The notes below the pieces were generated by a model. It searched no databases, was not told where the DNA came from, and worked only from the letters and a program-made list of their open reading frames with translations. A program made the translations under genes and the position numbers. A DNA stretch of 64,000 bases. Source: an uncultured candidatus Porisulfidus sp. Its GTDB lineage: Bacteria > Pseudomonadota > Gammaproteobacteria > Poriferisulfidales > Poriferisulfidaceae. Below, piece by piece: positions 1-64,000 of this stretch; positions within the stretch are counted from its first letter, which is position 1, and each line of letters begins with the position of its first letter. Location of the stretch: positions 1,344,001 to 1,408,000 of the forward strand of contig OZ241993.1 of assembly GCA_965204575.1 (NCBI GenBank), given 5' to 3'.

Positions 1-1377
1 CAGCCAGTCCCGGCCGAGCGCGCAACGCCGCAGCACGGCGTTGAGGTTCAGGCTCAGCACTGCCAGATGCCACCAGGCGGCGTTGGCCCCGAACCGGCCC
101 GACGGCATCAGGCCGCCGGCCAGGTCGTCCTTGAGCACCGCGTGCACCTCCTCGCCCCGCCCGCAGCGTTCATGCGCGAAGCGCACCAGTTCCGCCGTCG
201 ACATCGCCAGCCCCGCGCCCTCGTCGGGTTCGACCGGATGCGGCAGGTTGGTCAGATAGACCCGGCAGCGCCAGGCCGGGGCGCCGTCGCGGGTCGGCAA
301 CTCGTCGGGGTCGACGCCCAGCTCGCCCGGCAAGGCGCGCCGGGTGGCGACATGGCGCAGCAGCTGCCCGGCCTGCTTCGGCCGGGCGTTCCAGTCCGAG
401 ACGTGATCCAGCTCGGCGCAGTGCAGCGCCGAGCCGAGGAGCGGCTGCCACCAGTCCTCCGGCGCCCGCGCCAGGGACTGCTTCATCGCCTTGCCCAGGT
501 CCGCCGACACCACGAAGCCGATCACCCCGAAGCGGCGCAGCGCCGCCGGACGCGATGCCGGATCGTTGCAGAACCGCACTAGCGTCTTCTGGTAGCCGGC
601 GCCGTCGCTGCGCACCCACACCCGCCGGATCGTCGGCGGCAGACCCGACACCACCCGCTCCAGCAGCTCCCGGTTGCGCACCCCGGCCGGCACGTTGCCG
701 TCCCGGAACTCGGTGCCCAGCACCATCCCCAACTCCGGGCAGAACACCGACAGCGGCTGGTAGCCGCGCTCCCCCGGCACCTTGCCGGTCGCGCTGCGGT
801 ACGTGGGCCGGGCCTCGCGCTTGCCCGACGCCACCACCGTCGCGTCCAGGTCCAGGGTCAACTCCTCCAGTTGCTGAACCTCGATCAGGCGGTCCCGCAG
901 CCGCTCGGTCACCGCCTCGATCCGCCGCAACTCGTTCGCCGGTTCCGGCACCACCGCCCGCCCGGGCACCCGCGCCTGCGCCGCCGCCTCGTCCTGGAAA
1001 CGCCCCAACCAGTCCAACACCGAGCGCGCCGACGGAAAGGTCCGCTTGCGCCCGCCCCGGAAGCGCCGCGCCAGCTGCGCCGCCGGGATCCCCAGCACCG
1101 CCTCCTCGTAGGCGCGCACCAGCCGGCACAGGCTGGCGTCTTCCTCCAGCGCCGCCACGTCCGAGACCCGCTCGTGGCCGACCACGTTCAGCAACAGCAG
1201 GCTCAGCATCATCTGCCCGTCGTGCCAGCCCTGCCGGCCGGCCACCGGCACCGGCAGGTCGTGAAGCACGCCCGTGCGGCGCAGCAACTCCAGCCACAAG
1301 ACCAGCCCGCCGTGGGCGCTGGTCCGGGTCAGGTTCGGGTCGCCGTCGAGCGCGACCAAAGGGGAAAAACTGGACAT
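1..1377 (-). CDS. IS1380-family DDE transposase, 3' end runs off the window
   Basis: Not in the ORF track because no stop was seen in the window. Manual translation from ATG 1377 gives MSSFSPLVALDGDPNLTRTSAHGGL...LTLDLDATVVASGKREA...GYQPL...EFRDGNVPAG...VRSDGAGYQ, typical DDE_Tnp_1_4 motifs. Confidence 0.85.
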   Translation of the reverse strand, partial: MSSFSPLVALDGDPNLTRTSAHGGLVLWLELLRRTGVLHDLPVPVAGRQGWHDGQMMLSLLLLNVVGHERVSDVAALEEDASLCRLVRAYEEAVLGIPAAQLARRFRGGRKRTFPSARSVLDWLGRFQDEAAAQARVPGRAVVPEPANELRRIEAVTERLRDRLIEVQQLEELTLDLDATVVASGKREARPTYRSATGKVPGERGYQPLSVFCPELGMVLGTEFRDGNVPAGVRNRELLERVVSGLPPTIRRVWVRSDGAGYQKTLVRFCNDPASRPAALRRFGVIGFVVSADLGKAMKQSLARAPEDWWQPLLGSALHCAELDHVSDWNARPKQAGQLLRHVATRRALPGELGVDPDELPTRDGAPAWRCRVYLTNLPHPVEPDEGAGLAMSTAELVRFAHERCGRGEEVHAVLKDDLAGGLMPSGRFGANAAWWHLAVLSLNLNAVLRRCALGRDWL

Positions 1378-1505
1378 ATAATGAGACTCCCGGTTGGTTG
1401 TTGTTGACTCACCCAGTGGGTGAGTCGTCTAGCACCACCAAGTTTAACTGCTACACGCAGTTATTGCACAGCCAACCGGGACCTTTCTACTTCCTTTTAC
1501 TCAGG
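1..1505 (-). mobile_element. IS1380-family insertion sequence (left part)
   Basis: Transposase plus a probable terminus CCTGAGTAAAAGG on the minus strand from 1505. The other end lies outside the window, so the IR cannot be confirmed. Confidence 0.65.
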
Positions 1506-1549
1506 TAGCTCGCGGATCGGGGGCCTGACGGATGGTGAGTCTGTATTAT

Positions 1550-1567
1550 TTTCCGTGCTAGAATCCC
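1550..1567 (+). promoter_or_regulatory. Putative extended -10 promoter of six-Cys protein gene 1
   Basis: TTTCCGTGCTAGAATCCC contains TGnTAGAAT. The identical 18-mer lies upstream of paralog 2 (8029-8046, minus). Confidence 0.55.
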
Positions 1568-1590
1568 ATGGCTCAATTCATTTGCGAGGC

Positions 1591-1938
1591 ATGGACATGG
1601 ATTTCAAGATTTTCTCCCTGGCGGCTTTATTCTCCGCCGCAGTGTTGCTGGTTTCCGTGTTGTCGGTCCCTGCGGGACCGGCGCACGCTTTCACGTCAAC
1701 CCCGGCCAATAAGGATCAAAGAACCATAGTCCAGAAGTGCCGTGAAGATTTCGACCGTTCTTCCGCAGGTTCAAGTTGTTCCAAGGTGACTTTCACGAAA
1801 GTCATGAACTACCGGTGCCGGATCGACTACACCTGCAGCAAGGCCGACGGCGGCACCCGCAAGGGCTGGAAGACGATTGACCCGGACGATTCCGCGTCTC
1901 TGAAAAACTGCGACGGCTGGCTCAAGACGAGTTGCTGA
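1591..1938 (+). CDS. Small secreted six-cysteine protein, paralog 1
   Basis: GAGG RBS, Sec signal ending AHA|FTS, mature pattern C-x12-C-x12-C-x5-C-x24-C-x7-C-stop. The start may be 1597. Confidence 0.8.
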   Translation: MDMDFKIFSLAALFSAAVLLVSVLSVPAGPAHAFTSTPANKDQRTIVQKCREDFDRSSAGSSCSKVTFTKVMNYRCRIDYTCSKADGGTRKGWKTIDPDDSASLKNCDGWLKTSC

Positions 1939-2016
1939 TTCGCCTGCGGCCCTGGCGCAAGAGGGGCTTTCGTTGCGCGGCAACCGGCGGCCGCCGGTGC
2001 GCATGACGGGTGTCGG

Positions 2017-3204
2017 TCAGCTGTCGCGAAGGGCCTCGACCGGATCGAGCCGGGCGGCCCGGTAGGCGGGGTACAGGCCGAAGAAGATGCCGGCGGCGCT
2101 GGCCACGCCGACCCCCAGGCCGACGGCCAGCATCGAGACCTGGAACGCCCAGTCCGTAATCTGGCAGATGACCCAGGTTGCCCCGACTCCTGCCCCGACT
2201 CCGACCACGCCAGCCGCCAGCGACAGGACGATCGACTCGATCAGGAACTGGCCCTGGATATCGGCGCGGCGCGCGCCCAGGGCACGGCGGATGCCGATCT
2301 CCTGTCGTCGCTCGGACACCGAGACCAGCATGACGTTCATGACCCCGATGCCGCCGACGAGGAGCGAGATCCCGCCCACGGAACCCAAAAGAAGCGCGAA
2401 CAGCCGCATCTGCTTGTGCATCTGTTCGATCAGGTGCTCCGCGCTTCGCACGCGCACCTCGACGCCGGGCGACAGGCGCCGGAAGTAGTCGGCAATCTTC
2501 CTTTCCGCCACGACGTGATGGGTCCCCGGGCTCATGCGGGCCGTGATGTTGCGGATTTCCGGGCGGCGAAACACCCGCCGGGCGGTCGACAGGGGGATGA
2601 TGACGGCGCGGCTGACATCGAAGTCGCGCATGCCCTGCGGGGTTCGCCGCAATACGCCGACGATGGTGTACGCGTTCCCGGCCACCTCGAGGGCCTCGCC
2701 GATGAGGTTCCGGGTTCCGGCGTGGCGCAGGTCCGCGGCGATCTCCGGGCCGATGACGCAGAAGTACCGGCGCAAGTCGAGGTCGGAGATGTGGCGGCCG
2801 GATTCGAGTTTCAGCTTGTTGAGGTCGGGCAGGGTGGCGGTGGCCCCGATCAGCACCGCGTCTTTCGGTGCCCGCCGGGGCAGGGAGATCTGCGCGTATG
2901 AGTCCGCATAAGGAGCCGCCGCGGTGATGACGGAAAGCCTCGCGACGCCGCTGGCCTGCTCCGGGTCGATCGCGGAGAGGTCGCCCGAAGGACCGCGATG
3001 GTCAAGGCTGATGGTCAGGATGTCCGTGCCCAGTTCCTGGAATTGCTCGAGCGCCTCGTCCCGGGCGATGAGGCCCAGCGAAATCATCGCGATGACCGAG
3101 CCGATTCCGATCGCAATGCCGATCAGCGCAAGCAGGGTGCGTTGCTTGGCGGCGAGCAGGCTGCTCGCTGCTTCCTTGAGATTGGCCTGGACGAGAGGAA
3201 GCAT
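2017..3204 (-). CDS. MacB/FtsX-family ABC transporter permease
   Basis: RTLLALIGIAIGIGSVIAM TM1, large periplasmic domain, GGIGVMNVMLVSVSERRQEIGIRRALGA, YPAYRAARLDPVEALR. Confidence 0.93.
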   Translation of the reverse strand: MLPLVQANLKEAASSLLAAKQRTLLALIGIAIGIGSVIAMISLGLIARDEALEQFQELGTDILTISLDHRGPSGDLSAIDPEQASGVARLSVITAAAPYADSYAQISLPRRAPKDAVLIGATATLPDLNKLKLESGRHISDLDLRRYFCVIGPEIAADLRHAGTRNLIGEALEVAGNAYTIVGVLRRTPQGMRDFDVSRAVIIPLSTARRVFRRPEIRNITARMSPGTHHVVAERKIADYFRRLSPGVEVRVRSAEHLIEQMHKQMRLFALLLGSVGGISLLVGGIGVMNVMLVSVSERRQEIGIRRALGARRADIQGQFLIESIVLSLAAGVVGVGAGVGATWVICQITDWAFQVSMLAVGLGVGVASAAGIFFGLYPAYRAARLDPVEALRDS

Positions 3205-3216
3205 TCTGCCTTCCGG

Positions 3217-3963
3217 TCATTCGTCTCCCGAAACGGGGCCCGGCCTCTCCCGGGGCTCGACTTCGTTCAGGACGCCGTCGCGAATGCGGGTGCGCCGGGC
3301 ACACTGCTGGGCCACTTCCCGGTCATGCGTGATGATGATCCCGGTGAGCTGCTCCTCGGCGTTCAGCCGGATGAACAGTTGCATGATCTCGTCGCTGGTC
3401 TCGGCATCCAGGGCGCCGGTCGGTTCGTCAGCCAGCAGGATGTCCGGTTCGCCGACCAGGGCGCGGGCGATGGCGACGCGTTGCCGCTGCCCTCCGGACA
3501 TTTCGCCGGGGCGATGGCCTGCGCGGTCGCCGATGCCGACCTTGTCGAGCATTTCGCAGGCGCTGCGCTGCGCGACCGCCGAACCCGTGCCTCGGTACAC
3601 CAGCGGAACCGCCACATTCTCCCAGGCCGTCAGGCGCGGAAGCAGGTGGAAAGACTGGAACACGAAGCCGATGCTCGCGTTGCGCAGGGCGGAAAGATCG
3701 TCGTCGTCCAGCACGCCGACTTCCCGCCCATTCAGGGAAAAGGAGCCCGAATCCGACTGATCCAGAAGGCCTAGGATGTTCATCAGCGTGGACTTGCCGC
3801 AGCCCGACGGCCCCATGATCGACAGCAGGTCACCCGGGTACAGGTCGAGGCATACCCCTCGGAGGATCTCGGTGACGATCGGCCCCGTGGCATAACTCTT
3901 GCGGATGTCGACCAGGCTGAGTATGGCCTCCGCCGCCGGGCTCACGCTGTCCCGCCGGGTCAT
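3217..3963 (-). CDS. ABC ATP-binding protein, MacB/LolD type
   Basis: Walker A GPSGCGKST, signature MSGGQRQRVAIARAL, Walker B ILLADEPTGALD, ITHD. Confidence 0.95.
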   Translation of the reverse strand: MTRRDSVSPAAEAILSLVDIRKSYATGPIVTEILRGVCLDLYPGDLLSIMGPSGCGKSTLMNILGLLDQSDSGSFSLNGREVGVLDDDDLSALRNASIGFVFQSFHLLPRLTAWENVAVPLVYRGTGSAVAQRSACEMLDKVGIGDRAGHRPGEMSGGQRQRVAIARALVGEPDILLADEPTGALDAETSDEIMQLFIRLNAEEQLTGIIITHDREVAQQCARRTRIRDGVLNEVEPRERPGPVSGDE

Positions 3964-5810
3964 CGCGAGGGTCCCGGCATCAGGATTTCCTGGCCGGTCG
4001 TGATGCCGCTGACGATTTCCACTGAGTCCAGGGTGGTCATCCCGATCTCCACCTCTACCGGTCCGATTTCGCCGGAATCCCGGTCGCGGACCCGCAGCCA
4101 GGACCGGCCCTCGCGGAGTTCCACCGCCTCGACCGGGACCAGTAGCGCGTCTTCCTTTTCATAGACCAGGACCTCGACCCGGGCGGACATGCCCAGGCGC
4201 AGCAGCCGGTGCTGTTCCTCCGTCAGGGTTTCCACGACGGCGTTGACCTCGAACAGCGGCTGCCGTCGATGTTCGCGCACGGGAATGGCCTGCGAGGAAA
4301 TACTGTCGACCTTGCCGTGCAGCACGGTCCCGGGGAAGGCGTCCCCCACGATCCGCGCCGGTTGTCCCGGACGAATCCGCGTGACGTCCACCTCGTCCAC
4401 ATGGACGACCACGGCGATGCCGCTGGTGTCCCCGATGGTCAGCAGCAGGTCGCCCCGATCAACCAGCGCGCCCTTGACCAGCTTGTCGCTGGCCGTGCCC
4501 GTCTTCGCCTCTGCGCCGTCCTTCCGCCTCGGATGCATCACCACGCCGGCCGCCGGCGCGGTGACGGCGGCCTTGCGCAGGATTTCCTCGATGCTTTCCA
4601 GCTGGGTGCGCGCGTTCTCCAGTTCTAGCCGCGCTACCTTCAGCCCGGGGACGCCTTTGTCCAGAACGGCCTGAAGTTCCTGTTCCGCCGTCTGCAGGTC
4701 CAGCGACTGGTTGCGGTGTTCCCGCTCGGCGGCCTCGTACTCCGAGGTGGGGATGATGCCCCGCTCCAGCAGGAACGCGGTTTCCTCAAGCCGGCTGTTC
4801 AGGGATTCCAGCTTGAGCCGGCTTTTGCTCACGGCCTGGCGGACCCGGGATACCTCGGCATGGTTGGACCAGTTCTCGAATGTCTCGACCTGTTCGCGCG
4901 CCTTGAGGTAGGTCACTTCCGCCTCGCGGCGGGAAATCTGGACCTTGGCCACGTCCATGTCCAGCAAGGCCTGGCCCTGGGCGACCCGCTGGCCGGGGCG
5001 GACATGCACCGCGCCCACCTTTCCCTTCATCGGGGCGGCCACCTCGACTTCCCGCTTCGGCGCCAGTTGCCCGGTCATGGCGACCGTGGACGAGATCCGC
5101 CCGGGCTCGACCACCAGGCTGCGGGCCTGTTCCGGGGCGCCGTGCGCCGTGCCTGCGATGTCGCTCCCGGAAGCTGGGAGACCCGCGTCCGGGCGGCTGT
5201 CCCAGAAGTACAGCCCGATCGCGACGAACAGGACCGGGACGGCCAAGGCCGCGCCCACCCGGATGGTCGTGATCTTCTTCGAGGCGACGCCCAGTTTCTG
5301 GTTTGTCTCCTCCAGTTCCCGGTAGGCATTTCGGAGTTCGGCGTGCTGTCCCTCCACCTCCTTGGCCAAGCGGAGTTCCTTCTCCCGCAATTCCCGGATC
5401 TCGGAGATGTCGTTGAACATCACGATGACGCCGGTCCAGAGGGCTTCGCCGTCCCGTTCCTCCTTCAGGTACGTCGTCGCCACGGACAGGGAGCGGGTCT
5501 CGCCGCCGAGCGTCGCCTCGACCACGCGCTGGTGGACTGCGGTGGAGTCGTAGACGGCCTCGAAGATGATGTCGAGAAACTGGTCCAGGCCCTCCTTGTC
5601 GGCAAAAACCTCCCCGAACCGGCTTCCCACGACCGCGGCGCTGTCCAGGCCGAAGATGCTCTCCGCCGCCGCGTTGAAGCTGGTAATGATTCCGTCGGTG
5701 TCCAGGGACATGACCCCGCTGGCCACATTGTCCAAGATGTTCCGGTAGATCAGGCCGGAAGCCTCGCGGCTTTCGTCGGGAAGGGGAGGGCTGGAGCGGC
5801 GCGCGTTCAC
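3960..5810 (-). CDS. Periplasmic adaptor (MacA/HlyD-like MFP) with N-terminal PAS domain and coiled coil
   Basis: ILDNVASGVMSLDTDGIITSFNAAAESIFG...VIVMFNDISE (PAS), coiled coil, one TM, then lipoyl motifs (VAAPMKGKVGAVHVRPGQRV; VTAPAAGVV) and LRLGMSARV...LLVPVEAV. Confidence 0.88.
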   Translation of the reverse strand: MNARRSSPPLPDESREASGLIYRNILDNVASGVMSLDTDGIITSFNAAAESIFGLDSAAVVGSRFGEVFADKEGLDQFLDIIFEAVYDSTAVHQRVVEATLGGETRSLSVATTYLKEERDGEALWTGVIVMFNDISEIRELREKELRLAKEVEGQHAELRNAYRELEETNQKLGVASKKITTIRVGAALAVPVLFVAIGLYFWDSRPDAGLPASGSDIAGTAHGAPEQARSLVVEPGRISSTVAMTGQLAPKREVEVAAPMKGKVGAVHVRPGQRVAQGQALLDMDVAKVQISRREAEVTYLKAREQVETFENWSNHAEVSRVRQAVSKSRLKLESLNSRLEETAFLLERGIIPTSEYEAAEREHRNQSLDLQTAEQELQAVLDKGVPGLKVARLELENARTQLESIEEILRKAAVTAPAAGVVMHPRRKDGAEAKTGTASDKLVKGALVDRGDLLLTIGDTSGIAVVVHVDEVDVTRIRPGQPARIVGDAFPGTVLHGKVDSISSQAIPVREHRRQPLFEVNAVVETLTEEQHRLLRLGMSARVEVLVYEKEDALLVPVEAVELREGRSWLRVRDRDSGEIGPVEVEIGMTTLDSVEIVSGITTGQEILMPGPSR

Positions 5811-7330
5811 GGGGCCGCCTCCCGGTCTACGTCGCGGATCTCGATGTTCCAGGACTCCAGCGTCGTCCCCAGGGTGCGGTCCAGCGAGGTCACGGCCGTC
5901 TGATGGGCGATGATCGAGTCCAGTTCGTTGTTTTGCGCCGACACCAGGTCGTCCTCGAAGGTGACCAGGCGGAAGTTCGACGACAGGCCGAGGCGCAGTT
6001 TTTCCCGTTCGACCGCCACCTTCTGTTCCACGAGTTCGCGGGCAGAACGCGCGAGTTCCACCTGGCGGTGGGACAGTTCCACTTCCCGAAGCGCGTTGCT
6101 CACCTCGATGTCGACGCGCTGGCGCAGGTTCGCGAGACTGTTCCGGGCCTTCCGGAGGAGGGTCGTGGCCTGCACGTATTTCTGTTTTCTGGGGTCGGCC
6201 GCCGCCCAGATCGGAATGCTGAGGTCGAACCGGATGGCATGGTCGGTGCCGTCGAAATGGCCGGCGCCGCCCGGTGTCGAATCAATGCCGGCCAACCGGG
6301 CCGACAGCGTCGCCGAAAGGTCCCACAGGCGCTCGCTCTCGGCCGCCTCGACCCGGGCTTCCGCGATCTCGACGCCGAGGATCGCCTGCAGGTAGTCCGG
6401 GCGGTGCTGCCGGGCCTCCCCGATGCGGTCCGCCATTGCAGCCGGCCTCGGTTTGTCGGGAAGCGTCTCCGAGAGGGTGTCGGTCAGCCGGATCCGGGTG
6501 TGGCTGTCGATGTCGAGGACGTCGGTCAGCGCCAGGCGGGCGGCATCCAGGCGGTTGCGCGCGGCGACCAGTTGCAATTCGCGGCCGGCGATGTCGGCTT
6601 TCGTCTGGACCACGTCCCGCTCCGCCATCCGCCCGCTGCGCACGAGCAGTTCGTTCACCTCGAGCAGGCCCTGGGCGCGCTGGAGGGACTGGCTGCGGAT
6701 TTCTGCGCGATGTTCAGCCTGCATGTAGTCCCGATAGACATTGATGACCGACGTGACGACATCGATGATCGCCTGCTTGAGCGTGAGAACATTGCTCTTT
6801 TCCACGGCCTGGGCGATCCGCACCGAGGCCGTGTTGACCCCGACGCCCGCGCCGCGCAGCAGAGGCTGGGTGAACCTGAACACCAGCTCGTTGGAGTACC
6901 GCGACCGCGAGGGCGCGTCGCCGCCCCGGCGGATGCCGTCCCAGTCGAGGTTGAATTCCCCGCCGGTGGGGATGCGCAGCATGACGGTCGATCCCACGCC
7001 GGTTGCGGCAAGGTCCGAGGACGGCGCGGTGTGCGTCCGGTCAAAGTGAGAATCGAACGTCACATGCGGGCGGAACTTGTTCTCCGCCACTCGCAGGGCG
7101 AAACGTTCCGTGATGCGGTCCAGCCGCGCGCCGATCAGTTGTCGGTTGTTGCGGAGGGTCAGGAGGACAGCCTCTTCAAGAGAAAGGTCGAGGCGATTCG
7201 GTGGATCGCTTCCAGGCTCCGCCCCCAGCCCGGGGACGGAGGAACAAGACAGGCCGATTGCGACAATGGCAGGTTCGATCAAGCATCGCCTGCAACTTCG
7301 GCATGGTGCCTTGGGGGCTGCTGAGAACAT
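5807..7330 (-). CDS. TolC-family outer membrane factor
   Basis: LSLEEAVLLTLRNN, FTQPLLRG, two OEP-like repeats, EREKLRLGLSS; first gene of the transporter operon. Start codon uncertain. Confidence 0.9.
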   Translation of the reverse strand: MFSAAPKAPCRSCRRCLIEPAIVAIGLSCSSVPGLGAEPGSDPPNRLDLSLEEAVLLTLRNNRQLIGARLDRITERFALRVAENKFRPHVTFDSHFDRTHTAPSSDLAATGVGSTVMLRIPTGGEFNLDWDGIRRGGDAPSRSRYSNELVFRFTQPLLRGAGVGVNTASVRIAQAVEKSNVLTLKQAIIDVVTSVINVYRDYMQAEHRAEIRSQSLQRAQGLLEVNELLVRSGRMAERDVVQTKADIAGRELQLVAARNRLDAARLALTDVLDIDSHTRIRLTDTLSETLPDKPRPAAMADRIGEARQHRPDYLQAILGVEIAEARVEAAESERLWDLSATLSARLAGIDSTPGGAGHFDGTDHAIRFDLSIPIWAAADPRKQKYVQATTLLRKARNSLANLRQRVDIEVSNALREVELSHRQVELARSARELVEQKVAVEREKLRLGLSSNFRLVTFEDDLVSAQNNELDSIIAHQTAVTSLDRTLGTTLESWNIEIRDVDREAAP

Positions 7331-7385
7331 GGCGCGCGAGCGGGCGGTGAGGCACCCCTCCGCTACGCGGGGTCCGTCAGGTGAA

Positions 7386-7595
7386 TCAACAACCCAACTT
7401 GACCAAGCCGTTGCAGTTTTTCACTTGAAAAGCATTTGTCGGGCCCGCTGTCATTCCGCTCTTCACGAACACTGTTTCTCTGACCACGGCTTTGGAGTGC
7501 ATTGCCTGAATAGGGCATGGGTTGAGGACTGTTCCAGGAAACTCTCGTCCCGACAAGTGGAAGCCGCAGAACTACTTTCGCAGTTTGGGCATCAT
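7386..7595 (-). pseudogene. Decayed fourth paralog of the six-Cys protein family
   Basis: AGGAG plus ATG 7595 stops after 7 codons. One frame reads CESSSAASTCRDESF and another reads CPIQAMH...VKNCNGLVKLGC-stop. No signal peptide. Confidence 0.65.
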
Positions 7596-7644
7596 GTTCT
7601 CTTCTCCTGGTCCTCAACAGCCTGCCTGGGCTTGCCGCGCATGG

Positions 7645-7992
7645 TCAGCAACTCCCGACCTTCAGCACCAACCGACCGCAGTGGTGCAGGTTGCCGACAT
7701 CCCCTTTCGACACGCCGGTGACGCTGGCATCCCCACGGTTATCGCCGGTAGTGATCTGGTACTTGCATGTGGCGAAGAAATTGCACTTGTTGTGTTCCAC
7801 CCACGTATTCTTCAAATAACAGGTCTGGCTGGCAGGCGAACTGCTCCATGCCGAAGTGCAGTCACCGGTTGTGACGGACGGCGCGGAGGTGAACGCGTGC
7901 ACCGGCTCCGCAGGAATCGACAACGCGGAAGCCAGCAGCAATGCGGCGGAGAAAAAGGCCGCCAAGGAGAAAATATTGAAATTCATGCTCAT
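7645..7992 (-). CDS. Small secreted six-cysteine protein, paralog 2
   Basis: Signal peptide closely similar to paralog 1 (FNIFSLAAFFSAALLL...VHA|FTS); C-x12-C-x11-C-x5-C-x28-C-x9-C-stop. Confidence 0.82.
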   Translation of the reverse strand: MSMNFNIFSLAAFFSAALLLASALSIPAEPVHAFTSAPSVTTGDCTSAWSSSPASQTCYLKNTWVEHNKCNFFATCKYQITTGDNRGDASVTGVSKGDVGNLHHCGRLVLKVGSC

Positions 7993-8028
7993 ACCTCACG
8001 AGTGTATTCGTCAAGGAACTGGACAATA

Positions 8029-8046
8029 GGGATTCTAGCACGGAAA
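8029..8046 (-). promoter_or_regulatory. Putative extended -10 promoter of paralog 2 and possibly the exporter operon
   Basis: Same 18-mer as 1550-1567. Confidence 0.55.
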
Positions 8047-8175
8047 GCGGTTTTACGCGCCCTTTCGAGCCCTTTCTTATGGAAAGTGGTGGGGTCGCTC
8101 GGCAAAGCTGACTTATCAAGATACTGATACTTGTGGACATGGATCACCCGTCAAGTTAGGTATATATCCCTATCT

Positions 8176-8212
8176 ATCAGAAACCCAACCCTACGGGTTT
8201 GGGTTTTCTGAT
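8176..8212. repeat. Imperfect inverted repeat/hairpin
   Basis: ATCAGAAACCCAACCC-TAC-GGGTTTGGGTTTTCTGAT, with two bulged T. Confidence 0.7.
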
Positions 8213-8704
8213 GCAACTGTATAGAGAAAAGTCGAATGCGGCCCGTTCGCTTCGCTTGCTCTGCCGAGAACTGCTGGCAGAATACGCCCGGCATCGTCTC
8301 CGGCAGTTAGTCTTTGCGGTAATTGGCTGTCGCTCACTGTCGGCAGTATCCAACCGACATCATGGCTCCAGTCCAACCCGACTCGCAAAGCAAGGTTATC
8401 CAATGCCGGGCAGTCGGAAATCTGGCGGCAGGTGCACAAGCGCACCCGACCGAGGGCAGGGATCGGGTTTGCCGTCTGCCCGGCAGGGAAGCACCGCACG
8501 GCGGCCGGTCTCGGCCGCCGCGTCTTGGAAAACTCGAACTCGCGGTTATGAGCGTCCGCAATCGGGCAAGGGAACCCTGCCCGGATGCGCCTTTTTGCCT
8601 GTCTATTGGAGTGCGCATCGAGTTTTCCATACACCCCCTCACGGATCGAGGGCGGGCCGGCGCATCCAGCAGGGTTTTGGCTAGCCGGGGTGCTTCCCTT
8701 TCGG

Positions 8705-8755
8705 GCTATCTGGGCGTAAAAATTTTCTGAAAAATAAAAATCTGACCCAGATAGC
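8705..8755. repeat. 10-bp inverted repeat flanking an AT-rich core
   Basis: GCTATCTGGG (8705-8714) ... CCCAGATAGC (8746-8755). Confidence 0.55.
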
Positions 8756-8772
8756 GGTCTGACCTGCCGCCG

Positions 8773-8828
8773 GGCGCGAGCCGTGATAGGAAACCTATCA
8801 CCGGGCGGCCCGGATCAACCGGCTGGCC
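8773..8828. repeat. 56-bp direct repeat copy 1 with palindromic core
   Basis: Identical to 9746-9801; core GTGATAGGAAACCTATCAC at 8783-8801. Confidence 0.9.
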
Positions 8829-8927
8829 GGCTCGACTCCCTGCGCCCGGCGCGGGTCGGCGCGGGGCGTGGGCTGGGGCCGTGCTTCGCGAAGCGTGCAG
8901 ACCGGGCGGCAGGGGCGCGTCCGGCCA

Positions 8928-9218
8928 TTAGCAGACCTGAACCCCCAGGGCTCCCTTGCAGTTGTACAGTTTGTCGGCTTCCTCCGGCTTTGTCCTCTTG
9001 GCCGTGGAGGATAGCGTTTCATTTACCGAGCGGCACCACGCCATGATTTTGCAGTAGCCGCCGCCGACATCCGCATATTGAATATCGGTGCAACTCTGAT
9101 AGGCGGAACTCGCCTCAAACTTCTCCTTGCAGATGTCCACAAGGGGCCTGGGTTTCGGTGCCAGTCCGTATGCCGGAGACAAGGCCAGCATCAGGATCAG
9201 CGTGATGGTTTTCTTCAT
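8928..9218 (-). CDS. Small secreted six-cysteine protein, paralog 3
   Basis: AGGAGG RBS, MKKTITLILMLALSPAYG signal, C-x12-C-x12-C-x5-C-x24-C-x8-C-stop with FEASSAYQSC and LYNCKGAL. Confidence 0.82.
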   Translation of the reverse strand: MKKTITLILMLALSPAYGLAPKPRPLVDICKEKFEASSAYQSCTDIQYADVGGGYCKIMAWCRSVNETLSSTAKRTKPEEADKLYNCKGALGVQVC

Positions 9219-9483
9219 GGTTTGCCTCCTGGGTGAAAAATCAATCGCATGTTACCATCCTCTCCCCGTCAAACCCCGCACGGACATACGCGCCTGGAGC
9301 GACTGCCGACAGTCTAGCACGGCGGAATCAATCATCTGCACCATCCGCCAGGCCGCAGATTCGCGCCGCCGCGTCCTTGTCGATGCCATCGTCTCCGTTC
9401 GTCATGGACTGATACGCACGCGCCCGGCCTTGCAGATCGGGCGGCAAGGGCGCGGACCGGCGCGGGCCTGCATCGACCGGCCG

Positions 9484-9523
9484 GGGCATCATGCCGGCGC
9501 GAGCCGTGATAGGAAACCCATCA
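9484..9523. repeat. Direct repeat copy 2 (partial)
   Basis: GGGCATCATGCCGGCGCGAGCCGTGATAGGAAACCCATCA; one mismatch in the palindrome. Confidence 0.85.
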
Positions 9524-9745
9524 GCGGATGGCAACACAACCTAGACAAATCGCTGGCCAAGCCTGGCCGCGAAGCACACAATTCCATGCGCAAAGCGCAA
9601 CACAACCTAAACACCGCACGGAGAGCGTCTTACCAGAGCACCCACCCTGGAGAACTCAATTTGGAGACACTCTCGGCTTTGATACCGAACGACAAAACGG
9701 CAGAAATCGACCTAGAACCGACAAATCGGCTAGGGCATCAATGCC

Positions 9746-9801
9746 GGCGCGAGCCGTGATAGGAAACCTATCACCGGGCGGCCCGGATCAACCGGCTGGC
9801 C
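9746..9801. repeat. 56-bp direct repeat copy 3
   Basis: Identical to 8773-8828; palindrome at 9756-9774. Confidence 0.9.
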
Positions 9802-9811
9802 AGATCGAACC

Positions 9812-10135
9812 TGTCAAACCAAAGCTGAAATTTCCCCTTTTTCGGTTGGGCTGGCGAGCGGCAGCCCGGGATTTCATGGAAATCCCCCCGGGTCAAGCGC
9901 CGAGCCGCTCATCGGCTGGATTTTTCAAGGATTCACGCCGGTTGAAGAAGCGGATTGGGCGTTTCGCGCCTCAGCCAGCACGGCCGCCGCCTGACCCTTC
10001 TTCCGCCACGGATGATCCGGCGGCGGCCCGTAGCTCGGGCGGGCGGCCTGGGCCAGCTTTTGATCCACGATCCGGTTCAGGTCCTTGGTGTCCGCCGCCT
10101 GAACTGCGTCTCGCAGTCCTCCTTGCCGATCTGGT
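9812..10135 (-). mobile_element. 3' remnant of an IS1202 (ISNCY)-type element
   Basis: Minus-strand frame ends TKDLNRIVD...PPPDHPWRK, a typical transposase C-terminus, followed by the end ATTTCAGCTTTGGTTTGACA. Junction approximate. Confidence 0.6.
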
Positions 10136-10797
10136 TGACCCGGAACACGCTGTACCGTTGGCGGGCGCGTTACCAGGCGAAGGGGCTGCGGGGGCTTCGT
10201 CCGCGCAGCCGGCGTCCGCGGCGTTGCCGGCGGAAGCGTTGGGCGCCGGAGCTGACGCGGCGGCTGATCCAGTTGCGCCAGGCCCATCCGGGCTGGGGCA
10301 AGCAGAAGCTGGCGGTGCTGCTGCACCGCGAGGGCCACGCGGTCTCGGTGAGCACGGTCGGGCGGATGGTCAGCGAGCTGTTGCGACGGGGCCGGATCGC
10401 ACGCAGCCCCCGAAGAACCAAGCGCAGGCGGGCCTCCCGCCCGCGTCCGTGGGCGCAGCGCGGCTGGGGCGGGCTGGAGACGTGATCGGCAAGGTGGTGC
10501 AGGTCGACACGATGACGGTGACGCCCTATTACGGCTTCCGCTTCAAGCAGTTCACCGCGGTCGACGTGGCCAGCCGCTACTTGGTCGGGGCGCTGTACAG
10601 CCGGGCCACCGCGGCGTGCGCGGCCCGCTGCACGGAAATGGCGGCGGATCTGGAGGGGGCGCGGCGGCAGTGGGCCGAGTGGGAGGACACCTACAACCGG
10701 GTCCGGCCGCATCAAAGTCTCGGCCTGAAGACCCCGATTCAGTATATTAGGTCACGATCGTCAAGCAGGGCGTGTTCCCAAATGTCCTGAGCCCACA
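10136..10797 (+). pseudogene. Degraded IS481-like transposase with probable right end
   Basis: HTH TLYRWRARYQAKGLRGL, HPGWGKQKL, VSVSTVGR; frameshift near 10480; VQVDT...FTAVDVASR; part of the catalytic core deleted; YNRVRPHQSLGLKTP; ends in ...ACA. Confidence 0.8.
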
Positions 10798-10861
10798 ACT
10801 ACCCGAATGAACGCGCCCTCCTTTGCTAGAATAACGAACTGCGTCCTGATCTGGAATTTTC

Positions 10862-11998
10862 ATGGCTTGGAACGACAACGGTGGAAACCCGTGGCAGCGC
10901 AATGCGCGGCAGGGGCCGCCGGACCTGGATGACCTGTTCGGAAACCTGTTCCGGCGCCTGTTCGGTTCGGGCCGCAAGGGCGGCGGGGGCGGGGGCGGCC
11001 GCAAGTGGTCGGTCGGCACCGGCAGCGTCCTGCTCGTCCTCCTGATCCTGTGGCTGCTGTCCGGCTTCTACATCGTCGAGGCCAGCGAGCGTGGCGTCGT
11101 GCTCCGCTTCGGCAAGCACGAGCGCACCACCATGCCGGGGCCGGGATGGCACATCCCGTATCCGGTCGAAAGCGTCGAGGTGGTCAACGTGACCGGCAAC
11201 CGGAGCGTGGAGAAGCGGACCACCATGCTGACCCAGGACGAGAACATCGTCGAACTCAAGTTCTCGGTGCAGTACCGGCTCAAGAATGCCGAAGACTACC
11301 TGTTCAACGTCGAGAACCCGGACATCGAGTTCGACCGCGCCTGCCGCTTCAAGAGCACCATCTGCGGCGTGCTCGACAGTGCCATCCGCACCGTGGTGGG
11401 GCGCAACAACATGGACTTCATCCTGCGCGAGGGCCGCGCGGAAATCGCCAGCCGGACCATGGCGCTGATGCAGGAGATCCTCGACGCCTACGGCACCGGC
11501 ATCGAGATCCTGACGGTCAACCTGGAGGACTCGCAGCCGCCGAACGCGGTGCAGGACGCCTTCCAGGACGCGACCAAGGCGCGCGAGGACATGGAGCGAT
11601 TCAAGAACGAGGCGCAGGCTTACGCCAACGAGGTCCTGCCGCAGGCCCGCGGCGAGGCCGCGCGGATGCTGGAGGACGCCAAGGCCTACCGCGCCCAGGT
11701 GATTGCCAACGCCGAAGGCGAGGCGTCCCGCTTTACCCAGTTGCTGACCGAGTACCGCAAGGCGCCGGAAGTCACCCGCCAACGCATGTATCTGCAGGCA
11801 GTGGAGTCGGTCCTTTCCAATTCTTCCAAGGTGATGGTCGATGTCGACAAGGGGAGCAACATGCTGTTCCTGCCGCTGGACCGGATCCTGGAGCAACGCG
11901 GCCCGGCCCGGCCGCCGAATTCTTCATCCCTGGACCGGCAGGGAGGAAGTTCCTCAGGTTCCGGAAGTCTCGCCCCACGCTTGAGGGAGGGACGCTGA
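10862..11998 (+). CDS. hflK: FtsH protease modulator HflK
   Basis: MAWN...NPW...GPPDLD N-terminus, SPFH domain, APEVTRQRMYL. Confidence 0.95.
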   Translation: MAWNDNGGNPWQRNARQGPPDLDDLFGNLFRRLFGSGRKGGGGGGGRKWSVGTGSVLLVLLILWLLSGFYIVEASERGVVLRFGKHERTTMPGPGWHIPYPVESVEVVNVTGNRSVEKRTTMLTQDENIVELKFSVQYRLKNAEDYLFNVENPDIEFDRACRFKSTICGVLDSAIRTVVGRNNMDFILREGRAEIASRTMALMQEILDAYGTGIEILTVNLEDSQPPNAVQDAFQDATKAREDMERFKNEAQAYANEVLPQARGEAARMLEDAKAYRAQVIANAEGEASRFTQLLTEYRKAPEVTRQRMYLQAVESVLSNSSKVMVDVDKGSNMLFLPLDRILEQRGPARPPNSSSLDRQGGSSSGSGSLAPRLREGR

Positions 11999-11999
11999 G

Positions 12000-12860
12000 A
12001 TGAACCTGCAGGTCCGCCTGATCCTGGCTGCCATCGTGGTGGTGCTGGTCTGGGCCTCTACGTTCTACGTACGCCAGACCGAGACGGCGATCGTGTTCCA
12101 GCTCGGCGATATCCGGCGCGCAGGCTTGGAGCCGGGGCTGCACTTCCAGATGCCGTTCATCAACAACGTGCAGAAATTCGACGCCCGGGTGCTGTCGCTG
12201 GATTCCAAGCCGGAGCTGTTCCTGACCAGCGAGAAGAAGAACGTGTCGGTGGACTTCTTCGTCAAGTGGCGGATCAAGAACGTCAGCCAATACTTCCGTG
12301 CCACCCAGGGCGACCGTGCACGTGCCGAGGGGCGGTTGACCCAGATCGTCAAGGACGGGCTCAAGAACCAGTTCGGCGTGCGCACCATCCAGCAGGCGAT
12401 CTCCGGCGAGCGGCGCGAGATCATGGACGTGCTGCAGGTGCAATCCAACCGCAACGCGAGCGAGCTTGGCATCAAAGTGGTGGATGTCCGCATCAGCCGC
12501 ATCGAGTTGCCGGACGAGGTCAGTGATTCGGTCTATCGCCGGATGCGCGCGGAGCGCAGCCGGACGGCCAAGGACTTTCGCGCCCGCGGCCAGGAGACGG
12601 CGGAACGGATTCGCGCCGACGCCGACCGCCAGCGCACGGTGATTCAGGCCGAGGCGTACCGCGACGCGGAGAAGATTCGCGGCGAGGGCGATGCCCAATC
12701 CACCGAGATCTATGCCGAGGCCTACAACCAGGATCCCGAGTTCTTTGCGTTCACCCGAAGCCTGAACGCCTACGTCAATACGTTCCGCGACAAGGGCGAC
12801 GTGCTGGTGATGGAACCGGACTCGGAGTTCTTCCAGTACTTCAAGCAACTCCAGAAGTAA
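12000..12860 (+). CDS. hflC: FtsH protease modulator HflC
   Basis: SPFH domain, RMRAER, DPEFFAFTRSL; follows hflK. Confidence 0.95.
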   Translation: MNLQVRLILAAIVVVLVWASTFYVRQTETAIVFQLGDIRRAGLEPGLHFQMPFINNVQKFDARVLSLDSKPELFLTSEKKNVSVDFFVKWRIKNVSQYFRATQGDRARAEGRLTQIVKDGLKNQFGVRTIQQAISGERREIMDVLQVQSNRNASELGIKVVDVRISRIELPDEVSDSVYRRMRAERSRTAKDFRARGQETAERIRADADRQRTVIQAEAYRDAEKIRGEGDAQSTEIYAEAYNQDPEFFAFTRSLNAYVNTFRDKGDVLVMEPDSEFFQYFKQLQK

Positions 12861-12875
12861 TACCGGTTCCCCGCC

Positions 12876-13069
12876 ATGCAGTGGGAATTCGTCCTGGCGG
12901 CCATCGCTCTGGTAATCATGCTGGAAGGGCTCATCGCTCTTTTGAGCCCGGAGTTGGCGCGGCGCATGATGCTGCGCATGATTGAACTGCCGACCCCGCA
13001 ATTCCGCATGATGGGGCTGATCGCCGTGACGCTGGGCGTATTGCTCCTTTATCTCACGCGGTGGCTGTC

Positions 13070-13073
<4 letters not shown>
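12876..13073 (+). CDS. DUF2065 (YjeT-like) membrane protein
   Basis: ALVIMLEGL motif; conserved position after hflC. Confidence 0.85.
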
Positions 13074-18102
<5,029 letters not shown>

Positions 18103-18183
18103 GGGATGGGGCGCGGTTCCGACATTTTAGGGCAGGAAAGCGGGCAGGGTTGTATATGCCAACATGGTTTCCGGAGATTTTCT

Positions 18184-18466
18184 GTGCCGACCCGCAATAT
18201 TGTCCTGACGGATCACCAGTCAGCCTTCATCAAGGACTTGGTTTCCTCGGGCCGCTGCCAGAGATGCGAGCGAGGTCCTGCGCGCGGGCCTTCGCCTGGT
18301 CGAGCGCCAGGAAGCGCTGCGCGAAGCCGTCCATGCCGGCATCGCGGACATCGAGGCCGTCCGTTTCCGTGAATTCAGCGAACCCGGCTCCTTGCGCAAC
18401 TGCCTCCTCGACCTAGCCGAGCAAACCTTCGCCGAAGAATCTTCCGACACGAATCGCGAACAGTGA
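18184..18466 (+). pseudogene. ParD-type (RHH) antitoxin, frameshifted
   Basis: VPTRNIVLTDHQSAFIKDLVSSGRCQ, then after a +1 shift near 18262 DASEVLRAGLRLVERQE...GIADIEA. Confidence 0.8.
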
Positions 18467-18530
18467 CCGGGGCCCATTGCTGCGGGTCCGCTTGGCGGCA
18501 GCGGCTGAGCGGGATCTGCGGGAGATGCCC
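18463..18530 (+). pseudogene. N-terminal remnant of a ParE-type toxin
   Basis: RVRLAAAAERDL directly after the antitoxin; the rest is missing. Confidence 0.55.
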
Positions 18531-18581
18531 GGCATTCCCTGTGGCATAATGCGTTCGCTCAAAACCGGCGCATCCAACCCC

Positions 18582-18908
18582 ATGTTTTTGATCGACGACG
18601 CGATGGCGCAGGACGCGGCAGGCCCCATGGGCGGCTGGTCCATGTTCGCCATGATCGCGATCTTCTTCGCGATCATGTACTTCATGATTATTCGTCCGCA
18701 GAACAAGCGGGTCAAGGAACACCGCGCCCTGATCGACTCCCTGCAAAAGGGCGACGAGGTGTCCACCAACGGCGGCCTGATGGGGCGGATCACGCACATC
18801 GGCTCCAGCACGGTGCGCCTGGAACTGGCGGAGGGGGTGGAGGTCCGGCTGCGGCGGGACTCGGTCAGCAACGTCCTGCCCAAGGGTTCGCTCGCGAAAA
18901 GTGACTGA
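18582..18908 (+). CDS. yajC: Preprotein translocase subunit YajC
   Basis: YFMIIRPQNKR, LQKGDEVSTNGG. Confidence 0.95.
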   Translation: MFLIDDAMAQDAAGPMGGWSMFAMIAIFFAIMYFMIIRPQNKRVKEHRALIDSLQKGDEVSTNGGLMGRITHIGSSTVRLELAEGVEVRLRRDSVSNVLPKGSLAKSD

Positions 18909-18944
18909 TTCGGGCTGCTGGATCAGCGGCCTTCGGACAAATCA

Positions 18945-20810
18945 ATGAAAGCGAATCAATATCCGTGGTGGAAGAACCTTCTGGTGATCGGCATCCCGCT
19001 GATCGCGGCGCTTTATGCGGCGCCCAACCTGTATCCTTCCGATCCCTCGGTCCAGGTCTCCTCGTCCCGGGTTGCCGTTGGTGAGGCAGAGAAGAAACAG
19101 ATCGAGCAGATCCTCAAGCTGAAGGGTCTGGCCCACGAGCAGGTCGAGCAGGAAGGGGAAGAATCCCTGCTGATCCGCTTTCCCGATCTGGAAGAGCAGC
19201 TGAAGGCCGCCGACGCGTTGCGCGACGCCCTGTCGGACCGGTTCTCGGTGGCGCTGCACCTGGCGCCGGCCACGCCGGGCTGGCTCGAGTCGCTGAACGC
19301 GCACCCGATGAATCTCGGGCTGGATCTGCGCGGCGGCGTGCATTTCCTCTTGGAAGTCGACCTGGGCGCCTCGATCAGCAAGGCGTACGCCCGGCATGCC
19401 GCGGATGTCCGGACCTTGCTGCGCGAAGAAGAAATCCGCTACCGCGGGGTGCGGGTGCAGGGCGAGGAGGTGCATATCCTGGCACGCGATGAAGAGACCC
19501 TCGAACAGATCGAAGAAGCGGCCAAGGACAATTATTTCGGCACCTTCGACGTCACCACGGCAGAGACCGAGGGACAGCCGACGGTCATCATGCGACTGAC
19601 CTCGACCGCACATAGCGACATTCGCCGCAATGCCATCAGCCAGAACCTGATCACCCTGCGCAAGCGGGTCAACGAACTGGGCGTGGCGGAGCCGGTCATC
19701 CAGCAGCAGGGGCGCACCCGGATCGCGGTGCAGTTGCCGGGCGTGCAGGATACGGCGCGGGCCAAGGAAATCCTGGGCGCGACCGCCACCCTGGAATTCC
19801 GGCTGGTGGACGAGCAGTCGGACCCCTACCTGGCCGCGGAGACGGGCAAGGTGCCGCTGGCGGACGAACTGTACTACGAGCGAGACGGCAACCCGGTTCT
19901 GCTCAAGCGCCAGATCATGCTGACCGGGGAGCACATCATTGACGCATCGTCGGGGTTTGACGAACGCAGCCAGCCTGCGGTGCACATCACGCTGGACGGC
20001 GACGGCGCCCGGCAGTTCGCCAAGGTGACCGGCGAGAACGTCAAGCGGCTGATGGGCGTGGTGTTCATCGAGCAGCGCAGCGACACGGTCGTCACCAACG
20101 GCGAAACGCACCGGGTCACCCGCGAGACCCGGGAGGTCATCAACGTCGCCCGCATCCAGGAGCAGCTGTCCAAGCGCTTCCAGATCACCGGGCTGGACAC
20201 GTCGCGCGAGGCGCGCAACCTGGCGTTACTGCTGCGCGCCGGCGCGCTGGCCACGCCCATGTACATCGTGGAGGAGCGGACGGTCGGGCCGAGCCTGGGC
20301 CAGCAGAACATCGAGCTCGGCGCCTTGTCGGTGCTGATCGGCTTCCTGCTGGTGATGGTGTTCATGGTGCTGTACTACCGCCTGTTCGGGCTGGTCGCCG
20401 ACCTGGCGCTGATCGCCAACCTGGTCCTGATCGTGGCGGCAATGTCGATGATTCCAGGGGCGACACTGACCCTGCCGGGCATCGCCGGCATCGTGCTGAC
20501 CGTGGGCATGGCGGTGGATGCCAACGTGCTCATCTTCGAGCGCATCCGGGAAGAACTGGACAACGGCAATTCACCCCAGGCCAGCATCCAGGCCGGCTAC
20601 AGCAAGGCGCTGTCGACCATCGCCGACGCGAATATCACCACCCTGATCGCGGCGATCGTGCTGTTCGCCTTCGGCACCGGGCCGATCAAGGGCTTCGCGG
20701 TGACCCTCTCCATCGGCATCATGGCTTCCATGTTCACCGCGATCATGGGGACCCGGGCGATCATCAACCGGATCTACGGAACCCGCCGCCGCCCTACCCT
20801 GGCGGTCTGA
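18945..20810 (+). CDS. secD: Protein translocase subunit SecD
   Basis: LGLDLRGG, ELGVAEP, GPSLG, AVDANVLIFERIREE. Confidence 0.97.
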   Translation: MKANQYPWWKNLLVIGIPLIAALYAAPNLYPSDPSVQVSSSRVAVGEAEKKQIEQILKLKGLAHEQVEQEGEESLLIRFPDLEEQLKAADALRDALSDRFSVALHLAPATPGWLESLNAHPMNLGLDLRGGVHFLLEVDLGASISKAYARHAADVRTLLREEEIRYRGVRVQGEEVHILARDEETLEQIEEAAKDNYFGTFDVTTAETEGQPTVIMRLTSTAHSDIRRNAISQNLITLRKRVNELGVAEPVIQQQGRTRIAVQLPGVQDTARAKEILGATATLEFRLVDEQSDPYLAAETGKVPLADELYYERDGNPVLLKRQIMLTGEHIIDASSGFDERSQPAVHITLDGDGARQFAKVTGENVKRLMGVVFIEQRSDTVVTNGETHRVTRETREVINVARIQEQLSKRFQITGLDTSREARNLALLLRAGALATPMYIVEERTVGPSLGQQNIELGALSVLIGFLLVMVFMVLYYRLFGLVADLALIANLVLIVAAMSMIPGATLTLPGIAGIVLTVGMAVDANVLIFERIREELDNGNSPQASIQAGYSKALSTIADANITTLIAAIVLFAFGTGPIKGFAVTLSIGIMASMFTAIMGTRAIINRIYGTRRRPTLAV

Positions 20811-20812
20811 CC

Positions 20813-21739
20813 ATGCGATTGCTTCCGCGCAAACTTGCTCTCGACTTCATGGGTCGTGTCCGGCATGCGATGGTGCTGTCGGGGGGCCTGCTGATCCTGT
20901 CGATTGGCTCGCTGCTGTTCCAGGGCCTGAACCTGGGCGTGGACTTCGAAGGCGGCACCCTGATCGAAGTCGGCTATCCGGCCCCGGTGGAACTCGACGA
21001 AATCCGCGGACAACTGGAGGCGGCCGGCTTCGACCGGGCGGTGGTGCAGCACTTCGGGTCGGCGCAGGACGTGCTGGTGCGAATCAAGCCGGACGGCCGT
21101 CCGCAGAGTGAACTGAGCAACCGGGTGCTGGAGACCCTGCGCGGCGGAAACCAGGAACTTCAACTGAGGCGGGTTGAGTACGTTGGCCCGCAGGTGGGCG
21201 AGGAGCTGCGCGACGACGGGGGCCTCGCCATGCTGTACGCACTGGGGCTGATCCTGGTCTATGTGGCGTTGCGCTTCGAGTACCGGTTCTCGTTCGGCGC
21301 GATCATCGCGCTGGTGCACGACGTGATCCTGACCATCGGATTCTTCTCGCTGACCCGGATCGAATTCGACCTGACGGTGTTGGCGGCCATTCTGGCGGTG
21401 ATCGGCTATTCACTGAACGACACCATCGTCGTATTCGACCGCATCCGGGAGAACTTCCGGGCGTTGCGGCGCAAGCCCAGTACCGAGGTCCTCAACGTCT
21501 CGATCAACCAGACCCTGTCGCGCACCCTGATGACCTCGCTGACCACGCTACTGGTACTGCTCGCACTGTTCTTCTTCGGCGGCGAGGTGATCCACGCGTT
21601 CTCCATCGCGCTGATCGTGGGCGTGATCATCGGCACCTACTCGTCGATCTATGTGGCAGGCAGTTCCCTGCTGGTGCTCGGCGTGAGCGGGCAGGATCTC
21701 GACACGACCCCGTCGGAGGAAGTGGACGACCGCCCGTAG
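20813..21739 (+). CDS. secF: Protein translocase subunit SecF
   Basis: GVDFEGG, GYSLNDTIVVFDRIREN. Confidence 0.97.
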   Translation: MRLLPRKLALDFMGRVRHAMVLSGGLLILSIGSLLFQGLNLGVDFEGGTLIEVGYPAPVELDEIRGQLEAAGFDRAVVQHFGSAQDVLVRIKPDGRPQSELSNRVLETLRGGNQELQLRRVEYVGPQVGEELRDDGGLAMLYALGLILVYVALRFEYRFSFGAIIALVHDVILTIGFFSLTRIEFDLTVLAAILAVIGYSLNDTIVVFDRIRENFRALRRKPSTEVLNVSINQTLSRTLMTSLTTLLVLLALFFFGGEVIHAFSIALIVGVIIGTYSSIYVAGSSLLVLGVSGQDLDTTPSEEVDDRP

Positions 21740-21757
21740 GGCGGAGAGGGGCTGTGC

Positions 21758-22147
21758 TCAGTGCGAGACGGGGGGCATCAGGGCTAGCCCGAAGCGTTCG
21801 AATTGCTGGAAGTCTTTCAGGTTTACGGTGGCGATGCGGGTTTGCTCCACAATCGCGGTGGCGGCAATCATGCAGTCCGCGAACATTCTACGGTGGCGCC
21901 CCGTCTCATTGAACAAGCGGGCCGAGAGGATGGCCATTTCTTTGGTGAAATCGATCTGCCGGGTCACGATGTGCTGGGCGGTTTGCAGGCTCTGGTCCGA
22001 AAGTGATTCGCCACACAAGTATTCCGCCCAGGCGACGGTGCTCATGGAGAAGGTTTCTCCTGCGCATAGCCATTCCTTGATTTTCTCGCCCTCAGGGGAG
22101 TTCGGGCGGGTCGCGCAAATCAGGAAATTGGTGTCTAGGTGAATCAC
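21758..22147 (-). CDS. PIN-domain (VapC-like) toxin
   Basis: IHLDTNFLI, AWAEYLCG, DCMIAATAI, ATVNLKDF; GTG start overlaps the antitoxin stop. Confidence 0.9.
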   Translation of the reverse strand: MIHLDTNFLICATRPNSPEGEKIKEWLCAGETFSMSTVAWAEYLCGESLSDQSLQTAQHIVTRQIDFTKEMAILSARLFNETGRHRRMFADCMIAATAIVEQTRIATVNLKDFQQFERFGLALMPPVSH

Positions 22148-22431
22148 TCGGACAGCCAGCGAAGCCGGTGCAGGGAACTTTCCTCGCGCATTTTCCGAGT
22201 TTCTTTGGCCCACTTCTCGACATCGATGCCGGACTCGGCGACCCGCCTCTGCAATTCTTCCAGTGCCGCGATCGCGTCTTCCCGGTTATGTAGCGCCTGA
22301 TCTGCCACCTTGTCAATGACACGCCGCAGGGCCTCGGACTTGGAGGTATTCCAGTGTTCTGCCAGGCGGTCCAGCTTTTGTGCGGTCTCGACGTCGAACG
22401 TATAGGTCGAGCGGATTGTCATCTTGGCCAT
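22144..22431 (-). CDS. Ribbon-helix-helix antitoxin (VapB-like)
   Basis: IRSTYTFDVETAQKLDRLAEHWNTSKSEALRRVI; directly upstream of the PIN gene. Confidence 0.85.
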   Translation of the reverse strand: MAKMTIRSTYTFDVETAQKLDRLAEHWNTSKSEALRRVIDKVADQALHNREDAIAALEELQRRVAESGIDVEKWAKETRKMREESSLHRLRWLSE

Positions 22432-22435
22432 GCCA

Positions 22436-22466
22436 ATAGTATGGCATGGCCATACCACTATGTCAA
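22436..22466 (-). promoter_or_regulatory. Sigma70 promoter with overlapping operator palindrome of the vapBC-like pair
   Basis: TTGACA-17 nt-CATACT on the minus strand; palindrome GTATGGC-N3-GCCATAC overlaps the spacer and -10. Confidence 0.7.
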
Positions 22467-22481
22467 ATAAGGCAGAATCGC

Positions 22482-23270
22482 CTAATTTTTCAGGGCTTCG
22501 AGCCGCCCCAGCATTTCTTCCAGCACTTTCGGCGGTGCCGCGATGATGTTGCCGCTGGCGAGCGGGTCTTCGCCACCATCCAGATCTTTCACGATCGCGC
22601 CCGCTTCCCTCGCAAGCACGACCCCGGCGGCCATGTCCCAGGGCTTGAGGCCGAATTCCCAGAAGCCGTCGAATCGTCCCGCTGCGAGGTAGGCGAGATC
22701 CAGTGCCGCCGAGCCTGCACGGCGGACCCCGGCAGTCTCCGGAATCAGGACCCGCAGGGTGACCAGGTAGTGGTCGAGGTCGGCGCCGTCGCGGAACGGG
22801 AATCCCGTGGCAAGCAGGGCGTCCGCCAGCCCCTGTCCGGCGCGGGCGCGGATGCGCCGCCCGTCGAGGAAGGCCCCGCGGCCGGCCTCCGCGGTGAACA
22901 GTTCCTGCTTGAATGGGTCGTACACGACCCCGAGCAGCAGCTTGTCTTGCTGTCGCAGGGCGATCGACACGGCATAGTGGGGGATGCCGAACAGGAAGTT
23001 GGTGGTGCCGTCGAGCGGGTCGACCAGCCATTCGAATTCGGCGTCGGAGGACGTGCTGGTCGCGGCTTCTTCCGCCAGGATGGCGTGCTCCGGATGCGCT
23101 TTGTGCAGGCGGGAGACGATCTCCTCTTCGGCTTCGCGGTCCACGCTGGAGACGAAATCATGCGAACCCTTGCGCTCCACCGCGACCCGGTCGGTGAAGT
23201 TGTGGTGGCGGATGATGATCCGGCCGGCCGCCTCGGCGGCATCAACGGCGATGTTCAGCAGGGCGCTCAT
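22482..23270 (-). CDS. suhB: Inositol monophosphatase SuhB
   Basis: WLVDPLDGTTNF, RRAGSAALDL, WDMAAG. Confidence 0.93.
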   Translation of the reverse strand: MSALLNIAVDAAEAAGRIIIRHHNFTDRVAVERKGSHDFVSSVDREAEEEIVSRLHKAHPEHAILAEEAATSTSSDAEFEWLVDPLDGTTNFLFGIPHYAVSIALRQQDKLLLGVVYDPFKQELFTAEAGRGAFLDGRRIRARAGQGLADALLATGFPFRDGADLDHYLVTLRVLIPETAGVRRAGSAALDLAYLAAGRFDGFWEFGLKPWDMAAGVVLAREAGAIVKDLDGGEDPLASGNIIAAPPKVLEEMLGRLEALKN

Positions 23271-23397
23271 GGGACAGGGGGTGCGGGCAGGCGTGCCCGC
23301 ACGGGTTTCTGGTTTCGGGGGTGGGGAAACGGGATCGTAATCTTGTATTATAAGAAACGGGCTTCAGCCTCTGCCTTCTTCCGGCCGGGAAATCAAT

Positions 23398-23742
23398 ATG
23401 ACAGGCACAGCGCGGGTCAACAAGGAATTTCTCCAGCGCATGGCCCAGGCCATCGTGGACGAGGTCGACCCGGAGCAGGTCATCCTGTTCGGCTCGCACG
23501 CCCGGGGAGATGCGAGAGAGGACTCGGACGTGGACCTGATCGTGATCGAAGCCGAGCCATTCGATGGGGAAAGATGCAGGCACTCCGAGAGAGTGCGCGT
23601 CCGGAAAGCGGTCCGGGAGTTCAAGGTGCCGAAAGATATCCTGGTGTTCAGCCTCGAAGACGTCGAATACTGGCGCGATTCTCTCAACAACGTCTTGGCG
23701 CGAGCACTCAGAGAGGGCAAGGTACTCTATGAGCGACCCTAA
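23398..23742 (+). CDS. Minimal nucleotidyltransferase (MNT), copy 1
   Basis: LFGSHARGDAREDSDVDLIV (GS-x10-DxD). Confidence 0.9.
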   Translation: MTGTARVNKEFLQRMAQAIVDEVDPEQVILFGSHARGDAREDSDVDLIVIEAEPFDGERCRHSERVRVRKAVREFKVPKDILVFSLEDVEYWRDSLNNVLARALREGKVLYERP

Positions 23743-24118
23743 GCAAGCCCGCTTGTTGCTGGAAGCGGCGGAAGAGGACATGAACCTGTTTCGCGGGATT
23801 GTGGGCAATCCTGCCCTTACCGACAGGATTTTTGGCTACAACGTTCAGCAGGTGGCGGAAAAGTGCCTGAAATCTTGGCTCTGCCTCATGGGCGAAACCT
23901 ATCCATTTACTCATGATCTCGAAGTTCTTCGTGAGCAACTCGCCGGTTGTGGAGCGGATGTCGGGAGGTTTAAAGCACTGGAAGAGTTTACCGACTATGC
24001 GGGGGATTTGCGCTACCAGCCGACGGATTCCACCCAAAAACCTCTTGACCGGGAGTCTGCATTTTCCTTGGTAGAGGAGCTGCTGGAGAAGGTTCAAAAT
24101 GTGGTAAAGGAAACATGA
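23729..24118 (+). CDS. HEPN domain protein, copy 1
   Basis: QQVAEKCLKS, YPFTHDL, LRY; overlaps the MNT stop. Confidence 0.85.
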   Translation: MSDPKQARLLLEAAEEDMNLFRGIVGNPALTDRIFGYNVQQVAEKCLKSWLCLMGETYPFTHDLEVLREQLAGCGADVGRFKALEEFTDYAGDLRYQPTDSTQKPLDRESAFSLVEELLEKVQNVVKET

Positions 24119-24139
24119 ATGCACGCGACGGGTTTTGAC

Positions 24140-24478
24140 ATGACGACGAAGGTCAATGAGGAGTTTCTCCAGCGCATGGCCCAGGCCATCGTGGACGAGG
24201 TCGCCCCGGAGCAGGTCATCCTGTTCGGTTCGCATGCCCGCGGCGACGCTCGGGAGGACTCGGACGTGGACCTGATCGTCATTGAAGCCGAACCGTTCGG
24301 CGATGGCCGGTGCCAACTCTCCGAAATGACGCGCATCCGCGAGGCGATCAAGGACTTCAAGGTCCCCAAGGACATCCTGGTGTTCAGCCTCGAAGACGTC
24401 GAGTACTGGCGGGACTCCCTCAACAACGTTCTGGCGCGTGCCCTGCGGGAGGGCAAGGTCCTGTATGAGCGATCCTAA
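24140..24478 (+). CDS. MNT, copy 2
   Basis: Near-duplicate of copy 1. Confidence 0.9.
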   Translation: MTTKVNEEFLQRMAQAIVDEVAPEQVILFGSHARGDAREDSDVDLIVIEAEPFGDGRCQLSEMTRIREAIKDFKVPKDILVFSLEDVEYWRDSLNNVLARALREGKVLYERS

Positions 24479-24860
24479 GCAGGCCCGCCACCTTCTGCAG
24501 GTGGCGGAAGAGGACCTGAGTGTGCTTCGTGCCCAGAAAGACAGGGCCGTCTTCATTGATCGAGTGTTCGGATTCACCGTGCAACAGGCGATGGAGAAGA
24601 TATTGAAAGCGTGCATCTGTCTCGCGGGTTCGACCTATCCGCACACGCATGACCTGAGCATCCTTTTCGATGTACTTGGAGAAGGCGGGTCGGACCTGAT
24701 GGAACCCGATGCGGAGCTGGTCAAATACACCGCGTTCGCCGGTGCCCTACGCTACCAGCCCGCCGACCCGAAAATGAAGCCCCTCGACCGGGAACGCGCG
24801 GTCGCGCTTGTGGAGACATTGCTGGAAAGAGCCCGGCGGCGGCTTGCCGAGAAGCAATAA
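24465..24860 (+). CDS. HEPN domain protein, copy 2
   Basis: QQAMEKILKA, YPHTHDL, LRY. Confidence 0.85.
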   Translation: MSDPKQARHLLQVAEEDLSVLRAQKDRAVFIDRVFGFTVQQAMEKILKACICLAGSTYPHTHDLSILFDVLGEGGSDLMEPDAELVKYTAFAGALRYQPADPKMKPLDRERAVALVETLLERARRRLAEKQ

Positions 24861-24914
24861 AGGGGAATTCCCCCGATAAGCTCCGGCCTCATTTCCCGGC
24901 CTATCCCTTAAGGA

Positions 24915-24939
24915 ATACTTGACTAATGCGGTCAGGTAT
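24915..24939 (+). promoter_or_regulatory. Type 1 IscR binding site over the isc promoter
   Basis: ATACTTGACTAATGCGGTCAGGTAT closely fits ATASYYGACT-N5-AGTCRRSTAT and includes a TTGACT -35. Confidence 0.8.
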
Positions 24940-24981
24940 GCCACTATTATCGTCATTCCGCATCGCCGGAGGCTGGATGCC

Positions 24982-25479
24982 ATGAAACTGAATGCGAAAG
25001 GACGTTATGCCGTAACCGCCATGCTGGACGTGGCGCTGCACGGCGAGGAAGGGCCGGTGGCACTTGCGGGCATCGCCGAGCGCCAGGGCATCTCGCGCTC
25101 TTACCTTGAGCAGCTGTTCTCCCGCCTGAGGCGGGCCGGATTGGTCGACAGCGTGCGCGGGCCCGGCGGCGGATACTGCTTGGCGCGGGACGTGCCGGAG
25201 ATCTCGATCGCCGAGGTGATCGCGGCGGTCGACGAAAGCGTGGATGCGACGCGCTGCGGCGGTCGCGAGAACTGCCAGGACAACCAGCCCTGCCTGACTC
25301 ACGGCCTGTGGGAGGAGTTGGGCCGTGAAATCGAGCGCTACCTGGGCCGCGTCAGCCTGGCGGATGTGCTTCGCCAGCAGCGGGTCCGCGAAGTGGCCTT
25401 GCGCCAGAACGTAAAGTTTGCCGAACACCGCGGGTTCCCCGCGGGGTCGGCCATGGAAGGGCGGGAGGCCGTGTTGTGA
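24982..25479 (+). CDS. iscR: Fe-S cluster assembly regulator IscR
   Basis: [25 protein letters not shown], three Cys plus LTH. Confidence 0.95.
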
Positions 25480-26699
25480 ACGACATCAATCTTCCCATCT
25501 ACCTGGACTACTCCGCGACCACGCCGGTGGACCCCCGGGTGGCGGACAAGATGCGCCAGTACCTGACGCCGGACGGCGAGTTCGGCAACCCCGCCTCGCG
25601 CTCGCACAGCTTCGGCTGGCATGCCGAGGAGGCGGTCGACGAGGCGCGCAAGCAGGTCGCGGCCCTGATCGGCGCGGACCCGCGCGAAATCGTCTGGACC
25701 AGCGGCGGCACCGAGTCGGACAACCTGGCGATCAAGGGCGCCGCCCATTTCTACCAGAAGAAGGGCAAGCACATCGTCACCGTCAAGACCGAGCACAAGG
25801 CGGTGCTGGACACCTGCCGGCAGCTGGAGCGGGAAGGCTTCGAGGTGACCTACCTGGCGCCGCAGGCGGACGGCCTGCTCGACCTGGCCGAACTGGAGGC
25901 CTCGCTGCGCGACGACACGGTGCTGGTGTCGGTGATGCACGTCAACAACGAGATCGGCGTCGTCCAGGATATCGGCACGATCGGCAAGATGACCCACGAG
26001 CGCGGCATCGTCCTGCACGTCGATGCGGCGCAGGGCGCCGGCAAGATTCCGATCGACGTGCACGAGATGCAGGTCGACCTGATGACCCTGTCCGCACACA
26101 AGATCTACGGCCCGAAAGGGATCGGCGCCTTGTACATCTGCCGCAAGCCCCGGGTACGCCTGGAGGCGCAGATGCACGGCGGCGGCCACGAGCGCGGGTT
26201 GCGCTCCGGCACCCTGCCGACGCACCAGATCGTCGGCATGGGCGAGGCATTCCGGATCGCCCGCGAGGAAATGGCGGAGGAATCGGCCCGCATCCGCGCG
26301 CTGCGCGACCGGCTCTGGGACGGCCTGAACAAGATGGAAGAGGTCTACCTCAACGGCGACCTCGAACAGCGGGTGCCGGGCAACCTCAACGTCAGCTTCA
26401 ACTTCGTGGAGGGCGAATCGCTGATCATGGCGCTCAAGGACGTCGCGGTGTCCAGCGGCTCGGCCTGTACCTCGGCCTCGCTGGAACCCAGCTACGTGCT
26501 GCGCGCGCTGGGCCGCAACGACGAACTGGCGCACAGTTCGCTGCGCTTCACCATCGGGCGTTTCACGACCGAGGAAGAAATCGATTACACCGTTTCACTC
26601 ATCGAGCAAGCCGTGCAGCGGCTTCGCGACCTCTCGCCTCTCTGGGAGATGTATCAGGAAGGGGTCGACCTGGACTCGGTGCAGTGGGCGGTTCACTGA
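25476..26699 (+). CDS. iscS: Cysteine desulfurase IscS
   Basis: [28 protein letters not shown]. Confidence 0.97.
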
Positions 26700-26723
26700 C
26701 AATGCTAAGCAGGAGAAAACATC

Positions 26724-27149
26724 ATGGCATATGGAAAAAAAGTTCTGGATCACTATGAGAACCCGCGCAACGTCGGTTCGCTGGACAAGGACGACGCGCA
26801 GGTGGGCACCGGCATGGTCGGCGCGCCGGCCTGCGGGGACGTGATGAAGCTTCAGATCAAGGTCAGCGACGAAGGCGTGATCGAGGACGCCAAGTTCAAG
26901 ACCTACGGCTGCGGCTCGGCGATCGCGTCGTCCAGCCTGTTGACCGAGTGGGTGCGCGGCAAGACCCTGGCGGAAGCCGGCGAGATCCGCAACACCGACA
27001 TCGCGGAGGAACTGGCATTGCCGCCGGTGAAGATCCACTGCTCGGTGCTGGCGGAAGACGCCATCCAAGCGGCGATCGAGGACTACGAAGGCAAGCAGGG
27101 CCGCAAGGCCGGCGCGCCGGACGAGGCAGAACTGGCGGAAGCCGTCTGA
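26724..27149 (+). CDS. iscU: Fe-S scaffold IscU
   Basis: [18 protein letters not shown]. Confidence 0.97.
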
Positions 27150-27162
27150 ATCGGCCGCCGCC

Positions 27163-27486
27163 GTGGCCATCTCGCTGACTGAAGCCGCAGCCGGGCAGGT
27201 TCGCGCCCATCTGGAGAAGCGCGGACGCGGGCTCGGCCTGCGCCTGGGGGTGAAGACCACCGGGTGCTCCGGGATGGCCTATGTGCTGGAGTTCGCCGAT
27301 TCCGTGGAGGAGGACGATCAGGTGTTCGAGGACAAGGGCGTGAAGGTGGTGGTGTCCCCGAAGAGCCTGGCCTATTTGGACGGCGCCGAACTGGATTACG
27401 GACGCGAAGGACTGAACGAGGGGTTCCGCTTCACCAACCCCAACGAGAAAGCGCGGTGCGGGTGCGGCGAAAGTTTCAGCATCTGA
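27163..27486 (+). CDS. iscA: Fe-S assembly protein IscA
   Basis: GCSGMAY, CGCGESF. Confidence 0.96.
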
Positions 27487-27508
27487 GCGACAGGATCAGG
27501 GGGCGGCG

Positions 27509-28033
27509 GTGCCGCTGGAACTTCCCCAGAATTATTTCGAACTGTTTCAGTTGGCGTGCGCGCTCGAGGTGGACGAGCGGCAGCTGACCGAACGGTACCG
27601 CGCCCTGCAGCGGGAATTGCACCCGGACCGTTTCGCGGCGGCCGGCCCGCAGGAGCGGCGCCTCGCGGCGCAGGCCGCGGCCCACGTCAACCAGGCGTAC
27701 CGCACCCTGAGCGACCGGCACGAACGTGCCGCCTATCTCCTCCACTTGCAGGGAGTCGCGATAGACGACGAGAAAGACACGTCGACCGACACCGAATTCC
27801 TGATGCGGCAGATGGAGTTGCGCGAGGGGATGGAGGCGCTTGACGAGATGCCGGCGGTCGAAGCCTTTGGCGCCCGTCTTGAGCAGGAGGCCGGGGCGCT
27901 GTGGGAGGATTTCGGGGCGTGCTACGCCGGGGAGCGCTGGCCGGACGCACGGGAAGCCCTGCTGAAGCTCCGCTTTTACCGCCGCCTGCAGCAACAGTTG
28001 CAGGCCCGCAAAGAGCAATTCGCAGCGGGATAG
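27509..28033 (+). CDS. hscB: Co-chaperone HscB
   Basis: NYFELF, HPD J-domain, FLMRQMELRE. Confidence 0.94.
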   Translation: MPLELPQNYFELFQLACALEVDERQLTERYRALQRELHPDRFAAAGPQERRLAAQAAAHVNQAYRTLSDRHERAAYLLHLQGVAIDDEKDTSTDTEFLMRQMELREGMEALDEMPAVEAFGARLEQEAGALWEDFGACYAGERWPDAREALLKLRFYRRLQQQLQARKEQFAAG

Positions 28034-28037
28034 GAAG

Positions 28038-29885
28038 ATGGCCCTGCTGCAAATTTCGGAACCGGGGCAGGGCGGCCCCAGGCGGCGCGCCTGCGGCATC
28101 GACCTGGGTACGACGCATTCGCTCGTCGCGGTGATGCGGGACGGGCAGGCGGTCACGCTGCCGGATGCCGAGGGGCGCCATCGCCTCCCTTCGGTGGTGC
28201 ACTACGGAGCCGGGTCAGGGACGGTCGGCTGGTCGGCCGTGCAGGCGGCCGCGGATGATCCGGACAACGCGTTCTTTTCGATCAAGCGCTCGATGGGCCG
28301 CGGCACCGCGGATCTTGATGACGCATACGACCTGGCCGGGAATCCGGCGGCGGGTGTGCCGCGTTTTCGGACGGTGGCCGGGCCGAAGACCGCCGTGGAG
28401 ATCTCGGCCGACATCTTGAGCGCCCTGCGGGCCCGGGCCGAAGAGGAATTGGACGGCGAGTTGGACGGGGCCGTGATCACGGTGCCCGCTTACTTCGACG
28501 AAGCGCAGCGGCAGGCGACCAAGGATGCGGCCCGCTTGGCCGGGCTGCCGGTTCTGCGGCTGATCAACGAGCCGACCGCAGCTTCGATCGCCTATGGGCT
28601 GGACCAGCAGGACGACCGCGGGCTGATCGCGGTGTTCGACCTGGGCGGGGGGACGTTCGACATTTCGATCCTGCGCCTGAGCCGGGGCGTGTTCGAAGTG
28701 CTGGCGACGGGCGGCGATACCGAATTGGGCGGGGATGACTTGGACCGGATCCTGTTGGCCTGGGCGCAGAAGGAATGCGGCGTGGAAGAAGCGGACCGGG
28801 CTTGGACGCGGAGGATTCTCCAGGCCGTGCGCCAGGCTCGGGAGGCCTTGTCGGAACAGGAGTCGGTTCAGGTTGATTGTGGTGATGGACGAGCCTTGAC
28901 CCTGACCCGAGACGAACTGGAGCAATGGTCGGCGCCTCTGCTTGAGCGAATGCTGCAGTGCTGCCGCCGCGCCCTAGCGGACGCCGGAGTCGAGACGGGG
29001 GCGGTGCAGGAGGTGGTCATGGTCGGGGGCGTGACGCGGATGCCGTACCTGCGTCGCGAGGTCTCGAGGTTTTTCTCTCGCGAGGTCCATACCGGGATCG
29101 ACCCGGACCGGGTGGTGGCGCTGGGCGCCGCGGTCCAGGCCGACGTGCTGGCGGGCAACGCGCAAGATCAGGATTTGCTGTTGCTGGACGTGATTCCCCT
29201 GTCGCTCGGGATCGAGATCATGGGCGGGCTGGTCGAGCGGATCATCGACCGCAACACCACCATCCCGGCCCACCATGCCCAGGAATTCACCACGTTCAAG
29301 GATGGGCAGACTGCGCTTGCGGTGCACGTGGTGCAGGGCGAACGGGAGTTGGTGTCGGATTGCCGCTCGCTGGCGCGCTTCGAATTGCGCGGCATCCCGC
29401 CGATGACTGCGGGTGCTGCGCGCATCCGGGTCGAGTTCCAGGTTGATGCGGACGGGTTGCTGACCGTGGAGGCGATGGAGACCGTCAGCGGGGTGCGCGC
29501 CGGGGTATCAGTCAAGCCTTCCTACGGGCTGGAAGAATCGGAAATCGAACAGATGCTCCGGGAGTCGGTCGAGCATGCCGAGGAAGACGTGGCGAGCCGT
29601 GCCCTGAACGAGCAGCAGGTCGAGGCGGACCGGGTGGTGCAGGCTTTGCGGGACGCGTTGGCGGCGGACGGGGATATACTGTCGAACGATGCGGAGCGCG
29701 CCGGGATCGAGGCGGCGGCGCAGGCCCTGGTACAGCTGCGGGACGGGACGGATGCCGACGCGATCCGAGCCGGGATCAAGGCACTGGAGGAGGTTTGCGA
29801 GCCATTCGTGGAACGGCGCATGAACCGCAGTATCCGGCAAGCCATGCAAGGACACAAGGTTGAGGAATTTCAGGAGCAGGACTGA
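28038..29885 (+). CDS. hscA: Chaperone HscA
   Basis: MALLQISEPG, GIDLGTT, Hsp70 motifs, VKPSYGL. Confidence 0.96.
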   Translation: MALLQISEPGQGGPRRRACGIDLGTTHSLVAVMRDGQAVTLPDAEGRHRLPSVVHYGAGSGTVGWSAVQAAADDPDNAFFSIKRSMGRGTADLDDAYDLAGNPAAGVPRFRTVAGPKTAVEISADILSALRARAEEELDGELDGAVITVPAYFDEAQRQATKDAARLAGLPVLRLINEPTAASIAYGLDQQDDRGLIAVFDLGGGTFDISILRLSRGVFEVLATGGDTELGGDDLDRILLAWAQKECGVEEADRAWTRRILQAVRQAREALSEQESVQVDCGDGRALTLTRDELEQWSAPLLERMLQCCRRALADAGVETGAVQEVVMVGGVTRMPYLRREVSRFFSREVHTGIDPDRVVALGAAVQADVLAGNAQDQDLLLLDVIPLSLGIEIMGGLVERIIDRNTTIPAHHAQEFTTFKDGQTALAVHVVQGERELVSDCRSLARFELRGIPPMTAGAARIRVEFQVDADGLLTVEAMETVSGVRAGVSVKPSYGLEESEIEQMLRESVEHAEEDVASRALNEQQVEADRVVQALRDALAADGDILSNDAERAGIEAAAQALVQLRDGTDADAIRAGIKALEEVCEPFVERRMNRSIRQAMQGHKVEEFQEQD

Positions 29886-30223
29886 TGCCGACGATACGTT
29901 TCCTGCCGCATGAGGAGATCTGCCCGACCGAGCAGGTGGTCGAGGTCGAGCCCGGGGTGAGCATCTGCGATGCGGCCCTGTCCAGCGGCATCGAGATCGA
30001 GCACGCCTGCGAAAAGTCCTGCGCGTGCACGACCTGCCACGTCTACGTCCGGGAAGGGAGCGACTCGCTGGGCGAGGCGAGCGAAGACGAGGAGGACCTG
30101 CTGGACCGGGCGTGGGGCCTGGACCCGGATTCGCGGCTGAGCTGTCAGGCGATCGTGGGCGACGAGGATTTGGTGGTCGAGCTTCCGCGCTACACTATCA
30201 ACCAGGTTTCCGAGCACCACTAG
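29885..30223 (+). CDS. fdx: ISC 2Fe-2S ferredoxin
   Basis: IEHACEKSCACTTCH, SRLSCQ. Confidence 0.96.
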   Translation: MPTIRFLPHEEICPTEQVVEVEPGVSICDAALSSGIEIEHACEKSCACTTCHVYVREGSDSLGEASEDEEDLLDRAWGLDPDSRLSCQAIVGDEDLVVELPRYTINQVSEHH

Positions 30224-30231
30224 GAGGGGAG

Positions 30232-30432
30232 ATGGGGCTTCGCTGGACGGATTCGCTGGAGATCGCGATCGAGCTTGAGGACGCGCACCCGGATGTCGAT
30301 CCGCAGTACGTGCGATTCACCGACCTGTACGAATGGGTCCTGGCGTTGGAAGACTTCGAGGACGGCCCGGAACATTGCGGGGAACGCATCTTGGAAGCGA
30401 TCCAGATGGCTTGGATCGACGAGCACGACTGA
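30232..30432 (+). CDS. iscX: Fe-S assembly protein IscX
   Basis: MGLRWTDSLEIAIEL...VRFTDL...ILEAIQMAW. Confidence 0.93.
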   Translation: MGLRWTDSLEIAIELEDAHPDVDPQYVRFTDLYEWVLALEDFEDGPEHCGERILEAIQMAWIDEHD

Positions 30433-30586
30433 GCGGGATGCCCCGGGATTTCGCATCGCCTCAAACCCTGAAAAGCATGGCCGGGGTGTGCCTGAAGCCC
30501 GATTTGGTTCGGCTCCCTGTGATAAAATTCGCGCGCCCACGGTGCGCCGCGGGCTGACTATTAGATTCTGAACCGGCACGACATCA

Positions 30587-31240
30587 ATGCGCATCATTCT
30601 GCTGGGCGGGCCCGGCGCTGGCAAGGGGACCCAGTCCAGTTACATCTGCGAGCGCTACGGGATCCCGCAAATTTCGACGGGAGACATGCTGCGCAAGGCG
30701 GTCGCGGACGGCACGCCGCTAGGCAAGGAAGCGGAGCAGATCATGAGGCAAGGCGCCCTGGTGCCGGACGAACTGATCCTGGGGCTGGTCGAGCAACGGA
30801 TCGCCGAGCCCGATTGTGGTGACGGTTTTCTGCTGGACGGATTTCCCCGGACTTTGGCGCAGGCGGAAGCGTTGCGCGACTACGAGATCGACATCGACCA
30901 CGTGGTGGAGATCCGGGTGAGCGACGAGGAGATCGTTCGCCGCATGAGCGGGCGACGGGTCCATCCGGTTTCCGGGCGCGTCTACCACATCGAGAACAAT
31001 CCACCTCGGCAAGAAGGGCTGGACGACGACACCGGAGAACCGCTGATTCAGCGCGACGACGACCGGGAAGAAGTCGTTCGGCAGCGCCTGGAGGTTTATC
31101 ATGATCAGACCGAACCGCTCATCGACTACTATTCCAGCTGGGCGGAATCCGGTGGTGAAGGGGCGCCGCGCTATCACGTGATCGACGGAATCGGAAGCAT
31201 CGAGGACATCCGGGACCAGGCGTTTTCTTCCCTGGACTAA
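30587..31240 (+). CDS. adk: Adenylate kinase
   Basis: [25 protein letters not shown]. Confidence 0.97.
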
Positions 31241-31289
31241 AACACTAGGTTACGGTTTGGAACGACAGAATTAAGGAGTATCGAACGCC

Positions 31290-31763
31290 ATGGCAACACC
31301 GACTTTCTTCATGGGCCTTCTCGGGGCACTGGTCGCGATAACGCTGGTGCTGTTCATCATCGCGCAGAACATCGTGGAGCCGGACCTGAAGTTGGACGAC
31401 CCCGAGGTGGCCGAAGCCATTCAAAAGCGGATCGAGCCGATCGGCCGGCTCAATACCGGCGACGCTCCGATTGCGGTCGCGTCCCTGCCGCTCATCTCGG
31501 ATGCCCAGGCCGCACCCGATTTCGAATCAGGGGAAGCCGTCTACAATGCCGTCTGCCAGGCCTGCCACACCACGGGCGTTCTGAATTCGCCGAAGCTGGG
31601 CGACCCCGCGGGCTGGGGGACGCGCCTGTCGAAAGGGAAGGAAACCCTGTACCTGAGCGTGATCAACGGCCTCAACCTGATGCCGCCCAAGGGTGGGCGT
31701 CCGGACCTGTCGGACGAACAGCTCCAGATGGCCGTCGACTATATGCTGGAGAGCCTCAACTGA
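31290..31763 (+). CDS. Membrane-anchored cytochrome c5
   Basis: RIEPIG, CQACH heme motif, MPPKGG. Confidence 0.9.
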   Translation: MATPTFFMGLLGALVAITLVLFIIAQNIVEPDLKLDDPEVAEAIQKRIEPIGRLNTGDAPIAVASLPLISDAQAAPDFESGEAVYNAVCQACHTTGVLNSPKLGDPAGWGTRLSKGKETLYLSVINGLNLMPPKGGRPDLSDEQLQMAVDYMLESLN

Positions 31764-32025
31764 CCGGATCCTCAGGCTCCTGACCGCGCTCCAGCGCATC
31801 CAGACGTTTCTGTAGTTCGCCTAGACGCTCGCGGGTCTTGGCGAGCAGTTTGGACTGCACGTCGAACTCCTCCCGGGTGACTACGTCCAGGCGTTGCAGC
31901 AGGCTTTCGACGCAGGCCCGGACGGTCTTGTGGATTTCTTCGCGGGTCGAGTGCAGAGATTCCGGAATCAGCGCGTCCAGGCGCCGAGCCAGATCATCCA
32001 GTTGCTTGGGGTCGAGGCGAATCAT
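31756..32025 (-). CDS. ubiK: Ubiquinone biosynthesis accessory factor UbiK
   Basis: LDVVTREEFDVQ...LAKTRERL (BMFP family). Confidence 0.88.
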   Translation of the reverse strand: MIRLDPKQLDDLARRLDALIPESLHSTREEIHKTVRACVESLLQRLDVVTREEFDVQSKLLAKTRERLGELQKRLDALERGQEPEDPVS

Positions 32026-32089
32026 GAGGAAGCACCTGCTTGGCATTATACGAGCCACCTGGGGCCGATGCCGATTTTTGTCGTTTTGG

Positions 32090-32142
32090 ATATAGCGTTT
32101 TGCTTTGATAGTGGTTTACCTAGATAAAGCGATATGCTATAT
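32090..32142 (+). promoter_or_regulatory. Putative paired operators of the downstream TA module
   Basis: Two AGC-N5-GCT palindromes inside a larger ATATAGC...GCTATAT inverted repeat. Confidence 0.5.
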
Positions 32143-32162
32143 TCCTTTGAGGAACGGACTCC

Positions 32163-32423
32163 ATGTACCGGCTAACCATAAGAAGGCACGCCATTAAGGT
32201 CCTGCTGAAAATGCCGGAGCAGGATTCTCGACGCGTGCGCGGCGACCTGGAGAAATTGGCGGAAGAGCCGGACCGGCGGGACATTGACGTGGCACGACTG
32301 CGCAGACGTTCTGGTTTTCGTTTGCGGGTCGGCGGCTGGCGCGTCATTTACGAACGAGACGATGAGGCTCGCGAGATCCGTATCCTGCGCATCGGTCCGC
32401 GTGGTGACGTCTACAAAGAATAG
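32163..32423 (+). CDS. RelE/ParE-family toxin
   Basis: FRLRVGGWRVIY, IGPRGDVYK. Confidence 0.9.
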   Translation: MYRLTIRRHAIKVLLKMPEQDSRRVRGDLEKLAEEPDRRDIDVARLRRRSGFRLRVGGWRVIYERDDEAREIRILRIGPRGDVYKE

Positions 32424-32432
32424 GAGGACGAC

Positions 32433-32804
32433 ATGGCCAAACCGCAAGTGATTCTGGACGATGGGGGAAACCCCGCCTTCGCCATCATTCCCTGGGAGGA
32501 GTACCGGCGATGGAGTGAGGAAAATGCCGGGGCAGGGCTGAGTGACGAAGAACTCTACGATCAGGCGATGGCTGCGGCGGAGGAGTCGTTTCCCATCGAG
32601 GTGGCGGACCGCCTGTTGGCCGGGGAGAATGCCGTTAAGGTTCACCGTAACTGCCGTGGAATGACTCAGAGGGATCTGGCGGAAGCTGCCGGCATTAATG
32701 CCGTTTATCTTTCGCAGATCGAAAGAGGCAAGCGTACCGGATCGACTAGGACCTTGGCCGCCATTGCCGATGCCTTGGGCATTGGCGTGGATTCCTTGAT
32801 CTGA
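32433..32804 (+). CDS. XRE-HTH antitoxin (toxin-first, HigBA-like order)
   Basis: RGMTQRDLAEAAGINAVYLSQIERGKR. Confidence 0.88.
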   Translation: MAKPQVILDDGGNPAFAIIPWEEYRRWSEENAGAGLSDEELYDQAMAAAEESFPIEVADRLLAGENAVKVHRNCRGMTQRDLAEAAGINAVYLSQIERGKRTGSTRTLAAIADALGIGVDSLI

Positions 32805-32811
32805 GGTTCCC

Positions 32812-33765
32812 GTGGCTGCTGAAAAACTTCGTCCGGCACGGCGGAGGGTCGTCGGCACGGATGATGCCGGACGACGTCTGGACAATTTCCTGCTGACGCG
32901 GGTGGAGGTGCCGCGCCAAGTCGTCTACCAATGGATCCGCACCGGCCAGGTTCGGGTCAACCGCGGCCGGGCGAAGCCGTCTTGCCGCCTCAGGGCGGAC
33001 GACGAAGTGCGGATTCCTCCGCACAGCCCGGAGGGGCAGGATCGACCCGATTCGCCGGTTCCGGACATTCCGGTGCCGGTGCTATACGAAGATGCAGATT
33101 TGCTGATTGTCGACAAGCTGGCTGGACTGGCCGTGCATGGCGGCAGCCGGATCCGCTTCGGGTTGATCGATGTGCTGCGGCAGGGCCGGGGTGAGGACGG
33201 ATTCCTGGAATTGGTGCATCGGCTGGACCGAGGCAGCAGCGGGTGCCTCGCCCTGGCCCGCAATCGCAGCGCATTGCTCGGGCTGCAGGCTCAATTCCGG
33301 AAGAGGGCGGTGCAGAAAACCTATTGGGCGTTGGTGGCCGGGCAATGGCCGGAACAGGTCCGGGAGATCCGCCAGCCTCTCCGCATCAACCGCCACCATG
33401 CCAAGCACCGAAAGGCGGTCGTCGACGAAAAGGGCAGGGAGACGCACAGCCGGTTCCGGCCGCTTGAGCAGTTCGTGCAAAGCTGCTTGGTAGAGGCTCG
33501 CATCGAGACCGGGCGGACCCACCAGATCCGGGTGCATGCCAGCGAAGCCGGGTGCCCGGTCGTCGGAGACGACCGCTATGGCAACAGGCAGGTCAATAGC
33601 TGGGCGCGGGAACAGGGGTTCAGGCGACTGTTCCTGCATGCGCGATCGCTGGGTTTCGCCCATCCGACGCACGGGACTCCGGTGACGGTGCGGGCGCCCT
33701 TGGATCCGACCTGCAAAAAGCTCCTGGCCGCATTGCGGCGCGAGACCTGCGACCATTCACTATAA
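32812..33765 (+). CDS. rluC: RluA-family pseudouridine synthase, RluC-like
   Basis: S4 domain RLDNFL, HRLDR, TGRTHQIRVH. Confidence 0.85.
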   Translation: MAAEKLRPARRRVVGTDDAGRRLDNFLLTRVEVPRQVVYQWIRTGQVRVNRGRAKPSCRLRADDEVRIPPHSPEGQDRPDSPVPDIPVPVLYEDADLLIVDKLAGLAVHGGSRIRFGLIDVLRQGRGEDGFLELVHRLDRGSSGCLALARNRSALLGLQAQFRKRAVQKTYWALVAGQWPEQVREIRQPLRINRHHAKHRKAVVDEKGRETHSRFRPLEQFVQSCLVEARIETGRTHQIRVHASEAGCPVVGDDRYGNRQVNSWAREQGFRRLFLHARSLGFAHPTHGTPVTVRAPLDPTCKKLLAALRRETCDHSL

Positions 33766-33786
33766 TGAGGTCGCACCACGGGCCGG

Positions 33787-33862
33787 GCTGGCGTAGCTCA
33801 GGTGGTAGAGCAGCTGTCTTGTAAACAGCAGGTCGGGGGTTCGAATCCTCTCGCCAGCTCCA
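33787..33862 (+). tRNA. tRNA-Thr(UGU)
   Basis: Cloverleaf, anticodon TGT, CCA end. Confidence 0.96.
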
Positions 33863-33959
33863 TGTGGTTTTTTTGCACCTAAATCCCGGTTTTGCACGGC
33901 ATTTTTTGCCCGGCAAGGCACTCAAATTATGATATAATCCATACTTTAGCCTAATTTTG

Positions 33960-34044
33960 GGAGGGGTACCCAAGCGGTCAACGGGGGCAGACTGTAAATC
34001 TGCTGGCTCAGCCTTCGTAGGTTCGAATCCTACCCCCTCCACCA
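33960..34044 (+). tRNA. tRNA-Tyr(GUA)
   Basis: Anticodon GTA, long variable arm, ACCA end. Confidence 0.96.
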
Positions 34045-34077
34045 GGGGGCTGCAGACCAGCGGAAACAGCGGGTTGG

Positions 34078-34151
34078 GCGGGTGTAGTTCAACGGTAGAA
34101 CCTCAGCCTTCCAAGCTGATAGTGGCGGTTCGATTCCGCTCACCCGCTCCA
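34078..34151 (+). tRNA. tRNA-Gly(UCC)
   Basis: Anticodon TCC, TCCA end. Confidence 0.96.
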
Positions 34152-34176
34152 CTGCCGCCGGCGGCGAAGGGACGCG

Positions 34177-34252
<76 letters not shown>

Positions 34253-34289
34253 GATTGAGACGACAACCTAACCACGAGGAGACAGAACG

Positions 34290-35480
<1,191 letters not shown>

Positions 35481-35529
35481 CCGGCCAGGCATCGCTTCAG
35501 GCCGAAGGGTGGTAAAGTCATGTCTGCAA

Positions 35530-35605
35530 AGGCCAGTAGCTCAATTGGTAGAGCAGCGGTCTCCAAAACCGCAGGTTGGGGGTTCGAGTCCCTCCTGGCC
35601 TGCCA
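35530..35605 (+). tRNA. tRNA-Trp(CCA)
   Basis: Anticodon CCA; canonical position between tuf and secE. Confidence 0.96.
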
Positions 35606-35623
35606 GCGATGGGAGGCCGTGTA

Positions 35624-35995
35624 ATGGTGCAGGAACGCATCGAGTCGAGCCTCTCGCAAGCGGACATCGCCCGCTGGGCGGTCGTGGCCGCGCTGCTGGT
35701 GACGGGAATCGCCGGCTTTTACTATTTCGCGGATCAAGCGCTCCTGTATCGGGTGCTGGGCTTGGTCGCATTGTTCGCAGCGGCGGCGGCCGTTGCAGCG
35801 GGCTCGGCGCACGGGCAGCGCTTTCTGGGCTTCATGCGCGAATCCCGCGCCGAAGTGCGCAAGATGGTGTGGGCCACCCGCGCGGAAACCCTGCAGACCT
35901 CCTTGGTGGTATTCGCGGCGGTGATCGTGATGGCCCTGTTCCTGTGGCTTCTGGATCGGCTCCTCTCTTGGGGGGTCAGCCTGCTTCTGGGGTGA
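35624..35995 (+). CDS. secE: Preprotein translocase SecE (3 TM)
   Basis: EVRKMVWATRAETLQT. Confidence 0.93.
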   Translation: MVQERIESSLSQADIARWAVVAALLVTGIAGFYYFADQALLYRVLGLVALFAAAAAVAAGSAHGQRFLGFMRESRAEVRKMVWATRAETLQTSLVVFAAVIVMALFLWLLDRLLSWGVSLLLG

Positions 35996-36000
35996 GGACG

Positions 36001-36564
36001 ATGACGGAAGAAACCTCCCGGGAAAGCGACCAAGGACTGCAATGGTACGCGGTTCACGCCTACTCCAACTACGAGGAGCAGGTGCGCACCCAACTTGAGG
36101 AGCGAATCGAGCGCCTCGGCAAGCAAGACGAATTCGGACGCATCGAAGTGCCGTCGGAAGCCAGCATCGAGCTGCGCGACGGCAAGCAGAAGGTGATCCG
36201 ACGCAAGACCTTCCCCGGCTATGTCCTGGTCCAGATGAAATGGTCCGAGGAAAACTGGCATCTGGTGCGCAACACGCCGAAGGTGCTGGGCTTCATCGGC
36301 GGCGCACGCCATCACCCGGAACCGATCCCGGACTCTCAGGTCGAATCCATCCTGGAGCGGGCCGAAGAAGGGCAGACGGCGCCGCGGATCAAGGTGATGT
36401 ACGAGCCGGGCCAGGTGGTCCGGGTCATCGACGGGCCGTTCAACGACTTCAACGGCGTGGTCGAAGAGGCCAACCATGAAAAGGGCCGCCTGCGCGTCGC
36501 CATCCAGATTTTCGGACGTTCCACGCCGGTCGAGTTGAGTTTCGACCAGGTCACCAAGGACTGA
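36001..36564 (+). CDS. nusG: Transcription factor NusG
   Basis: WYAVHAYS, FPGYVLV, KOW GPFNDF, IFGRSTPVEL. Confidence 0.96.
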   Translation: MTEETSRESDQGLQWYAVHAYSNYEEQVRTQLEERIERLGKQDEFGRIEVPSEASIELRDGKQKVIRRKTFPGYVLVQMKWSEENWHLVRNTPKVLGFIGGARHHPEPIPDSQVESILERAEEGQTAPRIKVMYEPGQVVRVIDGPFNDFNGVVEEANHEKGRLRVAIQIFGRSTPVELSFDQVTKD

Positions 36565-36573
36565 GGTCCCGCC

Positions 36574-37005
36574 ATGGCAGACAAGGACATCCAGGCGTAC
36601 GTCAAGCTGCAGGTGCCGGCGGGCTCCGCCAACCCGGCGCCTCCGGTCGGCCCGGCCCTGGGCCAGCACGGCCTGGCCATCCAGGACTTCTGCAAGGCCT
36701 TCAACGATCGCACGGCATCGATGGAGAAAGGAATGCCGTTGCCGGTGGTGATCACGGTGTACGCCGACCGCAGTTTCGACTTCATCATCAAGACGCCGCC
36801 CGCCGCCGTGCTGCTGCGCAAGGCGGCCGGGATTGAAAAGGGCAGCGCGACCCCGAACTCGGAAAAAGTCGGCAAGGTGACGCGCAAGCAACTGGAGGAG
36901 ATCGCGACGGTCAAGATGCCGGACCTGAGCGCGAACGACCTGGACGCGGCCGTGAAGATCATTGCCGGAAGCGCCCGAAGCATGGGCTTGGAGATGGACC
37001 AATGA
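36574..37005 (+). CDS. rplK: 50S ribosomal protein L11
   Basis: [23 protein letters not shown]. Confidence 0.97.
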
Positions 37006-37688
37006 AGAACCGTCGGATCACCGAGACCCGGGCCAAGATCGATGTGCTGCAACTGTACCCGGTCGACGAGGCGGTCGAACTGGTGCGCACGGCGAGCGGG
37101 ACGGTGAAATTCGAGGAAAGCATCGACGTCAGCATCAACCTCGGCGTGGACCCGAAGCAGAGCGACCAGAATGTGCGCGGGGCGATGGTCCTGCCGCAAG
37201 GCACGGGCAAACGGACACGAGTGGCCGTATTCGCGCAGGGCGACCCGGCGCAGGCCGCAACCGACGCGGGCGCCGACGTGGTCGGCCTGGAAGACTTGGC
37301 GGAACGGATCAAGGGCGGCGACCTCGATTTCAGCGCGGTGGTCGCGACGCCGGACAGCATGCCCGTCGTGGGGGCACTGGGGCAGATACTGGGCCCGCGC
37401 GGCCTGATGCCGAACCCGAAAACCGGGACGGTGACGCCGGACGTTGCCACGGCGGTCAAGAACGCCAAGGCGGGGCAGATCCGCTATCGCACTGACAAAG
37501 GCGGCATCGTGCACTGCTCGATCGGGCGGGCCGGTTTCGAGGCGGCGGCGCTGGCCGAGAACCTCCGCGCCCTGATTGCGGAACTGATCCGGACCAAGCC
37601 GGCCTCCTCCAAGGGGGTGTACATCCAGCGCATCACCATGTCCCCGACCATGGGGCCGGGCATCCGGGTGGACCCGGCGACGGTGTAA
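37002..37688 (+). CDS. rplA: 50S ribosomal protein L1
   Basis: [19 protein letters not shown]. Confidence 0.97.
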
Positions 37689-37717
37689 GGCGGACGGGAG
37701 AACCTGAGGAACGGATC

Positions 37718-38248
37718 ATGGCGCGCACACGCGAAGAAAAGGAAGCCATCGTGCAGGAAGTGACGCAGGTCGCGGCCCGCGCGCATTCGCTGGTGGCGGC
37801 GGAGTACCGGGGCATGAGCGTGACCGAGTTGACCCGCCTGCGTCGACAGGCCCGGGATTACGGCGTCTACGTCCGGGTGGTCAAGAACAACCTGGCCAAG
37901 AAGGCGCTGGACGGCACGGACTACGCGTGCGCGCAGGAGCGCCTGATCGGCCCCCTGCTGCTCGGCTTCTCCGAGGAGCAGCCGATGGACGGCCCGCGCC
38001 TGTTCCGGGATTTCAGCAAGGAAAACGAATTGCTGGAACTCAAGTTCGGCGCCATGGACGGCGCTGTGCTGGAAGTGGCCGATGTGCGGAAGCTGGCAGA
38101 CCTGCCGACCCGCGACGAGGCCTTGGCACAACTGATGGCAGTCATGCGTGCGCCGATCGAAAAGATGGTGCGCATGACGGCCGACATTCCAAGCAGGCTG
38201 GTGCGCACGCTGGCGGCACACCGCGACCGCCAGCAGGCGGCATCCTGA
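37718..38248 (+). CDS. rplJ: 50S ribosomal protein L10
   Basis: EYRGMSV, VVKNNL, LPTRDEAL. Confidence 0.95.
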   Translation: MARTREEKEAIVQEVTQVAARAHSLVAAEYRGMSVTELTRLRRQARDYGVYVRVVKNNLAKKALDGTDYACAQERLIGPLLLGFSEEQPMDGPRLFRDFSKENELLELKFGAMDGAVLEVADVRKLADLPTRDEALAQLMAVMRAPIEKMVRMTADIPSRLVRTLAAHRDRQQAAS

Positions 38249-38280
38249 TTACTGATTGCAACCAAAGGAGTTATTGACCC

Positions 38281-38667
38281 ATGACCACAGCAAGTGTTTC
38301 CAAGGAAGACGTCCTTGACGTCATTTCCAACATGACCGTGATGGAAATCGTCGACCTGGTCTCCGCGATGGAGGAGAAGTTCGGTGTTTCCGCGGCAGCG
38401 GTGGCGGCAGCGCCGGCGGCCGGAGCGGCCGCGGCTGCGCCCGAGGAAGAAGCGGCCACCGAACGGACCGTCATGCTGGCCTCGGTCGGCGACAACAAGA
38501 TCGGGGTCATCAAAGTGATCCGCGCGGCCACCGGCCTGGGACTGAAAGAGTCCAAGGAAATGGCGGAAGGTGCACCGTGCGCGGTGAAAGAGGAGGTTCC
38601 CGTCGAAGAGGCCGAGGAACTGAAGAAACAGTTGGAGGAAGCGGGCGCAACCGTCGAACTGAAGTAA
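38281..38667 (+). CDS. rplL: 50S ribosomal protein L7/L12
   Basis: [26 protein letters not shown]. Confidence 0.97.
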
Positions 38668-38705
38668 TCAGTGCGCGGTTTCGCAATCAATCATGACGTG
38701 GCGGC

Positions 38706-38733
38706 GCGCCGGGCGTGCCGACGGCGTTTTTTT
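38706..38733 (+). terminator. Possible attenuator between rplL and rpoB
   Basis: GC stem (GCGCCG...CGGCGT) followed by a T run. Confidence 0.45.
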
Positions 38734-38756
38734 AACTGACGATCACTGAGGTGGGC

Positions 38757-41700
38757 ATGCCTTATTCCTACACCGAGAAAAAACGCATTCGGAAAGATTT
38801 CGGAAAGCTTCCGGAAGTACTCCCGATTCCGGACATGCTGCAGGTCCAGCGCGAGTCTTACCGCGATTTCCTGCAGGTCGACGTCCCGGCGAAGAAACGC
38901 AAGGACCAGGGCATTCAGGCGGTACTGAATGCGGCGTTTCCGATTATCAGCCATGCCGGGCATATCGAGCTGAGCAGCCTGAAGTACGAACTCGGAGAAC
39001 CGCGCTTCAACGTGCGCGAGTGCCAGAGGCGGGGCCAGACATACATGGCGCCCCTGAGGATCAAGACGCGGATGGTCATCCACGAGAAGGATTCGCCCAA
39101 GGGCGCGCCGCGCAAGGTCAAGGAAATCAAGGAACAGGACGTGTACCTGGGCGACATCCCGCTGATGACCGAGCATGGCACGTTCGTGATCAATGGCACG
39201 GAGCGGGTGGTCGTATCCCAGCTGTTGCAGTCACCGGGCGTCATCTTCACCGACGACAAGGGGCGAAGCCATTCCTCGGGCAAGATCCTCCACCATGCCC
39301 GAATCAAACCGGAATATGGATCCTGGCTGGAGTTCGGATTCGACCACAAGGACCTGTTGTACCTGAGGGTAGACAGCCGCCGCAAGATTCCGGCAACGAT
39401 CCTGCTGCGCGCGATCGGCATGTCGGAAGAAGAGATCCTGGAAACCTTCACGACGCGCTGCCCGGTGCGGATGGAGCAGTGGCGCGAGGTTCCGCTGACG
39501 CTGCTTGAGGGCGCGAAGCCGGCATTCCCGCTGGTGGATGCCGGAAAGGGAGACGTGGTCCTGAACAAGGGCAAGAAGGTGACGCCGACCGCGATCACCA
39601 AGCTGACCCAGGCCGGGGTGGAGAACGTGCTGGCGCCGCAGGATTTCCTGCAGGACCTGCTGACGCCCGGCGGGGAGGATGACGCCTATGTCTTCGACGC
39701 GAACGGATGGCAGGCGCGTCCGGCTTCGCTGGTCGGCAAGAAACTGCCGCTGACGCTGCTGCACGAAGACCGCATCGCGGTTAAGGCCGGCACCAAGCTG
39801 ACGGCGGCCCGGGCCGGGAAACTGCCGGAGCTTTGCGCCATTTCCCTGCCGCTGCGCAGCCGGTTCTTCATCGGGGTGGAGAACTTCCAGCGTCAGAAAC
39901 TGTCGTTCGATATTCGTGCGGAGAAGGCCGGTGTGGAAGTGCGGGCCGGGCGCACCCTCATGCCGATCCATGTGAAGAAGCTGCTGGAGGCGGGGCAGAA
40001 GGAAATCGAGGTCCCGGCTTCGTTCTTCTACGATCGCGCGCTGGCGCGCGACCTGTTCGACCCTGAAACCGGGGAGATCTACGGGCGGTTGCGTCTCAAC
40101 GCCCTGCTCGACGAGGACCTGCTGGGGGAATTGATGAGCCTGCCGGTCACGGGATTCGAAATCATCCAGAATTCCGAAGCGACCCAGAGCATTCCCGGCA
40201 CCCTGCGCACGGACGACTTCCATTTCCGTCCGCCCCGGTACAGTCCGGAGGCGGTGACCCTGGAAGCCCAGACCTACATTTACCGCATCCTGCGCCCCAG
40301 CGAACCGATTACGGCGGAGACGGTGCGGAATTACTTCAACAACCTGTTTTTCAACGCGGAGCGCTACGACCTCTCCCCGGTGGGGCGGATGCGGCTGAAT
40401 CGCCGGTTGCGGCGCGACAGCATGCAGGGCCTGGGGATCCTCGAGGTCAAGGACATCATCGATGTGCTGCAGGTCCTGATCGACATCCACCAGGGCCGCG
40501 ATGTCGTGGACGATGTGGACCACCTGGGCAATCGCCGGGTGCGTTGCGTCGGCGAGCAGGTGGAGCAGGCTTTCCGGACGGGGCTGTCCCGGGTGCAGCG
40601 GGCGGTCAAGGAGCGCCTGACCCAGGTCGAGGCGGATGATCTGACCGTACAGGACATGGTCAACGCCAAGCCGGTGTCCGCGGCGATCAAGGAATTCTTC
40701 GGCTCCAGCCAGTTGTCCCAGTTCATGGATCAGAACAACCCGCTGGCGGAAGTGACGCACAAGCGCCGGATTTCCGCGCTGGGGCCGGGCGGCCTGACTC
40801 GCGAGCGGGCCGGCTTCGAGGTGCGCGACGTGCATCCGACCCACTACGGGCGGGTCTGTCCGATCGAGACCCCGGAAGGGCCGAACATCGGCCTGATCAA
40901 TTCCCTGGCGGTCTACGCCCGGCTCAACAATTTCGGCTTCCTCGAGACCCCGTACCGGAAGGTGACCGACGGCCGGGTCACGGATCAGATCGACTACCTG
41001 TCGGCGATCGAGGAAGGGCAGTACATCATCGCGCAGGCGAATGCGGCGCTGGACCAGGATCGCCGATTCACCGACCAGCTGGTGTCCTGCCGGCACCAGA
41101 AGGAGTTCATGATGGAGCGGCCGGAGAAGATCGACTACATCGATGTCTCGCCGCGCCAGATCGTTTCGGTGGCGGCCTCGCTGATCCCGTTTTTGGAGCA
41201 CGACGACGCCAACCGGGCACTGATGGGGTCGAACATGATGCGCCAGGCGGTGCCGACCCTGCGCGCCGAAAAACCCCTGGTCGGAACCGGCATGGAACGC
41301 GCGGTCGCGGTGGACTCCGGGGCCATGGTGCTGGCGCACCGCGGCGGCACGGTGCACGACGTGGACGCCAACCGGATCGTCGTGCGGGTCGAGGACGAGG
41401 AGGCCGGCGAAGGGCAGTCCGGCGTAGACATCTACAACCTGACCAAGTACATCCGCTCCAACCAGAGCACTTGCATCAACCAGCACCCTCGGGTGCGTCC
41501 GGGTGACGGCATCGAAAAGGGCGACGTGCTGGCGGACGGCTCAGCCACGGACTTGGGCGAGTTGGCGGTCGGGCAGAACATGCTGGTCGCGTTCATGCCA
41601 TGGAACGGCTACAACTTCGAGGACTCCATCGTGCTCTCGGAACGGGTGCTGGAAGAGGACCGCTACACCACGATCCACATCGAGGAACTGACCTGCGTGG

Positions 41701-43274
41701 CGCGCGAGACCAAGATGGGGGCGGAGGAGATCACCGCCGACATCCCGAACGTCAGTGAAGGATTGCTGGGCAAGCTCGACGAGTGCGGCGTGGTTTACAT
41801 CGGTGCGGAGGTTCGCCCGAACGACATCCTGGTCGGCAAGGTCACGCCGAAAGGGGAGACCCAGCTGACTCCGGAGGAGAAATTGCTGCGCGCGATCTTC
41901 GGCGAGAAGGCGTCCGAGGTGAAGGACACCTCGCTGCGCGTGCCTTCGGGGATGGAGGGCACGGTGATCGACGTGCAGATCTTCACGCGCGAAGGCGAAA
42001 CCAAGGACGCGCGCGCGGTCGAGGTCGAAGCCATTGCGGTCGAGCAGGCGCGCAAGGACATGAAAGACCAGTTGCGCATCTACGAGGAAGACATCTACTT
42101 GCGTGCCCGCACCCTGATGGAAGGCAAGATGGCGGACAAGGGGCCAAAGAAGAAAGGCGGCTTCACGGTCACCGCGGCATACCTGGACGGCTTGGAGCGC
42201 AAGGACTGGTTCAAGATCAGCCTGCGCCAGGAGAAGCTCAGCCGCGGCCTGGAAGCGCTGCAGAAGCGGTTGCAGTCTCAGAGCCAGTTCCTGAATCAGC
42301 AATTCGAGCATCAGAAAGAGAAGATCGAGGCGGGAAGCGAACTGGCCCCCGGCGTGCTGAAGACGATCAAGGTCTCGCTGGCGGTCAAGCGGCGCATGCA
42401 GCCGGGCGACAAGATGGCCGGGCGGCACGGCAACAAGGGCGTGGTCTCCATGGTGGTCCCGGTCGAGGACATGCCGTACATGGAAGACGGCACACCGGTC
42501 GACATCGTGCTCAATCCCCTCGGCGTCCCGTCGCGGATGAATGTCGGGCAGGTGCTGGAAACCCACCTGGGCTGGGCGGCGAAGACGCTCGGCGCGCAGG
42601 TTCGCCAGTTGCTCGAACAGACTCCCAAGGCGACCGAGATTCGCCAGTTCCTGGAGCGGATCTACCAGGGCGCCGGGAACCCGGAAGTGAAACTCGGCGG
42701 CTTCAATGCGGAGGAGATCCGCAACCTGGCGGAAAACCTGTGCGACGGCATTCCGGTCGGCACGCCGGTGTTCGACGGCGCCAACGAGCAGGAAGTCAAG
42801 ACGATGCTGGAACTGGCAGGGCTGCCGACCAGCGGACAGACGCGGTTGTACGACGGGCGAACCGGGAATGCGTTCGACCGCGAAGTGACCGTCGGCTACA
42901 TGTACATGCTCAAGCTCAACCACCTGGTGGACGACAAGATGCACGCGCGCTCCACCGGGCCGTACAGCCTGGTCACCCAGCAGCCGCTTGGCGGGAAGGC
43001 GCAGTTTGGCGGCCAGCGCTTCGGCGAGATGGAGGTGTGGGCGCTCGAGGCCTACGGCGCCAGCTACACCCTGCAGGAAATGCTGACCGTGAAGTCCGAC
43101 GACGTCGAGGGCCGAAACCGCGTGTACAAGAGCATCATCGGAGACGAACTGGAACTCCAGGCGTCGCTGCCCGAATCGTTCAACGTCCTGCTGCGCGAGG
43201 TGCGGGCGCTTGGCATCAACATCGACATGGAGCGCGACCGCACGCCGGATCCGCTGTCGCCCCTGCCCCTGTGA
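38757..43274 (+). CDS. rpoB: RNA polymerase beta subunit
   Basis: [42 protein letters not shown]. Confidence 0.98.
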
Positions 43275-43297
43275 GGCGGATCTGACCGGAGAACATC

Positions 43298-47524
<4,227 letters not shown>

Positions 47525-47586
47525 TTCGGTTCGAAATTCCGGGTTTTTTGCTCGCTTTAGGGCGAGTGGTCGCCTAAAATACGGGT

Positions 47587-48621
47587 ATGAGTGCCTCGAC
47601 CGCCTCTTTTACACTGCCGCGGGACCGTCGCGGACGGCCGTTGCATGACCTGCGGATCTCGGTAACCGACCGTTGCAACTTCCGCTGCACTTACTGCATG
47701 CCGAAGGAGGTCTTCAATTCCGATTACGTTTTTCTTGAGCGTTCTCGGTTGCTGACCTTTGAAGAAATCGAACGGTTGGTTCGCGTGTTCGTCGATCTGG
47801 GCGTAGTCAAGTTGCGTTTGACTGGTGGCGAACCGCTCCTTCGGCGGCATCTGGATAACTTGGTTGAACGCCTGGCCCAGATTCCGGAAATTGAGGATAT
47901 TTGCCTGACGACCAACGGCTCCCTGCTGACCGGCGAGATGGCGGCGCGCTTGGCCGAGGCCGGGCTGGGCCGGATTACGATCAGCCTCGATGGGCTCGAC
48001 AACGAAGTGTTTCAACGCCTTTCCGATGTGCAGCGCCCGGTCGACGAAGTGCTGGCGGCCATCGACCATGCGTCCGCGGCAGGCTTGGGGCCGGTCAAGG
48101 TCAATATGGTGGTCAAGCGAGGCGCCAACGAAGACCAGATTCTTCCGATGGCGGAGCATTTTCGCGGCACGGGGCATATCCTCCGTTTCATCGAGTACAT
48201 GGATGTGGGCAATGCCAACGACTGGAAACTTGATGCGGTCGTGCCCGCCGAAGAAGTCCTCCAGGTGATCGACGGGCAATGGCCGATCGAGCCTGCGGAG
48301 CCAAATTACCCGGGAGAGGTCGCGCGGCGTTGGCGTTACCGGGACGGGCAGGGCGAGATCGGTGTGATCGCGTCTGTGACCCAGCCGTTCTGCGGTGGGT
48401 GCCACCGTGCGCGCTTGAGCGCCGACGGCATGTTGTACACCTGCCTGTTCGCCTCAGACGGTCACGATTTGAAGAGCCTGCTGCGTTCAGGAGTTGACGA
48501 CGCGGCGCTGAAGCGAGACCTGATCCGCCTGTGGACGGATCGAGGGGATCAATACTCTGAGCTTCGCACTGAGGCGACGTCCAAGATTAAAAAAGTGGAG
48601 ATGTCGTATATCGGCGGCTGA
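47587..48621 (+). CDS. moaA: GTP 3',8-cyclase MoaA
   Basis: CNFRCTYC, FCGGCHRARL, C-terminal IGG. Confidence 0.96.
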   Translation: MSASTASFTLPRDRRGRPLHDLRISVTDRCNFRCTYCMPKEVFNSDYVFLERSRLLTFEEIERLVRVFVDLGVVKLRLTGGEPLLRRHLDNLVERLAQIPEIEDICLTTNGSLLTGEMAARLAEAGLGRITISLDGLDNEVFQRLSDVQRPVDEVLAAIDHASAAGLGPVKVNMVVKRGANEDQILPMAEHFRGTGHILRFIEYMDVGNANDWKLDAVVPAEEVLQVIDGQWPIEPAEPNYPGEVARRWRYRDGQGEIGVIASVTQPFCGGCHRARLSADGMLYTCLFASDGHDLKSLLRSGVDDAALKRDLIRLWTDRGDQYSELRTEATSKIKKVEMSYIGG

Positions 48622-48622
48622 G

Positions 48623-49138
48623 TCACTCGCCGAGGCGTGGCATCAATTCGACCAGGTTGCAGGGACGGGTTCGGTAGTCCAGCTGTTTCTCGATCAGTTT
48701 TTCCCAGGCATCCCGGCATGCGCCCGGGGAACCCGGCAGGCAAAACACGTAGCGGCGGTTGGCCACGCCGGCCATGGCCCGGGACTGGAGCGTAGATGTC
48801 CCGATCACTTCGTACGAGAGCGAACGGAACATTTCTCCGAAACCGTCGATCTGTTTGTCCAGCAGGGGGGAAACCGCTTCCGGCGTTCCGTCCCGCCCGG
48901 TCACGCCGGTTCCCCCGGTCGTCAGGACCACCTGGATGTCCGGCTCGACCAGCCAGGCCGAGACCCGTGCCCGGATCTGGTGGATGTCATCCGCGACAAG
49001 GTCGCGCGCCGCAAGCCGATGGCCGGCCGCCTCGATCTTCTCGGCCAGCAGGTCGCCGGATTTGTCTTGGCTTTCGCCCCGGCTGTCGGAAACCGTCAAG
49101 ACGGCAATCCCGAGAGGGATAAATTCACGATCTGTCAT
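48623..49138 (-). CDS. moaB: Molybdenum cofactor biosynthesis protein B
   Basis: AVLTVSD, TTGGTG, DGTPEA, RPCN. Confidence 0.93.
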   Translation of the reverse strand: MTDREFIPLGIAVLTVSDSRGESQDKSGDLLAEKIEAAGHRLAARDLVADDIHQIRARVSAWLVEPDIQVVLTTGGTGVTGRDGTPEAVSPLLDKQIDGFGEMFRSLSYEVIGTSTLQSRAMAGVANRRYVFCLPGSPGACRDAWEKLIEKQLDYRTRPCNLVELMPRLGE

Positions 49139-49207
49139 GAGGGCAAATCTCTTGGGGAACGATGAACGGTGTTCGTGACATAGGGGGATAAAGATGCTTC
49201 ACGTAAA

Positions 49208-50014
49208 TTATGAGGAACGAACGGCCTCGTGACGGTATCGGTCTATGTCCTCCTCCGTCATTTGCCCAGAGTCAACCAAGCGGTAGTGCTTCTCGTCAAG
49301 AATCGCGATCTCTTGCCCATCAGCACTAAATGAAAAAAGAGCGATGAGGTCATTCTCCATGAATTGTGCCGCGATAGGGCGACAGATCAACTGGGGGAAT
49401 TTTGAGGCACATAAGGCAAAGTCCTGTTCAATCTGAACAATCCCAATCTGATCGTTGCCGCCTTTCGCTTGCACTGGAAAAATATATTGGGCGCCTTGCT
49501 TATCCGTGCCGACATAAATTTCATCTGTTTCCACTTGCCCCATATCGGGAACTACGGTTCTCAGGTGGCTTTGGAGTGAGTAGCATACAACTCCTGAAAA
49601 GACGTCAAGGAGCCGGTTGTAGCGCAGTTTGGCGAGTAGCCCTTGTTCGTCACGAAGTGAGTACTGAGCAATGATCCCGGGGGTCGCATCTGGAATCTTG
49701 ATTTCAGCAAGGAGCGGGTTGGCATTAATGCGCGCCGCGCTTGCTAGGGAAAATTCATATTTCGCTTTTCCGGTTGAGCGAATCACCCACTCTTGTCCTT
49801 CAGGGGCGGACTTTTGGATAGACTCCGGTAGATCGGCGCGATAGCGAAAGCTGTAGATAACATCCCCGATGTTTTTAGGTAGTTTGATCCTGAGTCTTTC
49901 TGCTGCTTTTTCTAGTTCTTCGCGATGAAAAGGCACTTTGTCCATTTCTGGCTTATGGTTTCTAGTGAAAATGTCCTCCAATAGTCTGGAGTACCGATTG
50001 CCGCCTTTTTTCAT
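49208..50014 (-). CDS. Putative type II restriction endonuclease
   Basis: PD-(D/E)xK-like ETDEIYVG...PVQAK; ATGA-coupled to an MTase; low GC. Confidence 0.65.
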   Translation of the reverse strand: MKKGGNRYSRLLEDIFTRNHKPEMDKVPFHREELEKAAERLRIKLPKNIGDVIYSFRYRADLPESIQKSAPEGQEWVIRSTGKAKYEFSLASAARINANPLLAEIKIPDATPGIIAQYSLRDEQGLLAKLRYNRLLDVFSGVVCYSLQSHLRTVVPDMGQVETDEIYVGTDKQGAQYIFPVQAKGGNDQIGIVQIEQDFALCASKFPQLICRPIAAQFMENDLIALFSFSADGQEIAILDEKHYRLVDSGQMTEEDIDRYRHEAVRSS

Positions 50015-51384
50015 AGGGTGTCCGCAGTTTTTTCGGGCCACCGTAAAACAACGACTTCCTCTCGCATCTGTTGGCGAGTTGCGGTAGCGAACCGGGTGCG
50101 GAACAAATCGATTCCGACCACTTGATACCCGAGGGATTGAGCGATTTCAGCCAGTAACTGTCCCGTGTGAATCATAACTTGTAGGAATGATGCTTGGTCG
50201 CCAACCACATAGCCGAGATAAGCGCCTGGCTTCAGAAAAGCCCGCAGTTCTGCCAAGTGACGCGCCATGCCGCCAAAATACAGTTTGGTGACCCGCGCAT
50301 ATTGTCTCTCAAATCCAGAAGTCTTTCCCATGGAAATTCTACGTTTTTCAATCTCTTCAGCGAGAGTTTGAATCTTCGCATGATCTGCGACCCATTTGTC
50401 GTCATCATTACACCTGTATGCATTTCGCGTGTTGGAGCAGAGTAGGTTTTTCTTCAAGTTCCGTAAATCCTCCCTATCCTTGATGAAGCCAAGCAACACA
50501 CTCTCCAGGCGTGTCGTCCTTGTATAGTCTTTTTCATTCGGATAAGGAGGAGAGGTGAAGATGGCACTGATACTTTGCGGTGCCAGCAATTCGGCTGCTT
50601 GACGCGCGTCGGCATGGTGAACGACTGCAGGGGTACTTACCATATTGGCACGATACGTCTGGCGCAGGTCATTTGCCATTCTGTGGATTTCAATAAGCCA
50701 ATTCTCAACGACATGTGCGTCGTGTTTCTTGGTTCGTCGAACGCCTACCTCTGGACCAAAGTACAGGTTGCTGTCGGAGAGAACCAGAGACTTGGCAAAG
50801 GCAAGCAATTCATGTTGCCTATAGGGTGAATTCTTTGCTTCTTTGATTTCTTTCAGCAGAATTAAGCATTTGTGCAAAGGTTTTTGGCTAATGGAGTTTT
50901 TTAGCAAAAGGGCAAACTGTTCTTTTTCGAGAGTGCGGGGAGCAATTTCCGACTCAATGATTTTTTCTGCTTTCTTGGCAATTTTGGCAGCATGGTCTAG
51001 CAATTCGTCTGGATTTATGGACCAGTCAACCTTAACCGAGCATGCGAAATGGGCCATCGTGTTGGCCTCGATGCCGATACTAGGAATGCCATGAAGCTTT
51101 GCCTCAACCAGAGTGGTCCCGGTACCGCAAAAGGGGTCTAGGATTGTGTCTCTTTCGCTCAGGCCGAATCCGCGTATGTAGTCGCGAACCAGATGAGCGG
51201 GAAACGAAAGCACGAACCGATACCAGTCGTGAAAGTCCCGATCTCGAGCATCTAGTTTGTTGGCACGGTCATTGCTTCTAGATGTCGGCACAGAAGGTAT
51301 TTCTTCTGGAAATAGGCTGGGTTGCAGCCCGATATCCTCCCTCGGTTCCAAGAGACCAGATGGGCCAAGTGTTGCTGGATTCAT
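50011..51384 (-). CDS. Amino-DNA methyltransferase, probably N4-cytosine
   Basis: Motif I DPFCGTGTT precedes motif IV TSPPY. Confidence 0.88.
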   Translation of the reverse strand: MNPATLGPSGLLEPREDIGLQPSLFPEEIPSVPTSRSNDRANKLDARDRDFHDWYRFVLSFPAHLVRDYIRGFGLSERDTILDPFCGTGTTLVEAKLHGIPSIGIEANTMAHFACSVKVDWSINPDELLDHAAKIAKKAEKIIESEIAPRTLEKEQFALLLKNSISQKPLHKCLILLKEIKEAKNSPYRQHELLAFAKSLVLSDSNLYFGPEVGVRRTKKHDAHVVENWLIEIHRMANDLRQTYRANMVSTPAVVHHADARQAAELLAPQSISAIFTSPPYPNEKDYTRTTRLESVLLGFIKDREDLRNLKKNLLCSNTRNAYRCNDDDKWVADHAKIQTLAEEIEKRRISMGKTSGFERQYARVTKLYFGGMARHLAELRAFLKPGAYLGYVVGDQASFLQVMIHTGQLLAEIAQSLGYQVVGIDLFRTRFATATRQQMREEVVVLRWPEKTADTL

Positions 51385-51484
51385 TTGAATGTATCTGGTT
51401 GATAGCACATTCTATAGCGGAGGCTTCACACAGTATACGGCAGCATTGAAAATGAGGGGATTTTCCATATAAATTATCTAATTA

Positions 51485-52180
51485 TCAAAGAATTGCCTTG
51501 GCTTTATTAACGCCGAGTCTTTGGATTTCATCAATGGAGATGCATCCCTGGTACAGCATGCTGGCGGTCAGGATATCCATATCGGCCTCCAGCAATCGGC
51601 GGATGTCGTCCGCATTCCGGACTCCGCCGGCCGCGGCCAGCCTGCAATCTGGCCGGATTGTCCGAATCCGCTCCAGGAGTTCAAAATCCGGCCCTTCCAT
51701 GGAACCGACCCGGTGCAGGCACATGACGATGACACGGGCGGGCCAGGTGTCGGGTTGCGCCCAGATTTCGGTTCCGCCGCGCAAGCCTTGCTGATCGAAG
51801 TCGAGCGACAGGATCGCGCGATCGTCCTGGGCCGACCAACTGCAGGCGAATTCAGTGCCGATGACCGGGCGGAGGTTGTCTGGAAAACTTCCGTCCGGAT
51901 CCGGAGGCGGTCCGGCATCCACCCAGAATTCGATGGCCGGATGACGGCGGCATAGTTCTACAATGAGCCGGCATTGGGCGGGCTTGCCCATGATGGCATC
52001 GAGATCCGCCAGATAAATAACCGGAAAGGGAGCGAATCGGAGCAGGTCATCGACCACCTGGACAGGGTCTACGCTGCATGTCAGGGCGGACTGGATCGGT
52101 TCGTAGAGCGCACGCTCGCCCCCCGCAGCCTGTACGACCTTTCCCTGTCGGATGTCCAGGACGGGAATGATGCGATGCAT
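51485..52180 (-). CDS. HisA/HisF-related TIM-barrel protein of C1-cofactor clusters (Orf17-like)
   Basis: IIPVLDI...GERALYEPI, YLADLDAI, VGSMEGPD, AAGGVR. Confidence 0.8.
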   Translation of the reverse strand: MHRIIPVLDIRQGKVVQAAGGERALYEPIQSALTCSVDPVQVVDDLLRFAPFPVIYLADLDAIMGKPAQCRLIVELCRRHPAIEFWVDAGPPPDPDGSFPDNLRPVIGTEFACSWSAQDDRAILSLDFDQQGLRGGTEIWAQPDTWPARVIVMCLHRVGSMEGPDFELLERIRTIRPDCRLAAAGGVRNADDIRRLLEADMDILTASMLYQGCISIDEIQRLGVNKAKAIL

Positions 52181-52186
52181 GGAGAG

Positions 52187-53116
52187 ATGAAAGTTTTTAT
52201 TTTCGAATACGTTTGCGGAGGAGGGTTCCAGGACGATTCGCCTCCGCCGGATCTGCTTCGGCAGGGGCGTGAAATGCTGCGCGCGGCGCTTGCAGACTTC
52301 TCGCGCTTACCGGATCCGGTGCAAGTTTATACCCTGGTCGAGGAACGGTTTACGTTCGCTCTGCCTGAGCGAGTCCAGTGTCGGCACCTTGACGGCCCAT
52401 GGCAGGACGCCTGGAAGAGTCTCGTGGGACACTGCGATGCGGTCTTGGTGATCGCCCCCGAAAGCGAGGGTCAACTCGAACGCTTGTGCGGGGAAGTGCT
52501 GGAAGAGGGCAGGAAAGGATTGAATTGTTCGCTGGAAGCGATTCGCCTGGCCGCAGACAAGTGGATGCTTAACCGCCACCTTCAGGCGGCAGGAATCCCG
52601 GTGGTGGAGACGTGCACGTGGGATCCATCGGAACCGGTCCCGGCTCAGGGCGTGATCAAGCCGCGTGACGGAGCCGGGTGCGAGGAGACATTTGCGTTGG
52701 GCGTACAGTCAATCCCACCGGCCTTGGATCCTGAAAACCAGTGGATATGGCAGCCTTGGGCCTCCGGCCAGCCGGCCAGCCTGAGTCTTCTGGCAGGGGA
52801 GAACGAGGTGGAGGTTCTGTCCTGCAATAGAATTCATTGCAAGAACCAGGAGGGGCGGTTGCATGTGCATGAGCTTGAAACCGGGGGATTCGATGGGAAT
52901 CTGCGTTTCGAGGAAGAAGCGCGGGCCTTGGCTTCCCGGGTCGCGGCTGCGGTGCCGGGCTTGCGGGGTTACGTGGGCGTGGACGTGATGTGGGAGGGGG
53001 AATCGCTGACCGTGCTGGAGATCAACCCGCGCCTGACCACGTCGTACGCCGGATTGGCGATGCCGCTGGCTGAACGGATGCTCCAAGTGTTCGGCTGTAT
53101 GGAAATCCCGGCATGA
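52187..53116 (+). CDS. ATP-grasp ligase, MfnD/tyramine-glutamate ligase-like
   Basis: FEYVCGGG, VIAPE, KPRDGAGC, GYVGVD, LEINPRLTTSY. Confidence 0.8.
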   Translation: MKVFIFEYVCGGGFQDDSPPPDLLRQGREMLRAALADFSRLPDPVQVYTLVEERFTFALPERVQCRHLDGPWQDAWKSLVGHCDAVLVIAPESEGQLERLCGEVLEEGRKGLNCSLEAIRLAADKWMLNRHLQAAGIPVVETCTWDPSEPVPAQGVIKPRDGAGCEETFALGVQSIPPALDPENQWIWQPWASGQPASLSLLAGENEVEVLSCNRIHCKNQEGRLHVHELETGGFDGNLRFEEEARALASRVAAAVPGLRGYVGVDVMWEGESLTVLEINPRLTTSYAGLAMPLAERMLQVFGCMEIPA

Positions 53117-54153
53117 GCGACGTGATTGGCTGGGACATCGGGGGCGCCCACGTCAAGGCGGTGCAAGTGGATGAGCGCGGACGGGCCCTGAGGGTCTGGC
53201 ATCGGATGGTGCCGCTTTGGAAGGGTTTGGATTGCTTTGTGGAGACGGTCAGGGGAATACGGGAGGAGGCAGGCGGGCATGGTCTGCGACACGCGGTCAC
53301 GATGACGGGGGAGTTGGCGGACATCTTTTCAACACGTTCGGAAGGGGTTCGCCGGATCGGCGAGTGCCTGGCGCGGGTCTTGTCTGGCGATGCCCTTTCT
53401 TATTTTTCGGCCAGTGCGGAATTCATCGAGGATCCGGTTCGACGGTCACACTTGATCGGTTCCATGAACTGGGTCGCTTCGACGCGACTGGTCGCGCGCT
53501 TTGTCGGGCAGGGTGTTTTCGTGGACGTCGGAAGCACCACGACGGATCTGGCCCGGATCGTGGAAAACCAGGCAAAGGTGACCGGGTTTTCCGATGCGGA
53601 GCGCTTGGCCTGCCAGGAACTCCTGTACACCGGTGTGGCCCGGACGCCGCTGATGAGCCTGGCCGCCCGGGTGGACGTGGGCGGACATTCCTGCAACCTG
53701 ATGGCGGAACATTTCGCGACGACCGCAGATGTGTTCAACCTTTTGGGGCAATTGCCGGATGGCCTATACCCTTTCGACACGGCCGATGGTGCAGGATGCT
53801 CCAAGTTTGAGTCGGCTCGCCGGATCGCCCGGATGATCGGGCGGGACTGCGAAGAAGGAGAGGGCTTGGACGAATGGGTTCGTTTGGCGCGGACATTTGC
53901 CGACCTGCAACAGGAACGGATTCTGAAGAACCTGCAGGCGCATGTTTCCGCCGGTTCTGCCGGGATCCTAGTGGGCGCGGGTACCGGACGATTCGTGCTG
54001 CCGCCGCTCGCGAGCCGCTGCGGGTTGGCGTATCGGGACATCGACACCCTGCTCGAATCGAGGATCGCCACACAGGGAACCTTCACTCTGGCGGACTGCT
54101 TGCCAGCTTATTCCGTCGCCGAGTTGTATCGCCTCGAACATGCGTGTCGTTGA
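53113..54153 (+). CDS. Hydantoinase/oxoprolinase-family H4MPT-linked C1 protein (MfnF/Orf9-like)
   Basis: GWDIGGAHVK, TMTGELAD, DVGSTTTD, ELLYTG, TADG. Confidence 0.82.
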   Translation: MSDVIGWDIGGAHVKAVQVDERGRALRVWHRMVPLWKGLDCFVETVRGIREEAGGHGLRHAVTMTGELADIFSTRSEGVRRIGECLARVLSGDALSYFSASAEFIEDPVRRSHLIGSMNWVASTRLVARFVGQGVFVDVGSTTTDLARIVENQAKVTGFSDAERLACQELLYTGVARTPLMSLAARVDVGGHSCNLMAEHFATTADVFNLLGQLPDGLYPFDTADGAGCSKFESARRIARMIGRDCEEGEGLDEWVRLARTFADLQQERILKNLQAHVSAGSAGILVGAGTGRFVLPPLASRCGLAYRDIDTLLESRIATQGTFTLADCLPAYSVAELYRLEHACR

Positions 54154-55498
54154 GTTGCCGTGGCAGGCGGACCCAACGCGCCGCTTCAGAAGATTTGCCG
54201 ACCGACCTTGGGCGGTTTTGCTCGACAGTTGCCACGATCAGAGCGGTCAAGGCCGCTTTGACATTTTCGCGGCCGAACCGTACGCGACCTTCGAGTCCAC
54301 CGGGCGGCGAGCAGTTCTGACCCGGGGCGGCGAGCGGCAGGTCCTGTACGGGAATCCTTTTCGCCTGATTTCTGAACTGCTGGGGTCGCGAGAGGAAGGC
54401 GACGCGGGCATCCCGTTCTGCGGTGGCGCAATCGGCTATTTGTCCTACGAACTGGGCCGGGCCTGTGTCGGCCTGGCTGCTCCCCGGACCGACATGCCGG
54501 ATTATTCGGAACTGGCCGTGGGTTTCTACGACTGGTCGGTCGTCAGCGACCACCAGGAGCAGCGTTGCTACTTGGCGACGCACGAACGGTCGCCTGCGAC
54601 CCGGCTTGTCTGGGAAGATCTGCATGCCCGACTGCTTGACGAACCCCCTGTCCAGGAGCATTCATACCGCTTATTGGCACCGCTGCATTCGGACTTCACG
54701 CGAGAGGCCTACGCGGCGGCATTTCAAGCCGTCCGGGACTATATTGAGGCGGGGGACTGCTATCAGGTCAACTTGGCGCAACGTTTCTCAGCACCCAGCG
54801 AGGGCCGGTTGTGGACAGCCTATCAATACAGCCGGACGATTAATCCCGCTCCGTTCTCCGCCTACCTCAACCACCCGGATCTTGAGATCGCCAGTGCTTC
54901 TCCAGAACGGTTTCTGGAAGTGACGGACGGTCGAGTCGAAACCTGCCCCATCAAAGGGACGGCCCGCCGTATTCCCGGGCAGGAGCAACAACAGCGTGAT
55001 GCATTGAAGGAAAGCGTGAAGGATCGGGCCGAGAACCTCATGATCGTGGACCTGTTGCGCAACGACCTGAGCAAGAACTGCGCCTCGGGAACAGTCAAGG
55101 TACCGGAGCTGTTCAAGGTCGAGAGTTTTGCCACGGTGCATCATTTGATCAGCACGGTAACGGGGGAGTTGCGCGAGGGCCGGACGGCACTGGACCTTCT
55201 CGAAGGGTGCTTCCCCGGGGGCTCAATTACCGGAGCCCCGAAGCGTCGTGCGATGGAAATCATCGAGGAACTGGAGCCGAAGCCAAGGGGCGTGTATTGC
55301 GGCAGCCTCGCGTATGTCGGGTTCGACGGGAACATGGACAGCAGCATCGCGATCCGCACGATGGTGCAGGCTGCGGGGGAAACCAGCCTGCATGCGGGCG
55401 GCGGACTGACGCATGGCTCGCAAATGGAAGCGGAGTACAAGGAATGTCTGGACAAGGCTGCCGCTATGCAGGAGGCTTTGGAAAGGTATAGAGCGTGA
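54140..55498 (+). CDS. pabB: Aminodeoxychorismate synthase component I
   Basis: GDCYQVNL, PIKGT, ENLMIVDLLRND, FPGGSITGAPK. Confidence 0.9.
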   Translation: MRVVELPWQADPTRRFRRFADRPWAVLLDSCHDQSGQGRFDIFAAEPYATFESTGRRAVLTRGGERQVLYGNPFRLISELLGSREEGDAGIPFCGGAIGYLSYELGRACVGLAAPRTDMPDYSELAVGFYDWSVVSDHQEQRCYLATHERSPATRLVWEDLHARLLDEPPVQEHSYRLLAPLHSDFTREAYAAAFQAVRDYIEAGDCYQVNLAQRFSAPSEGRLWTAYQYSRTINPAPFSAYLNHPDLEIASASPERFLEVTDGRVETCPIKGTARRIPGQEQQQRDALKESVKDRAENLMIVDLLRNDLSKNCASGTVKVPELFKVESFATVHHLISTVTGELREGRTALDLLEGCFPGGSITGAPKRRAMEIIEELEPKPRGVYCGSLAYVGFDGNMDSSIAIRTMVQAAGETSLHAGGGLTHGSQMEAEYKECLDKAAAMQEALERYRA

Positions 55499-55511
55499 AA
55501 AAAGGAGGACA

Positions 55512-55526
55512 GGGGGGGGGGGGGGG
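55512..55526 (+). repeat. G15 homopolymer
   Basis: 15 consecutive G, about 60 nt upstream of the receptor ATG. Confidence 0.9.
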
Positions 55527-55585
55527 CATAGCTCATCGTTTTTGTGTATTATAGGCACCTGTCGTAGATACTTGCGAGGCATATC

Positions 55586-58555
55586 ATGCATCCCAAACTT
55601 GTTGCTATTCCCTGTTGTTTTCTGGGCGCAGTTCTCTGCGCCAATACTTTAGTGCTGGCCGAGGAGGAAGTTGAGGAAATTTCGGTCATCGGCACGCGCG
55701 ACCGTGAGCGCTCCGCTTCAGATCTGGCCGTCCCGGTCGACGTGGTGGACGGCGAGAGCATCGCGAGCCAGGGCTCGACCCGCATGGATCAGATGATCTC
55801 GACGATGATTCCGTCTTTCAACGTAGGCCAGCAGCCACTTAGTGACGCTGCGACCATCGTGCGGCCGGCGAACATGCGCGGCCTGGCGGCAGACTCTACG
55901 CTGGTGCTGATCAACGGCAAACGGCGCCATCGCGGCTCGATCATCACGTTTCTGGCGGCCGGAAACAACCAGGGCGCCCATGCCGTGGACATTGAGTCGA
56001 TCCCCTCGGTTGCCGTCGGCCATATGGAAGTGCTGCGGGACGGTGCCTCTGCGCAGTATGGTTCGGACGCGATCGCGGGCGTGATTAATTTCGTGCTGAG
56101 AGAGGACTCGGACGGCGGCGAACTCTCGGCCCGCTGGGGCAGCTACTATCAGGGGGATGGCGAGAACCTCATCCTCACCGCGAACAAGGGGCTGCCGCTG
56201 GGCGGCCGGGGTTTCCTCAATCTCAGCGGCGAATACCAGACATCCAAGCCGACGGTGCGTGCCGTGCAGCGCAACGATGCCGCGACCCTGGTGGCGGAAG
56301 GCAACAGATACGTGAAGGACCCGGTCATTGACTGGGGCGCACCGGACATTGATGACAACTACAAGTTGTTTGCCAACTCGGGGTTCGAGATCGGTGATAC
56401 TGCTGAAGTGTATGCGTTCGGCAGTTATGCGGAGCGGACCGTGGACGGGACGTTCTACTTCCGGAATCCTTATTCGCGAAGCGGGGTCTTTACCAGTGCG
56501 GAGAGTACGAAGGCGACCGAGAATACGAAGGCGACCACGTATGTGAATGTGGTGGACATGAGAGGGACCAAAATTTGGGGGATTGACGACGTTACGGTCG
56601 ATGGTAGGTCTTACGTGGCTAGGGTTGACGTTCTTGACGAGAATGACATGCCGGTAATGGAGGATGGCGAGAGGAAGAAGAAGAGAAGAGAAATTCCCGG
56701 CAAGCCCAAAGCTGTCATGAAGCCCAAAGTAGTTATGAAGCCTGGTGGTTATGAGGATAGAGGGTCACCAGCTATGCCCAAAAACGCAATGGATCTGGCT
56801 TATGACCAGTACGTTAAGGACCTAGAAAAATTTACTAATTACGAGGAGGCCCTCCAGGAATACAACGATTACCAGACCTATTCGAAGACCCGGCTCCGCG
56901 GGGACTGCCCCCAGGTGGAGAAGGAAATCGACCAAGAAACAGGGAAACAGGATCTCAGCGCGCTGGAAGATGAAGAGAATTGCTACGCCTTCATCGAACG
57001 CTTCCCCGGCGGCTTCACGCCGCGGTTCGGCGCGGACGTCGAAGACAAGAGTTTCGCGTTCGGCATCCGGGGCGGAGACCAGGGCGAGCTGACCTACGAC
57101 TTCAGCTTTGTCTGGGGCGAGCACGAATCCGACTTCTTCATCTACCGGACCATCAACCCTCAGTTGATCGGCGAGAGGAACGACATCCCGACGTACTACG
57201 ACCCGGGCGCTTATGTTGAAACCGACTACACCATGAACCTCGATTTCACCACCGAATTCGAGATGGCCGGGCTGGCGTCCCCGGTGCACATGGGCTTCGG
57301 GGCGGAATACCGCAAGGAAGAGTTCGAGATCAAGGCGGGAGAACCTAACTCCACGTTCATCAGGTATCGGAAGGACGCTGACGGGAATTACGAACTGGAT
57401 GAGGATGGGAACCGAATCCTGATGTTCCCGGATCTCGGGATCGCGAGCAACGGGTTCAACGGCTTTCGGCTCGAGGATGCCGGGAAGAATTCGCGCGCAT
57501 CGACGGCCGCCTATGTCGACTTCGAGGCCGACCTGAACGACCGCTTGATGGCCCAGATGGCGTTCCGGAACGAGAACCCGGACGACTTCGACTCTCGGAC
57601 GGATGGAAAATTCGCATTGCGATACCAGGCCACCGACATCACGGCGGTGCGCAGCTCGTTCAGCACGGGCTTCCGGGTGCCGACGGTCGGACAGGAGAAC
57701 GTCCGCAACACTACGACTGCGTTCAGCCAGGGCATGCTGACTGACCGGCTGACCTTGCCGGTGACGCATCCGGCCCTGTCGGTGCTAGGGTTGGCTCCAA
57801 AACTGGAAGAGGAAGAGGCGCAGAGTTTCGCGCTCGGCGGCGTGTTCGATTTAGACAATTGGGACCTCACGGTCGACTACTACCACATTGAGGTCGACGA
57901 CCGCATCGCGCAAAGTTCCGAACGGAGCCTGAGGGAGTTGATTGAAGGGACGGCTCCGGAAGATGCGAACTTGGCTGACTACGTGGAAGAAAAACTTAAG
58001 GAAATCGAGAAGTCTGCGCCGGATGTCCGTTCCATTGGCGAGGTCTTGTATTTCCAGAATTCCTACGACACGCGGACCGAGGGCGTGGATCTCGTCGCGA
58101 CCGGGTCGGTGGAGGCGTTCGATATGCCGGTGGATGTCCTGTTCGCGGCCAACTGGACGCAAACCGAAGTCACCCGGCACAAGGACAACATCAATGCCAA
58201 GCGGATTCGCCAGGTCGAACGGGGCACGCCGAAGTTCCGGGCGACGCTGACCACCCATCACTCTCGCGGGCCTTGGGATTTCATGGTGCGGGGACGCCTG
58301 TACGGATCGCACATCGAGTTCTCCACTGACGATAAAGACAAGCTGGTGGATGTCCAGGAGCGTTTGCTGTTTGATGTGGAGGCCACGTACCACTACCAGG
58401 ACAATTTCGAATTGATCCTGGGTGCGGAGAATGTCCTCGACAGGGATCCGACCCACAACCCGTATGCGGCCGAGACGGGCCTGGAGTTCCCCGAAAACCC
58501 GGTCATCGACAGCAGCGGTGGGTTCTACTACCTGAAGACCCGCTACCTGTTTTAG
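55586..58555 (+). CDS. TonB-dependent receptor 1
   Basis: Signal peptide, TonB-box-like EEISVIG, plug LVLINGKRRH...EVLRDGASAQYGSDAIAGVINF, C-terminal F. Confidence 0.93.
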   Translation: MHPKLVAIPCCFLGAVLCANTLVLAEEEVEEISVIGTRDRERSASDLAVPVDVVDGESIASQGSTRMDQMISTMIPSFNVGQQPLSDAATIVRPANMRGLAADSTLVLINGKRRHRGSIITFLAAGNNQGAHAVDIESIPSVAVGHMEVLRDGASAQYGSDAIAGVINFVLREDSDGGELSARWGSYYQGDGENLILTANKGLPLGGRGFLNLSGEYQTSKPTVRAVQRNDAATLVAEGNRYVKDPVIDWGAPDIDDNYKLFANSGFEIGDTAEVYAFGSYAERTVDGTFYFRNPYSRSGVFTSAESTKATENTKATTYVNVVDMRGTKIWGIDDVTVDGRSYVARVDVLDENDMPVMEDGERKKKRREIPGKPKAVMKPKVVMKPGGYEDRGSPAMPKNAMDLAYDQYVKDLEKFTNYEEALQEYNDYQTYSKTRLRGDCPQVEKEIDQETGKQDLSALEDEENCYAFIERFPGGFTPRFGADVEDKSFAFGIRGGDQGELTYDFSFVWGEHESDFFIYRTINPQLIGERNDIPTYYDPGAYVETDYTMNLDFTTEFEMAGLASPVHMGFGAEYRKEEFEIKAGEPNSTFIRYRKDADGNYELDEDGNRILMFPDLGIASNGFNGFRLEDAGKNSRASTAAYVDFEADLNDRLMAQMAFRNENPDDFDSRTDGKFALRYQATDITAVRSSFSTGFRVPTVGQENVRNTTTAFSQGMLTDRLTLPVTHPALSVLGLAPKLEEEEAQSFALGGVFDLDNWDLTVDYYHIEVDDRIAQSSERSLRELIEGTAPEDANLADYVEEKLKEIEKSAPDVRSIGEVLYFQNSYDTRTEGVDLVATGSVEAFDMPVDVLFAANWTQTEVTRHKDNINAKRIRQVERGTPKFRATLTTHHSRGPWDFMVRGRLYGSHIEFSTDDKDKLVDVQERLLFDVEATYHYQDNFELILGAENVLDRDPTHNPYAAETGLEFPENPVIDSSGGFYYLKTRYLF

Positions 58556-58574
58556 TTTTAACAGATTTTTAGGC

Positions 58575-58613
58575 ACCTGCATCCCTCCGGCATTCACCGG
58601 AGGTGATGCAGGT
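58575..58613. terminator. Strong intergenic hairpin between the receptors
   Basis: ACCTGCATC-CCTCCGG-loop-CCGGAGG-T-GATGCAGGT followed by CTTT. Confidence 0.5.
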
Positions 58614-58662
58614 CTTTGCGTCTAGGTATATGATAGGGGCAGCCCGGTACTGAGAGGCTGAC

Positions 58663-61440
58663 ATGTGGTTCGCGAGAGTCGCCGCCTTTTCTAGCTGTTT
58701 CTTGGCAACAATTTTCTGCGGCAGTACCTTGGTGTTGGCCGAGGAAGACGTCGAAGAAATCTCGGTCGTCGGCTCGCGAAGCCACGAGCGCTCGGCCTCC
58801 GACCTGGCCGTTCCGGTGGATGTGCTGGACTCCAGCGAATTGACCCGACAGGGCGACTCCCGGATGGACTCCATGCTGTCCAGGATCGTGCCGTCCCTCA
58901 ACGTGAGCCAGGAACCGATCAGCGATGCCGCGACATTGGTGCGCCCGGCGCAGATGCGCGGCCTGTCCCCGGATTCGACCCTGGTGCTGGTCAACGGCAA
59001 GCGCCGCCACCGTTCCTCGATTATTTCGTTCCTGGTGGCGGGCGGATCGGAAGGCTCGCACGCCCCGGATCTCTCCGCGATTCCGGCTATTGCCCTCGAC
59101 CGGGTCGAAGTGCTGCGCGACGGTGCGGCGGCCCAGTACGGCTCCGACGCGGTGGCGGGGATTTTGAATTTCGTGCTGAAGGAAGAGGCGAAAGGGGGCA
59201 GCATAGAGGCTCGCTGGGGCCGATACTACCAAGGCGATGGTGAAAATGGCACCGTGTCGTGGAATTTCGGCTTGCCTCTGACGCAGGACGGCTTTCTCAA
59301 CGTCAGCGGCGAAATCAACGAGGCCAACCCGACCAGCCGCAGCGTGCAGAGGGATGATGCGCAGGCCCTGACCGATGCGGGCAACACGCATGTGCGCACG
59401 CCTGCGGCACAAGTGTGGGGCGCGCCGGAGATCGAGGACAACTACAAGCTTTTCGCAAATGCCGGCGTGGGATTGGGCGATTCTCACGAAGCCTATGCTT
59501 TTGGCAGTTACGCCGAGCGGACCGTTGAAGGCGGTTTCTACTACCGCCATCCGCACAAGCGGGGAGGAATTTTCGAGAACCCTGACTTTGCCGGAGAGAA
59601 GGTTCTGGTGGTCGATCATACCCCCTTGGATATGATCGATTGCCCTGAGATCGACATTGTCGACGGTGTCATCGATCCGGCCGATTTGGCGGAAGTGGAA
59701 GCAGAGGATGATTGTTTTGCCTTCCATTCGCGTTTCCCGGGCGGTTTCACACCGCAGTTCGGCGGAGATATCGAGGATTCAAGCATCGCGTTTGGATTGA
59801 AGGGCGAATTCTCCGACAACCTAACCTACGACATCAGTTACGTGACCGGCAAGCATGAGGTCGATTTCTTCATGAAAAACACCATCAATCCGCAGTTGGC
59901 ATCGATGGAGGTAGACATCCCGACCCTATACAAGCCGGGGGGCTATGCCGAGGAGGATTGGACGTTCAATCTGGATTTGACCACAGAGATTGATGTCGAG
60001 GCCTTCCACTCGCCGTTGAGCGTAGGGTTCGGTATGGAGTATCGCGAAGAGGAATACGAGATCAAGCCTGGTGAAGAACGTGCTTGGTTCATTGATTACA
60101 TCCATGCGGTCGCCGACGAAGACGCGGGAATCGAAGTGGGGGATGAATTCGACGAACCGGATCTTTTGTCGATCGGTTGCGATGACTACAGGGAGTTCGT
60201 GAACAAGATCGGTGATGGGGAGATCGAGGCCAAGTATCCGAATCTCGGCATCGGGTCCAATGGTTTTCCAGGCTTCCGGCCGGAGCCGTGCATCTCGAAC
60301 AAAAACGACCGTTCCAGTTTCGCCGCCTACGTGGACTTTGAGGCGGATGTGGCCGAGAACATGCTGATGGGGCTGGCAGTCCGCCATGAAGACGCGGAGA
60401 ATTTCGAATCGACTCTCGATGGAAAATTCTCGGCCCGCTTCCAGGCGACGGACAAAGTCGCCATTCGCGGCTCGTTCAGCACCGGTTTCCGGGTCCCCAC
60501 GGTGGGTCAGGCGGAAGTCCGCAACGTCACGACCACCCTGGTCGATGGCAAGTTGACTGATGAACTGACACTCCCGCCAACAGATGCTCTCTTGCAAGGC
60601 ATCGCCGAACCGTTGGAAGCGGAAGAGTCCGTCAGTTCCGCATTTGGCACGGTGTTCAATTTTGGAGCCCTCGACGTGACCGTCGACTACTATCACATCG
60701 AGGTCAAGGATCGGATTTCATTGACGTCGACGGAGTTTCTGGATTGCCTGCTGCTGGACAAGGCGGGGTTGCGGACCGGAGACGGCGGCGGAAGGAAATC
60801 GTGCGGGAAGGGCGAGGACTTCGATATCAACCTGAATGCGCTGGATCAGCCTACCTCGGCTCGGATTGCCGGGTTGAGGGACGAATTGCGCCCGGCAGTG
60901 CCCGCTATTGATTCCGTCAACCAAGTCCGCTACTTCGCCAACGACTTCGACACGACGACGGACGGCATCGACATCGTGGCGACCTATCCGGCGGAATTCT
61001 TCGGCAGCGTGACGCAGTTGACTTTTGCCGGGAACTACAACCGCACGACGGTCGACGAATTCGACCCCAAGACCATCTCGTCCCGGACCAAGCAGCAAAT
61101 CGAAGAGGGTCGGCCGAAGATCCGCTGGTCACTGACCGCCGACCGCCAGGAGGGTCCCTGGCGAATACTGGGCCGGGTGCGGTACTACGGGACCCACGTT
61201 GATTACCACGCCCTGAGCGCCAGCTTGTTCCAGAGGGTGGATGCCCGTTTCCTGACGGATCTTGAGGTGGGCTACAACCTGACCGAGGACCTTAGTTTCG
61301 TCGTGGGGGCTGAGAACCTGTTGGACGAAGAGCCGTCGAAAAACATCTACGATAGAATTCTAGGTGCTGAGTACCCGGAATCGATCCCGTTCGACTACAA
61401 CGGCGGGTTTTACTACTTCAAGGCCGTCGCGAACTTCTAA
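58663..61440 (+). CDS. TonB-dependent receptor 2 (paralog of receptor 1)
   Basis: Same plug motifs and co-linear barrel segments; C-terminal F. Confidence 0.93.
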   Translation: MWFARVAAFSSCFLATIFCGSTLVLAEEDVEEISVVGSRSHERSASDLAVPVDVLDSSELTRQGDSRMDSMLSRIVPSLNVSQEPISDAATLVRPAQMRGLSPDSTLVLVNGKRRHRSSIISFLVAGGSEGSHAPDLSAIPAIALDRVEVLRDGAAAQYGSDAVAGILNFVLKEEAKGGSIEARWGRYYQGDGENGTVSWNFGLPLTQDGFLNVSGEINEANPTSRSVQRDDAQALTDAGNTHVRTPAAQVWGAPEIEDNYKLFANAGVGLGDSHEAYAFGSYAERTVEGGFYYRHPHKRGGIFENPDFAGEKVLVVDHTPLDMIDCPEIDIVDGVIDPADLAEVEAEDDCFAFHSRFPGGFTPQFGGDIEDSSIAFGLKGEFSDNLTYDISYVTGKHEVDFFMKNTINPQLASMEVDIPTLYKPGGYAEEDWTFNLDLTTEIDVEAFHSPLSVGFGMEYREEEYEIKPGEERAWFIDYIHAVADEDAGIEVGDEFDEPDLLSIGCDDYREFVNKIGDGEIEAKYPNLGIGSNGFPGFRPEPCISNKNDRSSFAAYVDFEADVAENMLMGLAVRHEDAENFESTLDGKFSARFQATDKVAIRGSFSTGFRVPTVGQAEVRNVTTTLVDGKLTDELTLPPTDALLQGIAEPLEAEESVSSAFGTVFNFGALDVTVDYYHIEVKDRISLTSTEFLDCLLLDKAGLRTGDGGGRKSCGKGEDFDINLNALDQPTSARIAGLRDELRPAVPAIDSVNQVRYFANDFDTTTDGIDIVATYPAEFFGSVTQLTFAGNYNRTTVDEFDPKTISSRTKQQIEEGRPKIRWSLTADRQEGPWRILGRVRYYGTHVDYHALSASLFQRVDARFLTDLEVGYNLTEDLSFVVGAENLLDEEPSKNIYDRILGAEYPESIPFDYNGGFYYFKAVANF

Positions 61441-61462
61441 GCCGAAGGGACGGGTCCAGGCG

Positions 61463-62488
61463 TCAGGCGCGGTTGTCCGGCTCTTTCGCAGGGCCCAGCA
61501 GGATGGCTGCGCCCTGGGTGTTCGGGTTGGATTCCAGTGCGAGCTTGATGATGACGGTCAGCGGGATCGAAAGCAGCATGCCGACCGGCCCGAGCAGCCA
61601 GCCCCAAAAGACCAGGGACAGGAACACCACCAGGACCGACAGGCCCAGGCGTCGGCCCATCAGGTGCGCCTCAAGAAATTGGCCGATGGCCGTGTTGATG
61701 ACGACGTAGCCAAGAATCACGGGTACCGTCATGGCGGCTCCGAGTTGCAACCAGGCCAGCAGGACGGCCGGGATGGCGGCCAGGATGGAGCCGACGTTGG
61801 GGATGTAGTTCAGCAGAAAGGCGACCAGCCCCCAAAGGATGGCATGGTCGAGGCCGAGCAATGCCAGCCATCCGGCGACCAGCACCCCGGTCAATAGGCT
61901 GGTCAGCGTTTTCGTGGCAAGGTAGCGGTTGACGCTGTCGGTGAACTGGTTCAGGGCGAAACCGGAATCCGAACCCTCGAAGGCCCGCTGGATCTTTTTG
62001 GGCAGCTCAAAAGCTTCCAGAAGGATGAATGCCACCGCCAAGAGAATCAGCAAGGCATTGGTCAGAAGCGCGCCGAACCCGCTGAGGAGGTCGGCCACCA
62101 GATTGAGGAAGAACGAGGGGTCTAGGTAGGACGACAGTCCGGCATCCAGTTCGACCCAGCCTTGTTGCGAAAGCCACTGCCCCACGTGCTCCACGTGTTC
62201 CCGAAGTTGCTCGTAGTAGATGGGCGTGGTCTGGCGGAAGCCGGTGATGGACGCACCGATCAAGGCGGCGAACCCGACGCCTGCGGCAATCAGGCCTGCG
62301 ATCACGGTCATCAGGGCGAGCAGGTTGGGGAGCCCGCGCTCCCGCAGCCATTTCATGGGCGGTTCGCACGCGATGGCGATGAAGATCGCGAGCAGGAAGG
62401 GGACGACGATCTCGCGTGCTTGCTGCAAGGCGGCGGCCACGATGACGAAGCACGTGACGGCCAGCAGGGTCTTGAGGGATGTGGACAC
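61463..62488 (-). CDS. AI-2E family transporter
   Basis: LLNYIPNVGS, SLVFWGWLLGPVGMLLSIPLT. Confidence 0.9.
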   Translation of the reverse strand: MSTSLKTLLAVTCFVIVAAALQQAREIVVPFLLAIFIAIACEPPMKWLRERGLPNLLALMTVIAGLIAAGVGFAALIGASITGFRQTTPIYYEQLREHVEHVGQWLSQQGWVELDAGLSSYLDPSFFLNLVADLLSGFGALLTNALLILLAVAFILLEAFELPKKIQRAFEGSDSGFALNQFTDSVNRYLATKTLTSLLTGVLVAGWLALLGLDHAILWGLVAFLLNYIPNVGSILAAIPAVLLAWLQLGAAMTVPVILGYVVINTAIGQFLEAHLMGRRLGLSVLVVFLSLVFWGWLLGPVGMLLSIPLTVIIKLALESNPNTQGAAILLGPAKEPDNRA

Positions 62489-62501
62489 GTCGCGATAGGC
62501 C

Positions 62502-63722
62502 CTAGGCGGTATCCAGGAGCTCGGCCTTCGGCTTGCCCAGCGTCGCCTTCAGGATGAAGAACCCGATCAGCGCCGACAGCAGGGAGCCCAGCATGATGCC
62601 GATCTTGTCCTCCACGATCAACGCGGGCATGTCGCCGTGCGCCAAAGTGGAGACGAACAGGCTCATGGTGAACCCGATGCCGCACAGGAAGGACATGCCG
62701 AGGAACGCCGGCCAGTGCACGCCGCTTGGCAGGGAGCCGAGTCTAAGCGCCGCCCCCAGCGCGGCGAACAGGCAGATTCCGATGGGCTTGCCGATCAGCA
62801 GCCCCAGCAGGACCCCGAGCGTAAGCGCGTCACCCAGGTCGGCGGGCTTCGTGTCCCACAGATAAATTCCGGCGTTGCAGAAAGCAAAGACGGGCAGGAT
62901 CCCGAAAGCGACCCAGCCGTGAAATTGGTTTTCCAACCGAGTCAGCGGGGAGTACTGGTGGTCGTGCGGAACATGGGTCGGGATCGTGAACGCCAGGAGG
63001 ATGCCGGCCATGGTGGCATGGACTCCGGACTTCAGGATGAAATACCACAAGACCACTCCGATCAGGAGGTAGGGGATGGCGCTGCTGACCTTGAATCGAT
63101 TGAGCCCGACCAGGACCACCAGGCACAATGCGGCATAGCGCAAGGCTTCCATCGACAACTCTTCGGAATAGTACAAGGCGATGATCAGCACGGCGCCAAG
63201 GTCGTCCAGGATCGCGATCGCGAGGAGGAAGATCTTGAGTCCGTAAGGGACCCGCGGGCCGAGCAGCATCAATACGCCCAATGCAAACGCGATGTCGGTT
63301 GCGGTGGGGATGGCCCAGCCCCGCATGGCGACTGGATCCTGGTAGTTGAGGCTGGTGAACAGCAAAGCGGGCACCAGCATGCCGCCGATGGCGGCGAAGG
63401 CCGGCGAGATGGCGCGGTCGACGGAGGCCAGGTGTCCCTCCATGAATTCGCGTTTGAGTTCCAGTCCGATGACGAAGAAGAAGATCGCCATCAGGAGGTC
63501 GTTGACCCACAGCAGCAGGGTCTTGTGCAGGGCGACGGGCCCGACCACCAGGGAGATCGGCGTATGCAGGAAATTCTCGTACCAGTCGTGTGCGCCGAAA
63601 TTGGTCAGGAGGATGGCGGCGGCGGCGGACGACACCAGCACGACGCTGCTGAAGGCTTCGGTTTTCCGGAAATGGCGCAGGGTATCCCGGACGTACTCGA
63701 AAGCCGAGATCAGAATTTGCAT
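62502..63722 (-). CDS. nhaA: Na+/H+ antiporter NhaA
   Basis: GLELKRE, ATDIAFALG, AILDDLG, GIGFTMSLF. Confidence 0.96.
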   Translation of the reverse strand: MQILISAFEYVRDTLRHFRKTEAFSSVVLVSSAAAAILLTNFGAHDWYENFLHTPISLVVGPVALHKTLLLWVNDLLMAIFFFVIGLELKREFMEGHLASVDRAISPAFAAIGGMLVPALLFTSLNYQDPVAMRGWAIPTATDIAFALGVLMLLGPRVPYGLKIFLLAIAILDDLGAVLIIALYYSEELSMEALRYAALCLVVLVGLNRFKVSSAIPYLLIGVVLWYFILKSGVHATMAGILLAFTIPTHVPHDHQYSPLTRLENQFHGWVAFGILPVFAFCNAGIYLWDTKPADLGDALTLGVLLGLLIGKPIGICLFAALGAALRLGSLPSGVHWPAFLGMSFLCGIGFTMSLFVSTLAHGDMPALIVEDKIGIMLGSLLSALIGFFILKATLGKPKAELLDTA

Positions 63723-63845
63723 GGAAATCTTCGAAGAAAGAAAATTCTTGGATTTGCGACACTATTGTAACTGTCCGCGTGCAGGGAAACGGGTGCCCGG
63801 TGATAATATGCGCCGCACGGACTTTCCGAATACTTAGCCTTTCAC

Positions 63846-64000
63846 ATGCAGGAACGCTACGACCCCGAAGCCGTAGAACAGGAAGCCCAAAAATACTGGC
63901 GGGAAAACGATTGCTTCTCCGCGCAGGAGAAGCCGGGCGAGCGCAAGTTCTACTGCCTGTCCATGTTTCCATACCCCAGCGGCCGGTTGCACATGGGGCA
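63846..64000 (+). CDS. leuS: Leucine-tRNA ligase, 5' part
   Basis: [18 protein letters not shown]...[18 protein letters not shown]. Confidence 0.93.

Follow-up and report, generated by a model that had tools for sequence, protein, structure and literature searches.

Tripartite pumps are usually described as transcriptionally regulated, with adaptors regarded as passive components or as ones that act in the periplasm only. An adaptor gene in the window (the whole stretch of 64,000 nucleotides analyzed here) raises the question of whether such an exporter can also be controlled from the cytoplasm, through its adaptor. The original prediction had described a PAS domain ending in a DISE motif and a coiled coil in front of the single transmembrane helix of a MacA-type adaptor, and had proposed that ligand or redox sensing by this module may directly gate pump assembly or ATPase activity.

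Architecture and integrity of the adaptor gene

The span first noticed, 5270-5750 on the minus strand, corresponds to residues ~21-180 of an open reading frame of 616 amino acids, with the following layout:

3960..5810, minus strand: PAS/coiled-coil/transmembrane/MacA-type adaptor gene, 616 aa plus stop
5754..5810, minus strand: variable N-terminal tail, residues 1-19; identity 0.24, pLDDT <50 (residues 1-18)
5406..5753, minus strand: cytoplasmic PAS domain, residues 20-135, ending in DISE; from Pfam and the modelled fold
5268..5405, minus strand: predicted signalling coiled coil, residues 136-181; from the heptad table and the motif H-x-E-L-x-x-A-Y
5196..5267, minus strand: sole transmembrane helix (residues 182-205), extending the coiled coil; from Kyte-Doolittle windows and the model
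5115..5195, minus strand: poorly conserved periplasmic linker, residues 206-232; identity 0.19, pLDDT <50 (residues 205-227)
3963..5114, minus strand: periplasmic MacA-like adaptor, residues 233-616; HlyD_D23, HlyD_3 and Biotin_lipoyl_2

The gene begins with a GTG start codon, which is preceded by GGGAGG and shares four bases (GTGA) with the end of the TolC-like gene upstream, including its stop. At residues 22-138, four Pfam models named PAS, PAS_4, PAS_8, and PAS_9 (PF00989, PF08448, PF13188, and PF13426) exceed their gathering scores. PF00989 reaches an E-value of 2.7e-10 and 40.7 bits (cut-off 22.6), and the NCBIfam model TIGR00229 'PAS domain S-box' 42 bits (cut-off 22.9). The domain is closed by D134-I135-S136-E137. 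In the AlphaFold2 model (mean pLDDT 81), residues 13-134 form a PAS fold with a five-stranded sheet and flanking helices (pLDDT ~88), followed by one unbroken helix (136-203), a disordered stretch (205-227), and the adaptor fold. Kyte-Doolittle windows gave one hydrophobic segment only, ~182-205, as the single membrane anchor, which lies far from the N-terminus because the PAS/coiled-coil module has been added. Pfam, Kyte-Doolittle analysis, and AlphaFold2 thus agree on the domain order originally described.

The periplasmic part (residues 233-616) consists of lipoyl, long alpha-hairpin, beta-barrel, and membrane-proximal domains, and the protein scores 107.3 bits against TIGR01730 (cut-off 94.9). 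The closest solved structures by sequence profile are those of MacA (9qgy/3fpp/5nik, E ~1e-24), and the top Foldseek match is again MacA (9qgy_G, E 1.6e-25, TM 0.71 on the target). The label of a MacA-type adaptor is therefore borne out, with MacA as the best solved relative both by sequence profile and by fold.

An unusual gene of this kind might be an artefact, in which a PAS gene was misjoined to, or is read through into, an adaptor gene. We regard the chance of this as negligible. The reading frame is open throughout without stops, and the junction is unbroken in single contigs of runs X1, X4, and X5, which come from three studies. The X1 contig shows no differences and is possibly the source of the window itself; those of X4 and X5, from the two other studies, carry 49 substitutions each and no indel. 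Moreover, hundreds of proteins of other origin have this architecture. Being conserved and present beyond one assembly, the fusion is neither unique to this DNA nor a misjoin, and the objection on these grounds fails.

The adaptor gene is part of an operon with three further genes:

5807..7330, minus strand: TolC-like outer-membrane factor, 507 aa, operon gene 1; Pfam OEP, E 8.7e-36
3217..3963, minus strand: MacB/LolD-like ABC ATPase, 248 aa; ABC_tran, E 1.4e-32
2017..3204, minus strand: MacB-type permease, 395 aa; MacB_PCD and FtsX, Pfam E 5e-30 and 7.8e-22

The TolC-like protein scores 91.6 bits with TIGR01844, which is under the cut-off of that model. The start of the ABC ATPase gene overlaps the stop of the adaptor gene, and the top NCBIfam matches of its product are the nucleotide-binding domain of MacB and LolD. 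Across 36 operon-linked homologues, the positions of its Walker A, Q-loop, signature, Walker B, and H-loop motifs do not vary. The permease can be aligned to MacB residues 258-645. The gene order OMP-adaptor-ABC-FtsX is kept in 42 of the 46 loci whose flanking sequence is long enough on either side, near-duplicates counted. The window therefore encodes the adaptor of a MacAB-TolC-like tripartite exporter, in which a type VII ABC system is combined with a TolC-like duct.

Conservation of the module and exchange of its input domain

A PAS-family Pfam match was found in 116 of the 120 homologues listed; the four others are 480-514 aa long. Searching with the N-terminal 200 residues returned 678 representatives at E<=1e-10. 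We examined 148 newly listed ones, which are 50%-identity representatives from this N-terminal query: 91 combine PAS, coiled coil/transmembrane helix, and adaptor, and the others are 17 fragments with PAS and coiled coil/transmembrane helix, 39 proteins with PAS only, and one with PAS and adaptor. Mean pairwise identity is 0.51 for PAS, 0.56 for the coiled coil, and 0.55 for the adaptor, compared with 0.24 for the tail and 0.19 for the linker. PAS is thus conserved as strongly as the periplasmic adaptor part. The invariant PAS residues are G40, N46, A49, F78, L108, and F132, which we take to be general positions of the PAS fold, and among the conserved PAS positions we recognized no haem, flavin, or chromophore signature.

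The family is rare and patchy. It is present in 5 of 15 congeners and in none of the genomes outside the genus in a 400-genome sample of the class; a contig scan with the single adaptor protein gave three loci, one of them weak. The few homologues with a named source include MAGs of Nitrospinae/Nitrospinota, Acidobacteria, and Gammaproteobacteria. No paper on sensor-bearing MacA-type adaptors was found in a literature search that was thin on subscription journals, and PMC2887384 and PMC6504805 turned out to be irrelevant to the subject in the parts available. Overall, the sensor-bearing adaptor is a widespread but unstudied design.

The helix between PAS and membrane has the features of a signalling coiled coil: heptads, a near-fixed length, and polar core positions. 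Seven heptads run from PAS into the transmembrane helix, with I, R, A, H, Y, N, S at the a positions and I, E, V, L, L, L, I at the d positions. The conserved polar a-layer comprises R142, A149, H156, Y163, and N170, of which R142, H156, Y163, and N170 are near-invariant in the family alignment, and the histidine lies exactly 19 residues past the DIxE motif in 123 of 162 family-length proteins. We considered a histidine-kinase remnant at the invariant H156 (H-A-E-L-R) and rejected it: a Pfam search of residues 1-200 at E<=10 returned PAS families only, with neither HisKA nor any other output family.

In contrast to this helix, whose motif H-x-E-L-x-x-A-Y is kept in all the sensor-bearing forms, the input domain in front of it can be exchanged. 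GAF takes the place of PAS in L050, L056, L059, and L087; L064, L067, and L085 have both PAS and GAF; and a cNMP-binding domain is added to PAS in P0190, P0198, and P0250. Family members without any sensor also exist (L036, L052, L078, L075, and L088). In an adaptor tree, which was a quick search with an arbitrary root, the variant forms are nested among PAS forms, and the sensor-less L036/L052 are sister to the PAS-bearing L013 (SH-aLRT 99). In addition, 137 records of sensor-less plasmid relatives in named bacteria all match only from ~residue 188 onward. Since sensor-less relatives occur both within the family and on plasmids, the pump can work without the module.

Some relatives have possible signalling partners next to the operon. 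A STAS gene is present at 14 of 77 loci and an RsbW-like HATPase_c_2 gene at 11 of 77; in nine loci the two form a pair directly upstream on the same strand, an arrangement that marks one subclade. The STAS-linked loci are often close relatives and therefore represent perhaps four to eight independent lineages. In some clades, genes for a PP2C with dCache-HAMP and a sigma-54 response regulator are also found repeatedly next to the operon. The window's own operon has neither a STAS nor a kinase gene beside it, its clade lacks a conserved partner gene, and the RsbW-like gene and three STAS genes of the same genome are located ~1.25 Mb away from the operon.

Candidate cargo, a proposed gating mechanism, and its alternatives

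The window also encodes three small secreted proteins near the pump:

1591..1938, plus strand: sC1, small secreted protein, candidate cargo; signal-peptide-like N-terminus, 6 Cys
7645..7992, minus strand: sC2, small secreted six-cysteine protein, paralogue of sC1; family alignment
8928..9218, minus strand: sC3, small secreted six-cysteine protein, paralogue of sC1; family alignment

In the window's clade, 13 of 16 rows have such genes next to the pump. Outside this clade one locus does, and the genes are absent at most loci below ~44% identity. The mature part of sC1 was modelled at pLDDT ~96. Foldseek gave no fold match at E<=0.001; its top matches are to cyanovirin-N (E 0.019 over 56 columns), and the Atlas returned CVNH clusters at 0.76. 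Both scores are below the confidence marks of these tools, so the CVNH likeness is a lead only. According to PMC5985334, MacB works in the periplasm, and MacAB-TolC exports the Sec- and Dsb-dependent enterotoxin STII. By this analogy and from gene neighbourhood, the six-cysteine proteins are candidate cargo of the window's clade.

What, then, does the cytoplasmic module do? We consider it reasonably probable that the adaptor of this MacAB-TolC-like exporter carries its own cytoplasmic signal-input module, which gates export at the protein level. PAS would receive a signal from within the cell, which could be a small ligand or a partner protein. The signal would alter the packing or rotation of the paired helices, as in the PAS/coiled-coil inputs of sensor kinases. 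Here these helices would be the transmembrane anchors of the adaptor, and the change would reach its membrane-proximal part and the transmembrane helices of the permease against which it packs. As an outcome, stimulation of the MacB-type ATPase by the adaptor might go up or down, the adaptor ring might close, or both, and export would thereby be gated at the protein level. The Sec-exported six-cysteine proteins may enter the pump from the periplasm and leave through the TolC-like duct, as STII does in MacAB-TolC of E. coli. MacA reportedly stimulates the ATPase of MacB via its membrane-proximal domain. Adaptors are believed to surround a permease dimer as hexamers, which sits awkwardly with dimeric coiled coils. 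The part of the original prediction that regards the cytoplasmic module as a signal input gains from comparison, namely from conservation, domain exchange, and the STAS/RsbW-like pair; a ligand or redox cue as input and pump assembly or ATPase activity as output are steps that we infer.

The likeliest alternative is a purely structural role, in which PAS and coiled coil are a constitutive clamp that pairs protomers or stabilizes the adaptor-permease complex and no signal is involved. PAS and GAF domains commonly dimerize and also serve as plain dimerization modules, no cofactor or ligand signature was recognized at the conserved PAS positions, the heptad pattern suits a stable parallel coiled coil, and the sensor-less relatives tell us that the core pump works without the module. 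But a clamp leaves unexplained why a cNMP-binding domain was added in some adaptors, why the a-layer is polar with an invariant His and a near-invariant Asn, and why a STAS/RsbW-like pair is co-operonic in others, and we judge it to be not very likely. The direction of signalling could also be reversed: the adaptor would report the periplasmic state of the pump (cargo load, TolC engagement), with PAS as the output to a cytoplasmic partner. This would resemble the flux sensing of MacB-family BceAB transporters with their kinases. A continuous helix could carry a signal either way, and some clades repeatedly have STAS, RsbW-like kinase, PP2C with dCache-HAMP, and sigma-54 response regulator genes next to the operon. 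However, PAS, GAF, and cNMP-binding domains typically act as inputs and can replace one another here, and the window's clade has no conserved partner gene, which makes outside-in reporting clearly unlikely. We consider it highly improbable that PAS binds the substrate in the cytoplasm and triggers recruitment of the duct, as with the cytoplasmic domain of HlyD-type adaptors in substrate-induced assembly. The candidate cargo proteins bear signal peptides, the adaptor is far under the cut-off of TIGR01843 (48.8 bits, 208.65 required), and a MacB-type permease has no transmembrane substrate path and takes periplasmic cargo (PMC5985334).

Returning to signal input through the adaptor, the sensor-bearing design suggests that an internal signal acts directly as a switch of the pump, so that gene regulation is not its sole control. 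A wider version of this idea is possible, but we put it forward tentatively. The adaptor could be a one-component signal receiver and the pump a gated secretion valve. Cytoplasmic cues would enter via PAS, or in sister lineages via GAF or cNMP-binding domains or the STAS/RsbW-like switch, the polar-core coiled coil would re-register, the transmembrane anchors would re-pair, and ATPase stimulation and ring closure would switch. The release of small disulfide-rich proteins from the periplasm, possibly CVNH-like lectins, would then follow the internal state of the cell with no transcriptional step. Such post-translational control of envelope-spanning exporters, acting inside-out, would form a class of its own that is new. 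If gating of this kind holds true, the cell can switch some of these exporters directly from the cytoplasm. They would provide a natural ligand-gated secretion module and a tractable system for a signal crossing the membrane via a single helix to an ABC motor, for which the window's clade points to a defined cargo family of small secreted proteins.

Comparison with known systems

The closest known system is MacA of E. coli (5NIK, 9QGY, 3FPP). It shares the single transmembrane anchor and the periplasmic fold, and likewise works together with an ABC system of the MacB type and a TolC-like duct. Identity between the two adaptors is ~21%, and the window protein scores 70.7 bits with the MacA equivalog NF008606, whose cut-off is 342; it is therefore MacA-like, but not a MacA orthologue. 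While the cytoplasmic part of MacA (371 aa in 5NIK) is a short tail only, the window adaptor has ~180 extra cytoplasmic residues, made up of PAS and coiled coil. In addition, ATPase and permease are encoded by separate genes in the window but are fused in MacB. Rhizobium, Azospirillum, Rahnella, Pantoea, and Ralstonia carry sensor-less HlyD-family adaptors on plasmids and chromids, which are ~30% identical to the window adaptor over residues ~188-613; none of these 137 records spans 80% of the query, and PAS and coiled coil stay unmatched.

The cytoplasmic half has its counterpart in sensor histidine kinases, in which a PAS domain with a DIxE-type end likewise leads into a heptad helix of fixed length; the top NCBIfam PAS match of the adaptor is AtoS (E 8.8e-17). 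In the kinases this helix leads to DHp and kinase, whereas here it leads to the transmembrane helix and the periplasmic adaptor. HlyD of haemolysin type I secretion is a further relative in design: HlyD-type adaptors use their cytoplasmic domain in substrate-induced assembly, and the cytoplasmic N-terminal part of HlyD takes part in control of channel assembly. By TIGR01843 (type_I_hlyD) the window adaptor is not a member of that family, and the two differ in the class of their ABC partner and in cargo uptake, which is periplasmic and not cytoplasmic for MacB-type systems (PMC5985334). A parallel to the fusion itself is offered by the GAF proteins with HlyD/biotin_lipoyl domains from secondary SecA_DEAD loci, for which the authors of a 2015 paper (PMC4452313) suggested a regulatory and sensory role, with unclear function. 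As far as that description allows a comparison, these proteins likewise fuse a cytoplasmic-type sensor to a HlyD-family adaptor, but their neighbours are SecA_DEAD and Peptidase_M50-like HlyD proteins and not the OMP/adaptor/ABC/FtsX set of the window.

Architecture and spread of the PAS-adaptor fusion

The original prediction placed a PAS domain ending in DISE, followed by a coiled coil, in front of the single transmembrane segment of an efflux adaptor at 5270-5750. These coordinates correspond to residues 21-180 of a 616-aa protein, the PAS-adaptor. Its gene belongs to a pump operon that lies in the following surroundings:

1-1377, minus strand: DDE_Tnp_1_4 transposase gene, running past the window start
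1591-1938, plus strand: sC1, small secreted six-cysteine protein
2017-3204, minus strand: permease, 395 aa, with MacB_PCD and FtsX domains
3217-3963, minus strand: ABC ATPase, 248 aa; matched best in NCBIfam by the nucleotide-binding part of MacB and by LolD
3960-5810, minus strand: PAS-adaptor, 616 aa, assigned by Pfam, NCBIfam and predicted structure
5807-7330, minus strand: TolC-like outer-membrane factor (OMP; Pfam OEP, E 8.7e-36)
7645-7992, minus strand: sC2, as sC1
8928-9218, minus strand: sC3, as sC1
within 9528-10790, plus strand: integrase-core fragment (rve_3, last part only, at the ORF end)

Residues 22-138 of the PAS-adaptor were matched by four Pfam PAS models and by TIGR00229 above the curated cut-offs, and the domain terminates in D134-I-S-E137. 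The only hydrophobic segment lies at about 182-205, and HlyD-family adaptor models, among them TIGR01730 above its cut-off, cover residues 233-612. An AlphaFold2 model calculated from a 23-sequence alignment (mean pLDDT 81) contains a PAS fold (residues 13-134) and then one unbroken helix spanning 136-203; residues 205-227 form a disordered linker to the adaptor part, which has a long α-hairpin. Among solved proteins, MacA comes closest, whether profiles (E about 1e-24) or folds are compared (9qgy_G, E 1.6e-25, TM 0.71 on target). Because domain matches, hydrophobic segment, model and MacA matches agree, the predicted fusion proved correct in every detail, including the designation of the adaptor as MacA-type.

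Region 3900-6100 is spanned by single contigs of three sequencing runs without any indels. The contig of one run is identical to the window and may be its source, while those from two further studies show 49 substitutions each. The PAS/adaptor junction is therefore contiguous in three runs and not a misjoin. Inside the TolC-like gene, at 5898-6045, the summed contig depth reached up to 407 in runs X1 and X2, relative to 24-33 around it. Since diverged short contigs match this stretch, a similar segment occurs in other abundant DNA of these two runs.

A word-indexed search with the PAS-adaptor identified 227 homologues. Among the 120 listed, 116 combine a PAS-family Pfam match with adaptor families, and the other four, 480-514 aa long, lack the PAS-family match. 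An exhaustive HMMER search with the first 200 residues as query resulted in 678 cluster representatives at E<=1e-10. The 148 newly listed representatives comprise 91 with PAS, coiled-coil/transmembrane segment and adaptor in that order, one with PAS plus adaptor, 39 with a PAS match alone and 17 N-terminal fragments. A metagenome scan added 77 further loci. The fusion is thus recurrent and not unique to this assembly, and we are almost certain that it is both genuine and a trait of the family.

Sensor exchange and the probable signalling helix

Homologous adaptors from operons of like type carry other input domains: a GAF domain (loci L050, L056, L059, L087), PAS followed by GAF (L064, L067, L085), or a cyclic-nucleotide-binding domain N-terminal to PAS (proteins P0190, P0198, P0250). 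Five sensor-less adaptors possess a tail of about 65 residues alone (L036, L052, L078, L075, L088). The helix motif H-x-E-L-x-x-A-Y/F-x-x-L/I-E is retained in all sensor-bearing variants and absent from the sensor-less L036. A tree of 83 rows was built by a quick IQ-TREE search from nothing but the periplasmic part; its midpoint root serves display only. The sensor-less L036 and L052 are sister to the PAS-bearing L013 (SH-aLRT 99), and the GAF and PAS+GAF rows fall into one 13-row group with PAS rows. As PAS-bearing rows surround these variants in the tree, the sensor has been repeatedly swapped or lost on one adaptor lineage.

Over the 23-sequence alignment, the PAS domain (mean pairwise identity 0.51) is about as conserved as the coiled coil (0.56) and the periplasmic adaptor (0.55), whereas the transmembrane segment (0.37), the N-terminal tail (0.24) and the periplasmic linker (0.19) vary more. 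Residues 135-183 form seven clean heptads continuing into the membrane, with hydrophobic d positions (I, E, V, L, L, L, I) and conserved, mostly polar a positions (R142, A149, the invariant H156, Y163, N170). Among 162 stored family-length proteins having a DIxE-type motif and a transmembrane segment, a His is located exactly 19 residues past this motif in 123 and at 12 residues in one; the strict His pattern is absent from 38. Such a polar core and such a fixed length would be expected of a switching helix, not of a mere spacer. No cofactor signature was recognised among the conserved PAS positions. Overall, the cytoplasmic module probably serves as a regulatory input to the pump.

Operon, candidate cargo and genomic setting

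The four pump genes are arranged head to tail. The PAS-adaptor gene, preceded by GGGAGG, starts with a GTG codon overlapping the stop of the upstream TolC-like gene (GTGA), and its own stop overlaps the start of the ATPase gene. The order OMP-adaptor-ABC-FtsX is kept in 42 of 46 loci with sufficient DNA on either side; adaptor is followed by ABC in 68/73 loci, ABC by FtsX in 53/55, and OMP lies ahead of the adaptor in 55/62, all counts taking in near-duplicate loci. Some genomes harbor two whole operon copies; one MAG has them on the separate contigs L001 and L002. At L040, two copies are positioned tail to tail (2463-4826 and 7479-11545), separated by small cysteine-rich genes and a STAS gene, and one copy has no detectable ABC gene. 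In P0166 (1064 aa), the PAS adaptor runs on into a MacB_PCD permease domain, which reflects either fusion of adaptor and permease or read-through in gene calling; P0167 (896 aa) has additional C-terminal sequence without a Pfam match.

The paralogous genes sC1-sC3 flank the operon and encode proteins of 96-115 aa whose N-termini resemble signal peptides and whose six conserved cysteines follow the pattern C-x(3)-[WFY]-x(2,3)-S-x-A-x(3)-C ... C-x(5,6)-C ... N-C-x-G-x(5,6)-C. At the thresholds used, neither Pfam nor NCBIfam assigned them to a family, one NCBIfam match of sC1 reaching 17.4 bits versus a cut-off of 44. The mature part is modelled with a pLDDT of about 96, and its cyanovirin-N-like leads (Foldseek E 0.019, Atlas score 0.76) are each below the respective tool's confidence mark. 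Of the 16 rows in the window's clade (SH-aLRT 99), 13 have an sC gene adjoining the pump. Beside related pumps, the family occurs in up to five copies (L001). Rows without it are L022 (2.2-kb contig), L023 and L051 (none within sequenced locus DNA), and outside this clade an sC gene was found at one locus only (L047). Judged by gene neighbourhood, the sC proteins are likely cargo of the pump in this clade.

We also clustered the ORFs lying up to 5 kb from the operon at 77 loci. STAS proteins are encoded nearby in 14, RsbW-type HATPase_c_2 proteins in 11, sigma-54 response regulators in seven, and PP2C (SpoIIE) phosphatases with dCache-HAMP in four (L053, L066, L069, L090). At nine loci, the OMP gene is immediately preceded, in its own orientation, by a STAS gene (~110 aa) and an RsbW-type kinase gene (~140 aa) (L032, 5751-6517; also L028, L034, L035, L037, L053, L055, L066, L068). 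Several of these loci are closely related, so the pair represents fewer independent lineages than loci. No sigma factor gene was seen at loci with the pair, a partner-switching pair that is apparently wired to the pump there and supports a signalling role of the cytoplasmic module. Beside the window's operon, no STAS or RsbW-like neighbours were found; the genome's RsbW-like kinase gene clusters with three tandem STAS genes ~1.25 Mb from the pump (G000:C1:90920-91300 and 94817-96046).

The window's genome (1.82 Mb, one contig) contains a single copy of the PAS-adaptor family. Among 15 further congeneric genomes, five possess it (35-74% identity), with copies scattered over different subclades of the adaptor tree, and it was found in none of 25 genomes from other families of the order. 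In a 400-genome class sample, with three candidates scored per genome, matches at E<=1e-60 were confined to the window's genome and a single congener. PLSDB plasmids yielded 137 records of sensor-less relatives only (~30% identity), none covering 80% of the query. The G+C content falls to 0.56-0.59 around 7000-9000. Transposase/integrase flanks, the G+C dip and the patchy distribution in the genus suggest a mobile island, compatible with horizontal spread. Two adjacent plus-strand ORFs after it (10862-11998 and 12000-12860) look from their translations like genes for the membrane-protease regulators HflK and HflC; these would be ordinary housekeeping genes marking the return to the core genome.

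Proposed mechanism and comparison with known systems

MacA reportedly stimulates the MacB ATPase, and its membrane-proximal domain is said to act as a switch. According to passages in PMC5985334, MacB has no transmembrane substrate path and its ATP-driven movements do work in the periplasm; with its partners MacA and TolC, it drives substrates out of the periplasm, among them enterotoxin STII, a small Sec- and Dsb-dependent protein. Based on this periplasmic work and the stimulation by MacA, a cytoplasmic signal would be received by the PAS domain, upon which the paired helices might shift in register or rotate. Via the transmembrane anchors, this change could reach the membrane-proximal domain as well as the permease helices and so alter how strongly the ATPase is stimulated, how the adaptor ring closes, or both. 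We propose this specific route tentatively, as the likeliest one, at rather low confidence.

By sequence, the PAS-adaptor is a member of the MFP/HlyD superfamily and is predicted to work like MacA. It is neither a MacA orthologue (70.7 bits versus a cut-off of 342) nor a type I secretion HlyD (48.8 versus 208.65). In the literature searched, mostly outside subscription journals, no report on PAS-, GAF- or cNMP-bearing MacA-type adaptors was found. The nearest printed precedent are the GAF + HlyD/biotin-lipoyl proteins noted in a 2015 comparative paper (PMC4452313), which suggested a regulatory role; their locus type differs. Taken together, the PAS-adaptor pump is a genuine, conserved MacAB-TolC variant, apparently new to the literature, whose adaptor bears a modular sensor on the cytoplasmic side.
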